Positions 1 to 64,000 of a stretch of DNA of 64,000 bases are shown in pieces. Each line of letters starts with the position of its first letter. The first letter of the stretch is position 1. This stretch comes from Clostridia bacterium. Lineage in GTDB: Bacteria; Bacillota; Clostridia; Oscillospirales; CAG-272. The stretch spans positions 240,917-304,916 of the forward strand of contig JAFUJB010000016.1 in the NCBI GenBank assembly GCA_017473865.1, given 5' to 3'. The position numbers and the translations under genes were made by a program. Under the pieces are notes generated by a model, which saw only the letters and a list, made by a program, of their open reading frames with translations, ran no database searches and was not told the DNA's origin.

Positions 1-177
1 CAATTGCAATATGAAGCAAAACAAAACGAAGAAGTTGCAAAGGCTGTTAAGGCAATTCATGATTTATGCGAAGCTGTAAACCAGTTAGATGAACGTCATC
101 AGCAAATTGCATTTTCTGCTTGTCTTGCTGAAATGGCAAGAGAATATAATTGGTGAAAAGAAATACACTGTAGCCCA
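1..177 (+). CDS. 3' end of an ORF that enters from upstream of the window; unknown function
   Basis: Open frame from position 1 to TAA at 175-177 (…AEMAREYNW*). No recognisable motif. Confidence 0.25.
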
Positions 178-532
178 TTGTTGATGATATATTAAAGATT
201 TTATATTTTTACGACAAATGGAATAAAGTTACGCTGCCTTATGACAGGTTATTTTTTGCAATAAAGCCGCTTGGGATTAACAAAGTCAGAAAAAAGCAGG
301 ATAAATAATGGTATAACAATATCACCCGTAAAATCCCCACGATGAAGCCTTTAGATTAATAAAAATACCCCCTATGACCGAGGTCATAGGGGGGTCAAAA
401 TTATACTTGTATGTTTATGTATGATTTCGGAATAAAACCGCAATATTTGTAATATTATAAAAGTTTTTCGGGTTATAACCGCAAAACTATTAACTAACGA
501 GACTCTTGGTGTTATACTAATAGCACACGGAG

Positions 533-985
533 GTGGTTACTATGATATTTAGAGAAAATTATGTGAAAAAGATAATGGCATTTACCGACACAACTTTTGT
601 TAAAGTTCTTACCGGTGTTCGTCGTTGCGGTAAGTCCACTATTATGCAAATGATAATGGACGAACTTCGTAAAAGAGATATTAACGATGAAAGAATAGTA
701 AGTTATCGCTTTGACTCGATGGAATATGAAGGTATGACTGCGAAGCAGTTATACGAAATGATTAAAACCAAATTATCCGATACAGAGAAGACCTACTTGT
801 TCCTTGATGAAGTTCAGAAAATAACCTCTTGGGAGAAAACCGAGAAGAGAGAATATGACCGTCTTCTTGAAATCAATGATAATTATCCGAAGTATCTGCT
901 TCGTGCCGATGATTTCGCAGGTGGTAATTATCAGGGTATCAAGACAATGCACGTTGCTAATTTTCTGCTTTCAAAAGAATATTAA
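533..985 (+). pseudogene. Truncated N-terminal fragment of an AAA-family ATPase (DUF4143/AAA_14-like)
   Basis: Walker A GVRRCGKST and a putative Walker B (LFLDE). Only 150 aa, where this family is typically ~400 aa. The frame ends abruptly and the downstream frames are unrelated. Confidence 0.4.
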
Positions 986-1826
986 ATATGTGGTAGGTAA
1001 GAAACCTAATTACACAATGCAAAGCACATCGGTCGTCCCGATGTGCTTTTTCTCTCTCCCCCCGTCCTATTTATAAAAACCTTGATTTTCAGAGGAATGT
1101 ATGGTATTATAAGTGCGGTAAATCGCAAGTTTATATCGGCCCAATAAAAGTGAAATTTACTTATAAATTACCCACGGTATCCACGATTTACCCATAACAT
1201 TCGAGACTGTGTTAGATTTAAAGATACAATATAAGAGGCTTTGTCAAACACTATGTCTATCCCCACCATAAAACCTTTGGACTAATATAGTTCAAAGAAA
1301 TCCAGTAGTTATGCGGTTTTGCGGTGGTTTAGAGCCTTAAAAAACTACGCTACTACGCCAATTTTCACAAGAGATTTGCAGAGAAAAGTCACTATGATAG
1401 TCTAAAATATCAAGCACCGTGCAAACTGCACGGCGTTTTTATTATATATAAATTTTTTTAGTTATGTGAGATATGTAAAGTTGCATTTTTAAACGTTAAG
1501 GAAAGTACCCGTTATTGTTACATAACAAAACTGTGCAGTGCGCCTTAATGATGGGTAAGACAGTGATTTATTTGAAAACAAAAATCTTGTAATTACAAAA
1601 TCAATATTAGAAAACGACATTTCATCTATTTACCCTTTTAGTTGCGCTAAAGGTATGTAAGGTATGTTATAATATGTCCCATATGCCATCGCGACTTATA
1701 ATTTATATTTAATTTTTGTATTCTGATAAAGCAATAACAATATATATATTATTGATAATATTGAATATACAAAAAACGACCGTTAAAAAGTGTTATCTTT
1801 TTAACGGTTTGCAAACGTATTAAAAA

Positions 1827-1861
1827 GCGCCGTAGATGATTTTCTACGGCGCTTTTTTTTT
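1827..1861. terminator. Bidirectional rho-independent terminator
   Basis: GCGCCGTAGA-tgattt-TCTACGGCGC, a 10-bp perfect stem followed by T9. There is also an A/T run on the other side. It lies downstream of the integrase gene on the minus strand. Confidence 0.6.
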
Positions 1862-1878
1862 CGCAGAGTTCCACACTC
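1862..1878. repeat. Left copy of a 17-bp perfect inverted repeat, CGCAGAGTTCCACACTC
   Basis: Exact reverse complement of 3291-3307. This copy also forms a local hairpin (CAGAGT-tccac-ACTCTG). Confidence 0.7.
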
Positions 1879-1925
1879 TGCAAATTAATGAAAAAAAGCA
1901 GTTAAAATAAGGGCTTAAAGAGTTT

Positions 1926-1948
1926 TTTTGACGGAAGCTCCTGACGGC
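1926..1948. repeat. Left copy of an imperfect ~23-bp direct repeat, TTTTGACGGARGYTCYTGACGGC
   Basis: TTTTGACGGAAGCTCCTGACGGC here versus TTTTGACGGAGGTTCTGACGGC at 3127-3148. Each copy contains two TGACGG half-sites. This copy abuts the integrase stop codon. Confidence 0.6.
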
Positions 1949-1949
1949 T

Positions 1950-3074
1950 TTACAAACAGCCAACCATGACGACCTTATTCATATTGTCACGTTTAAGTTC
2001 TAAAGATGAGTGAACATATCTTTCAAGTGTGATCTGTGGGCTTGAATGGCCGAGAATTTCGCTTAATGATTTTATTTCAAAACCACCCTCTACACACCGA
2101 GTTGCAAAAGTGTGTCGGAGAGTATGGAAATGCACATCTTCAATATCGCAATCTTTAGTGTACCTTTCCATTTTGTACTGCAAGGATCTTGGCTCTATGA
2201 ATTCATAAGGACTACCCGATAGAACAAATGCTGTCTGTGATAGCGGTTTGAACCTTTTGCAAAGGTTAATTGCAAAATCGCTTAAAGGTATAATCCGAGC
2301 TGAAGTATCGCTTTTTGGATCGCTGATTATAATTTTTGTTTTTGTAGTTCGGTTTATATCAAAATCCCTTAACCTTTGCATTGTGGAAGTGATCTTAATT
2401 ATTCCGTCTTTAATGGATATGTTTTCCCAGCGGAGCGCACATATTTCTCCTATTCTCATTCCGGTAAGCAAGGTTAATAGAGTGCCGAACTTGCAGTAAT
2501 CCATATCCTCAAGCAAATACTGAACAAATCGCATTTGTTCTTCTTTTGTCAGTACACGCATTTCCTTTTTTACATCTTTTGGGTAATAAATCTCAACATT
2601 AGGGAAAACCCCTTGATATTGACGGGCTGAATACTTTAATATTGAATGAAGAACAATTAAAATGTCTTTTACGGTTTTAGGAGCTAATTCTTCCTCATAT
2701 AATAGTTCTTGTGTGAATTGCTCTACTAATATAGTTGATAATGCCTGAATGAAGCAACCGCCAAGTTTGGGTTTTATATGTTTTTCTATTGTAGTGTTAT
2801 ACTTCACATAGGTAGATTCCTTTACCTTTATCTTGTTTAACCGCAGCCATTCATCACAATAGTAAGAGAATCTTTTGCGGCGATTTTGTTCAGGGGATGG
2901 CACGTTTATCAACAAGGCCGCTTTTGCACGCTCTACCTTCTCCTTTGCTTCACGATATGTCTTTCCGTAACAATAGCCATAACTAGCCGAACCGTTGGGA
3001 TCATAACCTTTTATATATCGAGCTTCCCAACGCTTATCTTTTCTTTTGTAAATATTTTCACCTTTTTTTGACAT
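1950..3074 (-). CDS. Tyrosine-type site-specific recombinase/integrase (phage-integrase family)
   Basis: 374 aa. C-terminal catalytic motifs HTLRHTFATR … LGHSSPQITLERYVHSS (the R…HxxR…Y tyrosine-recombinase signature). There is a core-binding-like N-terminal domain. Confidence 0.9.
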   Translation of the reverse strand: MSKKGENIYKRKDKRWEARYIKGYDPNGSASYGYCYGKTYREAKEKVERAKAALLINVPSPEQNRRKRFSYYCDEWLRLNKIKVKESTYVKYNTTIEKHIKPKLGGCFIQALSTILVEQFTQELLYEEELAPKTVKDILIVLHSILKYSARQYQGVFPNVEIYYPKDVKKEMRVLTKEEQMRFVQYLLEDMDYCKFGTLLTLLTGMRIGEICALRWENISIKDGIIKITSTMQRLRDFDINRTTKTKIIISDPKSDTSARIIPLSDFAINLCKRFKPLSQTAFVLSGSPYEFIEPRSLQYKMERYTKDCDIEDVHFHTLRHTFATRCVEGGFEIKSLSEILGHSSPQITLERYVHSSLELKRDNMNKVVMVGCL

Positions 3075-3126
3075 AATGAAACCTCCTTGATATTATGTAG
3101 TTTGAAAAAACTTTATCCTTTCCTTA

Positions 3127-3148
3127 TTTTGACGGAGGTTCTGACGGC
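3127..3148. repeat. Right copy of the imperfect direct repeat (TTTTGACGGAGGTTCTGACGGC)
   Basis: See 1926-1948. It lies ~55 bp upstream of the integrase start codon. Confidence 0.6.
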
Positions 3149-3290
3149 GGTACACCATTGCAAAATCGACAAAAACCATTGTAAAACTGCCTTTTAACCT
3201 CATCAAAAGGGAAAAAATCTTGAACTTTTTGCTTTTAGAGGCCAAAACCACTTGCGTTTTTGCGGATTATATGCTAAAATAACCCCCGTG

Positions 3291-3307
3291 GAGTGTGGAA
3301 CTCTGCG
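3291..3307. repeat. Right copy of the 17-bp perfect inverted repeat (GAGTGTGGAACTCTGCG)
   Basis: Reverse complement of 1862-1878. It lies ~170 bp upstream of the TetR gene. Confidence 0.7.
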
Positions 3308-3474
3308 AAAGCAGCTTAAAACAAGGGCTTATTCTATGTGCAATACTGTTTTTAGCATTTACCGGCAGAACCAAAGAGTTAATAATGTAAACTCTGTCGA
3401 TTTTTTCGGCGAGAGTTTGTTTTTTGAGTATTTTATAGTAAATACTTATGCTGCTTTGAAGGGGGAAGATTGTA

Positions 3475-4077
3475 ATGACGCAAGCAGAGCGAAAACTTGC
3501 GTTACTCTGTAGCACCATCTCTGTAATAGCTAGGGATGGCCTTGACAAAACAACAACAAGAGCTATTGCAACCGAAGCAAATCTGAATGAAGCTTATATT
3601 TATCAGTTGTTTGACAGTAAAGAGGATTTATTCAAAGAAGTCTTTGCAACCTTAGATGATGAACTGGTTTCAATAATTCTTTTCCGCTTACCTGTAATGT
3701 ATATGGAATCTATGGACTTTGAAACCCGGTGCCGTGCGCTGTTCTTTTCTTGCTGGAGATTTATCCTCGGCAACAAAGATAAGTGTCTTTGTTTTATACG
3801 CTATTATTATTCGCCTTACTTTAAGAAATATTCATATGACGAACATAATAAGCGCTACCAAAGTGTTCTTGAAAAAATGACACCTGCCTTTCGTAAAAAA
3901 AGTAATGTTTGGATGTTGCTTAACCACATTCTGAACACAATGCTTGACTTTGCCGTAAAGGTGTTTAACGGAGATATAAATGATAATGACGATACTGCTG
4001 AACACGTATTTTTGGTTATTTACTCATCCGTTAAACCTTATATTGAACCCCATCATTTGATAAATAAGGAGGGATAA
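3475..4077 (+). CDS. TetR/AcrR-family transcriptional regulator
   Basis: N-terminal HTH: TTTRAIATEANLNEAYIYQLFDSKEDLF. 200 aa. Immediately precedes the sipW-like gene. Confidence 0.85.
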   Translation: MTQAERKLALLCSTISVIARDGLDKTTTRAIATEANLNEAYIYQLFDSKEDLFKEVFATLDDELVSIILFRLPVMYMESMDFETRCRALFFSCWRFILGNKDKCLCFIRYYYSPYFKKYSYDEHNKRYQSVLEKMTPAFRKKSNVWMLLNHILNTMLDFAVKVFNGDINDNDDTAEHVFLVIYSSVKPYIEPHHLINKEG

Positions 4078-4083
4078 CCAAAG

Positions 4084-4617
4084 ATGCAAATGGAAAAGAC
4101 GTTAAAAAGAGTCTGGGATGTTATTTCAACGATTGTTGTTGTTATAGTAGTAATATTTGCGATTCTTTTGGTTGGTGTGCGTTTGTTTGGTGTACAGGTA
4201 TACTCGGTTATTTCAGGTTCAATGGAGCCTGAATATCCGGTAGGATCACTTATTTATGTTAAAGAAGTTGATCCTTCAAAAATTGAAGTAAATGATGTTA
4301 TTACTTATGTGTTGCCTAATGATATGCCATCTACTCACCGAGTAATAAAAATTGATGCCGAAAAACAATTGTTTTACACAAAGGGAGATGCAAATAAAAC
4401 TGAAGATGGAGCACCGGTTCATTTTAATAATTTAATAGGTACTCCCGTTTTCAAGATACCGTGTCTCGGATATGTTGCTTACTATATTCAGCATCCACCC
4501 GGTATGTATATTGCTATTGCTGCCGGAGCAGTTCTACTGATACTTGTCTTTCTGCCTGATTTATTCAAAAAGGATAAGAAGAAAGACGAGCACCCCACAA
4601 AACAGATGGGGATATAA
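4084..4617 (+). CDS. sipW: Signal peptidase I, SipW/archaeal-ER type (S26B)
   Basis: N-terminal TM segment, then the S26B catalytic-serine motif SGSMEPEYPVGSL. C-terminal TM anchor (IAIAAGAVLLILVFL) as in SipW. Followed by cognate TasA-family genes. Confidence 0.8.
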   Translation: MQMEKTLKRVWDVISTIVVVIVVIFAILLVGVRLFGVQVYSVISGSMEPEYPVGSLIYVKEVDPSKIEVNDVITYVLPNDMPSTHRVIKIDAEKQLFYTKGDANKTEDGAPVHFNNLIGTPVFKIPCLGYVAYYIQHPPGMYIAIAAGAVLLILVFLPDLFKKDKKKDEHPTKQMGI

Positions 4618-4673
4618 TTCAGGGGTAACGCCGTAAGGCTCCCAAATAAATACTTTTTAAGGAGGTTTTTGTT

Positions 4674-5372
4674 ATGAGAACAAAAACGAAAGCATTGGCT
4701 CTGGCTCTTTGCGCGGTGTTACTCGTCGTTAGTACAGTATTCGTAACGATGGCATTCCTCACCGGCAGTGATTCGGTCCAAAACACATTCACGTTTGGTC
4801 AAGTTGGAATATCGCTAGACGAAGCAGAAGTTGACGCAAGCGGTAAAGTAAAAAATGGCGAAAACCGTAAATCTACAGATGGTCGTGTTGAGGGAAATGA
4901 GTATCATCTTATTCCCAGCCACAACTATGTGAAGGATCCTACGATCCACGTAGATGACGACAGCGAAAATTGTTTGCTGTTTGTAAAGCTTGAAAATGCT
5001 CTGGAGCCCATCGTTGCAGGTAAAAATACTTTTTCTGCTGAAGATCCTGCAGATACCGTTTATACCATTGAAGCACAGATGATGAAGAATGGTTGGACTC
5101 TTATTGACTCTGCCAATAACATTTGGGCTTACAATAAAGTCGTTGCTGAAAATGAACACATCAACGTGTTTGATGAGTTTACACTCACCGATAATGCTGA
5201 TGTCTCCAAGTATGCAACAGTAAAGGATGATCAAGGGAATGTTAAAGGTGGCAAAACAATCAAAGTAACCGCATACGCAGTTCAGGCTGACGGATTTGTT
5301 GAAGATACTACAGTTTCTCCCGATGACGCGAAGAACGCTTGGGGCGAAACTAAAGATTCCTTTGAAAACTAA
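4674..5372 (+). CDS. TasA/CalY (camelysin, peptidase-M73) family secreted fibre subunit with SipW-cognate signal peptide
   Basis: Signal h-region followed by MAFLTGSDSVQNTFTFGQV, which fits the SipW-cognate class A-[FY]-[FL]-[ST]-D…N-x-F-x-x-G. C-terminal VTAYAVQADGF strand. RBS AAGGAGG. Confidence 0.7.
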   Translation: MRTKTKALALALCAVLLVVSTVFVTMAFLTGSDSVQNTFTFGQVGISLDEAEVDASGKVKNGENRKSTDGRVEGNEYHLIPSHNYVKDPTIHVDDDSENCLLFVKLENALEPIVAGKNTFSAEDPADTVYTIEAQMMKNGWTLIDSANNIWAYNKVVAENEHINVFDEFTLTDNADVSKYATVKDDQGNVKGGKTIKVTAYAVQADGFVEDTTVSPDDAKNAWGETKDSFEN

Positions 5373-5433
5373 TTTCGTAATTAAAGCAGAAGTGCTTAAT
5401 TAATAACAAATACAATGAAAGGAGAAAAATGAT

Positions 5434-6081
5434 ATGACAACTAATAAGAAGCTAGTAATTGCCATCGTAGCTCTTTCGATCGCACTCGTTTGCGTTATAG
5501 GCGGCACACTTGCATTCCTTATTGATTCCACAGAAACGGTAACTAACACATTTACATACGGCGAAATTGATATTGAGCTTTGGGAGAATACCGTTGATGA
5601 TGAAGGCAACCTAACGGAAACAAAGGATTACGACGGCATCGTATATGGAAAGATAGTTCCTGGTGATGTCGTTAATAAGAATCCTACTGTAACTGTTAAG
5701 GAAGGCAGCGAAGAGTGCTATGTATACGTAAAGGTTACAGATACTCTTGCAGTTGATTCTGTTGTTACCGATATGAGTATCGGTGAAAATAACGACTGGC
5801 AGGTTGTAAAAAATGATGGTAATGTAACTCTCTATCGCTATAAGACTACCGTAAAAGCTCCTGCTGAAAACAACGATAGCACTGCTGACGATATTAATAT
5901 TGCTGTTTTCACAAAAGTTACCTTCCCCGGTGAACTTACCAATGATCAGATTGAAAGTCTCAAGGCAGCTGGTAACAAGATTGAAATCCAAGCTTACGCA
6001 CATCAGTCCGAGAATATTGATGATGTAACTGTTGCCGATACTGAAGCAATCGCTTGGGCTAAAGTGACGGCTTCAAACTAA
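5434..6081 (+). CDS. TasA/CalY-family secreted fibre subunit (paralog 2)
   Basis: GGTLAFLIDSTETVTNTFTYGEIDIEL. C-terminal IQAYAHQSEN strand. Confidence 0.7.
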   Translation: MTTNKKLVIAIVALSIALVCVIGGTLAFLIDSTETVTNTFTYGEIDIELWENTVDDEGNLTETKDYDGIVYGKIVPGDVVNKNPTVTVKEGSEECYVYVKVTDTLAVDSVVTDMSIGENNDWQVVKNDGNVTLYRYKTTVKAPAENNDSTADDINIAVFTKVTFPGELTNDQIESLKAAGNKIEIQAYAHQSENIDDVTVADTEAIAWAKVTASN

Positions 6082-6122
6082 TTCAAATCAACCCACGAAG
6101 TTAAAGAAAGGAAAAACGAAGC

Positions 6123-6728
6123 ATGAAAAAAGGTTTAATTCTTGTTCTTGCTATAGTGATGGTTGTCTGCATCAGCATCAGTGCAACTCTTGCATATTTG
6201 TTCGTTGAGACAACCCCTGTAAAAAACACCTTTGAGTATGGCGATATCAACATAGAACTTAAGGAACATAAGTATGTAGACGGTAAATTGACAAACGAAG
6301 AAGTAACAGCTAACACCAGTTACAAAGTAGTTCCTGGTGTTAGCGAAGATAAAGATCCCTTCGTAAGAGTAAGGAAAGGCAGCGAAAAATGCTACATTTA
6401 CGTTACTGTTGAAAATAGTGTAAAGTTGGATGATGGTACTGTTGTGGCTTCTGTTAATATCAATACAACTGATTGGGTTAAGGTCGCCGCCAGTGGTGAT
6501 ATCACACTTTACCGTTACAAAGACGTAGTTGATGTTTCTGATGCTACAGAGGATATTGAACTTCCGGTGTTTACAACAGTAACCTATGATGCTGAGAAGA
6601 TTCTTAAGGACAATATTGCACAAGTCAAAGACGATACAATTACCGTTATTGCTTATGCATATCAAGCAACCAATGTGGAACAGAGCTATGCTGATACAGC
6701 TGTAAAGACTATGGCAGACATCTCCTAA
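6123..6728 (+). CDS. TasA/CalY-family secreted fibre subunit (paralog 3)
   Basis: SATLAYLFVETTPVKNTFEYGDINIEL. C-terminal VIAYAYQATN strand. Confidence 0.7.
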   Translation: MKKGLILVLAIVMVVCISISATLAYLFVETTPVKNTFEYGDINIELKEHKYVDGKLTNEEVTANTSYKVVPGVSEDKDPFVRVRKGSEKCYIYVTVENSVKLDDGTVVASVNINTTDWVKVAASGDITLYRYKDVVDVSDATEDIELPVFTTVTYDAEKILKDNIAQVKDDTITVIAYAYQATNVEQSYADTAVKTMADIS

Positions 6729-6759
6729 TTTAAGTCTGAATTGACAATTAATATCCTAA

Positions 6760-7527
6760 ATGAAAGGAAACAATACCATGAAAAAGAAGATTTTATCAAT
6801 TTGCCTCGTTGCAATTATTGCAATTACAGCGATTGCAGGTGCTTCTCTTGCATACCTCACCGATCGTGATAGTGCAGAAAACGTATTCACTTTCGGAAAT
6901 GTAGAGATTAAACTTAACGAAACGTTTGAAGATAACGAACTCATTCCCGGTAAGAAGCTTGCCAAGGAAGCAACTATCGCGAACACCGGTAAAAATGATG
7001 CTTGGGTTTGGATCACGGTAGCAATTCCTACTGTACTTGACGGTGGTGCTGATGCTTCCAAGAACGTTCTTCATATGAATATTCCCGGTAAGTATTGGGA
7101 TGATTATTTTGATGATCCCAAATATTCCGATGGTACGGTAACAATAGACCAGACATGGAATGCTGATTATAACTCTTTCAATACAATGATTGATAATGTT
7201 GAATATACAGTATATACACACCTTTATAACGGTAAACTTGCTGCAGGCGCTACAACAACAACTTGTCTCAGCACTGTATATCTTGATGCTCATGTAGATA
7301 TCAATACTGACGGACAGCTCTATTGGGTAGAAGACGGAACAGCAACCAAAATCGATTGGAATGTAAATGATAACGGTGCTCCCAGCGTTTACGTTTCTGC
7401 TTACGCTATCCAGAAAGAGGGTTTTGAAAACGTTGAAGATGCTTATAAGGCATACAATGAACAGTGGGGTAACAATGGCGCAGAATACGGTGCAGTTGTG
7501 AAACCCGCTACCCAGCCCGCAGCATAA
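6760..7527 (+). CDS. TasA/CalY-family secreted fibre subunit (paralog 4)
   Basis: GASLAYLTDRDSAENVFTFGNVEIKL. C-terminal VSAYAIQKEGF strand. Confidence 0.7.
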   Translation: MKGNNTMKKKILSICLVAIIAITAIAGASLAYLTDRDSAENVFTFGNVEIKLNETFEDNELIPGKKLAKEATIANTGKNDAWVWITVAIPTVLDGGADASKNVLHMNIPGKYWDDYFDDPKYSDGTVTIDQTWNADYNSFNTMIDNVEYTVYTHLYNGKLAAGATTTTCLSTVYLDAHVDINTDGQLYWVEDGTATKIDWNVNDNGAPSVYVSAYAIQKEGFENVEDAYKAYNEQWGNNGAEYGAVVKPATQPAA

Positions 7528-7563
7528 ATCACGATTTTCCTACGATAAAGGAGACATTATATT

Positions 7564-8298
7564 ATGAAAAAGAAAATTGTATCAATTGCACTTGTTGCTT
7601 GTCTTGCACTTATGGCAATCGCCGGTGCATCTCTTGCTTACTTTACAGATACTGATGATGCAACCAACGTGTTCACCTCCGGAAAAGTAGACATTACCCT
7701 TAATGAAGTGTTTGACGAAGAGAAAGCACAGCTTATCCCCGGTGTTGATATTCAGAAGGACGTTACGATTTCTCTCAGTGACGATAGCGTTGAATCTTAT
7801 GTTTGGTACACTTACGCCATCCCCGCAGTACTTGATGATGCCAACGATCAGGCTTTCAACAATATTATTCACGTTAATCATGCAGGAAGAAACTGGCTTG
7901 GCTATCAGAACGATGAGAAGTATTGGGCAGAAGGTCAGACCGCAGCTACTCCTGAGGATCAGTGCTGGATCATTGATAACGTTGTAATTGAACTGAAGGA
8001 AATTGACGGCGTTCTCTACAACGTATATGTAGTTCTCTACAACGGAACTCTCGATGCAGGTGAAAAAACCACGATCGGTATGACTAATGTTTATTGCGAC
8101 ACCAAGGTTGATTTTGACAACAAAACAGGTAAATACACAATCAATGGTCAGGACATCGGATTTGATCTTAACAACGTTAAGATCATCGTTACCGCTTACG
8201 GCATCCAGGCGGCAACATTCAACACTGTTCAGGAAGCATATGCTGCATATAACGCGCAGCTGGAAGATATTCCTGCAGGCGCAGTTGATATTGATTAA
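7564..8298 (+). CDS. TasA/CalY-family secreted fibre subunit (paralog 5)
   Basis: GASLAYFTDTDDATNVFTSGKVDITL, a close match to the CalY/TasA N-terminal consensus. C-terminal VTAYGIQAATF strand. Confidence 0.75.
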   Translation: MKKKIVSIALVACLALMAIAGASLAYFTDTDDATNVFTSGKVDITLNEVFDEEKAQLIPGVDIQKDVTISLSDDSVESYVWYTYAIPAVLDDANDQAFNNIIHVNHAGRNWLGYQNDEKYWAEGQTAATPEDQCWIIDNVVIELKEIDGVLYNVYVVLYNGTLDAGEKTTIGMTNVYCDTKVDFDNKTGKYTINGQDIGFDLNNVKIIVTAYGIQAATFNTVQEAYAAYNAQLEDIPAGAVDID

Positions 8299-8445
8299 TT
8301 GAAATAACAGATCCGAATACTCTGCTCCCTTTTGGGAGCAGGGTATATACGGGTACCTCAGCTTGACTGAGATGTCCATATATGCCCTGCTATAAATACG
8401 AGCGGGTTTTATAAGATTATTATATTTGATGGAAGGAAATGAGCG

Positions 8446-9015
8446 ATGAAAAAGAAAATATTGGTTTGCGCTTTCATAGCTGTTTGCTTGTCAATTGTTG
8501 CATATAGTACTACTGCATATTTTACATATGAAGATACTGCTACTAATGTAATAACGATGGGAAATATCAAAATTGAATTACAGGAGTTGGCAATTCCGGG
8601 TAGTGGTGGAGATCCAATTCCTTTCGAGGACGCAATTGATGTGCTTCCAGGAATGGATGTATCAAAAATTGTTCAAGTAAAGAACGTCGGAGCTCAACCG
8701 TCTTGGATTAGAGTATCTGTTGCAAAATCCATATTACTTGCTGACGGTATCATCGGTGAGGTAGATTTATCACTCATTACATATGATTTGAACACGCAAT
8801 ATTGGATTGAACAGGACGGATATTTTTATTACAAAGATATTGTTAATCCCGGCGAAACAACAGAACCGCTGTTCACGAAAGTGATGTTCGCGTCTAATAT
8901 GAGCAATATGTATCAGCGAAGTAAAGCTACAATAAAAATCAATGCACAAGCAACACAAGTGGTTAACAACGGCAGCATGGTATTTGAAGCTGCCGGTTGG
9001 CCGAAAGCAGAGTAA
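8446..9015 (+). CDS. TasA/CalY-family secreted fibre subunit (paralog 6, divergent)
   Basis: YSTTAYFTYEDTATNVITMGNIKIEL. C-terminal INAQATQVVN strand. Preceded by a 147-bp gap that contains two hairpins. Confidence 0.65.
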   Translation: MKKKILVCAFIAVCLSIVAYSTTAYFTYEDTATNVITMGNIKIELQELAIPGSGGDPIPFEDAIDVLPGMDVSKIVQVKNVGAQPSWIRVSVAKSILLADGIIGEVDLSLITYDLNTQYWIEQDGYFYYKDIVNPGETTEPLFTKVMFASNMSNMYQRSKATIKINAQATQVVNNGSMVFEAAGWPKAE

Positions 9016-9029
9016 GGAGGTAGAGCAAA

Positions 9030-17474: not shown

Positions 17475-18842
17475 GTGACATTATTCATGGACGCGGACGG
17501 GAATATATTGGGCTTGATTAAAGCTGATGCCAACCCTACAAGATTGGCAGTTCTTGCCCTATTATTCGTATTATTTGTTGCCGGAGGCGGTTATTTCGGA
17601 GGCTCTGAAAGCGCATTCTCGGCAATGAACAAGATTCGTATCAAATCCAAGGCTGAAAACGGTGATAAAAAGGCGAAAAACGCTGTATTCATCGCAAATA
17701 ATTTTGAAAAAGCTTTGACAACATTGCTTATCGGCAACAACATTACTCACATCGCGGCGGCATCTGTTGCAACACTTATTGCGGCAGAGCTGTTTGAAAT
17801 GACCGATGCTGTAACGTGGGCTTGTACCATTATTACTACGTTCATCGTATTTCTTTTCAGTGAGATGATTCCGAAAAGCTTTGCAAATGACAGAAGCGAA
17901 ACTACGGCTTTGCTTTTCTCAGGCTCTCTCAGATTTTTGATGAAGCTTCTGCTGCCCTTTGCCATATTCTTTGAATGGGTTTCGGGCTTGTTTATGAAGA
18001 TCGTGTCAAAATTTGTAAAGAGCGAGCAAAAACCCTCGATTACGGAAGAAGAGCTTTATGACATTATTGACACCATTGAAGAAGAGGGTGTAGTTGGTGA
18101 AGATCAGGGCGACTTGATGAAGTCGGCACTTGAATTTTCGGGAACAATGGCAAAAGACGTTATGACTATGAGAAACGATATATGCGCCATTGACGCCTCT
18201 CTTCCCAACGATAAGCTTCTTCAACTGATAAGAGAATCTGTTCACACAAGACTCCCCGTTTATGAAGGAGATCTGGATAACATTATCGGTGTAATTCAGA
18301 TCAGAACATACATAAAGGCGTACCTGAAAAATCCCGAGGTGGACATCAGAACGCTTTTGATGCCCGCATTCAAAGTAAGTCCCGATGCGATGATCGACGA
18401 CCTGCTTTCTGAAATGCGTCAGCATAAATTTTACCTCGGTGTCGTTGCCGAGGACGGCAAGACCCTCGGTCTTGTTACAATTGAAGACTTTCTTGAAGAG
18501 TTGGTTGGCGAGATCTGGGACGAAGACGATATCGTTGACAACGATTTTGTTAAGCTCGGCGGTAACAGAACTCAGGTCAACACCCATTTGAGAATGGGTG
18601 AGATCTACAGACGTTTGGGTGTAAACCTCAGACGTGCCGCAGACTATGACAGACCTATGCTTTCGATTGTAATCGAGCATTTCGGCAGAATTCCCGAAGA
18701 GGAAGAGGTTTTCATATACCGTAATATGGAAATTACAGTTGAAACTGTCGAAAACAACGTAATCAAAAACGTAATAATCAGGCTTCTTTCGCCTGCTGAA
18801 ATTGCAGAGCTGTCCGGCAGTAATACGCCGGCAGAGGTATAA
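17475..18842 (+). CDS. CNNM/HlyC-CorC family membrane protein (DUF21 + CBS pair + CorC_HlyC)
   Basis: 455 aa. N-terminal TM DUF21, a CBS pair, and a C-terminal transporter-associated domain. Confidence 0.85.
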   Translation: MTLFMDADGNILGLIKADANPTRLAVLALLFVLFVAGGGYFGGSESAFSAMNKIRIKSKAENGDKKAKNAVFIANNFEKALTTLLIGNNITHIAAASVATLIAAELFEMTDAVTWACTIITTFIVFLFSEMIPKSFANDRSETTALLFSGSLRFLMKLLLPFAIFFEWVSGLFMKIVSKFVKSEQKPSITEEELYDIIDTIEEEGVVGEDQGDLMKSALEFSGTMAKDVMTMRNDICAIDASLPNDKLLQLIRESVHTRLPVYEGDLDNIIGVIQIRTYIKAYLKNPEVDIRTLLMPAFKVSPDAMIDDLLSEMRQHKFYLGVVAEDGKTLGLVTIEDFLEELVGEIWDEDDIVDNDFVKLGGNRTQVNTHLRMGEIYRRLGVNLRRAADYDRPMLSIVIEHFGRIPEEEEVFIYRNMEITVETVENNVIKNVIIRLLSPAEIAELSGSNTPAEV

Positions 18843-18858
18843 AGGGGGCTGAAACAGT

Positions 18859-20193
18859 ATGGGAAATTATATTGTTATTTTAATAATGGTTATTCTCTCG
18901 GCTTGTTTCTCCGCTTCCGAGATATCTTTCAATACCGCAAACAAGATGCGTCTAAAGAAGGCGAGCGAGGAAGGCAAGAAGTCGGCAACACTTGCTTATA
19001 ATATTATAAACAAATTCAACACTGCACTTTCGGCAATTCTTATAGGTAACAACCTTGCTAATATTGCGGCGTCTACGTGCGCAACGGTAGTTGCAATGCA
19101 GCTTATTAAAGATGATGACTTGGCTTCGGTTGCTGCGACTGTCGTTATGACGGTTATAATTCTTATTTTCGGTGAGATCGTGCCGAAAATCGTTGCAAAA
19201 AACAATGCTGACGTTATGGTGCACTGGTTTGCATACGTAATTACGGTTGTTAAATTCATTCTATATCCTCTGGTATGGATTGTAATGGCTTTCATAAACC
19301 TGCTCAGCAGGCTGTGGGGCAAGGACGACGAGGATGCCCCGACGGTTACGGAAGAAGAGCTTTCTTCAATCCTTGAAACCGTTGAGGAAGAGGGTGTAAT
19401 TGACGAAGAAAAGAAAGAGCTTCTTCAGTCGGCAATCATATTCCCCGATACTACAGTTGAGGAGATTATGACGCCCAGAATCGATATGCTTGCATACGAC
19501 ATTACCCGTCCTCTTGAAACTCTGCACAGCATTGCGGAAGAATCGCGTTTTTCGCGTATTCCCGTGTTTGATGAATCTATCGACGAGATAATCGGCGTTC
19601 TTTACCTAAACCGTTACTACAGAAAAGTAACCGGCAGCGGAGTAAACAATAAGAGCGACCTTCGCAGACTTCTTATGGAGCCTTGCTTTATACATAAGAC
19701 AATGAAGCTCGACAGAGCGTTGAATATGCTTAGAGAGAGAAAGACACACCTTGCCATCGTTGTTGACGAATACGGAGGTACGATGGGTGTCGTAACTATC
19801 GAAGACATACTCGAAGAGCTTGTCGGTGAAATCTGGGACGAGTCTGACGAGATCGTAAATGAATTCACCAAGACGGGTAAGAACACATACGAAGTTTCGG
19901 GTGATATGAACATCGAAGACTTCTTTGAGGAGATCGAGTTTGAGCCCAAGGACTTTGAGTGCGAATATTCAACCATGGGCGGATGGGCAATTGAAATGCT
20001 TAACGCTGATCCGCACGTCGGCGATAACTTTACCTATTCAAACTATGACGAAGAGGAAGTTGACGACGATGATTACGAAGGGTATACCGAGCTTTACGTA
20101 ATCGTTTCGGGTATGGATGATATGCGTATAACCAAGCTTACCATTCTTGTAAGAAAGATTGAACCCGAAGAAAAAGAAAAGAATGAACAATAA
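18859..20193 (+). CDS. CNNM/HlyC-CorC family membrane protein (paralog of the upstream gene)
   Basis: 444 aa with the same architecture. Acidic C-terminal tail. Confidence 0.85.
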   Translation: MGNYIVILIMVILSACFSASEISFNTANKMRLKKASEEGKKSATLAYNIINKFNTALSAILIGNNLANIAASTCATVVAMQLIKDDDLASVAATVVMTVIILIFGEIVPKIVAKNNADVMVHWFAYVITVVKFILYPLVWIVMAFINLLSRLWGKDDEDAPTVTEEELSSILETVEEEGVIDEEKKELLQSAIIFPDTTVEEIMTPRIDMLAYDITRPLETLHSIAEESRFSRIPVFDESIDEIIGVLYLNRYYRKVTGSGVNNKSDLRRLLMEPCFIHKTMKLDRALNMLRERKTHLAIVVDEYGGTMGVVTIEDILEELVGEIWDESDEIVNEFTKTGKNTYEVSGDMNIEDFFEEIEFEPKDFECEYSTMGGWAIEMLNADPHVGDNFTYSNYDEEEVDDDDYEGYTELYVIVSGMDDMRITKLTILVRKIEPEEKEKNEQ

Positions 20194-20259
20194 TAATACG
20201 GCAGTATGCGTTCTTATCGCATACTGCCGTTTTGCTATATATTGTTACACGTAATAGGA

Positions 20260-21060
20260 CTATCTCATATCCTCAAAAACTTCTTTGATATTATTGTAGA
20301 CGTAAGTCGGTTTTACGTCGCTTTTTGCAAGGTCGTCAAGAGTACCTTCGCCCGAAAGCACGAATATGCTGTTTATGCCTGCATTCACACCGCAGGCAAT
20401 ATCGGTATACAGTCTGTCGCCGATAAGCACCGTTTCTTCTGGCGAAAAGCCCGTTTTTTCCATAGCAAGAAGAGCCATAGCAGGCTGGGGTTTACCGATA
20501 AAAATGGGGCGTTTTTTCGTTGCGTTGTATATCATCTCGCTTACAGAGCCGCAGTCGGGCACAAAGCCGTACCAAGTAGGGCACACCCAGTCGGGATTAG
20601 TGGCAATATAATCTATGTCGTTTTTCAGTAATATACACGCATCTTCGAGTTTTTGGAAAGTTAGCTCAGTATCAAAGCCCATACAGAGACAGTCAATTCC
20701 GTCCTCAATCTTATCGGTTATGTTTAGCCCTGCCGCATTTAGCTGTTCTTTAAAAGACGTCGTACCGAAAGCGTATATTTTGTTGTAGTCTTTCTTTTTT
20801 AGATGTAAAACCGTAGCGTTGGTAGACGTAAGAAAATCGTCGGCAACGCTTTCAATCCCGAGAGAAGCAAGTTTTTCAATATATTTGTCTACGCTTTTTG
20901 ATGAGTTATTGGTCAGGAACATATATTTACCGCCAATTTTTCTTATGTGTTCGAGAAAGTCTATAACACCGTCGAAAAGAGCGTTGTCAAGGTAAATCGT
21001 TCCGTCCATATCAAGTAAAAACAGTTTTAGTTTTTTGAGATCGTTCATAGAGTGCTCCAA
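20260..21060 (-). CDS. HAD-IIA family hydrolase (NagD/YutF-like sugar phosphatase)
   Basis: LLDMDGTIY motif I, FLTNNSS motif II. 266 aa. Confidence 0.85.
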   Translation of the reverse strand: MEHSMNDLKKLKLFLLDMDGTIYLDNALFDGVIDFLEHIRKIGGKYMFLTNNSSKSVDKYIEKLASLGIESVADDFLTSTNATVLHLKKKDYNKIYAFGTTSFKEQLNAAGLNITDKIEDGIDCLCMGFDTELTFQKLEDACILLKNDIDYIATNPDWVCPTWYGFVPDCGSVSEMIYNATKKRPIFIGKPQPAMALLAMEKTGFSPEETVLIGDRLYTDIACGVNAGINSIFVLSGEGTLDDLAKSDVKPTYVYNNIKEVFEDMR

Positions 21061-21209
21061 GTAATAAACTTTTGTTACTTTATAAATATAACATAAAATT
21101 TCGAAAAAGTAAATAACAGTAATAAGATGGTGTGTGGGCTTCGCCTACACACCATCTGCTGAATTCAAAATAATACAGAGTGTATGGTGCCCCATACACT
21201 CTGTATAAG

Positions 21210-21371
21210 TTATTGTTTATCTTGACCGTCCGGAAGGTGGCAACAAGAGCAGTTTTTGCCGCTGCAACCCGAACAGCCGATACATTTTGCGCCGTTTTTC
21301 TTTGCTCTTATAATGTATGCCAAAGCAAGACCGATTATAACGGCTACGATACCTAAAACTATATAGTCCAT
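21210..21371 (-). CDS. FeoB-associated Cys-rich small membrane protein
   Basis: 53-aa ORF that is not in the supplied ORF track: MDYIVLGIVAVIIGLALAYIIRAKKNGAKCIGCSGCSGKNCSCCHLPDGQDKQ. One TM helix followed by a Cys cluster. Immediately downstream of feoB. Confidence 0.6.
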   Translation of the reverse strand: MDYIVLGIVAVIIGLALAYIIRAKKNGAKCIGCSGCSGKNCSCCHLPDGQDKQ

Positions 21372-21390
21372 TTTGACTCCTGTAAAATAA

Positions 21391-23385
21391 TTATTTCGCT
21401 GCCTTTTTACCGCCTTTTATACAAAGTATAACAACTATTGCAGCCATAATTGCAACTGCAATTCCGCCGCCGATGGCACCGCCGATGTGGAGGGCAGAGG
21501 GGTTTACGATAAGAGTGCCGACTGTATATACAAGATAACCTATTGAAAAACCTGTACCGAGCTGTAATGCGATACCGCTCCACAGCCATTTTGCGCTCTT
21601 CATTTCCGAGTTCATAGCTCCGATAGCGGCAAAGCAAGGAGGACTGAAAAGGTTGAACATCAAGTATGCGAGAGCAGCCACTTTTGTTATCGCCATAATT
21701 CCGGCAGCTTCGGCACCGGCTCCTTCAATAAGAGAAAGCTCATCGCTGTTTATAAGATTTTCAAGGCCGACAAAGCATACTGCAAGTGTGCCTACTACGT
21801 TTTCTTTTGCAATAAATCCCGTAACTGCGGCAGCCGCAAGCTCCCAGGACAAAACGCCTACGATCGGTACTATTAAATATGCAAAGGGAGTAGCGATTGA
21901 GGCAAGTATTGACTGGTCTGCAGTTTCAGCAAGCTTTAAGTTCCAGCCGAACGTTTGCATGAGCTGTACGGCTGTATTACATACGAGAATGATTGTTGCT
22001 GCCTTTACTATAAATTCCCAACCGCGTGAGCACATAGATTTAGTCGCATTCCAAAGGCTTGGTAATTTATATTCGGGAAGTTCGATGATAAAGAACGATT
22101 TCTTTTTTCTGTTGCCTGTTATCTGATTGATGATAAGAGCGGCAAAGAAGATTATGATTATTCCGGCAAAGTACATCAAAGGTCCAACCCAGGGAGATTT
22201 TCCAAAGAACGTACCTGCAAAAAGCGAGATGACGGGGATTTTTGCACCGCAGGGCATAAATGGAGCGAGCATAACCGTCGCACGTCTTTCTCTTTCGTTG
22301 CGTATTGTACGGCAAGCCATAACGCCGGGGACAGCGCATCCCGTACCGATAACAAAGGGGATTACCGATTTGCCCGAAAGACCTACTTTTTTGAAAATGG
22401 GGTCAAGCACGACTGAAACACGCGCCATATATCCGCAGTCTTCAAGCAGAGCAATGAGGAAATACATAACCATAACGAGCGGTAAAAATCCGATTACCGC
22501 GATTACGCCGCCTACAACGCCGTCAATCAGAAGGGCATAAACGAAGTCGGAAACGTCGAGTGTCAACATCCATTCTCCGAGTGCTGTCTGAGCCTTCTCG
22601 AGAATAGCGGTTAGTCCATCTGCAATCCATGCGCCGAGACCTGCCTGAGAAACCCAGAAAACCGCAAACATTATAACGGCAAAAATCGGTATGCCGAGCC
22701 ACTTGTTTGTCAGAACAGAGTCGATTTTGTCCTGATAGTTTTTTGCGTTTGTATGTACTTTTCTCGTTTCGACCTGGGAAACTATGGCGTTCACAAATTC
22801 AAAGCGCTTTTTGTCGGCTTCAACGACAGATTCTTTGTTGTCAAAGTCAACGATATTTTCAACGTAGGGAGAAGATTGCCATTTACCCTTTTGTTCGAGT
22901 GCCGCTTTTACTACCTTTTTAATACCCGTGTTTTTCGACGACGTGGATACTGTCTTAATAACGGGACAGCCGAGCTTTTGAGAAAGGAGGGCGGCGTCAA
23001 TTTTGGTTTGCTTTTTTTCGTTAATATCTGCCTTGTTGAGAGCAACAACGACGGGAATACCGAGTTCAAGAAGCTGAGTTGTAAAGAAAAGACTTCTGCT
23101 CAGGTTTGTTGCGTCGACGATATTGAGTATTACGTCGGGCTTTTCGTTTGTTACGTATTCACTTGTAACCGATTCTTCGGAAGTGAACGGCGACATCGAA
23201 TATGCGCCCGGAAGGTCAACGATAACTATTTCGTCTTTTCCTGAATACAAACTTCTTTTAATGTTTCCTTCTTTTTTATCAACGGTAACACCCGCCCAGT
23301 TTCCGATTTTTTCATTTTTCCCGGTAAGGGCATTAAACATAGTTGTTTTTCCGCTGTTGGGGTTTCCTGCTAAGGCAATTCTCAT
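21391..23385 (-). CDS. feoB: Ferrous iron transporter FeoB
   Basis: G-protein domain RIALAGNPNSGKTTMFNALTG, then a polytopic permease. The start is taken at the ATG at 23383-23385, which has an AGGAG RBS. The ORF-track extension to 23451 has no RBS. Confidence 0.9.
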   Translation of the reverse strand: MRIALAGNPNSGKTTMFNALTGKNEKIGNWAGVTVDKKEGNIKRSLYSGKDEIVIVDLPGAYSMSPFTSEESVTSEYVTNEKPDVILNIVDATNLSRSLFFTTQLLELGIPVVVALNKADINEKKQTKIDAALLSQKLGCPVIKTVSTSSKNTGIKKVVKAALEQKGKWQSSPYVENIVDFDNKESVVEADKKRFEFVNAIVSQVETRKVHTNAKNYQDKIDSVLTNKWLGIPIFAVIMFAVFWVSQAGLGAWIADGLTAILEKAQTALGEWMLTLDVSDFVYALLIDGVVGGVIAVIGFLPLVMVMYFLIALLEDCGYMARVSVVLDPIFKKVGLSGKSVIPFVIGTGCAVPGVMACRTIRNERERRATVMLAPFMPCGAKIPVISLFAGTFFGKSPWVGPLMYFAGIIIIFFAALIINQITGNRKKKSFFIIELPEYKLPSLWNATKSMCSRGWEFIVKAATIILVCNTAVQLMQTFGWNLKLAETADQSILASIATPFAYLIVPIVGVLSWELAAAAVTGFIAKENVVGTLAVCFVGLENLINSDELSLIEGAGAEAAGIMAITKVAALAYLMFNLFSPPCFAAIGAMNSEMKSAKWLWSGIALQLGTGFSIGYLVYTVGTLIVNPSALHIGGAIGGGIAVAIMAAIVVILCIKGGKKAAK

Positions 23386-23514
23386 TGTTATTTCTCCTGT
23401 GTTGTACATAATGTACAAAAAAATTGTATATGTTTTTTGCGGTTTATGCACCTTGTTAGCGTAGGCTAACTGCGGTGCAAAAAATATGTGTTAGTCTCCG
23501 CTAACTACACGGAT

Positions 23515-23543
23515 ATATTAACACCTAATGCGAATTTTGTCAA
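23515..23543 (-). promoter_or_regulatory. Putative feoB promoter (TTGACA-17-TAATAT) followed by two palindromic operator-like sites
   Basis: On the minus strand: TTGACA aaattcgcattaggtgt TAATAT. Downstream of it lie the palindromes GTTAGTCTCCGCTAAC (23490-23505) and GTTAGCGTAGGCTAAC (23455-23470). Confidence 0.4.
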
Positions 23544-23647
23544 TAGTTTTTTGCAAAAAATTGAAAAAGGCAGTTAAAAACGTTAATACTGTTGTTAGGC
23601 AATAACTAACATACAAAACATATATAATCTGTTACAATTTTTGTTAG

Positions 23648-23908
23648 GTGGTGACTAATATGAGTGGTCTGAAAAATAACATTGAATTTGACAATGATAT
23701 TTACAACACTATTAGGCAAAACATAAAACGGTACCGAAAGGAAAAGGGGATTACATCCGCTGAATTAGCAGAGATGGCGGGGTTATCCCACGACTTTATA
23801 AGGCAATTACAAAGTAACAGTAAGAAGCCTTATAATTTTTCTGTAGAAACATTTTATAAAATTTCTGTTGTTTTAGACGTAAGTATGGATAAATTAATAG
23901 AAAAATAA
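23648..23908 (+). CDS. XRE-family HTH transcriptional regulator
   Basis: ITSAELAEMAGLSHDFIRQLQ. 86 aa. Confidence 0.75.
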   Translation: MVTNMSGLKNNIEFDNDIYNTIRQNIKRYRKEKGITSAELAEMAGLSHDFIRQLQSNSKKPYNFSVETFYKISVVLDVSMDKLIEK

Positions 23909-24004
23909 ACAGAAAAGACAACACCGGATATGTATATTTATATATTGTGTCGAAAAACACAAAATAATGACGTAAAAAAGATTTGCAAAGAAGGTTGAAT
24001 TTTT

Positions 24005-25249
24005 ATGTTTTTGTATATTGACCCCGGAACGGGAAGTATGCTTTTTACTGTTCTTATAGGTGTTATAGGTGCGGCAATATATTCTGCCCGTATGTTTATC
24101 CTCAAACTCCGTATGAAGCTGAGCAGAGGCAAGGCGAAGATTGAAGATAACAAAACGCCTTTCGTTATTTTTTCTGATAATAAGAGATACTGGTCGGTAT
24201 TTGAGCCGATTTGCAGGGAGATGGACAAGCGGGGTAAAGACGTTGTGTACCTTACCGCATCGGAAGATGATGCAGTATTCAGTTGCGGACTTGAGCACAT
24301 ACATCCCGAATTTATCGGTAATGGTAATAAGATGTATGCAAGACTCAACTATCTTAATGCAAATATCGTTCTTTCAACGACTCCGGGACTTGACGTATAT
24401 CAGTGGAAGCGTTCAAAGTCGGTTCAGTACTACGTTCACATTCCGCACGCGGCAAGCGAGATCATTCTTTACAGAATGTTCGGTATTGACTACTACGATG
24501 CCGTTCTCCTTTCGGGCGAATATCAGGCTAACGATATAAGAAAACTGGAAGAACTGCGCGGTTTGGCTCCAAAAGAGCTTTATAAAATAGGTATTCCGTA
24601 TATGGACGTAATGGCGGAAAGACTTAAGAAAGAAGGCCCTTCTCCCGAGGGAGAAAGAACAGTACTTCTAGCACCCTCTTGGGGTAAGAGTGCGATATTC
24701 AGCGTATACGGCGGCAAGATAATCGACGTGTTGCTCAAAACGGGCTATCACATAGTCGTGCGTCCTCATCCGCAGTCGTTTACTTCCGAAAAGGATATGA
24801 TCGAAAAGCTGATGAAGGAATATCCCGAAAGCGAACAGCTCGAGTGGAACAGAGATACCGATAATTTTGACGTATTGCGCCGCTCGGATATACTTATTTC
24901 AGACTTTTCGGGCGTAATATTTGATTTTACACTCGTATATGACAAACCCGTAATATATACAGACCCCGATTTCGATCTTAGCCCCTATGACGCATGGTGG
25001 CTTAAACAACCGCTGTGGACAGTATCGGCATTGCCCAGACTCGGATGCAGACTGACCGAAGAGAATATGGAAAATCTGCGCGATGTAATTGATGAGTGCA
25101 TAGCAGACCCAAAGTACGCGCAGGGCAGAGCAGAGGTAAAGGCTGAAACGTGGGAGTATTATTCTGAGGGAGCTGTCCGTACGGTTGACTACCTTTTGAA
25201 TAAATACGACGAATTAACCAAAGACGAAGTAAAGAAGGATTCGAAATAA
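24005..25249 (+). CDS. CDP-glycerol glycerophosphotransferase (TagF/TagB family)
   Basis: N-terminal TM segment. Glyphos_transf-like motifs VLLAPSW…, HIVVRPHPQ, ILISDFSGVIFDF. Confidence 0.7.
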   Translation: MFLYIDPGTGSMLFTVLIGVIGAAIYSARMFILKLRMKLSRGKAKIEDNKTPFVIFSDNKRYWSVFEPICREMDKRGKDVVYLTASEDDAVFSCGLEHIHPEFIGNGNKMYARLNYLNANIVLSTTPGLDVYQWKRSKSVQYYVHIPHAASEIILYRMFGIDYYDAVLLSGEYQANDIRKLEELRGLAPKELYKIGIPYMDVMAERLKKEGPSPEGERTVLLAPSWGKSAIFSVYGGKIIDVLLKTGYHIVVRPHPQSFTSEKDMIEKLMKEYPESEQLEWNRDTDNFDVLRRSDILISDFSGVIFDFTLVYDKPVIYTDPDFDLSPYDAWWLKQPLWTVSALPRLGCRLTEENMENLRDVIDECIADPKYAQGRAEVKAETWEYYSEGAVRTVDYLLNKYDELTKDEVKKDSK

Positions 25250-25250
25250 A

Positions 25251-28010
25251 ATGTCACTGTTTGGTATACTTGAGACCTTGCTGATAGGTCCTTTGAAATT
25301 AGTTTTTGAAATAATATTTCAATATTCACTCAAAATAGTCGGCCATCCGGGCTTTGCAATAATCGTGCTCAGCTTGGTGATGAATATTCTCGTTCTGCCG
25401 CTTTATAAGCGCGCGGACGCTATGCAGGAGCAGGCGCGCGACGTTGAAAACAAGCTGCGCGAGGGAACTGCTCACATAAAAAAGACATTTTCAGGCGACG
25501 AGCGCATGATGATGCTCCAGACCTATAACCGACAGAATAACTATAAGCCCACCGACGTATTCAAGGGCTCGGTATCGCTTTTGCTTGAGATTCCGTTTTT
25601 TATGGCGGCATATCAGTTTTTGTCGCACCTTCAAACACTTAACGGTATATCGTTCGGACCAATAACGGACCTCGGCAAACCCGACGCGCTTCTTGTTATC
25701 GGCGGTATAACCCTGAACGCATTGCCCATAATTATGACTCTTATCAACGTTATTTCTTCGGCGATCTACCTTAAAGGCTTTCCGCTGAAAACGAAGATTC
25801 AGCTTTATGGTATGGCAGCGTTTTTCTTGGTGTTTCTCTATACGTCTCCCGCAGGACTTTTGTTCTACTGGACCTTGAATAACGTTTTTTCTCTTGTAAA
25901 AAATATTTTTTACAAGCTTAAAAACCCTAAGCTTGTTGTAACCATTATGGCATTTATTGCAGGATTGGCGTTTTTTGCTCTTGCTGTCTATTCGCCTTAT
26001 ACGAAGAAGCCGTTTATCGTTCTCGGCGCAATTCTGATACTGCCTTTACTCAGTATGCTGTTCAAAAAGGTGTTTAAATTCAAAGAACGCGAGTTTAGCA
26101 TTAAGCCTAACAAAACCCACTTTACTCTCGGTACGTTGTTTTTGACTGTTTTTATAGGAGTATTCATTCCTTCGGTATATATTGCGGCATCTCCTCAGGA
26201 ATACGTGGATATTGCCTATTTTCACAATCCTCTTTGGTATATTGTAAGTACCGCGGCAATGGCGGCAGGCTTTTTCCTCGTATGGTTCAGAGTGTTTTAC
26301 TGGCTTGCCCAGCCCAAGTTGAAAGTCTTGTTTGAAAAATTAGTCTGGATTTTGTGCGGTATTACCGTAGTAAACTATATGTTCTTCGGGACAAAGCTGG
26401 GTATTATTTCTGCCGAGTTGGTTTATGAAAACGGTGTGTCATTCCAGTCATCCGAGATGATTTTGAATATAGCGGTCAGTGTTTTAATCGGTTCTTTGCT
26501 GCTGCTTGTTGCAATTAAGTGGAGAAAGGTTATCTCCGGTGTGTTGCTTACGGCGGCAATTGCGATAGGGGCAATGAGCGGATTGAATATATATAAAACG
26601 TCTCAGCTTGTCAGTAACATTTCAATTGAGCAGTCAAGTGTTATTCCAAACTTTACTTTAAGCAAAGACGGCAAAAACGTAATTGTTCTTATGCTTGACC
26701 GTGCAATTGGCGGATTTATTCCGTTTATGTTTGACGAGAAGCCTGAATTGCGTGAACAGTTTGAAGGATTTACTTTTTATGAAAACACCATATCTCACGG
26801 AGGATTTACAAATTTTGGTACTCCCGGATTGTTTGGCGGGTATGAGTATACTCCCGTCGAAATGAACAAACGTGATGATGAGTTTCTTGTTGACAAACAT
26901 AACGAGGCTTTAAAAGTAATGCCCGTTCTATTTGACAAAAACGGATATGAAGTAACCGTTTGCGATCCTGTATATGCAAACTATCAGTGGCTTCCCGATA
27001 CGTCGATTTTTGACGAATATCCTGATATAAATACTTTCGTTACGAGCGGAGCGTTTTCAGATCCGAAGATAAAAGAAATAGCGGTAGAAAACAGACACCG
27101 TAATTTCTTCTGCTTCTCGCTTATGAAAACGATGCCACTATTTTTCCAACCCGTTTTGTACGACAACGGAACTTATATTCAGGCGAAGGTAGAATATGAA
27201 AATAATATAAACCGTCCCGTCCAGTACGTAGAAGAAGGATCTAGCACCAAGGCGGAAGGTATATCAAACGCTTTCTGGGAACCGTATAACGTTATTGCAA
27301 ATCTTTCGAATATTACGAAAATAAGCGACGGCAAAACCAATACGTTTATGACTATGGTAAACAATGCGACTCACGAGCCGGTGTTGCTTCAGAGACCCGC
27401 TTACGTTCCTACCGAAAAGATTGACAATACAGAATATGATGCATTGACCGGTGAAAAGGTAACGGTCGATGGCAAAGTATTGTATATTAGTAACCATACA
27501 CAAAAGATACATTATCAAAGTAATATGGCGGTAATGCTTAAACTGGGTGAATGGTTTGATTATTTGCGTGAAAAAGGCGTGTATGATAACACGAAAATTA
27601 TTCTTGTATCCGACCACGGAAATCCTAACGGGCATTTTGAGAATATTACCAAAGACGGGATTGACCTTGCATGGTTTTCCAGTTTGCTTATGGTAAAAGA
27701 TTTCGGCAGTAACGAATTTACCGTTTCGGATGAGTTTATGACAAATGCTGACGTTCCAACGCTTGCTTTTAAGAATTGTATTGAAAACCCTGTTAATCCT
27801 TTTACGAATAAACTCATAAGCAGCAGTGAAAAGACAGCACACGATCAATATGTAATATTGTCTAAAGTGTGGGACGTTAATAAAAATAACGGAAAGACTT
27901 TTCTTTCTTCAAGTTGGGTAAAAGTTAAAGATAATGCTTGGGATAAAGATAACTGGACTTTCTATAACGAAGACATAGTTCTTTCCGAACATAGCTTTCC
28001 GTCAAAATAA
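25251..28010 (+). CDS. Fusion protein: YidC/Oxa1-like membrane-insertase domain + polytopic TM region + C-terminal LtaS/sulfatase-like (alkaline-phosphatase superfamily) domain
   Basis: The N-terminal 200 aa align in pattern to the YidC/SpoIIIJ core (LPLYKRADAMQEQ…QTYNRQNNYKP…LLLEIPFFMAAYQFL…ITDLGKPD). The C-terminal domain has sulfatase motifs VIVLMLDRA, FENTISHGGFTNFGTPG, VSDHGNP. Confidence 0.6.
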   Translation: MSLFGILETLLIGPLKLVFEIIFQYSLKIVGHPGFAIIVLSLVMNILVLPLYKRADAMQEQARDVENKLREGTAHIKKTFSGDERMMMLQTYNRQNNYKPTDVFKGSVSLLLEIPFFMAAYQFLSHLQTLNGISFGPITDLGKPDALLVIGGITLNALPIIMTLINVISSAIYLKGFPLKTKIQLYGMAAFFLVFLYTSPAGLLFYWTLNNVFSLVKNIFYKLKNPKLVVTIMAFIAGLAFFALAVYSPYTKKPFIVLGAILILPLLSMLFKKVFKFKEREFSIKPNKTHFTLGTLFLTVFIGVFIPSVYIAASPQEYVDIAYFHNPLWYIVSTAAMAAGFFLVWFRVFYWLAQPKLKVLFEKLVWILCGITVVNYMFFGTKLGIISAELVYENGVSFQSSEMILNIAVSVLIGSLLLLVAIKWRKVISGVLLTAAIAIGAMSGLNIYKTSQLVSNISIEQSSVIPNFTLSKDGKNVIVLMLDRAIGGFIPFMFDEKPELREQFEGFTFYENTISHGGFTNFGTPGLFGGYEYTPVEMNKRDDEFLVDKHNEALKVMPVLFDKNGYEVTVCDPVYANYQWLPDTSIFDEYPDINTFVTSGAFSDPKIKEIAVENRHRNFFCFSLMKTMPLFFQPVLYDNGTYIQAKVEYENNINRPVQYVEEGSSTKAEGISNAFWEPYNVIANLSNITKISDGKTNTFMTMVNNATHEPVLLQRPAYVPTEKIDNTEYDALTGEKVTVDGKVLYISNHTQKIHYQSNMAVMLKLGEWFDYLREKGVYDNTKIILVSDHGNPNGHFENITKDGIDLAWFSSLLMVKDFGSNEFTVSDEFMTNADVPTLAFKNCIENPVNPFTNKLISSSEKTAHDQYVILSKVWDVNKNNGKTFLSSSWVKVKDNAWDKDNWTFYNEDIVLSEHSFPSK

Positions 28011-28021
28011 CATTTAAGAGG

Positions 28022-28900
28022 TTGGTTTTAATGTATAAAGTAGACAATGCCGTCATAATGGCGGCGGGAACGGCAAGCAGATTTGCGCCTTTATCGTACG
28101 AAAAGCCGAAAGCGCTGATCGAGGTAAAGGGAGAGATACTGCTCGAAAGACAGATAAAACAGCTACAGTCTGCAGGGATAGATGAAATAATAATTGTCGT
28201 CGGCTACAAAAAAGAGCAGTTTATGTACCTGAAAGAAAAATACGGTGTAATCATCGTGGAAAACAAAGACTATCTGACAAGAAACAATAATTCAACCATC
28301 AATGCCGTAAGAGAATATTTAGGAAATACTTACATCTGTTCTTCCGATAACTATTTTACAAACAATCCGTTTGAAAGTGAAGTTGACGAAGCGTATTATG
28401 CAGCTGTATATGCCGAAGGGCAGACTAAAGAGTGGTGTATGACCGAGGACGAAAACGGTTATATAAACAGCGTTAATATTGGCGGTGAAAACGCTTGGTA
28501 TATGCTCGGACATACTTTCTGGACAAGGGATTTCAGCAAAAAATTTCTTGAGATACTTGACAGGATATACGACCTTCCCGAAACGGCGGATCTTCTTTGG
28601 GAGGCTATATATATGAAGCATCTCGACGAGCTTAAAATGAAGATCAGAAAGTATGGCTCAGACTTTATTTTTGAATTTGATACGCTTGACGAGCTGAGAG
28701 AATTCGACACAAGCTATATTGACGATACGCGTTCCGAAATACTTAAAAATATTGCGAAAGTGCTTGCTTGCTCGGAAAAAGATATAACGGACGTAAAATC
28801 ATTTAAAGATGCCGACAACTCTGCTGCGGGTATAGTTTTTAATGCCGATGGCATACAGTACAGATACAACTATCAAGACCAACTTTTAAGGAGGGTTTAA
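28022..28900 (+). CDS. licC: Nucleotidyltransferase, LicC-like (choline-phosphate cytidylyltransferase family)
   Basis: N-terminal VIMAAGTASRFAPLSYEKPKALIEVKGEILLERQI. 292 aa. Adjacent to a choline kinase gene. Confidence 0.7.
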   Translation: MVLMYKVDNAVIMAAGTASRFAPLSYEKPKALIEVKGEILLERQIKQLQSAGIDEIIIVVGYKKEQFMYLKEKYGVIIVENKDYLTRNNNSTINAVREYLGNTYICSSDNYFTNNPFESEVDEAYYAAVYAEGQTKEWCMTEDENGYINSVNIGGENAWYMLGHTFWTRDFSKKFLEILDRIYDLPETADLLWEAIYMKHLDELKMKIRKYGSDFIFEFDTLDELREFDTSYIDDTRSEILKNIAKVLACSEKDITDVKSFKDADNSAAGIVFNADGIQYRYNYQDQLLRRV

Positions 28901-28901
28901 A

Positions 28902-29807
28902 GTGCGCGAAATTATAGAAAAGGATCTTGAACAGGTAAATGCCCTGATTAAGAAAGTTCTTGGGAAAAACGGATATAAAACTATTCAGAGAATGGGCGGA
29001 CTTACTAACCATACATATCACGTAACGCTGGACGACGGAAACGAATACGTCGTCAGAATTCCCGGAGAGGGAACGGAAGAGCTTATAAACAGAGCCGACG
29101 AAAAAAAGAGCACCGAGCTTGCTTGTAAGCTTGGTGTTGATGCAAATCTTCTTTATTTTGGAGACAATGGGTCAAAGGTAACCGAATATATATCAAACGC
29201 CATCACTATGTCGGCAGAATCGCTGCATAGCAAAGAAAATATAAAGGCTATTGCCGATATTTACAAAAAAATGCACACGAGCGGACAAGATACCGGTGTT
29301 CCTTTCGAAGTATTTGATATGGCGGCAGGCTATGAAAAAATAATTAATAATATGAACGTACCTATGTTCGACGACTGGGCGGAGATATTCAAGAAGGTTA
29401 TTGCCATAAAGTCTGAGATCGACAAGGCAGTCAACGCACCTAAAGTTCCTTGCCACAACGATCCCCTGTGCGAAAACTGGGTAATCGGTAACGGAAGAAT
29501 GTATCTCATTGACTGGGAATACGCCGGAATGAACGACGGTATGTGGGACGTTGCCGACGTATCAATCGAAGCAGGGTTTGATGAAGAGCACGATTTACTG
29601 CTCCTTAAAGAATATCTCGGCAAGGAACCCGAAGTGATAGACAAAAAGCATTTTCTTGCAAGTAAGATATACGTGGACTATTTGTGGACACTTTGGGCGA
29701 AGGCGAGAGTTCCTTACGACGGTCAGCCTATGGAAGACTGGGCTGTTGAAAGATATGGCAGAATGAAAGATAATATAAAATTATTTGAAAAGATTCAGGA
29801 GGCATAA
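28902..29807 (+). CDS. licA: Choline kinase, LicA-like (CHK/APH phosphotransferase fold)
   Basis: Brenner and catalytic motifs HNDPLCENWV…LIDWEYAGMNDGMWDVAD. Confidence 0.8.
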   Translation: MREIIEKDLEQVNALIKKVLGKNGYKTIQRMGGLTNHTYHVTLDDGNEYVVRIPGEGTEELINRADEKKSTELACKLGVDANLLYFGDNGSKVTEYISNAITMSAESLHSKENIKAIADIYKKMHTSGQDTGVPFEVFDMAAGYEKIINNMNVPMFDDWAEIFKKVIAIKSEIDKAVNAPKVPCHNDPLCENWVIGNGRMYLIDWEYAGMNDGMWDVADVSIEAGFDEEHDLLLLKEYLGKEPEVIDKKHFLASKIYVDYLWTLWAKARVPYDGQPMEDWAVERYGRMKDNIKLFEKIQEA

Positions 29808-29811
29808 AACT

Positions 29812-30744
29812 ATGTTGGCAGGAATTATTGCGGGTATAACTTGGGCGCTCGAAACCGTTATTTTGGGCAAGGCTCTCGGACTTGATCCTCTTGCTGCTAT
29901 GGCATTGGCAACCTTTGTAAGCACTTTTCTTCACGACGCTTGTTCGGCGATCTGGTCATTTTTCTATAACGCAGTCAGAGGTAATCTCAAAAACGTATGG
30001 AAAGCATTTAAGACAAAGAGCGGTAAATGGGTAGTTGCCGCGGCTGTTATAGGCGGCCCTATCGGTATGACGGGTTACGTTATGGCGGTTAAGTATATGG
30101 GCGCGTCAATCGGCGCCGTTGCAAGTGCTATATTCCCTGCGATAGGAAGCGTATTGGCTTATGTTTTCCTTAAAGAAAAAATGAAATGGCATCAGTGGAT
30201 ATTCCTTTTGATAACGCTTGCAGGCGTATACGGGCTCAGCTATTCACCCGACCTAGCAATAAGCAATTTCTGGCTTGGACTTCTCGGCGCGGCTATGTGC
30301 TCGTTCGGTTGGGGTATTGAGGCGGTTATTCTTGCAAAATGCCTGAACGATCCCGAGGTTACAGACGAATACGCTCTGCAGATAAGACAGACAACGTCTG
30401 CCCTCACTTACGGAATTATAATCCTCCCCTTGCTTAAGGGATGGGGAGTAACGGTTGATTTGTTTACACAGAAATCGGGATGGGTATTGCCCTTGATAGC
30501 TGTGGCTGCTCTGTTTGCTACCGTTTCTTACTTGTTCTATTATAAAGCAATTTCGCAGATCGGCGCATCAAAGGCTATGGCACTTAACGTAACGTATACA
30601 GCTTGGGCGATATTGTTTACGGTAATACTTTTCGGAGACACAAGCGTCCTTTCACCCTTGACGATAATCTGTGCTCTTGTAGTACTTGTATGCGGTATTT
30701 TTGCTGCGGCTGACTTCAAAGAGATTTTGAGTAAAAAGAAATAA
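29812..30744 (+). CDS. licB: EamA/DMT-family permease, LicB-like putative choline transporter
   Basis: 10-TM DMT protein. Start taken at the ATG at 29812, 9 nt after AGGAGG. The upstream in-frame extension in the ORF track lacks an RBS. Confidence 0.7.
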   Translation: MLAGIIAGITWALETVILGKALGLDPLAAMALATFVSTFLHDACSAIWSFFYNAVRGNLKNVWKAFKTKSGKWVVAAAVIGGPIGMTGYVMAVKYMGASIGAVASAIFPAIGSVLAYVFLKEKMKWHQWIFLLITLAGVYGLSYSPDLAISNFWLGLLGAAMCSFGWGIEAVILAKCLNDPEVTDEYALQIRQTTSALTYGIIILPLLKGWGVTVDLFTQKSGWVLPLIAVAALFATVSYLFYYKAISQIGASKAMALNVTYTAWAILFTVILFGDTSVLSPLTIICALVVLVCGIFAAADFKEILSKKK

Positions 30745-31231
30745 CGTCAATGCCGCACGACCCCGCTTTTTTGAAAAAAAGCTTGGCACCTACTTTCTTT
30801 TAAGGAAAGAAAGTAGGCAAAGAAACCTTGCAACATGGGTTTGCGGAGGCAATATTACCTAATTGGTAGGGGACGGCGCACACGAGAACCCCCAAAACTT
30901 ACTACGTGCGTTTTGGGGAACCCCTACCTCGACGTCCCGCAAAAGCCACATTAAAAAGTTTTGAGGGAGTCAAGAGGGCACTTTTTCAAAAGTGTCCTTT
31001 TGTGGCGCCCACGGCGCAGGGATAATGGGTTTGCAGAGACAATAATGATTAGCGAATGGGGTTTAAGGGGCAGAGCCCCTGACTATTTGTGCCCGTTTAG
31101 AAAACGCGGAAGCGTTTTCTTTTTCCCTCTCAGGCTCGCAGATGCTCGTCAGCTCTCCCGTAGGGAGAGCCTTTTTTGCGAGCTAATATAATAGAGAGTG
31201 TGCGGAAAAAGCCCACACACTCTCTTGTTTT

Positions 31232-31450
31232 TTAAATTATAATTGACTCTGCAAGTTGGTTGTCAATGCTGTATCTGCTTTCTTTAATGGAGACGGTGCA
31301 GCTTCCTTTGCCGTGTGAAATGACCGTAATTGGTTCACCGGCATAACAACCGAGCGAGAAGAGGAAGGAGTTAAGCTCCTCGTCGTCAATCTTAATATCT
31401 TTAATTATATATTCAGTTCCTTCGATAGCTTGTTTCAAGTTCATATACAA
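31232..31450 (-). CDS. feoA: FeoA-family protein (stand-alone)
   Basis: 72 aa: MYMNLKQAIEGTEYIIKDI…GCYAGEPITVISHGKGSCTVSIKESRYSIDNQLAESIII. SH3-like FeoA pattern. Confidence 0.75.
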   Translation of the reverse strand: MYMNLKQAIEGTEYIIKDIKIDDEELNSFLFSLGCYAGEPITVISHGKGSCTVSIKESRYSIDNQLAESIII

Positions 31451-31628
31451 TACCTTCTTTCATTGAGTTAGCCTATGCTATCTCGGTCAATATGATAGCA
31501 TTGAATAATAGATTTGTCAAGTAGAAAAATAAAAAAAGAGAGAATAAAAAGGTGGGGCTATGGCGTATAATATAAGTAGGTATAATAAAGAGGGCAAGCG
31601 AAAAAGAATAATAATTCTAAAAAAGGTA

Positions 31629-31657
31629 TTGACAAAAGGTAGGGAGTATAGTATAAT
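31629..31657 (+). promoter_or_regulatory. Consensus sigma-A promoter for the tRNA-Leu/tRNA-fMet operon
   Basis: TTGACA, 17-bp spacer, TATAAT (ttgacaaaaggtagggagtatagtataat). ~20 bp before tRNA-Leu. Confidence 0.7.
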
Positions 31658-31675
31658 ACTATGGCAGCCAAAAAT

Positions 31676-31765
31676 GCCGGTGTGGCGGAATTGGCAGACG
31701 CCCGGGACTTAAAATCCCGTGGGAATTCAACTCCCGTACCGGTTCGACCCCGGTCACCGGCACCA
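31676..31765 (+). tRNA. tRNA-Leu (anticodon TAA)
   Basis: GCCGGTGTGGCGGAATTGGCAGACGC… Long variable arm. Anticodon loop cttaaaa. 3' CCA is encoded. Confidence 0.9.
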
Positions 31766-31789
31766 AAGTTGTAACAAAGAGTAATATAT

Positions 31790-31866
<77 letters not shown>

Positions 31867-31872
31867 AAATGA

Positions 31873-31903
31873 AAAGGCATCCAGAAGGATGCCTTTTCGT
31901 TTT
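31873..31903 (+). terminator. Rho-independent terminator after the tRNA operon
   Basis: AAAGGCATCC-agaa-GGATGCCTTT followed by TCGTTTT. Confidence 0.6.
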
Positions 31904-31965
31904 GCCTGCAGGTCGAGGATTGTAACATAAGGCAGTCGGGTTATGAGCCCGAAGGGCGAATAAGG

Positions 31966-32095
31966 CGGAGGTAGAGAGCGAAGCGAGCGGCCGAGTGGGA
32001 GTGAATGACAGTCCGGTGGACTGTCAGAGCCACGAGGTGACCGAAGTCAAGTTCTCCGCAGAGAATTTGACAAGAACGTGTGGTTCAAGTCCCAC
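31966..32095. repeat. Left copy of a 129-130-bp direct repeat (island boundary, att-like) that ends in tRNA-fMet T-arm sequence
   Basis: cggaggtagagagcgaagcgagcggccgagtgggagtgaatgacagtccggtggactgtcagagccacgaggtgaccgaagtcaaGttctccgcagagaatttgacaagaacgtgtggttcaagtcccac. Identical to 36352-36480 except for one base. Contains the internal hairpins GACAGTCC-ggt-GGACTGTC and AATTCTC-cgca-GAGAATT. Confidence 0.75.
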
Positions 32096-32261
32096 ATTTT
32101 TTTCGTATAACCGTCCATTAGGAATAGTCAGGGTTTTGACTGTTCTTTTTAGACGGCTTTTTGTCGAGTTTTGGTCGGATTTTGAATAGTATTATTGAAA
32201 AAATACAAGGTTTATGCTACAATAATAAAAATGACTGACATTACTTTTAAGGAGAAAATTT

Positions 32262-33794
32262 ATGGGATTATTAAAGTGTCCTGATTGTGGTAAAGAGTTT
32301 TCTGATAGAATTGATGCTTGCCCGAATTGCGCCTGTCCAAAGAGTGTAGTTTTGAAAGAATTAGAGTCTAAAGAAGAAGTGCAAGTTAATAATGAGATAA
32401 AAAGTGAAGAAATTAACCCATTTAAATATACTAAAAAAGACTTAATGTCTTATGAAGAATTAAAAATTTTTTCTATACAATCAATCTTGCCATACATATG
32501 CGAAGAATTAAAGATTAATAAAGCAGATATAAGTGAATGTGATGCTCAATATGGCGTTGATTTTATTGCAAAAACGACAGACGGTGCTATAGGTATTAAG
32601 TTTATAATAGATATTGCTCCCAATAAAAGTATAAAACTTTATGACGAAGATGCGGCAAAGAAAATGTACTCTTTAGGTTTTAAATTTGCTGTTGCTCAAA
32701 TTGGTGTAGGTTCAAAAGATGAGTTAAGATTCCAAAGACGTGTTGTGCTAAAAAATGATGGATATTTGTTTAATTATACAGGGCTCAAATATTTCGAGTA
32801 TAAAGATTATTCAAATGTTAGATTGTCGTTAAGCGAAGATACATCTTGGAAATATATATTTAATCCCAAAACAGACGAAGAAAATCCTTATACGATAAAA
32901 AAAGAAAAAAGAACATATCGAGAATATTTTAATAGTGATACATATGAAACAACAATACAAGGTTTGTTCGATAAGTACTACATTCAAAGTCGTCATAGAG
33001 AGTTTTTGAAAGAATATATATTAAGTTTGGCAGAATCAATTCAATACTCATTAAGTGCAGAAAATACACTTGTAAACTTTATGAACTGTGTTGATTATTG
33101 TCAAGGGTTGTTTTTGTCAAATAGTAAAGCTGTCAAGGAGAATAAAATAATACTTAAAACAATTGAACTATTAGAAGAAAATAGTTTTATTAGTTTAAAT
33201 AAGTACGAGTTATTTAATTTCGGTTTTTATGTTTATTATTTCTTAAAAAACGGCGGAACAAATGCTGAAATGATTTCTTCATCTTTGGCTGATAAAATGA
33301 AAATTGATTTATATTATTCAACTCCAGAACTCTTTGGGTTTGAGAAAAAGGTTATTATGAATAGTGGCGATAATGAGCTAAAAAAAGTCTTGTTAGATCT
33401 CTCTAATCCAAATCATATTACGAAATTAAACAACAAAAGTGTATGTAATAGTTTTGATGAATATTATAGCGCTAAAGCATCTAAAAGCTTAAAAAACTGG
33501 AAAACTACTCTTGGTGTGTTGTTGATTATAAGTGCAGCAATAAGTTTAGTGTCCTTAATTTTAGGTAATTATTTTGCTTTAGTTGATATTGTTTTGTGTT
33601 TGGTTTTTGGAGTGTTAATATTTAAAAATAATAGTTGGATATATGCTTTGTTGGTTGCTATATATCAGGGGATAGTTGTAATCATTAACTTAGACGCAGG
33701 AAAATCCACAGTAAATTTATTTCCTTTAGTTATTTCATTAATTGTTATGTTTGGAATTATCAAGTTAAAAAAAGAATATGGAAGCGGCAACTAA
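32262..33794 (+). CDS. Island-encoded protein: N-terminal zinc ribbon + ~400-aa cytoplasmic region + C-terminal 3-TM anchor. Unknown function.
   Basis: CPDCGKEF…CPNCACP at the N-terminus. C-terminal hydrophobic helices (LGVLLIISAAISLVSLILG…, LVDIVLCLVFGVLIF, ALLVAIYQGIVVIINL, LFPLVISLIVMFGII). Very AT-rich codon usage compared with the flanking genes. Confidence 0.5.
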   Translation: MGLLKCPDCGKEFSDRIDACPNCACPKSVVLKELESKEEVQVNNEIKSEEINPFKYTKKDLMSYEELKIFSIQSILPYICEELKINKADISECDAQYGVDFIAKTTDGAIGIKFIIDIAPNKSIKLYDEDAAKKMYSLGFKFAVAQIGVGSKDELRFQRRVVLKNDGYLFNYTGLKYFEYKDYSNVRLSLSEDTSWKYIFNPKTDEENPYTIKKEKRTYREYFNSDTYETTIQGLFDKYYIQSRHREFLKEYILSLAESIQYSLSAENTLVNFMNCVDYCQGLFLSNSKAVKENKIILKTIELLEENSFISLNKYELFNFGFYVYYFLKNGGTNAEMISSSLADKMKIDLYYSTPELFGFEKKVIMNSGDNELKKVLLDLSNPNHITKLNNKSVCNSFDEYYSAKASKSLKNWKTTLGVLLIISAAISLVSLILGNYFALVDIVLCLVFGVLIFKNNSWIYALLVAIYQGIVVIINLDAGKSTVNLFPLVISLIVMFGIIKLKKEYGSGN

Positions 33795-34102
33795 GCTTGA
33801 TAACGTAATATTAAATAACACTTCGGGGAGAGTTAAAAGATCAAAATTGATATAATATATATGAAAAATGGAGATGAAAAGGTAGTACTATGGCGTAGTA
33901 CTGCCTTATTGTTTTCTAATAAACTAATTATATTTTGACAAATAAATTGCTTTTAATGTGATAAGTTAATAAAAAGTCTTTATATTCAATTCAATTTGAT
34001 CTAACCATCCTGTTAAATGGAGAAAAAATCTCTAAATGTGCATTTTGAGTGTTGACTTTTAGAGATAAATGGATATAATATAATCAAAAGGAGTGATTAA
34101 CT

Positions 34103-35455
34103 ATGTTAATAAAAGTTGTTGTAGATAACTTTTTATCTTTTAATAAGGAAACCGAATTAACAATGATTCCTTCGAATAAAACTAGAAAAAAGTCGGAACA
34201 TAAAGTCAAAGTTAAGAGCACACCCATGCTTAAATATGCTGTTGTTTATGGTGCTAATGCATCAGGAAAGTCTAATCTTATAGAAGTTTTTCAATTTATA
34301 AAATATTGTGTAGAAAAAACTATTCCTATAGAAGCTATTTCTAAGTTTTGTAAAACTAATAAATCTAATATTGATAAACCGAGTCTTTTTGAACTTCAAT
34401 TCACGGTAGGAAATAAGTTTTATGCGTATGGGTTTTCTATTGTTTTAAATACTAGGACAATTGAATCTGAATGGTTATATGAACTCTATCAAAACGGAAC
34501 ACAAAAAACATTATTTGAAAGAGAGAAAGGAAAAAAACCTGTTATTGGGGAAGATATAAACCTAACTGATTCTGATAACGCAAAATTAACAACTTACCTT
34601 GAGGATTTTGAAGAAAATTCAAGCTCTTTATTTTTAACTATAATGAATCGCGGAAAGAAATATGCTTACGATTCTAAGTTGCTTTTCTTTAAAGAAGTCT
34701 ACGAATGGATAAGTAAAAATTTGATTATTGTAACTCCAAATACTTCACTCAGAAGTTTTGAATATTATTATGATAATGCTTCATTAAGTTTGATTAGCGA
34801 TTTAATTAAAACATTTGATACAGGTATAACTGAGGTTAATGTTGTAGAAATCTCTATGGAAGAGCTTGGAAAGGAACTTCCTCCCCCTATTTTTGAGAGT
34901 ATTATTTCGGATATTAAAGAAAAAACAGAAGATGAAAAGAATATTGAAATAAAGCTATCCATGCGTTCTGATCGTAGTTTCTTTAATATTGAAGTCAAAA
35001 AAGGGCAACCACCCAAAATTACTACTATCTCATTAAAACACGGAAAGTCATTTTATAAATTTAAGTATGAGGAAGAGTCGGATGGTACAAGAAGACTGTT
35101 TGACTTGTTAGATATACTTTTAAACAAAACAAATGATACTGTATATATTGTAGATGAAATGGAAAGAAGTCTACACCCGAAACTCACATCAAGATTTATT
35201 GAGCTTTTTGACAAGATTCATTTATCGAATAATATGCAATTAATTTTTACTACACATGAATCATCAATAATGGACCAAAAACTATTTAGAAGAGATGAGA
35301 TTTGGTTTGTAGAACGTAACAATGAAAATGTTAGTAGTATATACTCTTTAGACAAGTTTAAAGAAAGATACGACAAAAAACTAAGTAAGGCATATTTAGA
35401 AGGTAGATATGGTGCTATACCCGTATTCACTGCATTTAAATTTACGGGGGAATAA
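34103..35455 (+). CDS. AAA-family ATPase (AAA_21/ABC-like), AbiLi-like defence ATPase
   Basis: Walker A YGANASGKSNLIE. Walker B/D-loop VYIVDEMERSLHP. 450 aa. Translationally coupled to the downstream RloB-like gene (stop at 35455, ATG at 35458). Confidence 0.8.
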   Translation: MLIKVVVDNFLSFNKETELTMIPSNKTRKKSEHKVKVKSTPMLKYAVVYGANASGKSNLIEVFQFIKYCVEKTIPIEAISKFCKTNKSNIDKPSLFELQFTVGNKFYAYGFSIVLNTRTIESEWLYELYQNGTQKTLFEREKGKKPVIGEDINLTDSDNAKLTTYLEDFEENSSSLFLTIMNRGKKYAYDSKLLFFKEVYEWISKNLIIVTPNTSLRSFEYYYDNASLSLISDLIKTFDTGITEVNVVEISMEELGKELPPPIFESIISDIKEKTEDEKNIEIKLSMRSDRSFFNIEVKKGQPPKITTISLKHGKSFYKFKYEEESDGTRRLFDLLDILLNKTNDTVYIVDEMERSLHPKLTSRFIELFDKIHLSNNMQLIFTTHESSIMDQKLFRRDEIWFVERNNENVSSIYSLDKFKERYDKKLSKAYLEGRYGAIPVFTAFKFTGE

Positions 35456-35457
35456 TT

Positions 35458-36183
35458 ATGGCACCAATTCGAACTTATACAGACTGGAATACTCGCCCAT
35501 CAAATAAAGAAAAACAAATTGAACCATACAAGCACTACTATTTTATATGCGAAGGTCAAAACACTGAAAAATGGTACTTTGAGAGATTTATTGATATGAA
35601 AAAGCAGTTTTCTATTTCTGCATTAATTAGTATTCAATATCTCGAAAAGACTGAAGAGCATGAGACATGGTCTGATCCTAAGAAATTGTATGAATTAGCA
35701 GAAACTTGCAGAAAGAGCGGAGATATCTCTTTTGACCCTAAACATGATACTATGATTATAGTTTTTGATGCAGATATATATGAAAAACGAGAGCCTTCAT
35801 CATTTAATGATTTTATCCTAGAGGCGTCAAAAACCAATACTATTTGTCTGACGAATCCTAGCTTTGAATTGTTTTTGTTGTTACATTATGAGAATTCTTT
35901 TAATGAAATTATATTTCCCAACAAAGACAAAATAATACAAAATGATTGGGTTAATTATGGTACTGAAAAAATACGGTACATAGAGAGTATGTTTAGACAA
36001 AAATCTGGATTACAACCTAAAAAAGATCCATCTATAGCAGATTTAGTTAAAGATGTTTCAAATGCTATTCAGCAAGAGAAAATGTTAAATAATAATATAT
36101 GGTCTTGTAGAGGAAAACTCACATCTAATGTAGGTATAATTATTCAAAATATAATTGATGATAAGTGCGAAGAGTATAGATAA
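35458..36183 (+). CDS. RloB-like protein (AbiLii-like), partner of the AAA ATPase
   Basis: N-terminal YYFICEGQNTEKWYF matches the RloB-family signature (ilIvcEGekTEpnYf). 241 aa. Confidence 0.75.
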   Translation: MAPIRTYTDWNTRPSNKEKQIEPYKHYYFICEGQNTEKWYFERFIDMKKQFSISALISIQYLEKTEEHETWSDPKKLYELAETCRKSGDISFDPKHDTMIIVFDADIYEKREPSSFNDFILEASKTNTICLTNPSFELFLLLHYENSFNEIIFPNKDKIIQNDWVNYGTEKIRYIESMFRQKSGLQPKKDPSIADLVKDVSNAIQQEKMLNNNIWSCRGKLTSNVGIIIQNIIDDKCEEYR

Positions 36184-36341
36184 TTTATTTAACGAATATT
36201 TCTGGTAAATTATTAGCTACAAACAAATCTAAACAGAATAAAAATTATTGTTTTATTATTGTCGGCTTTTTGGTCGGCTCGGTGATAATGATATATAGGC
36301 TGATTAGGCGATGGATTTTATTCTTGAGTTTCTTTAATCAG

Positions 36342-36491
36342 CTCATAACCCGGAGGTAGAGAGCGAAGCGAGCGGCCGAGTGGGAGTGAATGACAGTCCG
36401 GTGGACTGTCAGAGCCACGAGGTGACCGAAGTCAAATTCTCCGCAGAGAATTTGACAAGAACGTGTGGTTCAAGTCCCACCCCCGCAACCA
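36342..36491 (+). pseudogene. Partial 3' copy of tRNA-fMet (anticodon arm through the CCA-proximal end) interrupted by a ~107-nt insertion. Contains the right copy of the direct repeat (36352-36480).
   Basis: gctcataacccggagg + insert + gtgtggttcaagtcccacccccgcaacca. The 5' acceptor, D arm and anticodon 5' stem are missing. Confidence 0.7.
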
Positions 36492-36544
36492 GAAAAAACG
36501 ACAGGTTTTGACCTGTCGTTTTTTCAACGAAATTTGCCATTCGG

Positions 36545-36720
36545 GCAAGTGAAATAGCTTCGCTGTGAAATATTTGCTTTGCAAATGTGAAATGTTCGCA
36601 TGCGCGAACGTGGGCAAATTTCATTTCACATTGCGACGAAGGAGCAATATTTCACAATGTGCTTGGGCACATTATTTCACATTTTGCAGCAAGGCAAAAT
36701 ATTTCACTGAATAATGCATC
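36545..36720. repeat. Array of ~7 GTGAAAT/ATTTCAC iteron-like motifs, 3 forward then 4 reverse (dyad-symmetric array)
   Basis: aGTGAAATag, tGTGAAATattt, tGTGAAATgttcg | aaATTTCATTTCACAttg, atATTTCACAatg, ttATTTCACAttt, atATTTCACtg. Confidence 0.55.
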
Positions 36721-36953
36721 TTTTTCGGCACCTCTACTCAACATTGCGAATCGAAAAAGATATCGGTTCGGAAAACCCAGAAGCCACAACGGTTTCTGGG
36801 TTTTTTCGTGCCATTTTTTAAGGTGCAATTCAAAAGATATCATTTCCCCAAAATGACCTTTGGGGAGGACTTGAACTAAATCTTAAAACAATACCAGTGG
36901 AAAAGTTTAAAGCTTTATGATATAATTAGTTCAATGAATAAGAATTTGTAGGG

Positions 36954-37478
36954 ATGATGAAGATGATTATTTTAATTACCGGAGCATCGCATACAGGCAA
37001 AACTGTACTTGCCCAAAAGTTGCTGGAAAAATTTAAATATCCATATCTGTCCATTGATCACTTGAAGATGGGGTTAATTCGTAGTGGAAACACGAAACTC
37101 ACACCGACAAGTAATGATAGCGATTTGACTTCATACCTGTGGCCAATTGTTCGTGATATGATAAAAACTGCTGTTGAAAACAAGCAGAACTTAATTGTTG
37201 AAGGTTGCTATATTCCATTCGATTGGCAAAAGGACTTTGACTCTGAATATCTTGAAAACATTAAATATTTCTGCCTCGTAATGAGTGAAGAATATATCAG
37301 AAACCACTTTGCTGACATAAAGAAATATGCAAATACCATTGAAAACCGTTTGGATGATGAATGGTGTACAATGGAGAGTGTGTTGGGAGATAATGCAGAA
37401 ATGTTAGACCTCGCACAAAAGTATAATGTGAACTATATACTCATTGAAGATAAGTACGAAATCAATATTGATTTATAG
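36954..37478 (+). CDS. P-loop NTPase / AAA_33-like small kinase
   Basis: Walker A ILITGASHTGKT. 174 aa. No further specific motif recognised. Confidence 0.45.
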   Translation: MMKMIILITGASHTGKTVLAQKLLEKFKYPYLSIDHLKMGLIRSGNTKLTPTSNDSDLTSYLWPIVRDMIKTAVENKQNLIVEGCYIPFDWQKDFDSEYLENIKYFCLVMSEEYIRNHFADIKKYANTIENRLDDEWCTMESVLGDNAEMLDLAQKYNVNYILIEDKYEINIDL

Positions 37479-37898
37479 CAGCAAATTCCGATTTTGTTGG
37501 TCAGTTTTACCTTGATATCTTTTTCGGTGCGACGAGCCAAAACAGAAAAGCACTTCATTCGAAGTGCTTTTCTTGTTTTGGTTGCAATGAAGAGCACCTT
37601 GCGGTGTATGAAAAAGAAAGTGTGCGTTTCGCTTCATACGAGCGAAGCCAATGCTTATTTTTCATTGAAAATAATAAAATAATATGCTATACTGAATTTA
37701 GAAAAATGGTGTAAAATAAGCGTAGCGAAAATATGAAGGTAGTTTGCAAACGTTTTTTTGATAGTGATATGACACCGAAACAAGTTGCAGAGTGCATAGA
37801 CGTACCAATAAAATTCGTAAACGCTTGTATGCGTTAAATCATAGTTTGCTGCCTTACGTTTGGTTGCGTTCAATAATTGAAAGGAAGTATTTGCATAG

Positions 37899-38300
37899 AT
37901 GAAAAACAAGAAAACATTAGAAGAAGTAAGAAAAATATTTGAAGGAGACCGATTTGCAACTGAAAACGGAGCTGTGATAGAAAAAATCGGAGACCACAGC
38001 GCTACCTGTAGTTTGGTAATTACAGATTTACATCGCAATGCTATGGGCGCAGTAATGGGTGGAACATACTTTATGTTGGCGGATTTTGCTTTTGCGGTTG
38101 CAGCTAACTGGGAAAACATGGGATGCGTATCATTACATTCTGACATTTCTTTTTTGGGTGTTGCTAAGGGTAAAAAGCTGATAGCAAACGCAGTTTGTAT
38201 AAAAGACGGAAAGAGTACGGCTTGCTATCGTGTGGACTTAACGGATAATTTAGGAAATCTGACAGCCACAGTAACCACAACGGGATATTATGTCAGATAA
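37899..38300 (+). CDS. PaaI-family hotdog-fold thioesterase
   Basis: NGAVIEKIGDHSATCSLVITDLHRNAMGAVMGGTYFMLADFAFAVAAN. 133 aa. Confidence 0.8.
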   Translation: MKNKKTLEEVRKIFEGDRFATENGAVIEKIGDHSATCSLVITDLHRNAMGAVMGGTYFMLADFAFAVAANWENMGCVSLHSDISFLGVAKGKKLIANAVCIKDGKSTACYRVDLTDNLGNLTATVTTTGYYVR

Positions 38301-38749
38301 TTATAGTGGATTTTTAGATATGCTAAAAAATATCTAAATCTGTGCAACTTTACAAGTCAAGCCTGGGTAAATTATTTTACCTAGGCTGTTTTCTTGCCTT
38401 TTTTTAAGTAGAACGTAGGAGATATTCTTCCGCACAAAGCGGCTTTTGAGGAGAAACTGAGCAAAAAATACAAATTTTTTCGCCTTTGCAAGTGTTACTT
38501 GACAAAAGCAAGTGAAATATTCTTTTATTTTATACGACTTTTTGCTATAATTTAATCAAGCAAAAGTAGGTGACTTTATGATAGTTGGTGAGATAATTTT
38601 AAAATACACAGAATAATCACGTTTGCCATAGTCCCAAATAGAGAGTTAAAAAATAATGCATAAATTTTTAAAAAATCATTAAACCACTATTGACAATCAC
38701 TTGACCGTGTGGTAATATATCTATAGAGATTACAAGATAGGAGGGGTGG

Positions 38750-39304
38750 ATGACGGTGAGATATCCCGGAACAACAATAGAAGTTCTTGCATTGCAAAAA
38801 GGCAGTTCCAAGTTGCTGTTTGATGGTATATTTGCTGCAGGAGGCATTACGCTTTCTCAGGTTTCGATTATGACGGGACTTGAACCATATCTTATTCAGA
38901 ACTGGGTTAAGCGAAAATTCGTCAGTTCCCCCGTTAGAAAATTGTATTCAAAAGAGCAGTTTGCAAGAATTATTATTATAAATATGTTAAGAGAGTCACT
39001 GCAAATTGAATCCATCTGTAGTCTTTTGCAGGTAATAGGCGGAGAGGTTGATAATGAATTTGACGATCTAATAAAAGACGATGAGCTTTACCATCGGTAT
39101 TTTGATATGATTTGCGACGGTGAGATTGACATATCTGACAGATCAGTTGTTTTAAAAGCGGCACAAAATGCTGCGCAGAGCTTTGAAGAAAAGATTCCCG
39201 CAGACAAGCAAAAGCTTGTAAGGATATTGCAAATTATGCTCTATGCTCATACTGCCTCAAAGCTTCGCGACTCGGCAAAAGAGATACTTTCAACTCTGCA
39301 ATAG
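38750..39304 (+). CDS. DUF1836-family protein (MerR-like HTH)
   Basis: GGITLSQVSIMTGLEPYLIQNWVKRKFV…QFARIIIINMLRESLQI. Preceded by TTGACA-17-TAATAT at ~38691-38719. Confidence 0.55.
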   Translation: MTVRYPGTTIEVLALQKGSSKLLFDGIFAAGGITLSQVSIMTGLEPYLIQNWVKRKFVSSPVRKLYSKEQFARIIIINMLRESLQIESICSLLQVIGGEVDNEFDDLIKDDELYHRYFDMICDGEIDISDRSVVLKAAQNAAQSFEEKIPADKQKLVRILQIMLYAHTASKLRDSAKEILSTLQ

Positions 39305-39328
39305 TAATTGTAGGAAGGGGTAATTTAA

Positions 39329-39955
39329 ATGTTTTTAGTTGAATGGTGGAATTCATTAGGTTTGGCATCGCAGATATTGTACTGCATCGCTATCCCCTCA
39401 ACATTAGTATTGTTGATACAAACATTGCTTATGTTTTTGGGATTCGACAACGACGTTGACGGCGATATTGAAATTGATGCTCCCGATGCTGATTTTGATA
39501 ATGACGTCTTCGGGCAAGACATTGATATTGATAACGTATCAGGTCTCGAAAGTCTACATATTTTTACCGTAAGAGGAATACTTGCCTTCTTTGTTATATT
39601 CGGATGGGTAGGTATTGTAATGCAGTCTGCGGATATAAATCTGCCTGTTACGTTGATTGTTGCTACGGTTTGCGGTTTTGCAATGATGGTAGTGATAGCA
39701 TATTTATTTAAAATGGTTATGCGGCTAAAAAGCGACGGAACTGCTGATAACCGCAACGCATTGGGAACTGCCGGAAAGGTATATCTTACCATCCCCCCCT
39801 CGCGTTCAGGCGAGGGAAAAGTCAACATTATGCTCCAAGGAGCCTATGTTGAAAGAAATGCCGTTACCGATGAAACTGAATGTATCCCCACGGGCAGCGA
39901 GATAATCGTTGTCGGAACAAGCGGGCAAACAAGTCTCATCGTTAAACGAAAATAA
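39329..39955 (+). CDS. NfeD-like membrane protein (short OB-fold form), flotillin partner
   Basis: TM helices, an acidic DxD-rich linker, and a C-terminal OB-like GKVYLTIPPSRSGEGKVNIMLQGAYVE. Immediately upstream of the flotillin gene. Confidence 0.7.
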   Translation: MFLVEWWNSLGLASQILYCIAIPSTLVLLIQTLLMFLGFDNDVDGDIEIDAPDADFDNDVFGQDIDIDNVSGLESLHIFTVRGILAFFVIFGWVGIVMQSADINLPVTLIVATVCGFAMMVVIAYLFKMVMRLKSDGTADNRNALGTAGKVYLTIPPSRSGEGKVNIMLQGAYVERNAVTDETECIPTGSEIIVVGTSGQTSLIVKRK

Positions 39956-39980
39956 ATTTTATTAAACGGAGGAAGTTTTT

Positions 39981-41426
39981 ATGAATCCTGAAGTCATCTT
40001 TTTAATTTCTGCAGCAGTGCTGATTTTGGTATCATTCCTTGTATGGATATGCTCCAGATATAAAAAATGTCCTTCTGACAAAATTATGGTTGTATACGGT
40101 TCTATTGGTAAAAACGTTGATGGCTCTAACCGCAGTGCAAAGTGTATTCACGGCGGCGCGGAGTTTATCATTCCTGTTTTCCAATCATATTCGTATTTGG
40201 ACCTGACTCCTATTTCTATTCAAGTTGACCTTAAAAATGCGCTCTCTAAGCAGAACATCCGAATTGACGTTCCTTCAAGATTTACTGTTGGAATTTCCAC
40301 AGAACCCGGAGTTATGCAAAATGCGGCAGAACGTCTTTTAGGACTTCAGCTTTCTGAAATACAGGAGCTTTCAAAAGATATTATATTCGGTCAGTTGCGA
40401 CTTATCATTGCAACGATGGATATCGAAGAAATCAACACTAACCGCGACAAATTCCTTGCAGCTGTCAGCGAAAACGTTGAGAGCGAACTTAAAAAGATCG
40501 GTCTCCGTCTTATCAACGTTAACGTTACTGACATTAGCGATGAGTCGGGCTACATAGCTGCTCTTGGTAAGGAAGCGGCAGCAAAAGCTATCAACGATGC
40601 GAAGAAGAGCGTTGCAGAGCAAGACAGAGAAGGTTCTATTGGCGAAGCCAACGCCAAAAAGGAACAGAGAATTGAAGTATCTAAGGCAGATTCACTTGCA
40701 ATTGAAGGTGAAAACGAAGCCAAGATGAAGATTGCAATGTCTGATGCTGCTCTCAGAGAAAAGCAGGCAGAAGCCCTTAAAATAGCAACAGCCGCAGAAA
40801 AAACTCAGGCAGCAAAGGCTTTGGAAGAATCTTATGCAGCTGAACAATCCGCAGAAAGAGCCAGACGCGATAAAGAACAGGCAACGCTGGAAGCTGACGT
40901 TATCGTTCGTGCAGAAGCGAAAAAGAAAGAATTGGAAATTGCGGCTGAAGCAGAGGCTGAGCAGATCCGCAGAAAAGCAAAAGGTGAAGCAGACGCTATA
41001 TTTGCAAAAATGGAAGCTGAAGCTCGCGGTGTTGAAGAAATTCTTAAAAAGCAAGCTGCAGGTTTTGCAGAGGTTGTTAAGTCTGCAGGCGGCGACGCGG
41101 ATGCCGCACTTAAGCTCCTTATAGCTGACAAACTTGAAGATCTTATGCGCGTTCAGGTTGAGGCTGTTAAGAATATCAAGATAGATAAAGTTACTGTTTG
41201 GGACGGCGGAAGAAACGACGATGGAAAAACCTCCACAGCAAACTTTATTTCGGGTATGATGAAGTCGGTTCCGCCTCTTGATGAAGTGTTCGCGATGGCA
41301 GGTATGCAGTTACCCTCGCTTCTCGGTCAAAAGATTCCCGAAGGCACCGCTGAAACTTCAAATGTTTCCAAGGCTGATGACAATGTTATTGTTGAGACAG
41401 TTAAGGAAACCGACGATGATAAATAA
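39981..41426 (+). CDS. floT: Flotillin-family SPFH/band-7 protein (FloT/YuaG-like)
   Basis: N-terminal TM, an SPFH domain, and a long Ala/Glu-rich coiled coil (EA repeats). 481 aa. Confidence 0.85.
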   Translation: MNPEVIFLISAAVLILVSFLVWICSRYKKCPSDKIMVVYGSIGKNVDGSNRSAKCIHGGAEFIIPVFQSYSYLDLTPISIQVDLKNALSKQNIRIDVPSRFTVGISTEPGVMQNAAERLLGLQLSEIQELSKDIIFGQLRLIIATMDIEEINTNRDKFLAAVSENVESELKKIGLRLINVNVTDISDESGYIAALGKEAAAKAINDAKKSVAEQDREGSIGEANAKKEQRIEVSKADSLAIEGENEAKMKIAMSDAALREKQAEALKIATAAEKTQAAKALEESYAAEQSAERARRDKEQATLEADVIVRAEAKKKELEIAAEAEAEQIRRKAKGEADAIFAKMEAEARGVEEILKKQAAGFAEVVKSAGGDADAALKLLIADKLEDLMRVQVEAVKNIKIDKVTVWDGGRNDDGKTSTANFISGMMKSVPPLDEVFAMAGMQLPSLLGQKIPEGTAETSNVSKADDNVIVETVKETDDDK

Positions 41427-41677
41427 ATTTATATAAAAGTTATTTTATAATCGGCAGAGGTAACAACACCTCTGCCGTAATTCTTTGTATGGTATAACCC
41501 TTACCTACGTAGTAATCCTTATGATAAGGAGCGTAAATAAAGTTTTTATATCTGTAAGATAGATTTGCAGCGCGCGAGACGTATAGCAATCAAGTTTTGC
41601 CTTAAAACAAAAGGATTGACAAGGCGTTGTATGCAAAGTATAATAATTATATAACAAAAATAGGAGGCACTCCCAAT

Positions 41678-42169
41678 ATGAATACAATTAAGGCAATACC
41701 TATTACAAATGAAGCATTTGCACCTTTCGGTCAGTTTTATCAGATGGACGCACCCCAGGGTTATGCGCTTTGCGGTGAGATTCACAGATTCTTTCCCGAT
41801 CGCTTAGTTGCAGACAGTCAGCATAGAGTCGGCTATTCTCCCATTCTTGTGAAGAAGCCTGAAAAAATGATTATCACTCAGCAAGAGTATCATAACACTA
41901 CTTGGGAAATGATTATACCGTTAAATGATGACATGATCATTCACGTGGCACCCGCATCTGCCGGAACTCCGATACCTGAATTTGCTCAGGCGTTTATTGT
42001 TCCTAAGGGCGCGTTGGTTAAAATTAACACAGCTATCTGGCATTTAGCACCTTTACCCGTAAATAAGGAAGAATTGGCTGCTATGATCATTCTGCCGGAA
42101 TGTACCTATGCCAACGACTGCACAGTTGTAGATTTTAAACCCGAACAATATTTTGAAATCGTACTGTAA
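41678..42169 (+). CDS. Ureidoglycolate lyase-like cupin protein
   Basis: IKAIPITNEAFAPFGQFYQMD resembles the ureidoglycolate lyase N-terminus (PLT-EAFAPYG-VI). Start taken at the ATG at 41678, 11 nt after TAGGAGG. Confidence 0.5.
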   Translation: MNTIKAIPITNEAFAPFGQFYQMDAPQGYALCGEIHRFFPDRLVADSQHRVGYSPILVKKPEKMIITQQEYHNTTWEMIIPLNDDMIIHVAPASAGTPIPEFAQAFIVPKGALVKINTAIWHLAPLPVNKEELAAMIILPECTYANDCTVVDFKPEQYFEIVL

Positions 42170-42551
42170 GTTGTTTTTGCGCTCAACTAACAGAACGCAG
42201 AAATACGGCGATATTTAAATATGTTATGCTTGCCAAAGAACCTCGGATGTATTCCGAGGTTCTTTTATACAATTATATAATAATTCACTTCTTGCCAATC
42301 AATATAGTGTTTTTGAAAAAGTAAATTAGTATACTGTGAATTCTGTTATATATCAATACAAAACAGGTTCTTTTGTTATATCAAAGGGACTGGATAAACA
42401 TAACTTTTTTTAAAAATAAGGACACTTTTTTAGTCAAAAGCAGACCTTGATTACTGAAAAAAAGAATGTTATTATATATTCGTACGGTGGTTACTGTTTA
42501 GTTTCCACAGCACACTGAAAACCTAAATTTTTATAATAGGAGATATTGATT

Positions 42552-44825
42552 ATGGCTAATGTGACCGGAGAAAAATATGTTATTAAGGATAACGGAGTTG
42601 TCTTTGGTTTGACCGATATTTGCAGAATCGGACTGGTAAAACGTTCGGGCGATGAATTTTCTACGTACGTAAAGAACGTAAACCTTGAAACACTGCCGGA
42701 ATTTGCTGCCGTTCGTTTTGAATCGCAAGGTGTAAGCGCAGTATATATCAACGGAGAATTTATAACTGCAAGTCCGGGTAAATATTATAACAGAGTTGTC
42801 TATATTGAGTTTACGTCAAAGCTGAAAAAAGGCGATAATGAAATAAAAATAGTGCTCGGCGGAAGCTATTATCAGTCATCAAACGAGACTATCTTCCAGA
42901 GATGCGGCGCTCAGTTTTCTTACGTATCGGCTGAATTCGAGTTTGTAAACGACGAAAACAGACAGACTTTGAAAACGGATGAAAGTTGGGAATGTATATC
43001 CGATGACGGACAAAACAAACCTACAAATTTCTCCGAGGTAACGAAAGCAGAATACGAGCGTTTTTGGTTGTGTGCGGCTCTCATTCCTGAATATGCGCCC
43101 ATTAACGTTCCCCAAAAAGTATTGGATACAGTAGGAGAGGGATACGCAAAATATGTTGCAACACCGTGGCAAGAATATGCTTACCCTCAGAGTGTTTGTT
43201 CAACAAATATGAAAGAAGAAAACGGACACCTTGTTTCAGATGGGGATTCGTCTTACGTAACGTATGACTTCGGAAGAACATACGTAGGCTTTTTGACGTT
43301 TGAATGTACTGCCGAGGAAGACGGAGTTGTTGAATTCTTCTTCGATTATTCCGAGGTAATTGAAGATTTTGAATTTACAAACCACCATGCAGGCCGCGTC
43401 AGAATGTTATCCTTCAAACAGCCTCTTAAAAAGGGTAAGAATGAAATATTCCTCATTCGCAGACGTGCATTCAGGTATTTAAAGATTAATCTTAACTGCA
43501 AAGCAGAAATTGTAAATGTCGGCTTGAAATTATGTATGACTCCTTCAAAACAGTTGGGATATTTCCACTGTGATGACGATATGTTCAACAAGATGTGGGA
43601 AGTCGGCAAATATACGTTGCATATAAACAAGCATCAGGAATTTGAGAGCTGTCCGCGAAATGAAATGAAGTTCTTTACAGGTGACGGCGTTGTCGATGGC
43701 TTGGTGGATTACTATGCTTTTGGAGACCCGTCCGTCGTACTCAGCTCGCTGTCATTGACAGAACCCGGAATCAGCAGCGGTCTGAGAACCCACAAATTAG
43801 ACCGTAACGTCTCGCTGGGCGACTATTCCGGCTGGAGAATAATAGTTGCTTACAACCAGTATCTGTATTTCGGAGACAAGTATTTTGTTGAGCAGTATTA
43901 CGATGAGTTTGTTAGTTGTATCAATTGGCTTATCGAACAAATGAACAGCTCGTATCTTATTTATCAATATCCCGAATTCAGCGATCAGTATTATTCTATG
44001 AGAGGCGTTGTCGAATTTACTTGCAGTACTGACCGATTGGGCGAAAAGCCTTATTATAATGCCGTATTTTATAAGAGTCTTTTGTGTATGGCTGAATTCG
44101 CAGAGATCGTAGGCGATGAAAGAGGAAAGGTTTGGGCAGAAATAGCCGAAAACGTATATAAATCCTTTAATGAGCGACTCTGGAGCGAGGAAAAGAAGGC
44201 ATATGTTGATACTTATGATACTTCTTACATTCCTCAAGAGGGAAATGCTTTGGCGATTCTCTTTGGATTGGCAAACGCTGAGCGCACCGAATTGATAAAA
44301 GAAATGCTGTGTGAGAATCTTTGGAGTGATTACGGTTCAACGGTGTTGTCGAAGTATTTGCAGCATACGCGCGGAGGAAATGCAACGGTATCTCCGCTTA
44401 TGAATATGTATGAAGCGGAAGCAAGATTTAAGACAGGTGATGCTGAGGGCGCAGTCGAGCTTATAAGACGTTGTTGGGGAATGCAGCTTAAAAAGGGCGC
44501 AGGTACATTCTGGGAATTTTCTCCCAACCATCCCGAAAGACGTTCAGGTCAACCGGCTCACGCTTGGTCGAGTGGAGTTACGTATCTTTTGAGTGCATAT
44601 GTTCTTGGTATAAGACCGCTTAAACCGGGATATGAAGAAGTATGTTTTGAGCCCTACTGCGCTTTCGATAATTTCGAAGGTGTTGTACCGACGTGTAAGG
44701 GACTTGTCGGTGTTAAGTACCGTACTGAAAACGGTGAAAAACAATTTGAACTTGCGATCCCTCAGGGAATGAAAGTAAATACTGTTGTTCCCGATAACGC
44801 GAAGCTGACAGTTATTGAATATTAA
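42552..44825 (+). CDS. Six-hairpin glycoside hydrolase, alpha-L-rhamnosidase-like (GH78-like)
   Basis: ~757 aa. C-terminal …GQPAHAWSSGVTYLLSAYVLGIRPLKPGYEEV resembles the GH78 (alpha/alpha)6 barrel to C-terminal beta-sandwich junction. Start at the ATG at 42552 (AGGAG RBS), not the upstream TTG. Confidence 0.5.
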   Translation: MANVTGEKYVIKDNGVVFGLTDICRIGLVKRSGDEFSTYVKNVNLETLPEFAAVRFESQGVSAVYINGEFITASPGKYYNRVVYIEFTSKLKKGDNEIKIVLGGSYYQSSNETIFQRCGAQFSYVSAEFEFVNDENRQTLKTDESWECISDDGQNKPTNFSEVTKAEYERFWLCAALIPEYAPINVPQKVLDTVGEGYAKYVATPWQEYAYPQSVCSTNMKEENGHLVSDGDSSYVTYDFGRTYVGFLTFECTAEEDGVVEFFFDYSEVIEDFEFTNHHAGRVRMLSFKQPLKKGKNEIFLIRRRAFRYLKINLNCKAEIVNVGLKLCMTPSKQLGYFHCDDDMFNKMWEVGKYTLHINKHQEFESCPRNEMKFFTGDGVVDGLVDYYAFGDPSVVLSSLSLTEPGISSGLRTHKLDRNVSLGDYSGWRIIVAYNQYLYFGDKYFVEQYYDEFVSCINWLIEQMNSSYLIYQYPEFSDQYYSMRGVVEFTCSTDRLGEKPYYNAVFYKSLLCMAEFAEIVGDERGKVWAEIAENVYKSFNERLWSEEKKAYVDTYDTSYIPQEGNALAILFGLANAERTELIKEMLCENLWSDYGSTVLSKYLQHTRGGNATVSPLMNMYEAEARFKTGDAEGAVELIRRCWGMQLKKGAGTFWEFSPNHPERRSGQPAHAWSSGVTYLLSAYVLGIRPLKPGYEEVCFEPYCAFDNFEGVVPTCKGLVGVKYRTENGEKQFELAIPQGMKVNTVVPDNAKLTVIEY

Positions 44826-44830
44826 TACAA

Positions 44831-44867
44831 AAGACGGTGTGTAGGCAAAGCCTACACACCGTCTTTT
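44831..44867. terminator. Bidirectional terminator hairpin of the GTGTRGGC family between convergent genes
   Basis: AAGACGGTGTGTAGG-caaag-CCTACACACCGTCTT with flanking A/T runs. Confidence 0.65.
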
Positions 44868-44917
44868 AAACTATACGCCCTCTGTATTATGAATGCGGAG
44901 GGCGTAAGTTATATGAG

Positions 44918-46318
44918 TTATATATTTAGTAGTAATACCCAGGCAAGACCATAGTAGCTGACAACTGCTACAAGGTCGTTGATCGTTGTAATCAACGGAC
45001 CTGATGCAACGGCAGGGTCAATGCCCAGTCTGTAAAGGGTTAGCGGAATCGCCGCACCCGTAAATCCCGAAATCGTCATTGCGAAGCACATAGCAAGACC
45101 GACGCAGCCTGCCGCGGCAAACACAAACGACGAGCTGTATGATGCAAAAACAAACAGATATACGCTTACGATGAGGAACGATATCGCGCCGAGAACAACG
45201 CCGTTTAACAATGCAACGCGTATTTCTTTTAAGATGGTTATAATTTGCTCTTTAAGGCTCATTTTATCATCGCTTCCGATTGCTCTTACCGTTACAGCCA
45301 GCGACTGTGTTCCGACGTTACCCGCCATTCCGAGAATGAGCGATTGGAATGAAACGATTATAGGCAGAGCGTCTACCACGTTTTCAAAAATACCGACAAC
45401 GGCGGAAACCGCAAGTCCCATAAATAACAGTACGATTAACCACGGAACACGCTTTTTCATACTTGTAAACAGTGATTCGTCGGGGTCTTGCTCTGAGGTC
45501 AAACCTGCCATTTTCGCGTAATCGTCGCCAAGCTCCTCGTCGACAAGCTCGATAATATCGGTTGACGTAATTACACCGAGCAGGGCGCGGTTTTCTGATG
45601 AGATGACGGGAATCATATTTTCGGAATAACCGCGGAGACGTTCAATATTTTCCGAGACTATATCTTTGTCGTAGACAAAGGGGAAGTTAGTTGCTATAAG
45701 TGTTTCAAGCTCAACGCTGCTTCTTGCAACTATCAGGTCTTTCAGGTCAATTACACCGTAAAACGAGTCATCCTCATCAACTACAAATATAGTATAGATA
45801 TTATCGTTTTCAGCAGCCTCGTTTACCAAGGTCTTCATAGTTTCTTTAATTGTTTGATTTCGCTTAACAACAATGAAATTAGTGCTCATACGGCTGCCGA
45901 ATTCATTGTCCTCGTATGAATTGAGTAGTTCGATATCTTCTTTTATTTCGTCATCCTCGATAAGCTCGAAAATTTCATTTCGGGTTTGCTCATCAAGTTC
46001 ATCCAACGCTTCGTTCGCGTTGTCGGCGTCCATCTGCTCAATAATATCAGCAGCTTCGTCTGCATCGAGCTCTGAAAGATAGTCCCCGATATCGTCAAGA
46101 AACGAAACAATTTCAGACATAAATTCGCTGCCAAGTACTCGAAACAGGCGTTCACGCTCTTCTGCAGTAAGCTTTTCAAAGATACTCGCTATGTCATTTT
46201 CGTGGTATTCCTGAAGCTTTTCATATACTTCGTCATCGCTGTAATTGCCTCGGATGATGCCAAGTATCTGTTCGCCATAGTCTTTTTCCGGCAGGGAAAA
46301 ATCATTTCTCTCTTCCAT
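44918..46318 (-). CDS. mgtE: Magnesium transporter MgtE
   Basis: MgtE N-terminal domain, CBS pair, and a 5-TM MgtE domain. Acidic linker. 466 aa. Confidence 0.9.
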   Translation of the reverse strand: MEERNDFSLPEKDYGEQILGIIRGNYSDDEVYEKLQEYHENDIASIFEKLTAEERERLFRVLGSEFMSEIVSFLDDIGDYLSELDADEAADIIEQMDADNANEALDELDEQTRNEIFELIEDDEIKEDIELLNSYEDNEFGSRMSTNFIVVKRNQTIKETMKTLVNEAAENDNIYTIFVVDEDDSFYGVIDLKDLIVARSSVELETLIATNFPFVYDKDIVSENIERLRGYSENMIPVISSENRALLGVITSTDIIELVDEELGDDYAKMAGLTSEQDPDESLFTSMKKRVPWLIVLLFMGLAVSAVVGIFENVVDALPIIVSFQSLILGMAGNVGTQSLAVTVRAIGSDDKMSLKEQIITILKEIRVALLNGVVLGAISFLIVSVYLFVFASYSSSFVFAAAGCVGLAMCFAMTISGFTGAAIPLTLYRLGIDPAVASGPLITTINDLVAVVSYYGLAWVLLLNI

Positions 46319-46490
46319 AAGCGTCCTCCTGTTTAAATTTAAGTATGTATCATTCTTATTATACCAAAAAAATAATATTTTTTCAATATATTATTTTTAT
46401 TATGGTAATCATCTTGTAATTTTTGAACTATTATGTTATACTATAATTAGGCATTTTGCTAGTTTTTTTAAAAAAAAGGGAGTTTTTATT

Positions 46491-47891
46491 ATGAAAACAC
46501 AACAAAATCCGGGCGCTAAAGAACAGCGCAAATTTGGCATACGCGATAGTATCGCTTATGCTGCAGGAGATCTTGGCTGTAATATGAGCTTTGCTCTTAA
46601 GGGCACAATGTCGATCTTCTGGACTCAATTTATGGGAATGGATCTATGGTACGCTCTGCTTCTTGTTATTGTTCAGGTTTGGGATGCCATAAACGATCCG
46701 CTTATTGGCTCTATCATTGATGCAGATAAGCGCCAGTATAAGAAAAATAAGTTTTTGGCTTACATTTGGCTGGGCTCCATTGGTTTGATTGTGGGTGGAG
46801 CATGCTGCTTCCTGCCTTTCCCGAATGCTCCTACATGGGCTAAGTTTATAATCTTTATTGCAGGATACGTTGTTTGGGATGCTTTCTATACCATAGCTAA
46901 CGTTCCTTACGGTTCTCTTCTTTCGCTCATTTCCAATGACGTCAAGGACAGAGCTTCTCTTTCGGCATGGCGTTCGGTTGGTTCTATTTTTGGTAATATG
47001 CTTCCCATGGTTATTCTTCCTTTTATTATTTATGACAAGGATAACAATCTTATCGGAGAACGAGTATTTATAGCAGCTCTCATTATGGGTGTTCTTGGCT
47101 TTATATGCTTCCAGTTTATGATAAAAAACACCGTAGTTCGTGTAGATACCGATGTTGCTGTGGGCGAAGATGCACCGAAATTTAACGTGTTCAAGGCTTT
47201 TGGAAACTTTATGAAAAACCGTCCTGCAGTTGGAGCAACTATTGCGGCAATGGGAATGTTTATTGGAATGCAGGGAGCAACCACTGCGGTAACCGTTATT
47301 TTCCAGTCTTATTTTAAAAACGTTAAAATATCCGGTATAGTACAGCTTTTCGCTATGATTCCGATCGTTGTATTTACTCCTCTTGCGCGAAATGCTGTTG
47401 CTAAATACGGTAAAAAAGAACTTGCCACATTCGGTTCTATCGTTTCTATTGTTGCTGGCTTAGGACTTTTTATAATCATTCCTGACAATACAAAGCTTGA
47501 TCTTATCATTTATATTATATGCCAGTTGTTCTTCTCACTTGGACTTGGAATATACTCTACTGTTTCTTGGGCTATGATGGGTGATGCGATTGACTACAAC
47601 GAATGGAAGTTTGGCGCTCGCGAAGAGGGTACGGTTTATTCTTTGCACTCATTCTTCCGTAAGCTCGCACAGGGCATTGGTCCCTCTCTCGTGCTTGTAA
47701 TAATGATTGCATTCGGTTACGTTGGAAAGAACGAGGGCAATCAGCTGTGGGAAGTAGCGGTCAATATGCGTTATACCGTTGCTGCTACCTTCTTGTTCTC
47801 AGCAATTCTTCAGTTTGTCGGTCTTGGTCTTGTATATAATCTTGACAAGAAGACTCTTGCAAAGATGAATGCTGATTTGGGTCGAGAATAA
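46491..47891 (+). CDS. GPH-family (MelB-like) glycoside-pentoside-hexuronide:cation symporter
   Basis: MFS/GPH N-terminus …IAYAAGDLGCNMSFALKGTMSIFWTQFMG. 12 TM segments. Confidence 0.8.
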   Translation: MKTQQNPGAKEQRKFGIRDSIAYAAGDLGCNMSFALKGTMSIFWTQFMGMDLWYALLLVIVQVWDAINDPLIGSIIDADKRQYKKNKFLAYIWLGSIGLIVGGACCFLPFPNAPTWAKFIIFIAGYVVWDAFYTIANVPYGSLLSLISNDVKDRASLSAWRSVGSIFGNMLPMVILPFIIYDKDNNLIGERVFIAALIMGVLGFICFQFMIKNTVVRVDTDVAVGEDAPKFNVFKAFGNFMKNRPAVGATIAAMGMFIGMQGATTAVTVIFQSYFKNVKISGIVQLFAMIPIVVFTPLARNAVAKYGKKELATFGSIVSIVAGLGLFIIIPDNTKLDLIIYIICQLFFSLGLGIYSTVSWAMMGDAIDYNEWKFGAREEGTVYSLHSFFRKLAQGIGPSLVLVIMIAFGYVGKNEGNQLWEVAVNMRYTVAATFLFSAILQFVGLGLVYNLDKKTLAKMNADLGRE

Positions 47892-47984
47892 GAAGTAACT
47901 TAAACCACGTAATGACAGTAAGCTAATTGAGGTGTCCGGGGTGAAAAATCGGACACCTTGATTCAAATATAAAGGAGTCCTAAT

Positions 47985-50258
47985 ATGAGAAATATTGTAA
48001 ACATTAATGATACATGGTTGTTTGTAAAAGATACATCCGACATTTTTTGCAATGATGGAGAAACAATAAATCTTCCTCATTCCTGGAACGCAATTGACGG
48101 TCAGGATGGAGGAAACGATTATTTCCGCGGCAGCTGTGTATACAAAAAAACCTTGAAAAAAGATGAACTTCCCAAGGCAGATCTTTATTACTTGGAGTTT
48201 CGCGGAACAAACTCTTCCGCAGACGTATACGTAGGGGGAGAAAAGCTTGCCCATCACGATGGCGGATATTCTACCTGGCGTGTTAATATTACCGATGCTT
48301 TGAAGGAAGAAACCGAAATCGCTGTCGTCGTGGATAATGCACCTAATGATACGGTCTATCCTCAAATGGCGGATTTTACGTTCTACGGCGGTATTTACCG
48401 TAACGTAAATCTTATTTGCGTAAACAATTCACACTTTGATCTTGACTATTACGGCGGTCCCGGTCTTATGATTACCCCTAAAATCGAAGGTAAGGATGCT
48501 AAAGTCGAGGTTGAGGTTTTTGTGAAGAATCTCAAGGATAATCAAAAGCTCGTTTATACAATTTACGACGCGGAAGAAAAAGAGCTTGACAAAATAGAAA
48601 CAACCGAATCAAAGGTTAATTTTGAAATAAAGGACGTTCACCTCTGGAACGGAAGAAAAGACCCCTATTTGTATTGCTGTGAGGTAGAAATAACCGAGGA
48701 CGGCGACGTAATAGATAACGTTTGCAACCGATTTGGCTGCAGAAGCTTTAAAATCGATCCCAACAACGGCTTTATACTGAACGGAAAAGAGTACCCCCTC
48801 AGAGGCGTATCACGTCATCAGGACAGATGGGGAGTCGGTAACGCTCTTCTTCCCGAACATCACGAAGAAGACATTGATCTTATTATGGAAGTGGGAGCTA
48901 CGACAATACGTCTTGCCCACTATCAGCACGACCAGTATTTTTATGACCTTTGCGACGAAAAGGGTCTTGTAATCTGGGCGGAAATTCCCTATATTTCAAA
49001 GCATATGCCCGGTGGACGTAAAAATACAATCTCACAGATGAAAGAGCTTGTAACTCAGAATTACAACCACCCCTGTATTGTAGTGTGGGGACTTTCCAAC
49101 GAGATCTCCATTGGCGGTTCTGACAGCGATCTTCTTGAAAATCATAGAATACTCAATGATCTTGTTCACGAAATGGACAAGACCCGACTTACGACCATAG
49201 CGGCAGTTTCTATGTGTAAGATGGACGATCCGTATTTGCAGATACCCGACGTAGTTTCTTACAACCACTATTTCGGTTGGTACGGCGGAGACACCACTAT
49301 GAACGGACCTTGGTTTGACAAGTTCCACGAAACTCATCCTAACATTCCGATTGGTTGCTCGGAATATGGTTGTGAGGCTCTTAATTGGCATACGAGCGAC
49401 CCGAAGCAAGGCGATTATACCGAAGAATATCAAGCATATTATCATGAAGAGCTTATCAAACAGTTCTTTACGAGAAAATATATTTGGGCTACGCACGTGT
49501 GGAATATGTTTGATTTCGGCGCAGATGCAAGAGCAGAAGGGGGCGAAAACGGACAGAATCATAAGGGTCTTGTTACCATTGACAGAAAGTATAAAAAGGA
49601 TGCTTTCTACGCATACAAAGCGTGGCTTTCTGATGAACCTTTTGTACATCTTTGCGGAAAGAGATATATTGACCGTGTTGAAGACGTAACAAAAGTTACG
49701 GTATATTCAAATCTTCCCGAGGTTGAGCTTTTTGTAAACGGTGAAAGTATCGGCAAGAAGACTGCACCTGACCACTTCTTCTATTTTGACGTACCTAACG
49801 TAGGTGAAAGTAAGATTGTTGCCCGTGCAGGAGAATATTCCGACGAAGGCACTATCCGTAAGGTCGAAGAGAGAAATATGGATTATGTTCTTGTGGAAAA
49901 GGGAGCGGTGCTTAACTGGTTTGACATTGATGCGCCAGAGGGCAGATTCTCTCTTAACGACAAGATTTCCGATATTATGCAATCGTTCCGCGGAAAGCTT
50001 TGGTTTGCAGGCTTGGGTCTCAAACTGAAAAAGAAGATGAGTGCCGGCAAGAAACAAGACGGCGAGAAAAAATCCGGAGGATTTGACGTTGATCTTAAGG
50101 GCGGCGCAAGCAGCGGTATTATGCAGATGCTCGGAGGATTTTCCGTTCTCAGACTTTCATCAATGATGGGTATGATGAATATTTCATTTACAAAAGAAGA
50201 ACTTTTGAAAATGAATAAACAGCTTAATCGCATCAGAAAACCTAAAAATATGAAATAA
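47985..50258 (+). CDS. Glycoside hydrolase family 2 (beta-galactosidase/beta-glucuronidase-like) with an unusual ~130-aa Gly/Met/Lys-rich C-terminal tail
   Basis: NDTWLF…LPHSWNA sugar-binding N-terminus. NHPCIVVWGLSNE acid/base region. …SEYGCEA nucleophile region. The C-terminal tail is GGFDVDLKGGASSGIMQMLGGFSVLRLSSMMGMMN…. Confidence 0.85.
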   Translation: MRNIVNINDTWLFVKDTSDIFCNDGETINLPHSWNAIDGQDGGNDYFRGSCVYKKTLKKDELPKADLYYLEFRGTNSSADVYVGGEKLAHHDGGYSTWRVNITDALKEETEIAVVVDNAPNDTVYPQMADFTFYGGIYRNVNLICVNNSHFDLDYYGGPGLMITPKIEGKDAKVEVEVFVKNLKDNQKLVYTIYDAEEKELDKIETTESKVNFEIKDVHLWNGRKDPYLYCCEVEITEDGDVIDNVCNRFGCRSFKIDPNNGFILNGKEYPLRGVSRHQDRWGVGNALLPEHHEEDIDLIMEVGATTIRLAHYQHDQYFYDLCDEKGLVIWAEIPYISKHMPGGRKNTISQMKELVTQNYNHPCIVVWGLSNEISIGGSDSDLLENHRILNDLVHEMDKTRLTTIAAVSMCKMDDPYLQIPDVVSYNHYFGWYGGDTTMNGPWFDKFHETHPNIPIGCSEYGCEALNWHTSDPKQGDYTEEYQAYYHEELIKQFFTRKYIWATHVWNMFDFGADARAEGGENGQNHKGLVTIDRKYKKDAFYAYKAWLSDEPFVHLCGKRYIDRVEDVTKVTVYSNLPEVELFVNGESIGKKTAPDHFFYFDVPNVGESKIVARAGEYSDEGTIRKVEERNMDYVLVEKGAVLNWFDIDAPEGRFSLNDKISDIMQSFRGKLWFAGLGLKLKKKMSAGKKQDGEKKSGGFDVDLKGGASSGIMQMLGGFSVLRLSSMMGMMNISFTKEELLKMNKQLNRIRKPKNMK

Positions 50259-50270
50259 TAAAACGACGAT

Positions 50271-50312
50271 AAGGCTATACACCGGAATTCCCTGTGTATA
50301 GCCTTTATTGTT
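50271..50312 (+). terminator. Rho-independent terminator after the GH2 gene
   Basis: AAGGCTATACAC-cggaattccc-TGTGTATAGCCTT followed by TATTGTTG. Confidence 0.6.
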
Positions 50313-50741
50313 GTTGGTTAAAAAGAGGCTTATGCCGTTGAGTAATCCCGCCGCGGCAGAAGGCTCCCTCCGGGAGGGAGCTGGATTTTGCGAAGCAAAA
50401 GACTGAAGGAGAGTGCGATACAGTGATATTTGTATTTAGCATAAGTTCCGCAGGCTCCTTCCGTCACCTAACGGTGCCACCTTCCTCCCGGAGGAAGGCT
50501 TATAGAGTGCCATATTTATGACAGTAGGGCAATTTTGCAACTGTAAGATTGTTCGGTGGGCTTTCAGCTCCGTCAGTATCATGGCGTTATACGCATGAGT
50601 AAACCACCGGCTTAGCCGATGGTTATGATTTATGAACTTTTTGTGTGACAAAAGTTGACTTTTTTTGAATATGTGATACAATAAAAAAGGTAGCGTCAAA
50701 ACGTTATCGAAAAAATAATAAATCATAGGAGAGTCAACAAA

Positions 50742-52127
50742 ATGGCAAACAATCTTGTTTATGGCATTAACGACAGACCGAAATTCAGTCAGCTTATCGT
50801 TTTTGCTATCCAGCAGTTGCTCGCAATTATGGCGGCAACAATCGCAGTTCCCGCAATTGTCGGAAACGGTATGTCAATTTCCGCGGCACTTTTCGGAGCC
50901 GGAGTCGGAACTCTCGTTTATCAGCTTTTCACAAAATTCCGCAGTCCCGTATTCCTCGGTTCATCATTTGCATTTATCGGTTCTATGAGCGCCGCATTTG
51001 CAGGGGCAGCATCTATGAGTCTTGGTTATCTCGGACTTTTGGTGGGTGCTGTATTTGCAGGTCTCGTTTACGTAGTAATCGCACTCGTTGTAAAATTTGT
51101 CGGCGTTGCTTGGATCAACAAGCTTATGCCTGCAGCAGTTATCGGCCCCACAGTAGCGCTTATAGGTCTTTCACTTGCTTCTGCGGCTGTAAATGACGTG
51201 TTCTCATACGGCCCCAAGGACGGTAACGGCGCGTTTATTATGACGGGTAACATCTGGGTATCACTTATTTGCGCATTGGTTACTTTCACGGTGGTTGTTC
51301 TTTGTGCAACCTACGGAAGCAAAATGACAAAGCTCATTCCGTTCATCATTGGTGTACTTGGCGGCTATGTTGCTGCTATGATTTTTACTGTAATCGGCTA
51401 TGCTGCAAATATTGATGCAATAAAAGTAATTGATTTTACTCCTTTTACAAACCTTGTTGCAGACGGTGTAAGCCTCAAAACCTTTATTTCAATTCCCGAA
51501 TTTACTTTCGTTGAAGCGATTAAGGGCGTAAAAGATTTTGATATCAGCTATCTTGTAACAATCGCTGTTGCTTACGTTCCCGTAGCGTTTGTTGTGTTTG
51601 CAGAGCATATTGCAGACCACAAGAATCTTTCAAGCATTATCGGAGAAGATCTCCTCGAAGAACCCGGACTTCACCGCACACTTCTGGGCGACGGTGTCGG
51701 CTCGGTTGCAGGTGCATTTTTCGGCGGTTGCCCCAATACTACTTACGGTGAATCCGTAGGCTGCGTTGCAATTACAAGAAACGCATCCGTTGCAACGATT
51801 ACAACGACTGCTATCCTTGCTATTCTGATTTCGTTTGTTTCGCCCTTTGTGGCATTTCTTGATTCCATCCCCGGTTGCGTAATGGGCGGTGTGTGCATTA
51901 CACTCTATGGATTTATCGCGGTTTCCGGCTTGAAGATGGTTCAGAAGGTTGATCTTGAAGACAACGCAAATCTCTTTACGGTTTCAGTAATTCTGATTTC
52001 CGGTATAGGCGGTATGGCTCTTACAATCGGCAAGGTTACGATCACGGCCATCGCGTGTGCGCTTATTCTCGGAATTCTTACAAATATACTTTTGAAAAAA
52101 TTTAAAAAACACGACTCCAACAAGTAA
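50742..52127 (+). CDS. NCS2-family nucleobase permease (uracil/xanthine permease, PyrP/UraA-like)
   Basis: …FSQLIVFAIQQLLAIMAATIAVPAIVG… 461 aa polytopic. Directly upstream of upp. Confidence 0.85.
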   Translation: MANNLVYGINDRPKFSQLIVFAIQQLLAIMAATIAVPAIVGNGMSISAALFGAGVGTLVYQLFTKFRSPVFLGSSFAFIGSMSAAFAGAASMSLGYLGLLVGAVFAGLVYVVIALVVKFVGVAWINKLMPAAVIGPTVALIGLSLASAAVNDVFSYGPKDGNGAFIMTGNIWVSLICALVTFTVVVLCATYGSKMTKLIPFIIGVLGGYVAAMIFTVIGYAANIDAIKVIDFTPFTNLVADGVSLKTFISIPEFTFVEAIKGVKDFDISYLVTIAVAYVPVAFVVFAEHIADHKNLSSIIGEDLLEEPGLHRTLLGDGVGSVAGAFFGGCPNTTYGESVGCVAITRNASVATITTTAILAILISFVSPFVAFLDSIPGCVMGGVCITLYGFIAVSGLKMVQKVDLEDNANLFTVSVILISGIGGMALTIGKVTITAIACALILGILTNILLKKFKKHDSNK

Positions 52128-52142
52128 TACAGGAGAGAAAGT

Positions 52143-52784
52143 ATGAAAAATTACGAAAACGTAGTAATATTTGACCATCCGTTGATCAGACATAAAATTG
52201 CTATCTTACGCGACGAACGCACGAGCATGAAAGAGTTTCGCGAGTTGGTTGAAGAGATTACAACTCTTATGACCTATGAAAGCTTGAAGGATGGCGTTCA
52301 GACAACCGAGATTGAGGTTAAGACTCCGCTTGAAACCTGCAAGCAGACTGTTGTAGCAGACAATTCTGTAGTTATCGTTCCGATTTTGCGTGCGGGACTT
52401 GGTATGGTTAACGGTGTACACGTGCTTTTCCCTTCGGCAAGAGTCGGACACATCGGTATGTACAGAAACGAAGAAACGTTGAAGCCCGAAACCTACTACT
52501 GCAAGTTACCTGCAGGTATTGAAGACAAGCTTGTTATGGTGGTTGACCCTATGCTTGCAACGGGCGGAAGCGCGTGCGATGCAATTCAGCTTTTGAAAGA
52601 CAAGGGATGCAAACACATTAAGTTTATGGCGATTATCGGTGCGCCCGAAGGCGTAACTAAGGTAGCTGAGACACATCCTGACGTTAACATCTACGTTTCT
52701 ACACTTGACAGATGTCTTAACGAGCACGGATATATTCTTCCCGGTCTTGGTGATGCCGGCGACAGACTCTTCGGTACAAAATAA
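52143..52784 (+). CDS. upp: Uracil phosphoribosyltransferase
   Basis: [40 protein letters not shown]…[16 protein letters not shown]-binding loop. 213 aa. Confidence 0.9.
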
Positions 52785-52935
52785 ACAAGGGAGTTGGTGT
52801 GCGAAGCACTCCAACTCTCTTTTGTATTTAAATAACAATGGTTGTATAGGAAAAAACTATACAGCTGTTTTTCCTCTTGCAAAAGAACGAAAAAAGTGAT
52901 ATACTGTAAGAAGTTCAGGGAATGGAGGACATTTT

Positions 52936-53727
52936 GTGGATAATCTGATTGAAAATATCAAGAAGAATTGGCTGAAATGGGAAAGCTTACCCTTTGTTTT
53001 TGCCATTATTCTTATGTTTTATATAGGCATTGCATCCGAAGTAAACGACTGGACGGGCATCAATATGGGCGGCAAAGAATATTTTCTCTTGTCAATTCCT
53101 TTTCTCGTTTTGTTTTTGCTTTACGTTGTGTGGTGTGTTATACACATAACCAAAGAAAAGAAAAATGCTACTGCTGTAGAATGTACTGAAGAGCAGGCGA
53201 AAAGCAAAAAAACAAAAAAGACTATCTGGCTTGTATCGGGTGTATGCGCTGCGGTATTGGCGATAGCGCTCCTTATTCTGTTTCTCATATCGGGCAATAA
53301 CGGTGCTGACCGTGACGGAAAATACGTTATCTGGGCAGACGAATACCATATTGCATTAACTCCCGAGGTTCATAAATCGTATTATCTTTCGGGGTGCGCT
53401 GTAGGTGTCAAGGGCGGCAAATTGACCGACTATCCCAAACAGTGCGTGTTTGAACTCGATTTTAAGGATGACGATACTTTCACAATTACCTGTAACGGCA
53501 AGTTTTTGGGCGTAACGCCCGACAAAAACGGTGTAGGTTATTCAGCGTCCTGCACCAGCATTACGTGGGAGCTTGAAGAGGTTGAAGAGGGATTGTATTA
53601 CATTCGTAACGTCGACGAAAACACCTATTTAAAGTGGTATGATCCAATGCAAAACTGGACTACACATCACGAAATTTCCGATGAATACCAAAGTCAATAT
53701 TTATTACGATTGGAAAAAGTAAATTAA
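52936..53727 (+). CDS. Hypothetical membrane-anchored protein with an extracytoplasmic domain
   Basis: Two N-terminal TM helices, a third TM helix, then a ~150-aa soluble domain. No motif recognised. Confidence 0.4.
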   Translation: MDNLIENIKKNWLKWESLPFVFAIILMFYIGIASEVNDWTGINMGGKEYFLLSIPFLVLFLLYVVWCVIHITKEKKNATAVECTEEQAKSKKTKKTIWLVSGVCAAVLAIALLILFLISGNNGADRDGKYVIWADEYHIALTPEVHKSYYLSGCAVGVKGGKLTDYPKQCVFELDFKDDDTFTITCNGKFLGVTPDKNGVGYSASCTSITWELEEVEEGLYYIRNVDENTYLKWYDPMQNWTTHHEISDEYQSQYLLRLEKVN

Positions 53728-53730
53728 AAT

Positions 53731-53766
53731 ACGTTGTGTGGGCAAAGCCCACACAACGTATTTTTA
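53731..53766 (+). terminator. Terminator hairpin of the GTGTGGGC-N5-GCCCACAC family
   Basis: ACGTTGTGTGGG-caaag-CCCACACAACGT followed by ATTTTT. A second related hairpin (GGTATGTGGGCgaatCCCACATACC followed by ATCTTTTTG) lies at 53796-53835. Confidence 0.65.
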
Positions 53767-53902
53767 CAATATAGGCCGTATGGCTCTTTTTGAATACAGT
53801 AGATGGTATGTGGGCGAATCCCACATACCATCTTTTTGTACACATGCTCTTGACAAAATCAATACCTCGTGATATGATGTATTACACGAAGGGAGGTATT
53901 AT

Positions 53903-54229
53903 ATGGATATACAGTTGAAACGAGGGCTTTTGGACGTATGCGTTTTGGCGGCAATCAAGGATGAGGACTCGTATGGATATAAAATAATTAAGGATATGAA
54001 GCCATATATCGAGCTTTCCGAGTCGACTTTGTATACGATTCTGAAGCGTCTGGAAAATGCAAATATGCTTACTGTCCGTACAGCCGAACATAACGGACGT
54101 TTACGTAAGTATTACCGAATTACGCAAGAGGGAACAAAGCGTATAGAGGAATTTAAGCAAGAGTGGAATGAAATTATGTCTATATATAAATTCGTAACAA
54201 AGGAGGATGACGGTGATGACAAAGCTTGA
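53903..54229 (+). CDS. PadR-family transcriptional regulator
   Basis: LKRGLLDVCVLAAIKDEDSYGYKIIKDMKPYIELSESTLYTILKRLE. 108 aa. Confidence 0.85.
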   Translation: MDIQLKRGLLDVCVLAAIKDEDSYGYKIIKDMKPYIELSESTLYTILKRLENANMLTVRTAEHNGRLRKYYRITQEGTKRIEEFKQEWNEIMSIYKFVTKEDDGDDKA

Positions 54230-54818
54230 GTTTCTTTTTCGTTTGGAGCAGGGCTTAGCGGGACTGCCGAAAGAGGATATAAAAGAGCGCATAAATTTCT
54301 ATGGTGAAATGATTGACGACCGCATCGAAGAGGGACTTTCGGAAGAAGATGCAGTGAGTGAAGTAGGCGAAGCCGACGAAATAATCTCGCAGATAATAAA
54401 TGACACCCCTCTGACAAAGATCGTCAAAGAAAAGATAAAACCGAAAAGAAGACCGAGCGCTTTAGAAATAGTGCTTTTGATTCTCGGTTCGCCTATTTGG
54501 CTTTCTCTTTTGATAGCATTTTTTGCCGTAATAATATCGCTTTACGCTTCGCTGTGGTCGATAATAATCTCTCTTTGGGCTGTATTTGCTTCATTTGCGG
54601 GGTGTGCATTGGGAGCAGTAATTTCGGGTGCGATCTTTGCTTGTTTTGGCAACGGTTTAATTGGTGTAGCTACGGTAGGAGCAGGTATTGTTCTATTCGG
54701 CTTGTCTGTTTTACTGTTTTTTGGTTGTAAAGCGGCGACAAAGGGAATTATACTGCTTACGAAAGCAATGCTTTTGGGTATTAAGAAATGCTTTGTAAAA
54801 AAGGGGGATGCAAAATGA
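54207..54818 (+). CDS. DUF1700-family membrane protein (PadR-associated)
   Basis: N-terminal MTKLEFLFRLEQGLAGLPKEDIKERINFYGEMIDDRIEEGLSEEDAV is typical of DUF1700. C-terminal TM helices. Overlaps the PadR stop codon. Confidence 0.7.
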   Translation: MTVMTKLEFLFRLEQGLAGLPKEDIKERINFYGEMIDDRIEEGLSEEDAVSEVGEADEIISQIINDTPLTKIVKEKIKPKRRPSALEIVLLILGSPIWLSLLIAFFAVIISLYASLWSIIISLWAVFASFAGCALGAVISGAIFACFGNGLIGVATVGAGIVLFGLSVLLFFGCKAATKGIILLTKAMLLGIKKCFVKKGDAK

Positions 54819-55783
54819 GTAAGAATACAAAAATATGGCTTGCCGTTGCAATTTCCTTGATTTTGATTGGTATTATGCTTTTTGGAGGTGTAATGATGTC
54901 TTTGAATTGGAATTTTTCGAAGCTGTCCACTGTAAAATACGTTACAAATACGCATCAGATTGGCGAGGATTTTGACGATATATTGATTGATACCGGCTGG
55001 GCAAAAATAGAGTTTGTTCTGTCGGAGGACGGTCTATGCAAGGTGGTTTGCCACGAGAGAGAAAACTTAAAAAATAATGTAAGTGTTAAAGACGGCGTTC
55101 TTTCCGTTACCGTTCAGGACCAAAGAAAATGGTATGAACATATCAGCATAATGGACTTTGACTCACCCAAGATAACGGTATATCTGCCAAAATCGGAGTA
55201 TGGCTCACTTTCAGTAAAGGGAAGTACGGGAGACATTATCGTTCCTGCAGACTTTAATTTTGAAAATGCCGATATCAAAACAAGCACGGGCGACGTCAGT
55301 ATGTATGCTTCTTCAAAGGGTAATATTGAAATAAAGACCACTACAGGCGATATCAAGACGGAAAAAATAACGGCAAAGACGGTTAGCCTTTCAGTTACAA
55401 CGGGTCATATAAATGCATCTTTGATTGAGTGCGAGGGAGACTTCAGTGTAAAGGTCAGCACGGGGAAAACCGCTTTAACAGACGTAAAATGCCATAACCT
55501 GACCACAAGCGGCAGTACGGGTGATACCGTGTTGAAAAACGTTATTGTAACGGGAAAATTGTATGCAAAAAGAAGTACGGGCGATGTAAAGCTCGAAAAA
55601 TGCGACGCGGGCGAGATATTTATCGAGACCGATACGGGTAGCGTTAAGGGAAGTTTGCTTTCCGAAAAGGTGTTTATTGTTGAGACCGATACGGGCAGTA
55701 TCAACGTTCCGAAGACGTCAAAAGGCGGCAGATGCGAGATTTCTACCGATACAGGCGACATAAAGATAAGCATAGTTAAATAA
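54815..55783 (+). CDS. DUF4097/DUF4098 beta-helix repeat (putative adhesin-like) protein, YvlB-like
   Basis: N-terminal TM segment, then eight STGD/TTGD/DTGS repeats spaced ~20 aa apart. Start at the ATG at 54815 after a GGGGGA RBS. Confidence 0.7.
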   Translation: MSKNTKIWLAVAISLILIGIMLFGGVMMSLNWNFSKLSTVKYVTNTHQIGEDFDDILIDTGWAKIEFVLSEDGLCKVVCHERENLKNNVSVKDGVLSVTVQDQRKWYEHISIMDFDSPKITVYLPKSEYGSLSVKGSTGDIIVPADFNFENADIKTSTGDVSMYASSKGNIEIKTTTGDIKTEKITAKTVSLSVTTGHINASLIECEGDFSVKVSTGKTALTDVKCHNLTTSGSTGDTVLKNVIVTGKLYAKRSTGDVKLEKCDAGEIFIETDTGSVKGSLLSEKVFIVETDTGSINVPKTSKGGRCEISTDTGDIKISIVK

Positions 55784-55864
55784 AATGGCATAGGGATTGC
55801 CCCTATGCCGCGTCTTGCAGACAAAATGGCAGTATGGGGGCTATGCCCTCATACTGCCATTTTT

Positions 55865-56446
55865 TTAGAAAAGACTTGTAATAAATATTTCAAGACCGAT
55901 GAAGATAAGTATCAAGCCTCCGAATATACCCGCTTTGCCTGCCAGCTTCGTTCCTGCTTTTTTGCCGATGTAAATACCTGCATAGCAGATGAAGAACGTT
56001 ACTATACCAATCAAAAGGCAAGAAACAAGAGCTTGAATAAGATTATACGAAGCGATGGTAAAGCCTACCGAGAGTGCGTCTATCGACGTTGCGACACCCT
56101 GTATAATAAGAGATGAAAAAGTAAGTTTGGAGTGCTCACCGTCGCATTCATGACCTTTCATACCCTCAACCAGCATATTAGCTCCGATATATCCCAGTAA
56201 GCCTAATGCGATCCAAGGAATAAATTTTTCAAAAGCTTTGAAATGCTGAGCGATGGTCGAAACGCATATCCAGCCGATCATAGGCATAGCAAACTGAAAA
56301 AACGAGAAGATACCCGCAATCTCTACTACCTTTGTTTTCTTCATACACGGCTCGTTAAGTCCGTTTGCGAGAGAGACTGAAAAAGCGTCCATTGCAAGTC
56401 CGATGCCGAGAAGTATGCTGTTGAAGAAAAATGAAAAATCAAACAT
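55865..56446 (-). CDS. mntP: Manganese efflux pump MntP
   Basis: MFDFSFFFNSILLGIGLAMDAFSVSLANG is a DUF204/MntP repeat. Start at the internal ATG (56446), which has a GGAGG RBS 6 nt upstream. The longer ORF-track start would abut the riboswitch. Confidence 0.85.
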   Translation of the reverse strand: MFDFSFFFNSILLGIGLAMDAFSVSLANGLNEPCMKKTKVVEIAGIFSFFQFAMPMIGWICVSTIAQHFKAFEKFIPWIALGLLGYIGANMLVEGMKGHECDGEHSKLTFSSLIIQGVATSIDALSVGFTIASYNLIQALVSCLLIGIVTFFICYAGIYIGKKAGTKLAGKAGIFGGLILIFIGLEIFITSLF

Positions 56447-56489
56447 ATATTCCTCCGGATAATAAAAAATACCAAGCAAGGCCATGCGC

Positions 56490-56635
56490 CATACTTGGTG
56501 TCAAAGGATACAAAGACTCCATGCACGGCAAATGCCACTACATGAGTCTCGCAATTTAAAACAAGCCAGACCAAAGGTCAGTATGTTGACTTGCTACGAA
56601 CTATTCGCTTGCTACTCCCTCATTGCCTTTACATT
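56490..56635 (-). promoter_or_regulatory. yybP-ykoY manganese riboswitch in the mntP leader
   Basis: The minus strand reads AAAGGCAAUGAGGGAGUAGCAAGCGAAUAG…AAGUCAACAUACUGACC…UGCGAGACUCAUGUAGUGGCAUUUGCCGUGCAUGGAGUCUUUGUAUCCUUUGACACCAAG. Contains the conserved GGGAGUAG, CAACAUAC and CUUUGACACCAAG-type elements. Sits directly 5' of mntP. Confidence 0.8.
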
Positions 56636-56871
56636 ATACCATAGATTTATAAAAAATCAAGTGTGAAAGCCGATAATATAATTAGTATGCAGATTGTTTT
56701 GTGTTATATATATGCAAGAGGGGACAGAGGTAGTCCGCATGTGAGTTCTGTTATCTTGACTCGGAAGAAAATGTGGATACGGGCGAGCCCGTACCCACGT
56801 TCTCTTGTCTTGACTCAAAGAATATAATGTGCTATAATACAGTATACTGTAAATCAGAGGTGAATGGTATA

Positions 56872-57642
56872 ATGAAAAAAACTGATCCGATTGCCGTCTT
56901 TGACTCAGGTGTCGGCGGTATAAGCGTTCTCAAAGAGCTGCTTGCTCTTTTGCCGAACGAAAACTTTATATACTACGGTGACTCGATAAATGCTCCTTAC
57001 GGTACGAAGAGCGCCGAGGAAATAAAAGAACTTACGAAAAAGAATGCGGAAATATTGCTTGAAAAGGGCGCTAAGGCAATCGTAATTGCCTGTAATACCG
57101 CAACAAGTGTAGCGGCTCAGTCTCTTCGCGAGACCTACCCCGATATACCCATAATCGGTATTGAGCCTGCGGTAAAGCCTGCCGTTTTATACAAGATTCA
57201 CCCGACGGTAATCGTTATGGCAACTCCGCTTACTCTTTCACAGGATAAATTTGACGAGCTTGCGCGTAGGTACGATGACGCGGCTAATATAATAGCACTC
57301 CCTTGTCCCGAGCTTGTAAAGCTTATTGAAAGAGGAATTGTTGAGGGCCCGGAGCTTGACGCGCATCTTGCCCAGCTTTTTGCTCCGTTCAGATATCTCA
57401 AAGTCGACTCTGTTGTTCTCGGATGTACACATTATCCGCACATAAAAGAGGCTGTCAGCAAGGCTTTTGATCACAAAGTAGTAATTTTTGACGGCGGAAG
57501 CGGAACGGCAAGAGAAACGAGAAGGAAGCTTGAAAACATCGGAATGCTCAACGACCAGACACAGAAGGGCGAGCTTCATATAATCAATACCCTCGGAACG
57601 AAAGAAATTATGGATCTGACTTATTTTCTGCTTAACAGATAA
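56872..57642 (+). CDS. murI: Glutamate racemase
   Basis: IAVFDSGVGGISVLKEL…IVIACNTAT…VLGCTHYP. Start at the ATG at 56872. The GTG-start extension at 56773 is rejected. Promoter TTGACT-18-TATAAT at 56810-56839. Confidence 0.9.
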   Translation: MKKTDPIAVFDSGVGGISVLKELLALLPNENFIYYGDSINAPYGTKSAEEIKELTKKNAEILLEKGAKAIVIACNTATSVAAQSLRETYPDIPIIGIEPAVKPAVLYKIHPTVIVMATPLTLSQDKFDELARRYDDAANIIALPCPELVKLIERGIVEGPELDAHLAQLFAPFRYLKVDSVVLGCTHYPHIKEAVSKAFDHKVVIFDGGSGTARETRRKLENIGMLNDQTQKGELHIINTLGTKEIMDLTYFLLNR

Positions 57643-57645
57643 AAA

Positions 57646-57680
57646 CAGAGTGTGTGGGCGAAGTCCACACACTCTGTTTT
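57646..57680 (+). terminator. Terminator hairpin (GTGTGGGC family) after murI
   Basis: CAGAGTGTGTGGG-cgaag-TCCACACACTCTG followed by TTTTG. Two further perfect palindromes follow: GTACGCGgctaataCGCGTAC, and ATTGCTGTATACGCGCtttgCGCGTATACAGCAAT (57732-57768). Confidence 0.65.
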
Positions 57681-57783
57681 GTATTTAAAAATGAAAACTG
57701 TACGCGGCTAATACGCGTACCGTTTTTGTCGTTTTAAATAACATTGCTGTATACGCGCTTTGCGCGTATACAGCAATTATCAT

Positions 57784-57923
57784 CAATAATACTGAACGAG
57801 CTGGAATATCATAGCGAATACGCCGAGAAGCATAAGTCCGCCCATAACACCGCAGAGAATTCTGATGGCAAGCATATCTTTTTCGGCTTTTGTCATTTTT
57901 TTCTTCTTGTCTTTCTTTTCCAT
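57784..57923 (-). CDS. Small hydrophobic peptide (46 aa), hypothetical
   Basis: MEKKDKKKKMTKAEKDMLAIRILCGVMGGLMLLGVFAMIFQLVQYY. GAGGTG RBS 7 nt upstream. Not in the ORF track. A 16-bp perfect palindrome lies immediately downstream. Confidence 0.3.
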
Positions 57924-58028
57924 TTTTTTCACCTCTATTTAAAGTAGTATATTAAACGAACTTTACCATTGAAAAGTATTATATCACAAAAAGTGTAAAT
58001 ATACAATACTAAAATATTATTTTTTAAA

Positions 58029-60227
58029 TCAAAGTGAAGAGCCCGTTGCGGGAACTTTAATCTTTCTGCAGTTTTTGCCCGTCGGGTATTTTTCTTCATA
58101 GTCTCTTAACGCCGTAACGATCTTTTGCTTTGCCTTAAGGTTAAACAGTGAAGCACCTTGCGCTGAACGCGTTGTTTTTTCCGTAATTAGCTTCGTGCTG
58201 ATAGAAATTGCCTTATTGTTGTCGGCAATAATCAGTATGTCAAAAGGCTCTGCTCCGTGGAATACTGCTACAATGGGGGATGCGGTCGAATATGCACCCG
58301 TAAGTCTTCTTCTGTTTGATTTTGTTTCGTAAGCGGTGGTGGGAACCTTTACGCCCTTGCCGTTTTCAAATATAAAGATGAATTTTTCGTTTTCTTTATA
58401 TTCATTGAGTACTTTCATATAGACTACTTTTTCGCCCTCGTCAAATCCGAGTTTTGCGGGGAGATAATCACCGAGAGAGGATGCCTTGTCGCAGTCGAAG
58501 TCTTTGACTTTCGCTTTGTACATCTGTCCCTTATCGGAGAAAAATACGACTTCGTCGGTGTTTGAAGCGCTCTCTTCAACTCTGATTTCGTCGCCGTCTT
58601 TAAGCTTTTGTTCGTCATTACCGCGCAAAGATACGAGGGTTATTTTCTTAAAGAAGCCGTCTCTTGTAAGAACGAGCTTGACGTTGTAGTTTTCAATGTA
58701 TTCTTCTTCTTTGTATTCGGATACGTCATAGTCATAAACGAGCTGAGTTTTTCTGGGTTGACCGAATTTTTCTTTTATCTCTTTAAGCTGTTTTGCGATA
58801 AGTGCTTTTAGCTTTGCTTCGCTTTCAATCGTACTCTTGAGTTCGGCAATCTCGTTCTGTAAAGACTCTATCTCTTTAACTCTGTTTATGATATATTCAA
58901 GGTTAAGATTACGGAGCTTGATGTCCGCTATATAATTCGCCTGAACCTCGTCGATGTCAAATCCTGACATAAGGTTGGGGATTACGTCTTTTTCGTTCTT
59001 TGTTTCTCTGATTATCTGAATTGCCTTGTCAATGTCAAGAATAATTTTACCGAGACCGAGGAGCAGGTGGAGTTTCTCGCTTTTTTTGTCGTGTTCGAAC
59101 TGTAATTCTCTCTTGACACAGCCCATTCTGAATTTGATCCACTCGGACAGAAGCTCGATTACGCCCATCTGACGCGGTACGAGGTCAACGAGTACGTTGA
59201 AGTTACAGCTGAAATTGTCTTCGAGGGGAGTCAGCTTGTAGAGCTTAACCATAAGCTTGTCGGGGTCGGTGCCTCTGCGAAGGTCAATGGTGAGCTTAAA
59301 ACCGTGAAGGTCTATTTCGTCTCGGAAGTCGGTAACTTCTTTAAGTTTGCCTTCTTTGACAAGGTCGGTCATACGCTTCATTATTGCCTCAATTGACGTT
59401 GAATAGGGAATTTCGATTACGTCAATGCAGTTAGCTTCCTTGTCGTATTTATACCTTGCGCGGAGCTTAATGCTTCCTGCGCCCGTTTCGTATATTTCGC
59501 GCATTTGCTCGCGGTTATATATGATCGACGCACCGCCGGGGAAATCGGGGGCTTTGACTATATCGAGCATCTTTTCAATATCGGTTTTGGGATTCTTAAG
59601 GAGCTGGATGGTTCCGTCGCATATCTCGTTAAGATTAAAAGAGCATATCGAGCTTGCCATACCGACGGCAACGCCCATATTTGGGGAAACGAGTATGTTC
59701 GGGAAGGCTGTAGGAAGTAATATAGGCTCGGTCATCGAGTTGTCGTAGTTGGGAATAAATTCAACTGCGTTTTTGTCAATGCCTCTGAATATCTCCGAGC
59801 AAATGGGATCAAGCTTAGCCTCGGTATAGCGGGCTGCCGCATAAGCCATATCGCGGCTGTAATGCTTACCGAAAGAACCCTTGGAATCGACAAAGGGGTG
59901 AAGAAGCGCCTCGTTACCCTTTGTGAGACGTACCATCGTTTCATAGATTGAAGCGTCGCCGTGAGGGTTAAGCTTCATCGTCTGACCGACGATGTTCGCG
60001 CTCTTCGTTCTGTTACCCGTCATAAGACCCATTTTATACATAGTATAGAGCAGCTTGCGGTGAGAGGGCTTGAAGCCGTCAATTTCCGGAATAGCTCTCG
60101 AAATGATAACGCTCATCGCATAGGGCATATAGTTTTTCTCGATAGTTTCTGTTATGGGCTGGAGCATAGGCTCAGCTTCAGGGAGTATTTCTTCAATCGT
60201 GGTAGTACTTGTTCTTTTTCTCGCCAT
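58029..60227 (-). CDS. DNA topoisomerase (ATP-hydrolysing) subunit A, GyrA/ParC family. ParC-like (topoisomerase IV subunit A).
   Basis: N-terminal …YAMSVIISRAIPEIDGFKPSHRKLLYTMY…, where the active-site Tyr is in the conserved AAARYTE block. 732 aa, with no GyrA-box-bearing long C-terminal domain. No adjacent B-subunit gene in the window. Confidence 0.8.
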   Translation of the reverse strand: MARKRTSTTTIEEILPEAEPMLQPITETIEKNYMPYAMSVIISRAIPEIDGFKPSHRKLLYTMYKMGLMTGNRTKSANIVGQTMKLNPHGDASIYETMVRLTKGNEALLHPFVDSKGSFGKHYSRDMAYAAARYTEAKLDPICSEIFRGIDKNAVEFIPNYDNSMTEPILLPTAFPNILVSPNMGVAVGMASSICSFNLNEICDGTIQLLKNPKTDIEKMLDIVKAPDFPGGASIIYNREQMREIYETGAGSIKLRARYKYDKEANCIDVIEIPYSTSIEAIMKRMTDLVKEGKLKEVTDFRDEIDLHGFKLTIDLRRGTDPDKLMVKLYKLTPLEDNFSCNFNVLVDLVPRQMGVIELLSEWIKFRMGCVKRELQFEHDKKSEKLHLLLGLGKIILDIDKAIQIIRETKNEKDVIPNLMSGFDIDEVQANYIADIKLRNLNLEYIINRVKEIESLQNEIAELKSTIESEAKLKALIAKQLKEIKEKFGQPRKTQLVYDYDVSEYKEEEYIENYNVKLVLTRDGFFKKITLVSLRGNDEQKLKDGDEIRVEESASNTDEVVFFSDKGQMYKAKVKDFDCDKASSLGDYLPAKLGFDEGEKVVYMKVLNEYKENEKFIFIFENGKGVKVPTTAYETKSNRRRLTGAYSTASPIVAVFHGAEPFDILIIADNNKAISISTKLITEKTTRSAQGASLFNLKAKQKIVTALRDYEEKYPTGKNCRKIKVPATGSSL

Positions 60228-60249
60228 TTATCGTTTACTCCTAAAAATA

Positions 60250-61269
60250 TTATACGTTTATTATCTCAAATCCTGCGGCGCGTATAAGTCTGTTGTATAC
60301 CGCAAGCCCCACGCCGTTTTCCGAGGGGACGCGGGCATAGATTTTGTCAACAGACATAACGTCAAAGCAACGCAGTTTCTGAAAAAGCTCGTGCGCCTGT
60401 GTGTCTTCATCGTCGTGTTTGCCAAAGGTTAATGCGTTATTTGGCAATATCCTAGGCTTGTCCTCGTCAAAGCATAGTATACCGCAGTTTTCACACTGTT
60501 GCTTGTTTCTGAAAAATTCGATTACCTTTTCATCTTCGCCGTATACGAGCACAACGGGAGATTTGGGGGCATAGTGCCTGTATTTCATACCAGGACTTGC
60601 GGGTTTTGCATCTACGCATTGGTTTTTTACGGCTTGATTAACCGTTATATACGGAATAATCTCTCTAAGGTCCTCGTATGTAATCTTTCCGGGACGGAGA
60701 ATTTCCGCGCCATCGCCTTTAAGTATAATAACAGTTGATTCAAGACCTACCGTACAGGGACCGCCGTCAAGGATGGCGTCGACTCTGCCGTACATATCCG
60801 TTACGACGTGATCAAACGTCGTGGGGCTCGGTTTGCCCGAAAGATTGGCTGAGGGCGCCGCTATCGGACAGCCCGATTTTTCAATAAGCTTGTGCGCAAT
60901 CTCGTTTGATGGAACGCGCAATGCTACTGTGTCAAGTCCGCAGGTTACTTCAAGGGGAACGATGTCTTTTTTTGGCATAATGACTGTTAAAGGTCCGGGC
61001 ATAAACTTTTCGGCAAGCTTGTAAAACAGAGGGGAAGTGTAAGCATATTTTTCCGCGTCCTCCGCCTTTGCAAGATGTACGATCAAGGGATTGTCCATCG
61101 GTCTGCCTTTTGCCTTATATACGTTTGTAACGGCTGTCTTGTTCAATGCGTCAGCGCCCAGCCCGTACACCGTCTCGGTGGGCATAACGACAAGTCCGCC
61201 GTTTTTTATTATAGCAGCGGCTTTTTCTATATTTTCTTCTGTCGGATCTTGCAGTAAAAGTGTGTGCAT
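60250..61269 (-). CDS. L-threonylcarbamoyladenylate synthase (Sua5/TsaC family, with a Sua5 C-terminal domain)
   Basis: GGLVVMPTETVYGLGADA (YrdC motif). 339 aa. Confidence 0.8.
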   Translation of the reverse strand: MHTLLLQDPTEENIEKAAAIIKNGGLVVMPTETVYGLGADALNKTAVTNVYKAKGRPMDNPLIVHLAKAEDAEKYAYTSPLFYKLAEKFMPGPLTVIMPKKDIVPLEVTCGLDTVALRVPSNEIAHKLIEKSGCPIAAPSANLSGKPSPTTFDHVVTDMYGRVDAILDGGPCTVGLESTVIILKGDGAEILRPGKITYEDLREIIPYITVNQAVKNQCVDAKPASPGMKYRHYAPKSPVVLVYGEDEKVIEFFRNKQQCENCGILCFDEDKPRILPNNALTFGKHDDEDTQAHELFQKLRCFDVMSVDKIYARVPSENGVGLAVYNRLIRAAGFEIINV

Positions 61270-61282
61270 TTTTATTGTTCCT

Positions 61283-62347
61283 TTATGCGTTTTTAAGTCT
61301 TTCTGCAGTGTCGGCGGTTATAAGCGCGTCGATCATTTCGTTTATGTTTCCGTTAAGGAAGTTTTCCATTGAGAAAATGGAAAGCCCGATTCTGTGGTCG
61401 GTAATTCTGCCCTGCTGGTAGTTATACGTTCTGATTTTTTCGCTACGGTCGCCCGTACCTACCATACTTTTACGCGCAGATGCAATTTTTTCGTTTTGCT
61501 CTGACTGCTTCATATCAAAAAGCTTGGTGCGAAGCAATTTCATCGCCTTGTCTCTGTTTTTGAACTGTGAGCGTTCTTCCTGACATTCAATAACGATGCC
61601 CGTCGGAATGTGTGTAAGTCTGACCGCCGACTCGGTTTTGTTTACGTGCTGACCGCCCGCACCCGAGCTTTTGCACGATTCGATCTTTAAGTCAGAGGGG
61701 TTAATATCAACTTCAACCTCTTCAGCTTCGGGAAGGACTGCAACGGTTACGGTCGACGTGTGTATTCTGCCCGACGTTTCGGTTTCGGGAACACGCTGTA
61801 CGCGGTGAACTCCGCTTTCAAATTTCAGCTTGCTGAACGCACCCTCGCCCTCAATCATAAACGATATTTCTCTGAATCCGCCAAGACCCGTTTCGTTTGA
61901 ACTTATTGTTTCTGTCTTGAATCCCGCGCTTTCTGCGTACATAGAATACATACGGTAAAGAACACCGGCAAAGAGGGCAGCCTCTTCGCCTCCCGCTCCG
62001 GCTCTTATTTCAACGATTACGTTTTTATCATCGTCGGGGTCGCGGGGGAGAAGCAATATTTTAAGCTCTTCCGTGCATCTCTGCATATCAAGCTTACCCT
62101 GCTTGTACTCTTCTTCACACATAGCCTTAAAGTCTGCATCAAGCTGTTCTTTCATCATTTCTTCGCTTTCAAGAACAGCGCTTTCCGCTTTTTTGTATTC
62201 TCTGAATTTTTCAACTATGGGAGAAAGAGTCTTGTGCTCTTTCATAAGTTTTTTGTATTCTTCCTGATTTGATACTACTTCCGGTTTTTCAAGATCGGAA
62301 AGGATTTTTTCGTATTTTATTTCAATTTGTTCAAGTTTTGCGATCAT
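61283..62347 (-). CDS. prfA: Peptide chain release factor 1
   Basis: GGQHVNKTESAVRLTHIPTGIV (GGQ). RF1-type P-x-T tripeptide region RVPETETSGRIHTS. 354 aa. Confidence 0.9.
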   Translation of the reverse strand: MIAKLEQIEIKYEKILSDLEKPEVVSNQEEYKKLMKEHKTLSPIVEKFREYKKAESAVLESEEMMKEQLDADFKAMCEEEYKQGKLDMQRCTEELKILLLPRDPDDDKNVIVEIRAGAGGEEAALFAGVLYRMYSMYAESAGFKTETISSNETGLGGFREISFMIEGEGAFSKLKFESGVHRVQRVPETETSGRIHTSTVTVAVLPEAEEVEVDINPSDLKIESCKSSGAGGQHVNKTESAVRLTHIPTGIVIECQEERSQFKNRDKAMKLLRTKLFDMKQSEQNEKIASARKSMVGTGDRSEKIRTYNYQQGRITDHRIGLSIFSMENFLNGNINEMIDALITADTAERLKNA

Positions 62348-62353
62348 TTTTAA

Positions 62354-62944
62354 TTACTCCGATGGTTGAATTGAAAAATACAGTTGTATATATTTTTCTT
62401 TTGCCTTGTTGACTTTCTGAATATAATTTCTTGTTTCTTCAAATGGAATGTTTACAAGTTTGCCGTCTTGTGTTACGTTTGGGTCGTCGAGCCACTTGTT
62501 AACGCTTCCTCTGCCTGCGTTATATGCGGCGAGGGCGGTGTCCCAGTCGTTAAATTCTTCGTAGAGAAGGGACAAAAAGTAAGTGCCGAATTTTATGTTA
62601 ATTTCATAGTCGAGCAATTTATCAAATGAATACGTACCCTCAATGCCCATTCTGTACTGCAGCCAGTTAAACGTTTCCTCGGTTATCTGCATAATGCCCC
62701 TGGCATCCGCGTGCGATTGGGCTGACGGATCAAACGAGCTTTCGGTGTTGATGACCGCGCATAAAAGCTCTATCGGGACGTTGTACTCTTCTGAATAGGT
62801 TTTTATTACGTGCAGATATTTCTCGGGAAGAGGGTATAGCTCTTTTTCAATCTTTTCTTGAATGTGATTGTAAATACCTATTGCCGCGACAATAATCAGC
62901 GGCAAAAGTACTATGGCGATCAGTGAAAATGTTTTCTTTTTCAT
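62354..62944 (-). CDS. Lytic transglycosylase (SLT domain) with an N-terminal membrane anchor
   Basis: ELLCAVINTESSFDPSAQSHADARGIMQITEETF (E-S-GLMQ motif variant). Confidence 0.8.
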   Translation of the reverse strand: MKKKTFSLIAIVLLPLIIVAAIGIYNHIQEKIEKELYPLPEKYLHVIKTYSEEYNVPIELLCAVINTESSFDPSAQSHADARGIMQITEETFNWLQYRMGIEGTYSFDKLLDYEINIKFGTYFLSLLYEEFNDWDTALAAYNAGRGSVNKWLDDPNVTQDGKLVNIPFEETRNYIQKVNKAKEKYIQLYFSIQPSE

Positions 62945-62947
62945 TCG

Positions 62948-63547
62948 TCAGTTCTTTCCGAATATATCGTTATATATGTTTTGTATCTGCGCATCAAGGT
63001 CGTCAAGCGAGCCGTTGTTCGTAATGACGTAATCCGCTTTTTGAGTATAAAAACTGTCGTCTCCCTGATTGTTCAGTCTTTTGTTTGCGTCATCGAGAGA
63101 AATATTGTCGCGGCTCATTATTCTTTTTGTGCGGGCTTCTTTGTCTGAAATAACGGCAATGATAACGTCGCATTCTTTGTCAAATCCGCTTTCATAAAGC
63201 AGGGGAGCGTCAATAATGGCTGCAATTTTGCTATCAGCCTTTTGACTTTCAAGCCAGTTGCGAGCATAATCAAGAATATATCTGTGGCTGATAGAATTTA
63301 AAATGTTCAGCTTCTCTCTGTCAGAAAAAACAATGCTTCCGAGCCGTTTACGGTTAAGTGTACCGTCATCGTTGAGAATAGTGTTTCCAAACGTTTTGAC
63401 AAGCTCATTAAGGCAAGGAGTACCCTTTGAGCAAACCTCTCTGGAAACCCAATCGGTGTCAAGGGAGTTGATATTATATTGTAAAAACTTTTGGCAGACA
63501 CAGCCTTTTCCTGCGCCTGTGCCGCCTGTTAAACCGATGACTATCAT
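62948..63547 (-). CDS. coaE: Dephospho-CoA kinase
   Basis: MIVIGLTGGTGAGKG P-loop. 199 aa. Confidence 0.85.
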   Translation of the reverse strand: MIVIGLTGGTGAGKGCVCQKFLQYNINSLDTDWVSREVCSKGTPCLNELVKTFGNTILNDDGTLNRKRLGSIVFSDREKLNILNSISHRYILDYARNWLESQKADSKIAAIIDAPLLYESGFDKECDVIIAVISDKEARTKRIMSRDNISLDDANKRLNNQGDDSFYTQKADYVITNNGSLDDLDAQIQNIYNDIFGKN

Positions 63548-63741
63548 ATCAGCTCTGCCTGCTCCTATCGTAATTGAATAACTATTCTTATATTATATAT
63601 AAAATTTAGAAATAAAACAAGACTATTTTAGAAATTTTTGAAAGTAAGGGGGCATAGTGTATCAAAAAAAGGGCGTAAAAAGGCTGAATTATGGGCAAAA
63701 AAACGAAAAGAAAAAAACTTTAAAAAAATTAAAAAAAGGTG

Positions 63742-63770
63742 TTGACAAAATATAGCCACTATGTTATAAT
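63742..63770 (+). promoter_or_regulatory. Consensus sigma-A promoter for the tRNA cluster
   Basis: TTGACA, 17-bp spacer, TATAAT (ttgacaaaatatagccactatgttataat). ~18 bp before tRNA-Val. Confidence 0.7.
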
Positions 63771-63788
63771 AATCCTCGCCGCATAGAT

Positions 63789-63864
63789 GGGAGCATAGCT
63801 CAGCTGGGAGAGCACCTGCCTTACAAGCAGGGGGTCATAGGTTCGAGCCCTATTGTTCCCACCA
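63789..63864 (+). tRNA. tRNA-Val (anticodon TAC)
   Basis: GGGAGCATAGCTCAGCTGGGAGAGCACCTGCCTTACAAGCAGGGGGTCATAGGTTCGAGCCCTATTGTTCCCACCA. Confidence 0.85.
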
Positions 63865-63866
63865 AT

Positions 63867-63943
63867 GGCCTGGTAGTTCAGTTGGTTAGAACGCTAGCCT
63901 GTCACGCTAGAGGTCGTGGGTTCGAGTCCCATCCAGGTCGCCA
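63867..63943 (+). tRNA. tRNA-Asp (anticodon GTC)
   Basis: GGCCTGGTAGTTCAGTTGGTTAGAACGCTAGCCTGTCACGCTAGAGGTCGTGGGTTCGAGTCCCATCCAGGTCGCCA. Confidence 0.85.
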
Positions 63944-63960
63944 TATGCGGCAAATTATTT

Positions 63961-64000
63961 GCCTCTGTAGCTCAGTTGGTAGAGCAGAGTACTGAAAATC
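63961..64000 (+). tRNA. tRNA-Phe (anticodon GAA), 5' part only; truncated by the window end
   Basis: GCCTCTGTAGCTCAGTTGGTAGAGCAGAGTACTGAAAATC…. Confidence 0.7.

Follow-up and report, generated by a model that had tools for sequence, protein, structure and literature searches.

A putative self-contained phase-variation switch, carrying its own tyrosine recombinase, upstream of a TasA-type fibre locus in a Clostridia bacterium

The window analysed here, a stretch of 64,000 nt from a Clostridia bacterium (contig JAFUJB010000016.1) whose source sample is BioSample SAMN15829956 (assembly ERZ28653963), carries near its start a tyrosine recombinase gene bracketed by repeats and placed directly upstream of a locus for TasA-type fibres. 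This arrangement raises the question of what the recombinase acts upon. The first-pass annotation, made from the sequence alone, had proposed either an invertible segment gating the fibre locus or a minimal excisable integrase module. Comparison with related loci has led us to the first reading, i.e., that the segment 1859–3310 is a self-contained phase-variation switch flipped by its own recombinase, to which we would give a probability of about 0.8.

The recombinase gene (int) occupies positions 1950–3074 on the reverse strand and codes for a protein of 374 aa (Int). Pfam identified the domains Phage_integrase (PF00589, E = 3e-25) and Phage_int_SAM_3 (PF14659) and no resolvase-type domain in this ORF. 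The catalytic residues are all intact (R207, K254, H317, R320, H343 and Y353) and align with the motifs of the Tn1549 Int, as expected of a member of the tyrosine recombinase superfamily (PF00589, R-K-H-R-H/W-Y). By sequence, the nearest solved structures are those of the Tn1549 integrase (PDB 6EN0/6EMY, E ~6e-12), and the NCBIfam models of FimB/FimE type (NF007370 and NF007371) gave 17–18 bits, below their cut-offs of 221–222. The N-terminal 70 residues appear in the predicted fold as three strands and a helix (pLDDT 82). Pfam had no match over residues 1–69 and fold searches with this domain returned non-specific matches only; it may bind arm-type DNA sites. A consensus scan located a candidate promoter of int (TTGATG-17-TACAAT, 3178–3206, reverse strand), moderately conserved among close relatives and divergent from the outward promoter described below.

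The inverted repeat at the ends of the segment had been described before as 17 nt long. This is exact, CGCAGAGTTCCACACTC at 1862–1878 being the reverse complement of 3291–3307, but the perfect repeat actually spans 20 nt (TTTCGCAGAGTTCCACACTC, 1859–1878 against 3291–3310). No further copy was found in the 64-kb window even with up to 3 mismatches allowed, and none of 100 dinucleotide shuffles contained two matches to it. Each repeat is one full tyrosine recombinase core site, with the consensus TCGCAGAGT-N5-ACTCTRCGA, which in the window reads TCGCAGAGT-TCCAC-ACTCYRC. The left site (IR-L, 1859–1878, forward strand) is TTTCGCAGAGT-TCCAC-ACTC(TGC), a 5-nt centre between two inverted half-sites, and the right site (IR-R, 3291–3310, reverse strand) is inverted relative to it. 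The first-pass annotation would have taken the absence of the repeats from close relatives with the same integrase as a refutation; the outcome favours its finding. Actually, the pair is kept at the same positions in about 65 of the 75 assessable relatives, with Int proteins 45–100% identical, at some 190–250 nt before the int ATG and 70–90 nt after its stop. An origin of the repeat by chance, or as a plain terminator hairpin, can be discarded given its uniqueness in the window and its conservation in relatives. The outer half-site is conserved, and the centre (5–7 nt) varies by lineage, with 43 variants. Nevertheless, the centres of the two sites of a locus match in 56 of 60 loci, as strand exchange requires, and paralogous cassettes of one genome differ in their centres.

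Evidence that the 1412 bp between the sites (1879–3290; 1452 bp with the sites) invert comes from related loci, in which the breakpoints between orientations fall at the repeats. When L004 and L058 were compared, the flanks could be aligned over about 800 and 420 nt, were nearly identical beside the sites, and were exchanged exactly at the site. Similarly, L095 differs from L002 and L093 in that the segment is 95.7–99.6% identical and the flanks, 92–99% identical, are swapped. An identical Int (P0117) was found on ten contigs from the human gut (L082–L091), and int was co-directional with tetR in seven of them and divergent in three. The locus L007 (Int 94% and TetR 94% identical) agrees with the junction predicted for an inverted window. 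This evidence of both orientations comes from closely related genomes and different samples, in relatives with Int 65–93% identical, rather than from the strain of the window itself; the exact TetR of the window is present in six assemblies, all collapsed to one arrangement, with the same result for the exact Int, and a metagenome scan with the exact 19-nt site retrieved a single contig, L093, in the opposite, OFF-like arrangement. Where a species genome has tetR or sipW next to the cassette, the orientation is that of the window in about 13 cases and the opposite in about 12. In relatives with three sites all the expected products were found. Some had inverted at the inner site and others at the outer one, which shifts a 101-bp module to the opposite side, and in L088 and L091 the DNA between two core sites in direct orientation had been deleted. 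Besides, five independent contigs of 1452–1478 nt end 0–10 nt outside the sites, and for about 25 of the 120 best homologues the longest contig measured 1.4–1.65 kb. In the data sets SRR27361826, ERR13264925 and SRR32206247, too, contigs are broken at the sites. Inverted repeats that coincide with recombination sites and both orientations in close relatives, two marks of an inverton, are found together. The earlier idea of a segment that encodes its own inversion and gates the fibre locus is thus strongly supported as far as inversion is concerned, by the conserved sites, the two orientations and the contig ends. Gating of tetR-sipW-tasA by the segment is plausible, judging from the sequence, but would go through an outward promoter and not by read-through from int.

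This predicted promoter, P_out (3252–3280, forward strand), which the first-pass annotation had not noticed, is a conserved block in an alignment of 21 cassettes; its transcript would be expected to start near 3287. It is made up of a -35 element TTGCGT (3252–3257), a spacer of 17 nt and an extended -10 element TGcTAAAAT (3272–3280), ends 10 nt short of IR-R and, in the window, is aimed at tetR. The best outward promoter score, averaged across 67 cassettes, was 10.7; on the 3' side it was 6.3 and for shuffles 7.9. The TG-extended -10 was present in 43 of these 67 and the -10 ended 8–11 nt from the site in 37. A predicted outward promoter next to the site (TTGnnn-17-TGnTAnAAT), as invertons carry, is therefore present at the sequence level, and its activity, together with the ON and OFF states proposed below, is deduced from it. 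Another outward candidate from the consensus scan (TTGACA-17-TATTAT, 3068–3096), overlapping the int start codon, was dropped because its -35 is fixed by Met-Ser codons, its -10 lies over the ribosome-binding region of int and the alignment favours 3252–3280.

The flanks of the segment also contain elements of transcriptional control. The bidirectional intrinsic terminator that had been noticed outside the left repeat is real (1822–1857); it has a perfect stem of 15 bp with flanking A and T runs and abuts IR-L. It is kept beside the site in L002, L058 and L095, and in L002 it faces P_out. A second bidirectional terminator-like hairpin lies further out on the left flank (1779–1808), and the only matches of an Rfam scan of 1400–4700, all below threshold, fell on these tandem terminators (1779–1857). 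Absent from the first-pass annotation was a second direct repeat, AAGCAG(C)TTAAAAYAAGGGCTTA, with an inner copy AAGCAGTTAAAATAAGGGCTTA at 1896–1917 and an outer copy AAGCAGCTTAAAACAAGGGCTTA at 3309–3331 (both forward strand), the latter fixed in the flank on the tetR side. In the opposite orientation the two copies pair into a 23-bp stem around the core site, of which the inner copy is one arm; L002 and L007 actually show this stem, and for the window it is predicted (z-scores -3.2 to -4.5). Finally, in the leader between IR-R and tetR there is a terminator-like hairpin with a T-run (3389–3425, forward strand), whose 5' arm includes a third core site in decayed form. Hairpins of other sequence occupy the same position in L007, L058, L095 and L096, and no known riboswitch or leader that could account for the one in the window was found by the Rfam scan. 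A TetR operator was rejected as its main reading, since the TetR of L007 is 94% identical and yet the hairpin sequence differs.

The presumed target operon (3475–16133, forward strand, its extent drawn from gene orientation) starts with a TetR regulator (3475–4077) and a SipW-type signal peptidase (4084–4617). They are followed by six TasA/camelysin-like genes (4674–9015), a protein of 1602 aa with BNR, VWA and DUF5979 domains (9030–13838) and three ORFs of about 200 aa. Cassette, tetR and sipW stay linked at Int identities between 100% and about 55%. Elsewhere the genes next to a cassette code for surface proteins, a pilin, a VWA protein, a priming sugar transferase and a dockerin protein, and they likewise point away from it.

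It could be argued that the segment inverts without controlling the fibre operon, either to regulate the recombinase only or as a selfish flip-flop, and that the operon is expressed from a TetR-controlled promoter of its own located past the leader terminator. The hairpin at 3389–3425, situated between the switch and tetR and with equivalents in relatives, would be in agreement with this, as from its sequence it would stop the transcripts from P_out as well unless it is leaky or regulated. L096, a related TetR-TasA locus without cassette, has the same kind of hairpin and shares with the window a TAGTAAA upstream of it before tetR, which implies a local promoter; L096 presumably has one, and the operon of the window may possess an additional promoter independent of the switch. 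On the other hand, after the core sites and the candidate arm-type sites described below, the outward promoter is the best conserved non-coding element of the cassette, cassettes consistently adjoin surface-structure genes directed away from them, and the terminators of the non-target flank are placed directly against the site. Nor need a terminator in the leader be an obstacle in itself; at Bacteroides capsule loci and in Clostridioides difficile switches, terminators are found in leaders downstream of invertible promoters, an arrangement compatible with regulated read-through. We consider inversion without control of the operon unlikely.

We give a little less credit still to the idea of the 1.45-kb unit as a small mobile element similar to an insertion sequence, with the recombinase as transposase and the repeats as transposon ends, that happened to insert upstream of the fibre locus. 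Several features would suit such an element. Some metagenome-assembled genomes have several copies (L016 and L017, L021 and L040), and L020 and L038 are on one contig, 10 kb apart; the family is a very large one, over 7800 proteins being recovered at E ≤ 1e-30, and many different genes adjoin its cassettes. From L096 it follows that cassettes have come or gone over time, short contigs with the repeats at their ends are also expected from a multi-copy repeat, and the closest solved relative is the integrase of a conjugative transposon. However, the close relatives differ by inversion in place between the same flanks and not by new insertion sites, and there is no target-site duplication beside the repeats (GGCGCTTTTTT / ... 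/ GCAGCTTAAAA), so that neither of the two signs of an insertion sequence was found. Each end is a complete core of two half-sites whose centre matches that of the other end, as inversion requires, and the different centres of paralogous cassettes within a genome, the persistence of the cassette-tetR-sipW linkage and a conserved outward promoter that serves no role in transposition all speak against it. Occasional mobility of the cassette would in any case be compatible with a switch.

The imperfect direct repeat around the integrase gene, described in the first-pass annotation by its TGACGG half-sites, also proved to be real. One copy abuts the int stop (TTTTGACGGAAGCTCCTGACGGC, 1926–1948) and the other stops 54 nt short of the start (TTTTGACGGAGGTTCTGACGGC, 3127–3148); an indel makes the second 1 nt shorter, so that a pattern search without gaps picks up the first copy alone. 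Within them we recognise two candidate arm-type sites on the reverse strand. The upstream one, at 3130–3148 (GCCGTCAGAACCTCCGTCA), contains two CCGTC motifs 12 nt apart and lies upstream of the int ATG (3074) by about 73 nt (3146). The downstream one, at 1929–1948 (GCCGTCAGGAGCTTCCGTCA), contains two CCGTC motifs 13 nt apart directly past the int stop. Of 67 cassettes, 64 have the upstream pair on the int strand and 2 on the opposite strand; the downstream pair is on the int strand in 60 of 67 and never on the opposite one, while the bases between the motifs vary. Repeats near the ends and distinct from the core sites, as heterobivalent integrases have, are thus represented by these candidate pairs, and the TGACGG repeats are probably arm-type sites. 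The other possibility offered at first, an integrase module excisable between these repeats or the att remnants of a decayed integrative element, had in its favour that they are direct, flank the int ORF and are unique in the window, but we regard it as very improbable, because they sit within the inverted core sites, the conserved CCGTC pairs with variable bases between them have the pattern of protein-binding sites and not of att cores, the predicted deletion appears in none of more than 100 related loci, and the deletions that do appear (L088, L091) join direct copies of the core site instead.

Returning to the phase-variation switch, its mechanism would be the following. The 374-aa recombinase encoded inside would recombine the two inverted core sites and flip the 1.41-kb segment, and the CCGTC pairs would be the arm-type sites for the Int N-terminal domain, in which case a tetramer would contact four arm repeats besides its four core half-sites. 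As both arm sites remain inside the segment, the two orientations would be equivalent substrates and the reaction is expected to be reversible without a directionality factor. In the putative ON state, that of the window, P_out would read through IR-R into tetR-sipW-tasA, and transcription of int would stop at the bidirectional terminator abutting IR-L. In the putative OFF state, the arrangement found in the closest relatives (L002, L007 and L093), P_out would fire into the terminator on the IR-L side, the end of int would face tetR, and the 23-bp stem, formed from the two copies that run as direct repeats when the switch is ON, would block read-through. The switch would probably lead to on/off heterogeneity of the TasA-type fibre from cell to cell, with TetR and the leader hairpin as further layers of control.

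The analogy with the hin-H segment drawn at first holds for the architecture and not for the class of enzyme. Like the window, Salmonella hin-H and the related Gin/Cin/Pin systems have an invertible stretch of about 1 kb, delimited by inverted recombination sites, that contains both the recombinase gene and an outward promoter; its orientation links or unlinks an operon for a surface appendage, a control that in our case is deduced. However, Hin is a serine recombinase needing a Fis-bound enhancer, whereas the enzyme here belongs to the tyrosine recombinases (PF00589, RKHRHY), and the core sites have a 9-5-9 layout and are accompanied by candidate arm sites. In Escherichia coli fimS (FimB/FimE) a tyrosine recombinase inverts the promoter of a fimbrial operon, similarly to what we propose for the fibre operon. 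FimB and FimE differ in being of about 200 aa, without an N-terminal domain and encoded outside the switch, which is 314 bp long and has repeats of 9 bp, while the Int of the window has 374 aa, an extra N-terminal domain and a gene within the switch. Among the related fimbrial switches, one with a recombinase ORF enclosed by an 844-bp invertible segment has been described in Providencia stuartii (PMC5903667).

The integrases of Tn916 and Tn1549 share with Int the SAM-like core-binding and catalytic domains, and their elements also have repeated motifs near the ends, distinct from the core sites. The N-terminus of Int, with its predicted three strands and a helix, may correspond to the arm-binding domain of such heterobivalent integrases, a three-stranded sheet plus a helix. 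Those integrases excise and integrate a mobile element via attL and attR with heterologous coupling sequences; the window, instead, has inverted sites with identical centres, inversion in place and both candidate arm sites inside the segment. The variants seen among the relatives were inversions in place and one deletion between direct core sites, and none corresponded to integration or excision (attP x attB, attL x attR).

Within the Clostridia, the RecV switches of C. difficile (cwpV, flgB and cmrRST) are, as we propose for the window, cases of phase variation of surface structures by a tyrosine recombinase. In cwpV a leader terminator forms or not according to the orientation (PMC2784873), which resembles the orientation-dependent 23-bp stem of the window. 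RecV, however, is encoded elsewhere and serves many switches of 150–300 bp downstream of fixed promoters, while here each switch encodes a recombinase of its own and contains the promoter. In the gut community hCom2, the 'inverton group 139' of Clostridia has been linked to the tyrosine recombinases of 'invertase group 35' and its orientation shifts over culture passages (PMC11892184). Those are, as here, invertons of gut Clostridia with a tyrosine recombinase/integrase gene close by, although, as far as a comparison by description and not by sequence can tell, they are of about 230–260 bp and placed beside the recombinase rather than around it; our site motif was not found in the supplement of that paper. 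In the literature we found no paper tying sipW/TasA loci to an invertible element and none describing this cassette.

Whether the window is one member of a very large and apparently undescribed family of autonomous 'flip cassettes' of 1.4–1.5 kb in gut Clostridia is a matter on which we would give even odds. A cassette of this kind would combine a Tn916/Tn1549-like integrase that has come to serve as an invertase with two internal arm sites, an outward promoter and two core sites whose cassette-specific centre keeps paralogous cassettes from recombining together. Such cassettes would bring about phase variation of TasA-type fibres, pili, sortase-anchored adhesins, capsule genes and cellulosome components, and their three-site versions would yield more than two states.

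With about 1.45 kb, the cassettes would be too long for the repeat distance that common inverton finders allow by default; the einverted limit in PhaseFinder is reportedly 750 nt. This length could explain why Clostridia appear poor in invertons. The contig breaks and orphan contigs of 1.45 kb at such loci would then be the signature of a switch and not noise, and scoring the orientation in existing metagenomes could relate the expression of fibres to host, diet and phage pressure. It would also be a case of an arm-binding integrase of conjugative-transposon type acting as a reversible invertase, in which the control of directionality would be directly testable, with both arm sites on the inverting segment. 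The compact cassette and a centre that apparently sets specificity could provide orthogonal genetic switches for Gram positive anaerobes. If this reading is true, a major part of the Clostridia of gut and rumen (Acutalibacteraceae, Oscillospiraceae, Lachnospiraceae and Ruminococcaceae) would vary their fibres, pili, adhesins and capsules by means of a modular cassette with its own enzyme, sites and promoter.

The gene between the repeats is a 374-aa ORF (1950–3074, minus strand) and its assignment to the tyrosine recombinases holds, with Pfam Phage_integrase (E=3e-25) and Phage_int_SAM_3 domains and the full catalytic set (R207, K254, H317, R320, H343 and Y353). Among solved structures, this recombinase (Int) comes closest to the Tn1549 integrase (6EN0/6EMY, E about 6e-12). 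For the first 70 residues of Int, structure prediction gave three strands and a helix (pLDDT 82), a domain that had no match in Pfam and only non-specific ones in fold searches. Reading the region directly, we found the 17-mer CGCAGAGTTCCACACTC of 1862–1878 as an exact reverse complement at 3291–3307, as the first-pass annotation had reported, and the perfect inverted repeat is actually longer, 20 nt (1859–1878 and 3291–3310). No further copies were found in the 64-kb window allowing up to three mismatches, and not one of 100 shuffled sequences contained two matches. The feature at 1859–3310, a cassette of 1.45 kb, is real.

We scanned one genome per species and obtained 80 loci encoding relatives of Int, about 75 of them with sufficient flanking DNA. 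The comparison with related genomes, already suggested in the first-pass annotation, showed the repeat pair kept around int at the same places in some 65 of these (190–250 nt 5' of the start codon and 70–90 nt past the stop, spanning 1.42–1.6 kb), over Int identities from 100% down to 45%. Anchored on its conserved part, the repeat reads TCGCAGAGT, 5 variable nt and ACTCTRCGA; judged by its sequence, it is built like the core site of a tyrosine recombinase, with a short asymmetric centre between two inverted 9-nt half-sites. Across 60 loci the centre had 43 different sequences, and both sites of one locus shared an identical centre in 56, the co-variation expected if both sites exchange strands with each other. 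Some genomes carry several paralogous cassettes (L016/L017, L021/L040, L028/L051 and L020/L038, the last pair 10 kb apart on contig DXGQ01000042.1). Wherever both members were analyzed the centres differed, sometimes by a single base (GGAGC in L016 and GGATC in L017; TCATT in L021 and TCCCA in L040), which would prevent recombination between paralogous cassettes.

Both orientations of the segment were found among relatives of the window. In two MAGs (loci L004 and L058, Int 78% identical to the query), when both are oriented on int, the flanks have traded places: after reverse complementation, the flank on the tetR side in L004 matches the opposite flank of L058, and the converse is also true, in alignments of ~800 and ~420 nt that are near-identical beside the sites and end exactly at the site. 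Locus L095 (Logan SRR24653782, Int 93%) shares 86% identity with the window, to which it is colinear, and in L002 and L093, with a segment 95.7–99.6% identical to that of L095, the same flanks (92–99% identical) have swapped positions. L007, with Int and TetR both 94% identical to those of the window, has the junction predicted for the inverted window. Ten human-gut contigs with one identical Int (P0117) carry both orientations between the same relaxase and tetR-sipW flanks, int being co-directional with tetR in seven and divergent in three. Among species-representative genomes in which the cassette adjoins tetR or sipW, ~13 had the orientation of the window and ~12 the opposite one. Besides, five independent contigs of 1452–1478 nt (L092, L110, L111, L050 and L076) end 0–10 nt outside the sites, and the longest contig was of 1.4–1.65 kb for ~25 of the 120 best protein matches; an assembly graph breaks in this way if the segment has several contexts or occurs in either orientation. 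Inversion of the segment in nature is evident in these relatives and, by the sites, their co-variation and the natural inversion products, the proposal of an invertible segment with its own recombinase was essentially right at the DNA level.

A third core-site copy was detected on the tetR side, ~101 nt farther out than the inner one, in L003, L004, L005, L007, L058 and the P0117 contigs L082–L091 (in L082 the copies are at 4766–4786, 6200–6220 and 6301–6321). In the P0117 loci, one side has site A and the tetR side has both B and C, 101 nt from each other; L085 is the product of A x B inversion, L083 and L089 of A x C inversion, with the 101-nt module moved to the other side, and L088 and L091 of B x C deletion. 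Natural contigs of three-site loci display four arrangements (the starting state, two different inversions and deletion of the 101-nt module), so that the switch is not limited to two states. In the window, the third copy survives only as a decayed remnant near 3385–3400, in the 5' arm of the leader hairpin described below.

Aligned across 21 cassettes, the non-coding stretches revealed three conserved elements besides the core sites. An outward promoter (consensus TTGC..-17-TG.TA.AAT) lies beside the site on the int-5' side, on the strand leaving the segment. In the window this alignment places it on the plus strand (TTGCGT at 3252–3257, a 17-nt spacer and TGcTAAAAT at 3272–3280), ending 10 nt before the right site, and transcription should therefore start at ~3287. 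Over 67 cassettes the best score averaged 10.7, against 6.3 for the outward strand of the other end and 7.9 for shuffles; the -10 was TG-extended in 43 and ended 8–11 nt from the site in 37. The public assembly annotates as a gene an 86-aa ORF (window 3252–3512; 3563–3823 in the source contig L001; 2778–3038 in L094) that runs over this promoter, across the right core site and through the leader, and that is probably not a real gene. Two CCGTC motifs 12–13 nt apart precede the int ATG by ~73 nt, and recur directly past the stop codon, both on the int strand. The first pair was found on that strand in 64 of the 67 cassettes (on the opposite strand in two) and the second in 60 (none on the opposite). 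They correspond to the direct repeat noticed before, which exists with a 1-nt indel (23 nt at 1926–1948, 22 nt at 3127–3148). By their periodicity, conservation and unlikeness to the core motif they fit candidate arm-type sites, which would hold the N-terminal domain of Int. The upstream pair (3130–3148) sits between the candidate int promoter (3178–3206) and the int ribosome-binding site, and recombinase bound there could autoregulate its own synthesis.

We also detected a second direct repeat, unreported until now, AAGCAG(C)TTAAAAYAAGGGCTTA (22–23 nt), with one copy inside the segment (1896–1917) and the other outside on the tetR side (3309–3331). In the opposite orientation both copies pair as a 23-bp stem enclosing the core site; L002 and L007 have this stem, and the inverted window is predicted to form it (z-scores -3.2 to -4.5). 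The lineages of L009, L010 and L012 have an ordinary hairpin followed by a T-run at the corresponding position past int. The stem is possibly an orientation-dependent terminator of the integrase transcript: in the lineage of the window the int terminator would be split and assembled only when int points at tetR. With int pointing away, the transcript would end instead at the bidirectional terminator predicted just outside the left repeat, which we confirmed at 1822–1857; another such hairpin is located at 1779–1808.

Downstream of the cassette, all on the plus strand, are the genes of TetR (3475–4077), a SipW-type signal peptidase (4084–4617), six paralogous TasA/camelysin-like proteins in a row (4674–9015) and a 1602-aa protein with BNR/sialidase-like, VWA and DUF5979 domains (9030–13838), followed by three unannotated ORFs of ~200 aa. 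The gene set of this fibre locus (4674–16133) would be compatible with a fibre that bears a large adhesin, at its tip or as an accessory. On the left, a 150-aa ORF with an AAA_14 ATPase domain (533–985) looks truncated, a HEPN_AbiU2 gene (L001 7158–7772) lies just past the end of the window, and this flank may be a defence-gene neighbourhood. In L082–L091, from human gut metagenomes, the cassette and tetR-sipW-tasA directly adjoin relaxase, MobC/NikA-like and DUF3848/DUF3849 genes and the gene of a 2813-aa MutS/SNF2-helicase protein. In that lineage a mobilisable or conjugative element may carry the switchable fibre locus; P0117 occurs in 3364 indexed blocks of the collection.

A flip-flop without effect on the operon stays alive as an explanation owing to a strong terminator-like hairpin with a T-run (3389–3425) that separates the switch from tetR. 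L007, L058, L095 and L096 have equivalent hairpins of different sequence, so that the position is conserved but not the sequence, even in the last, a cassette-free locus; Rfam gave no known element in this region. The hairpin may be an attenuator, insulator or operator, and its presence implies that a separate promoter may serve the operon, near a conserved TAGTAAA motif and the palindrome AGTATTTTATAGTAAATACT (3427–3446) that immediately precedes the tetR ribosome-binding site. However, an inconsequential inversion leaves unexplained the conserved outward promoter and the consistent presence, beside the cassettes, of surface-structure genes that point away from them (among others for Flg_new/DUF5979/DUF7601 surface proteins, a pilin with an N_methyl motif, a VWA protein, a Bac_transf sugar transferase, a dockerin protein, an S26 peptidase and TetR). 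A transposable cassette rather than a switch would account for the several copies per genome, the large family and the TetR-TasA locus without cassette (L096, TetR 61% identical to that of the window), but the changes actually observed are in-place inversions, target duplication is absent and the linkage to tetR-sipW is long-lived. L096 and its companions up to L103 (TetR P0143) have ~900 nt of non-coding DNA upstream of tetR, where neither an int cassette nor the core-site motif was found, and several of these contigs break 50–340 nt before tetR. Nothing supports excision between the direct repeats, the excisable module or att remnant that had been offered as the alternative.

In the switch that we favour, the encoded recombinase would perform the inversion. 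The window would represent the ON state, with tetR-sipW-tasA transcribed from the outward promoter across the right site, and the opposite orientation the OFF state, in which the promoter would fire into the terminator adjoining the site, as arranged in L002. Both candidate arm sites move with the segment, so the two states would be equivalent substrates and no directionality factor would be needed.

The analogy with the hin-H segment is valid for the architecture but not for the chemistry, since Int has tyrosine recombinase domains. Int also misses the models of FimB/FimE-type invertases (17 bits, cut-off 221). The integrases of conjugative transposons are the nearest to Int, although the sites of the cassette are arranged for inversion. 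A fimbrial switch enclosing its recombinase was noted in Providencia stuartii (PMC5903667), and small Clostridia invertons beside tyrosine recombinases in a defined gut community (PMC11892184). Our literature searches found no description of the cassette, nor of phase-variable sipW/tasA loci. The interest of this cassette family lies in its size and its modularity.

Follow-up and report, generated by a model that had tools for sequence, protein, structure and literature searches.

Nearly identical repeats behind an initiator tRNA gene of a Clostridia bacterium and their probable origin by tandem accretion

In a Clostridia bacterium (GCA_017473865.1, contig JAFUJB010000016.1, positions 240,917-304,916), an intact tRNA-fMet gene is followed by two long direct repeats, which enclose AT-rich DNA and end in the T-arm of the same tRNA. 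An earlier note on this DNA had read the arrangement as one decayed or satellite-type integrative island that used the 3′ end of the initiator tRNA as attB. Is it a single island, or is it composed of more than one unit? Positions below are those of the whole 64-kb stretch, referred to here as the window. The samples with this genome are ERZ28653963 (SAMN15829956) and ERZ28653980 (SAMN15829981).

Layout of the tRNA-fMet locus

The T-arm sequence GTGTGGTTCAAGTCCCAC occurs exactly three times in the 64 kb (at 31838, 32078, and 36463), against 0.03 occurrences expected from shuffles. The spacings between the copies are 240 and 4385 bp. In two other Clostridia MAGs they are 188 bp (L001), and 5213 and 189 bp (L002). 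The first copy belongs to the intact tRNA-fMet gene, which was identified by Rfam with 59.6 bits and for which ARAGORN gave coordinates one base early. The other two close a pair of 136-nt direct repeats that are 98% identical, with three mismatches (GG versus CC at 31964/31965, and G versus A at 32051). There are 93 nt between the end of the intact tRNA and the left repeat. Each unit ends with CGGAGGT and a 104-nt element, which we call the E core, immediately 5′ of the T-arm. The AT-rich islet lies between the second and third T-arm copies and does not adjoin the functional tRNA-fMet.

The right copy matches the tRNA perfectly in two parts, positions 32-47 and 48-77. Between T47 and C48 there is a clean insertion of 104 nt, with no bases replaced and no target duplication. 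The earlier note had described a 107-nt element replacing 2 nt of the tRNA, and this has to be corrected. Its other statements on the repeats hold: 31966-32095 recurs with one mismatch (at 36351-36480, one base away from where it had been placed), both copies end in the T-arm, and the right one lies in a partial tRNA-fMet 3′ half. The islet is thus bordered by direct repeats which reproduce the 3′ part of a tRNA, as in integrative islands at tRNA sites, but a repeat within the intact functional tRNA is found only when the whole array is considered.

Features of the tRNA-fMet array in the window
Feature	Coordinates	Strand	Remarks
Perfect-consensus promoter of tRNA-Leu/tRNA-fMet	31629-31657		
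Intact initiator tRNA (CAU)	31790-31866	+	Array head, T-arm copy 1; co-transcribed with tRNA-Leu (31676-31765)
Terminator hairpin directly 3′ of tRNA-fMet	31871-31898	+	Left end of unit 1 (240-bp mini-unit)
Reverse-complement copy of tRNA-fMet anticodon arm, CGGGTTATGAGCCCGA	31937-31952	+	Also in L001 and L002
Degenerate direct copy of tRNA positions 28-47, GGGCGAATAAGGCGGAGGT	31954-31972	+	
Left 136-nt direct repeat	31960-32095	+	
E core, left copy	31973-32076	+	Helix 1, hairpin 1 (32006-32026), hairpin 2 (32046-32071); 93.4 bits
T-arm copy 2, then T run (32097-32103)	32077-32095	+	Jointly a terminator-like score; unit 1/unit 2 junction
Islet left arm	32096-32261	+	Tandem arm-like repeats GACGGCTTTTTGTCGAGTTTTGGTCGG (32150-32178); promoter-like site 32195-32223
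Conserved first gene of islet family, 510 aa	32262-33794	+	N-terminal CxxC...CxxC zinc ribbon, C-terminal hydrophobic helices
Variable cargo slot	33804-36241	+	AbiLi ATPase 34103-35455; AbiLii/RloB 35458-36183
Islet right arm	36242-36341	+	Kept in L006 and L010; contains GTCGGCTTTTTGGTCGGCTCGG (36260-36281)
Perfect copy of tRNA-fMet positions 32-47, CTCATAACCCGGAGGT	36342-36357	+	
Right 136-nt direct repeat	36345-36480	+	
E core, right copy	36358-36461	+	104-nt insert at variable-loop position; hairpin 1 36391-36411, hairpin 2 36431-36456
T-arm copy 3, acceptor 3′ strand and ACCA (tRNA positions 48-77)	36462-36491	+	Perfect match
Hairpin ACGACAGG/CCTGTCGT, then T run	36498-36524	+	Candidate original tRNA terminator

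Comparison with relatives showed directly that L001 and L020 are an occupied and an empty site for the E mini-unit. In L001 the E unit splits the tRNA from a terminator that directly follows the tRNA in L020. The alignment of the two loci after E covers 73 nt and scores 109, whereas only a 22-nt match is left after the true tRNA. Since the post-tRNA terminator of L020 is now found 3′ of E in L001, we presume by analogy that the hairpin at 36498-36524 is the original terminator of the tRNA-fMet gene. An empty tRNA-fMet site in sister genomes, which the earlier note had proposed to look for, exists for the E mini-unit but was not found for the 4.25-kb islet. In the species of the window, we found no empty islet site, islet-free strain, circular junction, or evidence of excision. 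The contigs with identical flanking proteins that span the site all carry the islet, two others end at the islet edge, and L016, found by exact-protein look-ups, ends inside tRNA-Leu.

At the same tRNA, L002 contains a 5.2-kb island that encodes a tyrosine integrase (Pfam, 2e-28) and whose 52-nt identity block starts in the anticodon loop. This island shows that integration does take place at the 3′ half of tRNA-fMet, the attachment site that had been proposed.

The islet and its family

The interior of the islet has a GC content of 0.287, compared with 0.415 in the rest of the window. The AbiLi and AbiLii genes are adjacent (3 nt apart), as in AbiL systems, and their products match both PADLOC models (3.6e-83 and 1.3e-18) and the Pfam families AAA_21 and RloB. 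This pair, a predicted AbiL system, is cargo only and does not define the element. No integrase domain was found by Pfam in any of the three ORFs of the islet, and no remnant was found by tblastn with three integrases. The AT-rich interior, the AbiL-like pair, and the lack of an integrase had all been recognized before from the letters alone.

Two other islets of the same family are present in L006 and L010. Across the three islets, the left arm and the 510-aa gene are 97-99% identical and the right arm 82-89%, but the cargo differs: the slot holds AbiD in L006 and an unknown 359-aa gene in L010. Identity in the left arm begins at 32122 for L006 (97%) and at 32143 for L010 (99%), and both stretches extend into the 510-aa gene. 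Three islets that share one architecture and have exchanged their defence cargo suggest a propagating lineage. Of the two terms used earlier, satellite-type thus fits better than decayed, as L006 and L010 have the same ends and first gene with different cargo. The right junction of L006 lacks the E core, its right arm being otherwise the same sequence, and islets of this family can therefore do without it. The L006 islet, although its flank is a different one, has the same junction, CAGCTCATAACCCGGA, at its end.

The window has exactly two occurrences of the sequence TTTTGGTCGG, one per islet end, with the same orientation. Tandem copies of it stand immediately 3′ of tRNA-fMet in L019 (GCA_054269955.1, JAZLVV010000010), L020, and L021. 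No cognate integrase was identified, and L019 runs off its locus. The integrase in the window itself (1950-3074) is not an evident helper: no arm repeats occur near it, and its identity to the integrases of L002 and L008 is only 25-27%.

No family match was found for the 510-aa protein. Its structural model contains an alpha/beta domain that is weakly PD-(D/E)xK-like. We rejected this protein as a recombinase: the model has a pLDDT of 66, and the best PDB matches are PD-(D/E)xK folds (Hjc, HincII, and tRNA-splicing endonuclease), all with E>0.1. With its membrane-like C-terminal helices, the protein looks more like a defence effector.

The E core

The E core is a folded module of about 80-105 nt. 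Both hairpins of the earlier note are present, the second one extending to 11 bp. A covariance-model scan, which that note had suggested, found E in L001, L002, L004, and L005 at 85-100 bits. Even with filters off, the model did not find it in the closer relatives that share the M23-peptidase/tRNA-fMet synteny (L018-L021). In L001 and L002 it stands without the islet, as an insertion of 188-189 bp. In L005, a metagenome contig, it adjoins tRNA-Tyr with a junction inside the T-loop, and in the phage L004 it occupies an intergenic gap, opposite in orientation to the genes. All the tRNA-linked copies adjoin a tRNA 3′ segment. These copies without the islet, beside tRNA-Tyr, and in a phage do not support reading the element as a product of this island or as particular to its att core.

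Our comparison of the E core comprises five independent sequences. Among these, both partners have changed in three base pairs of hairpin 1, in the two lineages of L004 and L005, and every cell of the alignment remains paired; none of 500 shuffles reached the observed covariation score. In L004, for example, the tandem G.A/A.G of hairpin 1 is replaced by U-A/C-G. The folding z-scores of the E copies range from −3.9 to −5.7. Three unpaired stretches, AGTGAATGAC, GTCAGAGCCACGAGG, and CCGCAG, are invariant. The two copies of the window differ at only 1 of 117 nt, which calls for a pair of very close donors or for subsequent gene conversion.

No match to E was found in Rfam 15, with its tRNA, tmRNA, ribozyme, and T-box families (E<=10 for the window region, E<=5 for the four other copies), and ARAGORN found nothing in it. 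Among 50,697 phage and 72,556 plasmid records the repeat had no BLAST match, and the L004 version gave one insignificant match only. Viral contigs gave no match to patterns of the core, the right arm, or the arm repeats, and no protein related to the L004 portal protein was found there. When viral sequences were scanned with the 510-aa alignment, all matches were zinc-ribbon look-alikes and none had an E core. A match of 18.9 bits in the viral scan was GC-rich coding sequence. A literature search for the invariant 15-mer yielded unrelated primer sequences only.

Several other identities were rejected. L003 had only a chance 20-mer match within a coding region. A bridge RNA or guide RNA does not fit, as the internal loops stay invariant while the targets differ, and there is no neighbouring recombinase or TnpB gene. 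Nor does a T-box fit, with no Rfam match and a hairpin-1 loop that is not conserved, and as a conserved coding sequence the frame would be broken by an indel between the window and L001.

The lambda sib retroregulator and integron attC are conserved folded elements that adjoin a recombination core, like the E core, and in them too a hairpin stem is kept by compensatory change. However, neither matches the E core in sequence or architecture, and neither is known to have long invariant unpaired stretches such as those found here. As a working guess, the units carry the E core as a cis element, either a folded RNA or single-stranded DNA, and any function given to it below is putative.

Origin of the array

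The explanation that we favour, and consider somewhat better than even, is that cis-mobilizable elements have accumulated at an integration hotspot beside a tRNA and rely on an integrase provided in trans. We read the locus accordingly not as a single island but as an accretion array of two integrative units. Its order would be tRNA-fMet, unit 1 (240 bp), T-arm copy 2, unit 2 (4385 bp), and T-arm copy 3, together with what were originally the acceptor strand and the terminator of the tRNA. Unit 1 would consist of the terminator, the inverted anticodon arm, the degenerate tRNA 3′ half, and an E core; unit 2 would consist of the AT-rich islet (4.25 kb) and a second E core. Both would belong to one family of non-autonomous integrative elements, whose att-proximal right end is a copy of the tRNA-fMet 3′ half carrying the E core at the variable-loop position. 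Each unit would have been inserted by site-specific recombination of the tyrosine-integrase type, the crossover lying in the T-arm region, 3′ to the E core, and the second would have entered the att site left by the first. Accretion of two such related units would account for the 136-nt repeats as matching right ends plus the duplicated T-arm.

Because neither unit has a recombinase, the integrase would have to come in trans, from larger elements that share the TTTTGGTCGG arm repeats; those common to the islet, L019, and L020 are no more than suggestive of helper mobilisation. The type of recombinase, the position of the crossover, and the mobilisation in trans are what we infer from this arrangement. 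The predicted circle junction would read ...TTTAATCAGCTCATAACC-CGGAGGT-E-CCCAC-ATTTTTTTCGTATAACC, the islet-free site GGGCGAATAAGG...E...CCCAC-CCCCGCAACCA, and the fully empty site tRNA-fMet followed directly by GAAAAAACGACAGG. A circle of 188-240 bp is very small, and the mini-units may be deletion remnants. The left junction of the islet lacks the acceptor strand, and therefore the islet unit could not restore a real tRNA.

The single decayed island proposed earlier would have the functional tRNA as attL, the partial tRNA as attR, the left repeat as an internal one, and E as its att core or small RNA. We agree that the islet is horizontally acquired, has no integrase, and is bounded by att-like repeats derived from tRNA-fMet, but it does not abut the functional tRNA. 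With the 104-nt insert taken out, the right copy does match the tRNA 3′ half perfectly, from anticodon loop through ACCA, and the integrase island of L002 has exactly these bounds. We still regard a single island as unlikely, as the conserved left arm of the islet starts directly after T-arm copy 2 and not after the tRNA, the second, internal E core is left unexplained, and the E unit also stands alone as a 188-189-bp insertion with an empty-site relative. It is likewise rather improbable that E is a host small RNA gene derived from tRNA-fMet, which the islet targets and whose 3′ part it replaces in the manner of tRNA-targeting islands, the 136-nt repeat being an identity block selected to restore E. 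This would suit the covariation in the E structure, the extent of the repeat from the tRNA-like part to the T-arm end, where the T run of the islet then gives a terminator-like site, and a possible pairing in the window, read from the letters, of GCGG-A-GG with CCCCGC in an acceptor-like stem ending in ACCA. But this pairing is not kept in L001 or L002, only a terminator and no promoter lies upstream of E, closer syntenic relatives have no E, and in L001 it acts as an insertion.

Could E have moved by itself? A small transposable insertion (MITE-like or IS200/IS605-derived), homing behind AGGT in tRNA-like sequence and entering both pseudo-tRNA copies after the islet, would agree with the clean insertion between T and C of GGAGGT|CG, with 5′ junctions that are RGGT or AGGA throughout, with the copy in a phage intergenic gap, and with the L006 right arm, which is the same sequence minus the core. 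We consider this very unlikely: there are no terminal inverted repeats and the hairpins are mutually unlike, as would not be expected of a MITE, no transposase is associated, the conserved 5′ region runs upstream of the supposed junction, and the only two copies in the 64 kb are both att-linked, with none elsewhere in the fetched loci. Repeats of 136 nt with 98% identity are also long enough for RecA-dependent homologous recombination of E-carrying DNA with a resident E, and local duplication would be another route without site-specific recombination. We give little credence to either, since the tRNA similarity of the right copy reaches further left (CTC) than that of the left copy, where simple duplication would give identical 5′ boundaries, since CAGCTCATAACCCGGA ends the L006 islet in another flank as well, and since arm-like repeats stand at both islet ends.

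Tandem accretion of cis-mobilizable elements (CIMEs) has been documented in Firmicutes, where it takes place at tRNA and other att sites (PMC5704250). The islet resembles the CIMEs of that review in being bounded by attL/attR-like repeats without integration or transfer genes, which is their defining feature there, and in being one of two tandem units behind the target gene, at its 3′ end. However, known CIMEs are decayed ICEs or IMEs, whereas here three islets share one architecture and have exchanged defence cargo, the units go down to 188-240 bp, and a structured module lies inside the tRNA-like block. Partial tRNA duplication upon integration is known for islands with tyrosine integrases that target tRNA or tmRNA genes (PMC9897764), and tandem ssrA islands are found in Dehalococcoides (PMC3146451). 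With these the locus shares the repeated 3′ part of an RNA gene at the borders, the deviant composition, and a hotspot with arrays; at this very tRNA, the L002 island is a typical case of them. The islet of the window differs in having no integrase, in lying away from the functional tRNA, in a left junction without the acceptor strand, and in a repeat that reaches 136 nt owing to the 104-nt insert.

Tandem accretion would show how small units with no integrase can accumulate behind an essential tRNA gene and leave the tRNA undamaged, and the islet would work as a small carrier with a swappable slot for anti-phage cargo. A further and more tentative possibility, which we would not rate as probable, is that the E core is a putative undescribed structured module (an RNA or ssDNA cis element) moving horizontally in the tRNA-derived att blocks of non-autonomous integrative units of 188 bp to 4.4 kb. 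Its spread would have taken in tRNA-fMet sites, a tRNA-Tyr site, and a phage, and it may let integrase-less mini-units and defence islets be recognised and moved. If true, elements driven by integrases would here have a lifestyle similar to that of MITEs. As a conserved, covarying element outside Rfam, the E core is in any case a candidate for biochemical study, be it as an RNA or as a recombination site. In annotation, att sites and tRNAs may be miscalled where pseudo-tRNA fragments carry inserts. The islets form a compact family in gut Clostridia, in which the ends are fixed and the anti-phage cargo is exchangeable (AbiL, AbiD, or an unknown gene), and this family could be used for finding new defence genes.

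Organization of the tRNA-fMet locus

The island itself is of an ordinary kind: a defence islet at a tRNA hotspot, AT-rich and lacking an integrase. What is unusual is the tandem of a mini-unit (a short insertion ending in a folded core, the E core) and the islet, the undescribed covarying module inside a tRNA-like block, and an islet family with a fixed frame and exchangeable cargo. Our analysis supported the earlier note overall as to the repeats, T-arms, tRNA, composition, genes and absence of an integrase. Repeat search revealed a single 136-nt direct repeat, whose copies differ at three positions by script comparison (31964-5, GG vs CC; 32051, G vs A). The 18-mer of the T-arm occurs three times in the 64 kb vs 0.03 expected, and tRNA-Leu and tRNA-fMet are both intact. 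In the right repeat copy, positions 32–47 and 48–77 of tRNA-fMet are reproduced perfectly. These blocks are indeed split by an insert, as had been noted, but it is a clean insertion of 104 nt and not of 107 nt. The interior has a GC content of 0.287 vs 0.415 elsewhere and contains neither an integrase domain nor a remnant of one. Three genes were found in the islet, encoding a 510-aa protein, AbiLi and AbiLii/RloB; a family match was sought for the 510-aa protein and none was found.

Coordinates of features in the window and in the comparison loci
Feature	Sequence	Position	Remark
tRNA-fMet	window	31790-31866	sequence readout
Initiator tRNA, T-stem feature	window	31837-31855	6-nt 5′ T-stem strand
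Initiator tRNA, T-stem feature	L001	1432-1509	6-nt 5′ T-stem strand
Direct repeat, left	window	31960-32095
Direct repeat, right	window	36345-36480
E core, right	window	36358-36461
GCGAAGC, 5′ part of E core	window	31983-31989; 36368-36374
510-aa protein	window	32262-33794	N-terminal zinc ribbon, C-terminal hydrophobic helices
Gut-1 RNA motif	window	36525-36598 (+)	60.4 bits
Gut-1 RNA motif	window	36618-36709 (-)	51.7 bits
Tyrosine integrase, 374 aa	window	1950-3074 (-)	Pfam 3.4e-25; 30 kb upstream of locus
Island in tRNA-fMet	L002	1590-6757	tyrosine integrase, HTH regulator, HepT-like toxin
Two GTCATTGCGA(A/G)G... motif copies	L004	8449-8535	just upstream of E core, phage intergenic gap
359-aa protein	L010	1714-2793	cargo slot (AbiL or AbiD in other islets)
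Strongly folded mini-insert, ~190 nt	L018	8915-9067	z = -3.8; between tRNA-fMet and second tRNA 3′ half

The T stem of the initiator tRNA pairs GTGTGG or GCGTGG against CCCAC or CCCGT, leaving a bulged U; this is kept in two distant lineages, and the E units copy the T stem exactly. Directly 3′ of the right repeat and its terminator, the two Gut-1 motifs lie in inverted orientation, both above the Rfam gathering threshold of 50.

The E core and its distribution

The E core is not private to the window island, since further copies were found in L001, L002, L004 and L005. Scanning one genome of each species for a 20-mer gave L001 and L002, both Clostridia MAGs (a third match was due to chance and is not an E core), and a hairpin-agnostic pattern search over metagenomes gave L004 and L005. 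All five independent sequences of the alignment share the invariant stretches AGTGAATGAC, GTCAGAGCCACGAGG and CCGCAG. Between the first two lies a 9-bp hairpin whose three middle pairs are compensatory (AGT/ACT, ATG/CAT, GCG/CGC), with all cells paired; its covariation score was reached by 0 of 500 shuffles. The outer helix (CC-GA-GUGG / CCAC-GA-GG) has tandem G.A pairs, replaced by U-A and C-G in L004. The second hairpin retains its CGCA loop, with a stem that varies from 2 to 11 bp. For both strands, folding energy lies below that of shuffles by 3.9 to 5.7 standard deviations. R1, the covariance model built for the E core, scored 85–100 bits for all E copies; its scan gave only two matches in the window, and zero in the other loci scanned. 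No match to the E core was found in Rfam or in phage and plasmid collections. GCGAAGC, which forms a DNA mini-hairpin of unusual stability, is present in the E cores of the window, L002 and L004, with GCAAAGC in L001.

The order in L001 is tRNA-fMet, terminator, reverse-complement copy of the anticodon arm, GAATAAGTCGAAGGT, E core and a T-arm identical to that of its own tRNA, with no island at this site. L002 is arranged likewise, except that a 5.2-kb island with an integrase has entered the tRNA upstream; its boundaries are marked by a 52-nt identity block that begins in the anticodon loop. Arm motifs of the sequence TTGTCCATTATT are repeated at either end of that island. In L005, tRNA-Tyr and its terminator precede the E core, whose junction with the tRNA-Tyr 3′ end falls within the T-loop. 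L004 is a phage, in which PHROGs identified genes for a terminase, a portal and an internal virion protein; its E core lies in a 309-nt gap, on the strand opposite to the genes, with a degenerate CCCGTCCCCAC after it. Its GTCATTGCGA(A/G)G... motif may be another small repeat family.

Insertion and proposed tandem accretion

No E core was found in L018–L021, despite the M23-peptidase/tRNA-fMet synteny common with L001 (protein identity 86, 72 and 64%). The L020 terminator is directly 3′ of the tRNA, and its L001 counterpart (73 aligned nt) sits 3′ of the E unit; after the L001 tRNA itself comes another, unlike terminator. Because the post-tRNA terminator of L020 comes after the E unit in L001, sequence comparison indicates that the two are an occupied/empty pair with an inserted unit of 188 bp. 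The E core is accessory and behaves as an insertion. T-arm spacings were 188 bp in L001, 5213 and 189 bp in L002, 231 bp in L018, and 240 and 4385 bp in the window. The L018 spacing encloses another folded mini-insert, which did not match the E model; it has CCGCAGCG and a CC-GGT-GG hairpin loop in common with the E core.

The locus would consist of two units of one family in tandem, each ending in CGGAGGT and an E core directly 5′ of a T-arm. This layout agrees with the accretion of cis-mobilizable elements in the sense of PMC5704250, and also with the partial tRNA duplication that is usual on integration (PMC9897764). The crossover would have to fall 3′ of the GG/CC difference, and probably lies 3′ of the E core because the true tRNA has no core. 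Weak points of the accretion model are that the two window E cores are nearly identical, that islets of this family can lack the core (L006), and that the mini-units may be what deletions left behind. A further weak point is that, in the window's species, an empty site, a circle and a helper integrase were each sought and none was found.

Two copies of the 10-mer TTTTGGTCGG lie in the window, one close to either end of the islet, and tandem copies stand directly 3′ of tRNA-fMet in L019, L020 and L021; we infer that these repeats are putative integrase arm sites. None was found near the upstream integrase gene of the window. That gene adjoins a truncated AAA_14 ATPase ORF, and its product shares 25–27% identity with the integrases of L002 and L008.

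Islet family and cargo

Homologues of the 510-aa protein on two short contigs are 97% and 94% identical. L006 is 97% identical to the window from the left arm through the 510-aa gene and diverges 9 nt past the stop codon, where AbiD takes the place of AbiL; similarity resumes over the last ~120 nt. Its right junction is CAGCTCATAACCCGGAAGTCGTGAGGTT, without an E core and with a different flank. The L010 islet ends as in the window and carries the 359-aa gene, whose product had no Pfam or PADLOC match and is a candidate defence gene. The 510-aa protein is possibly a new defence effector. Its residues ~60–180 form a weakly PD-(D/E)xK-like domain, and distant homologues (35–39% identical) adjoin an integrase in L008 or a trypsin-like protease in L007.
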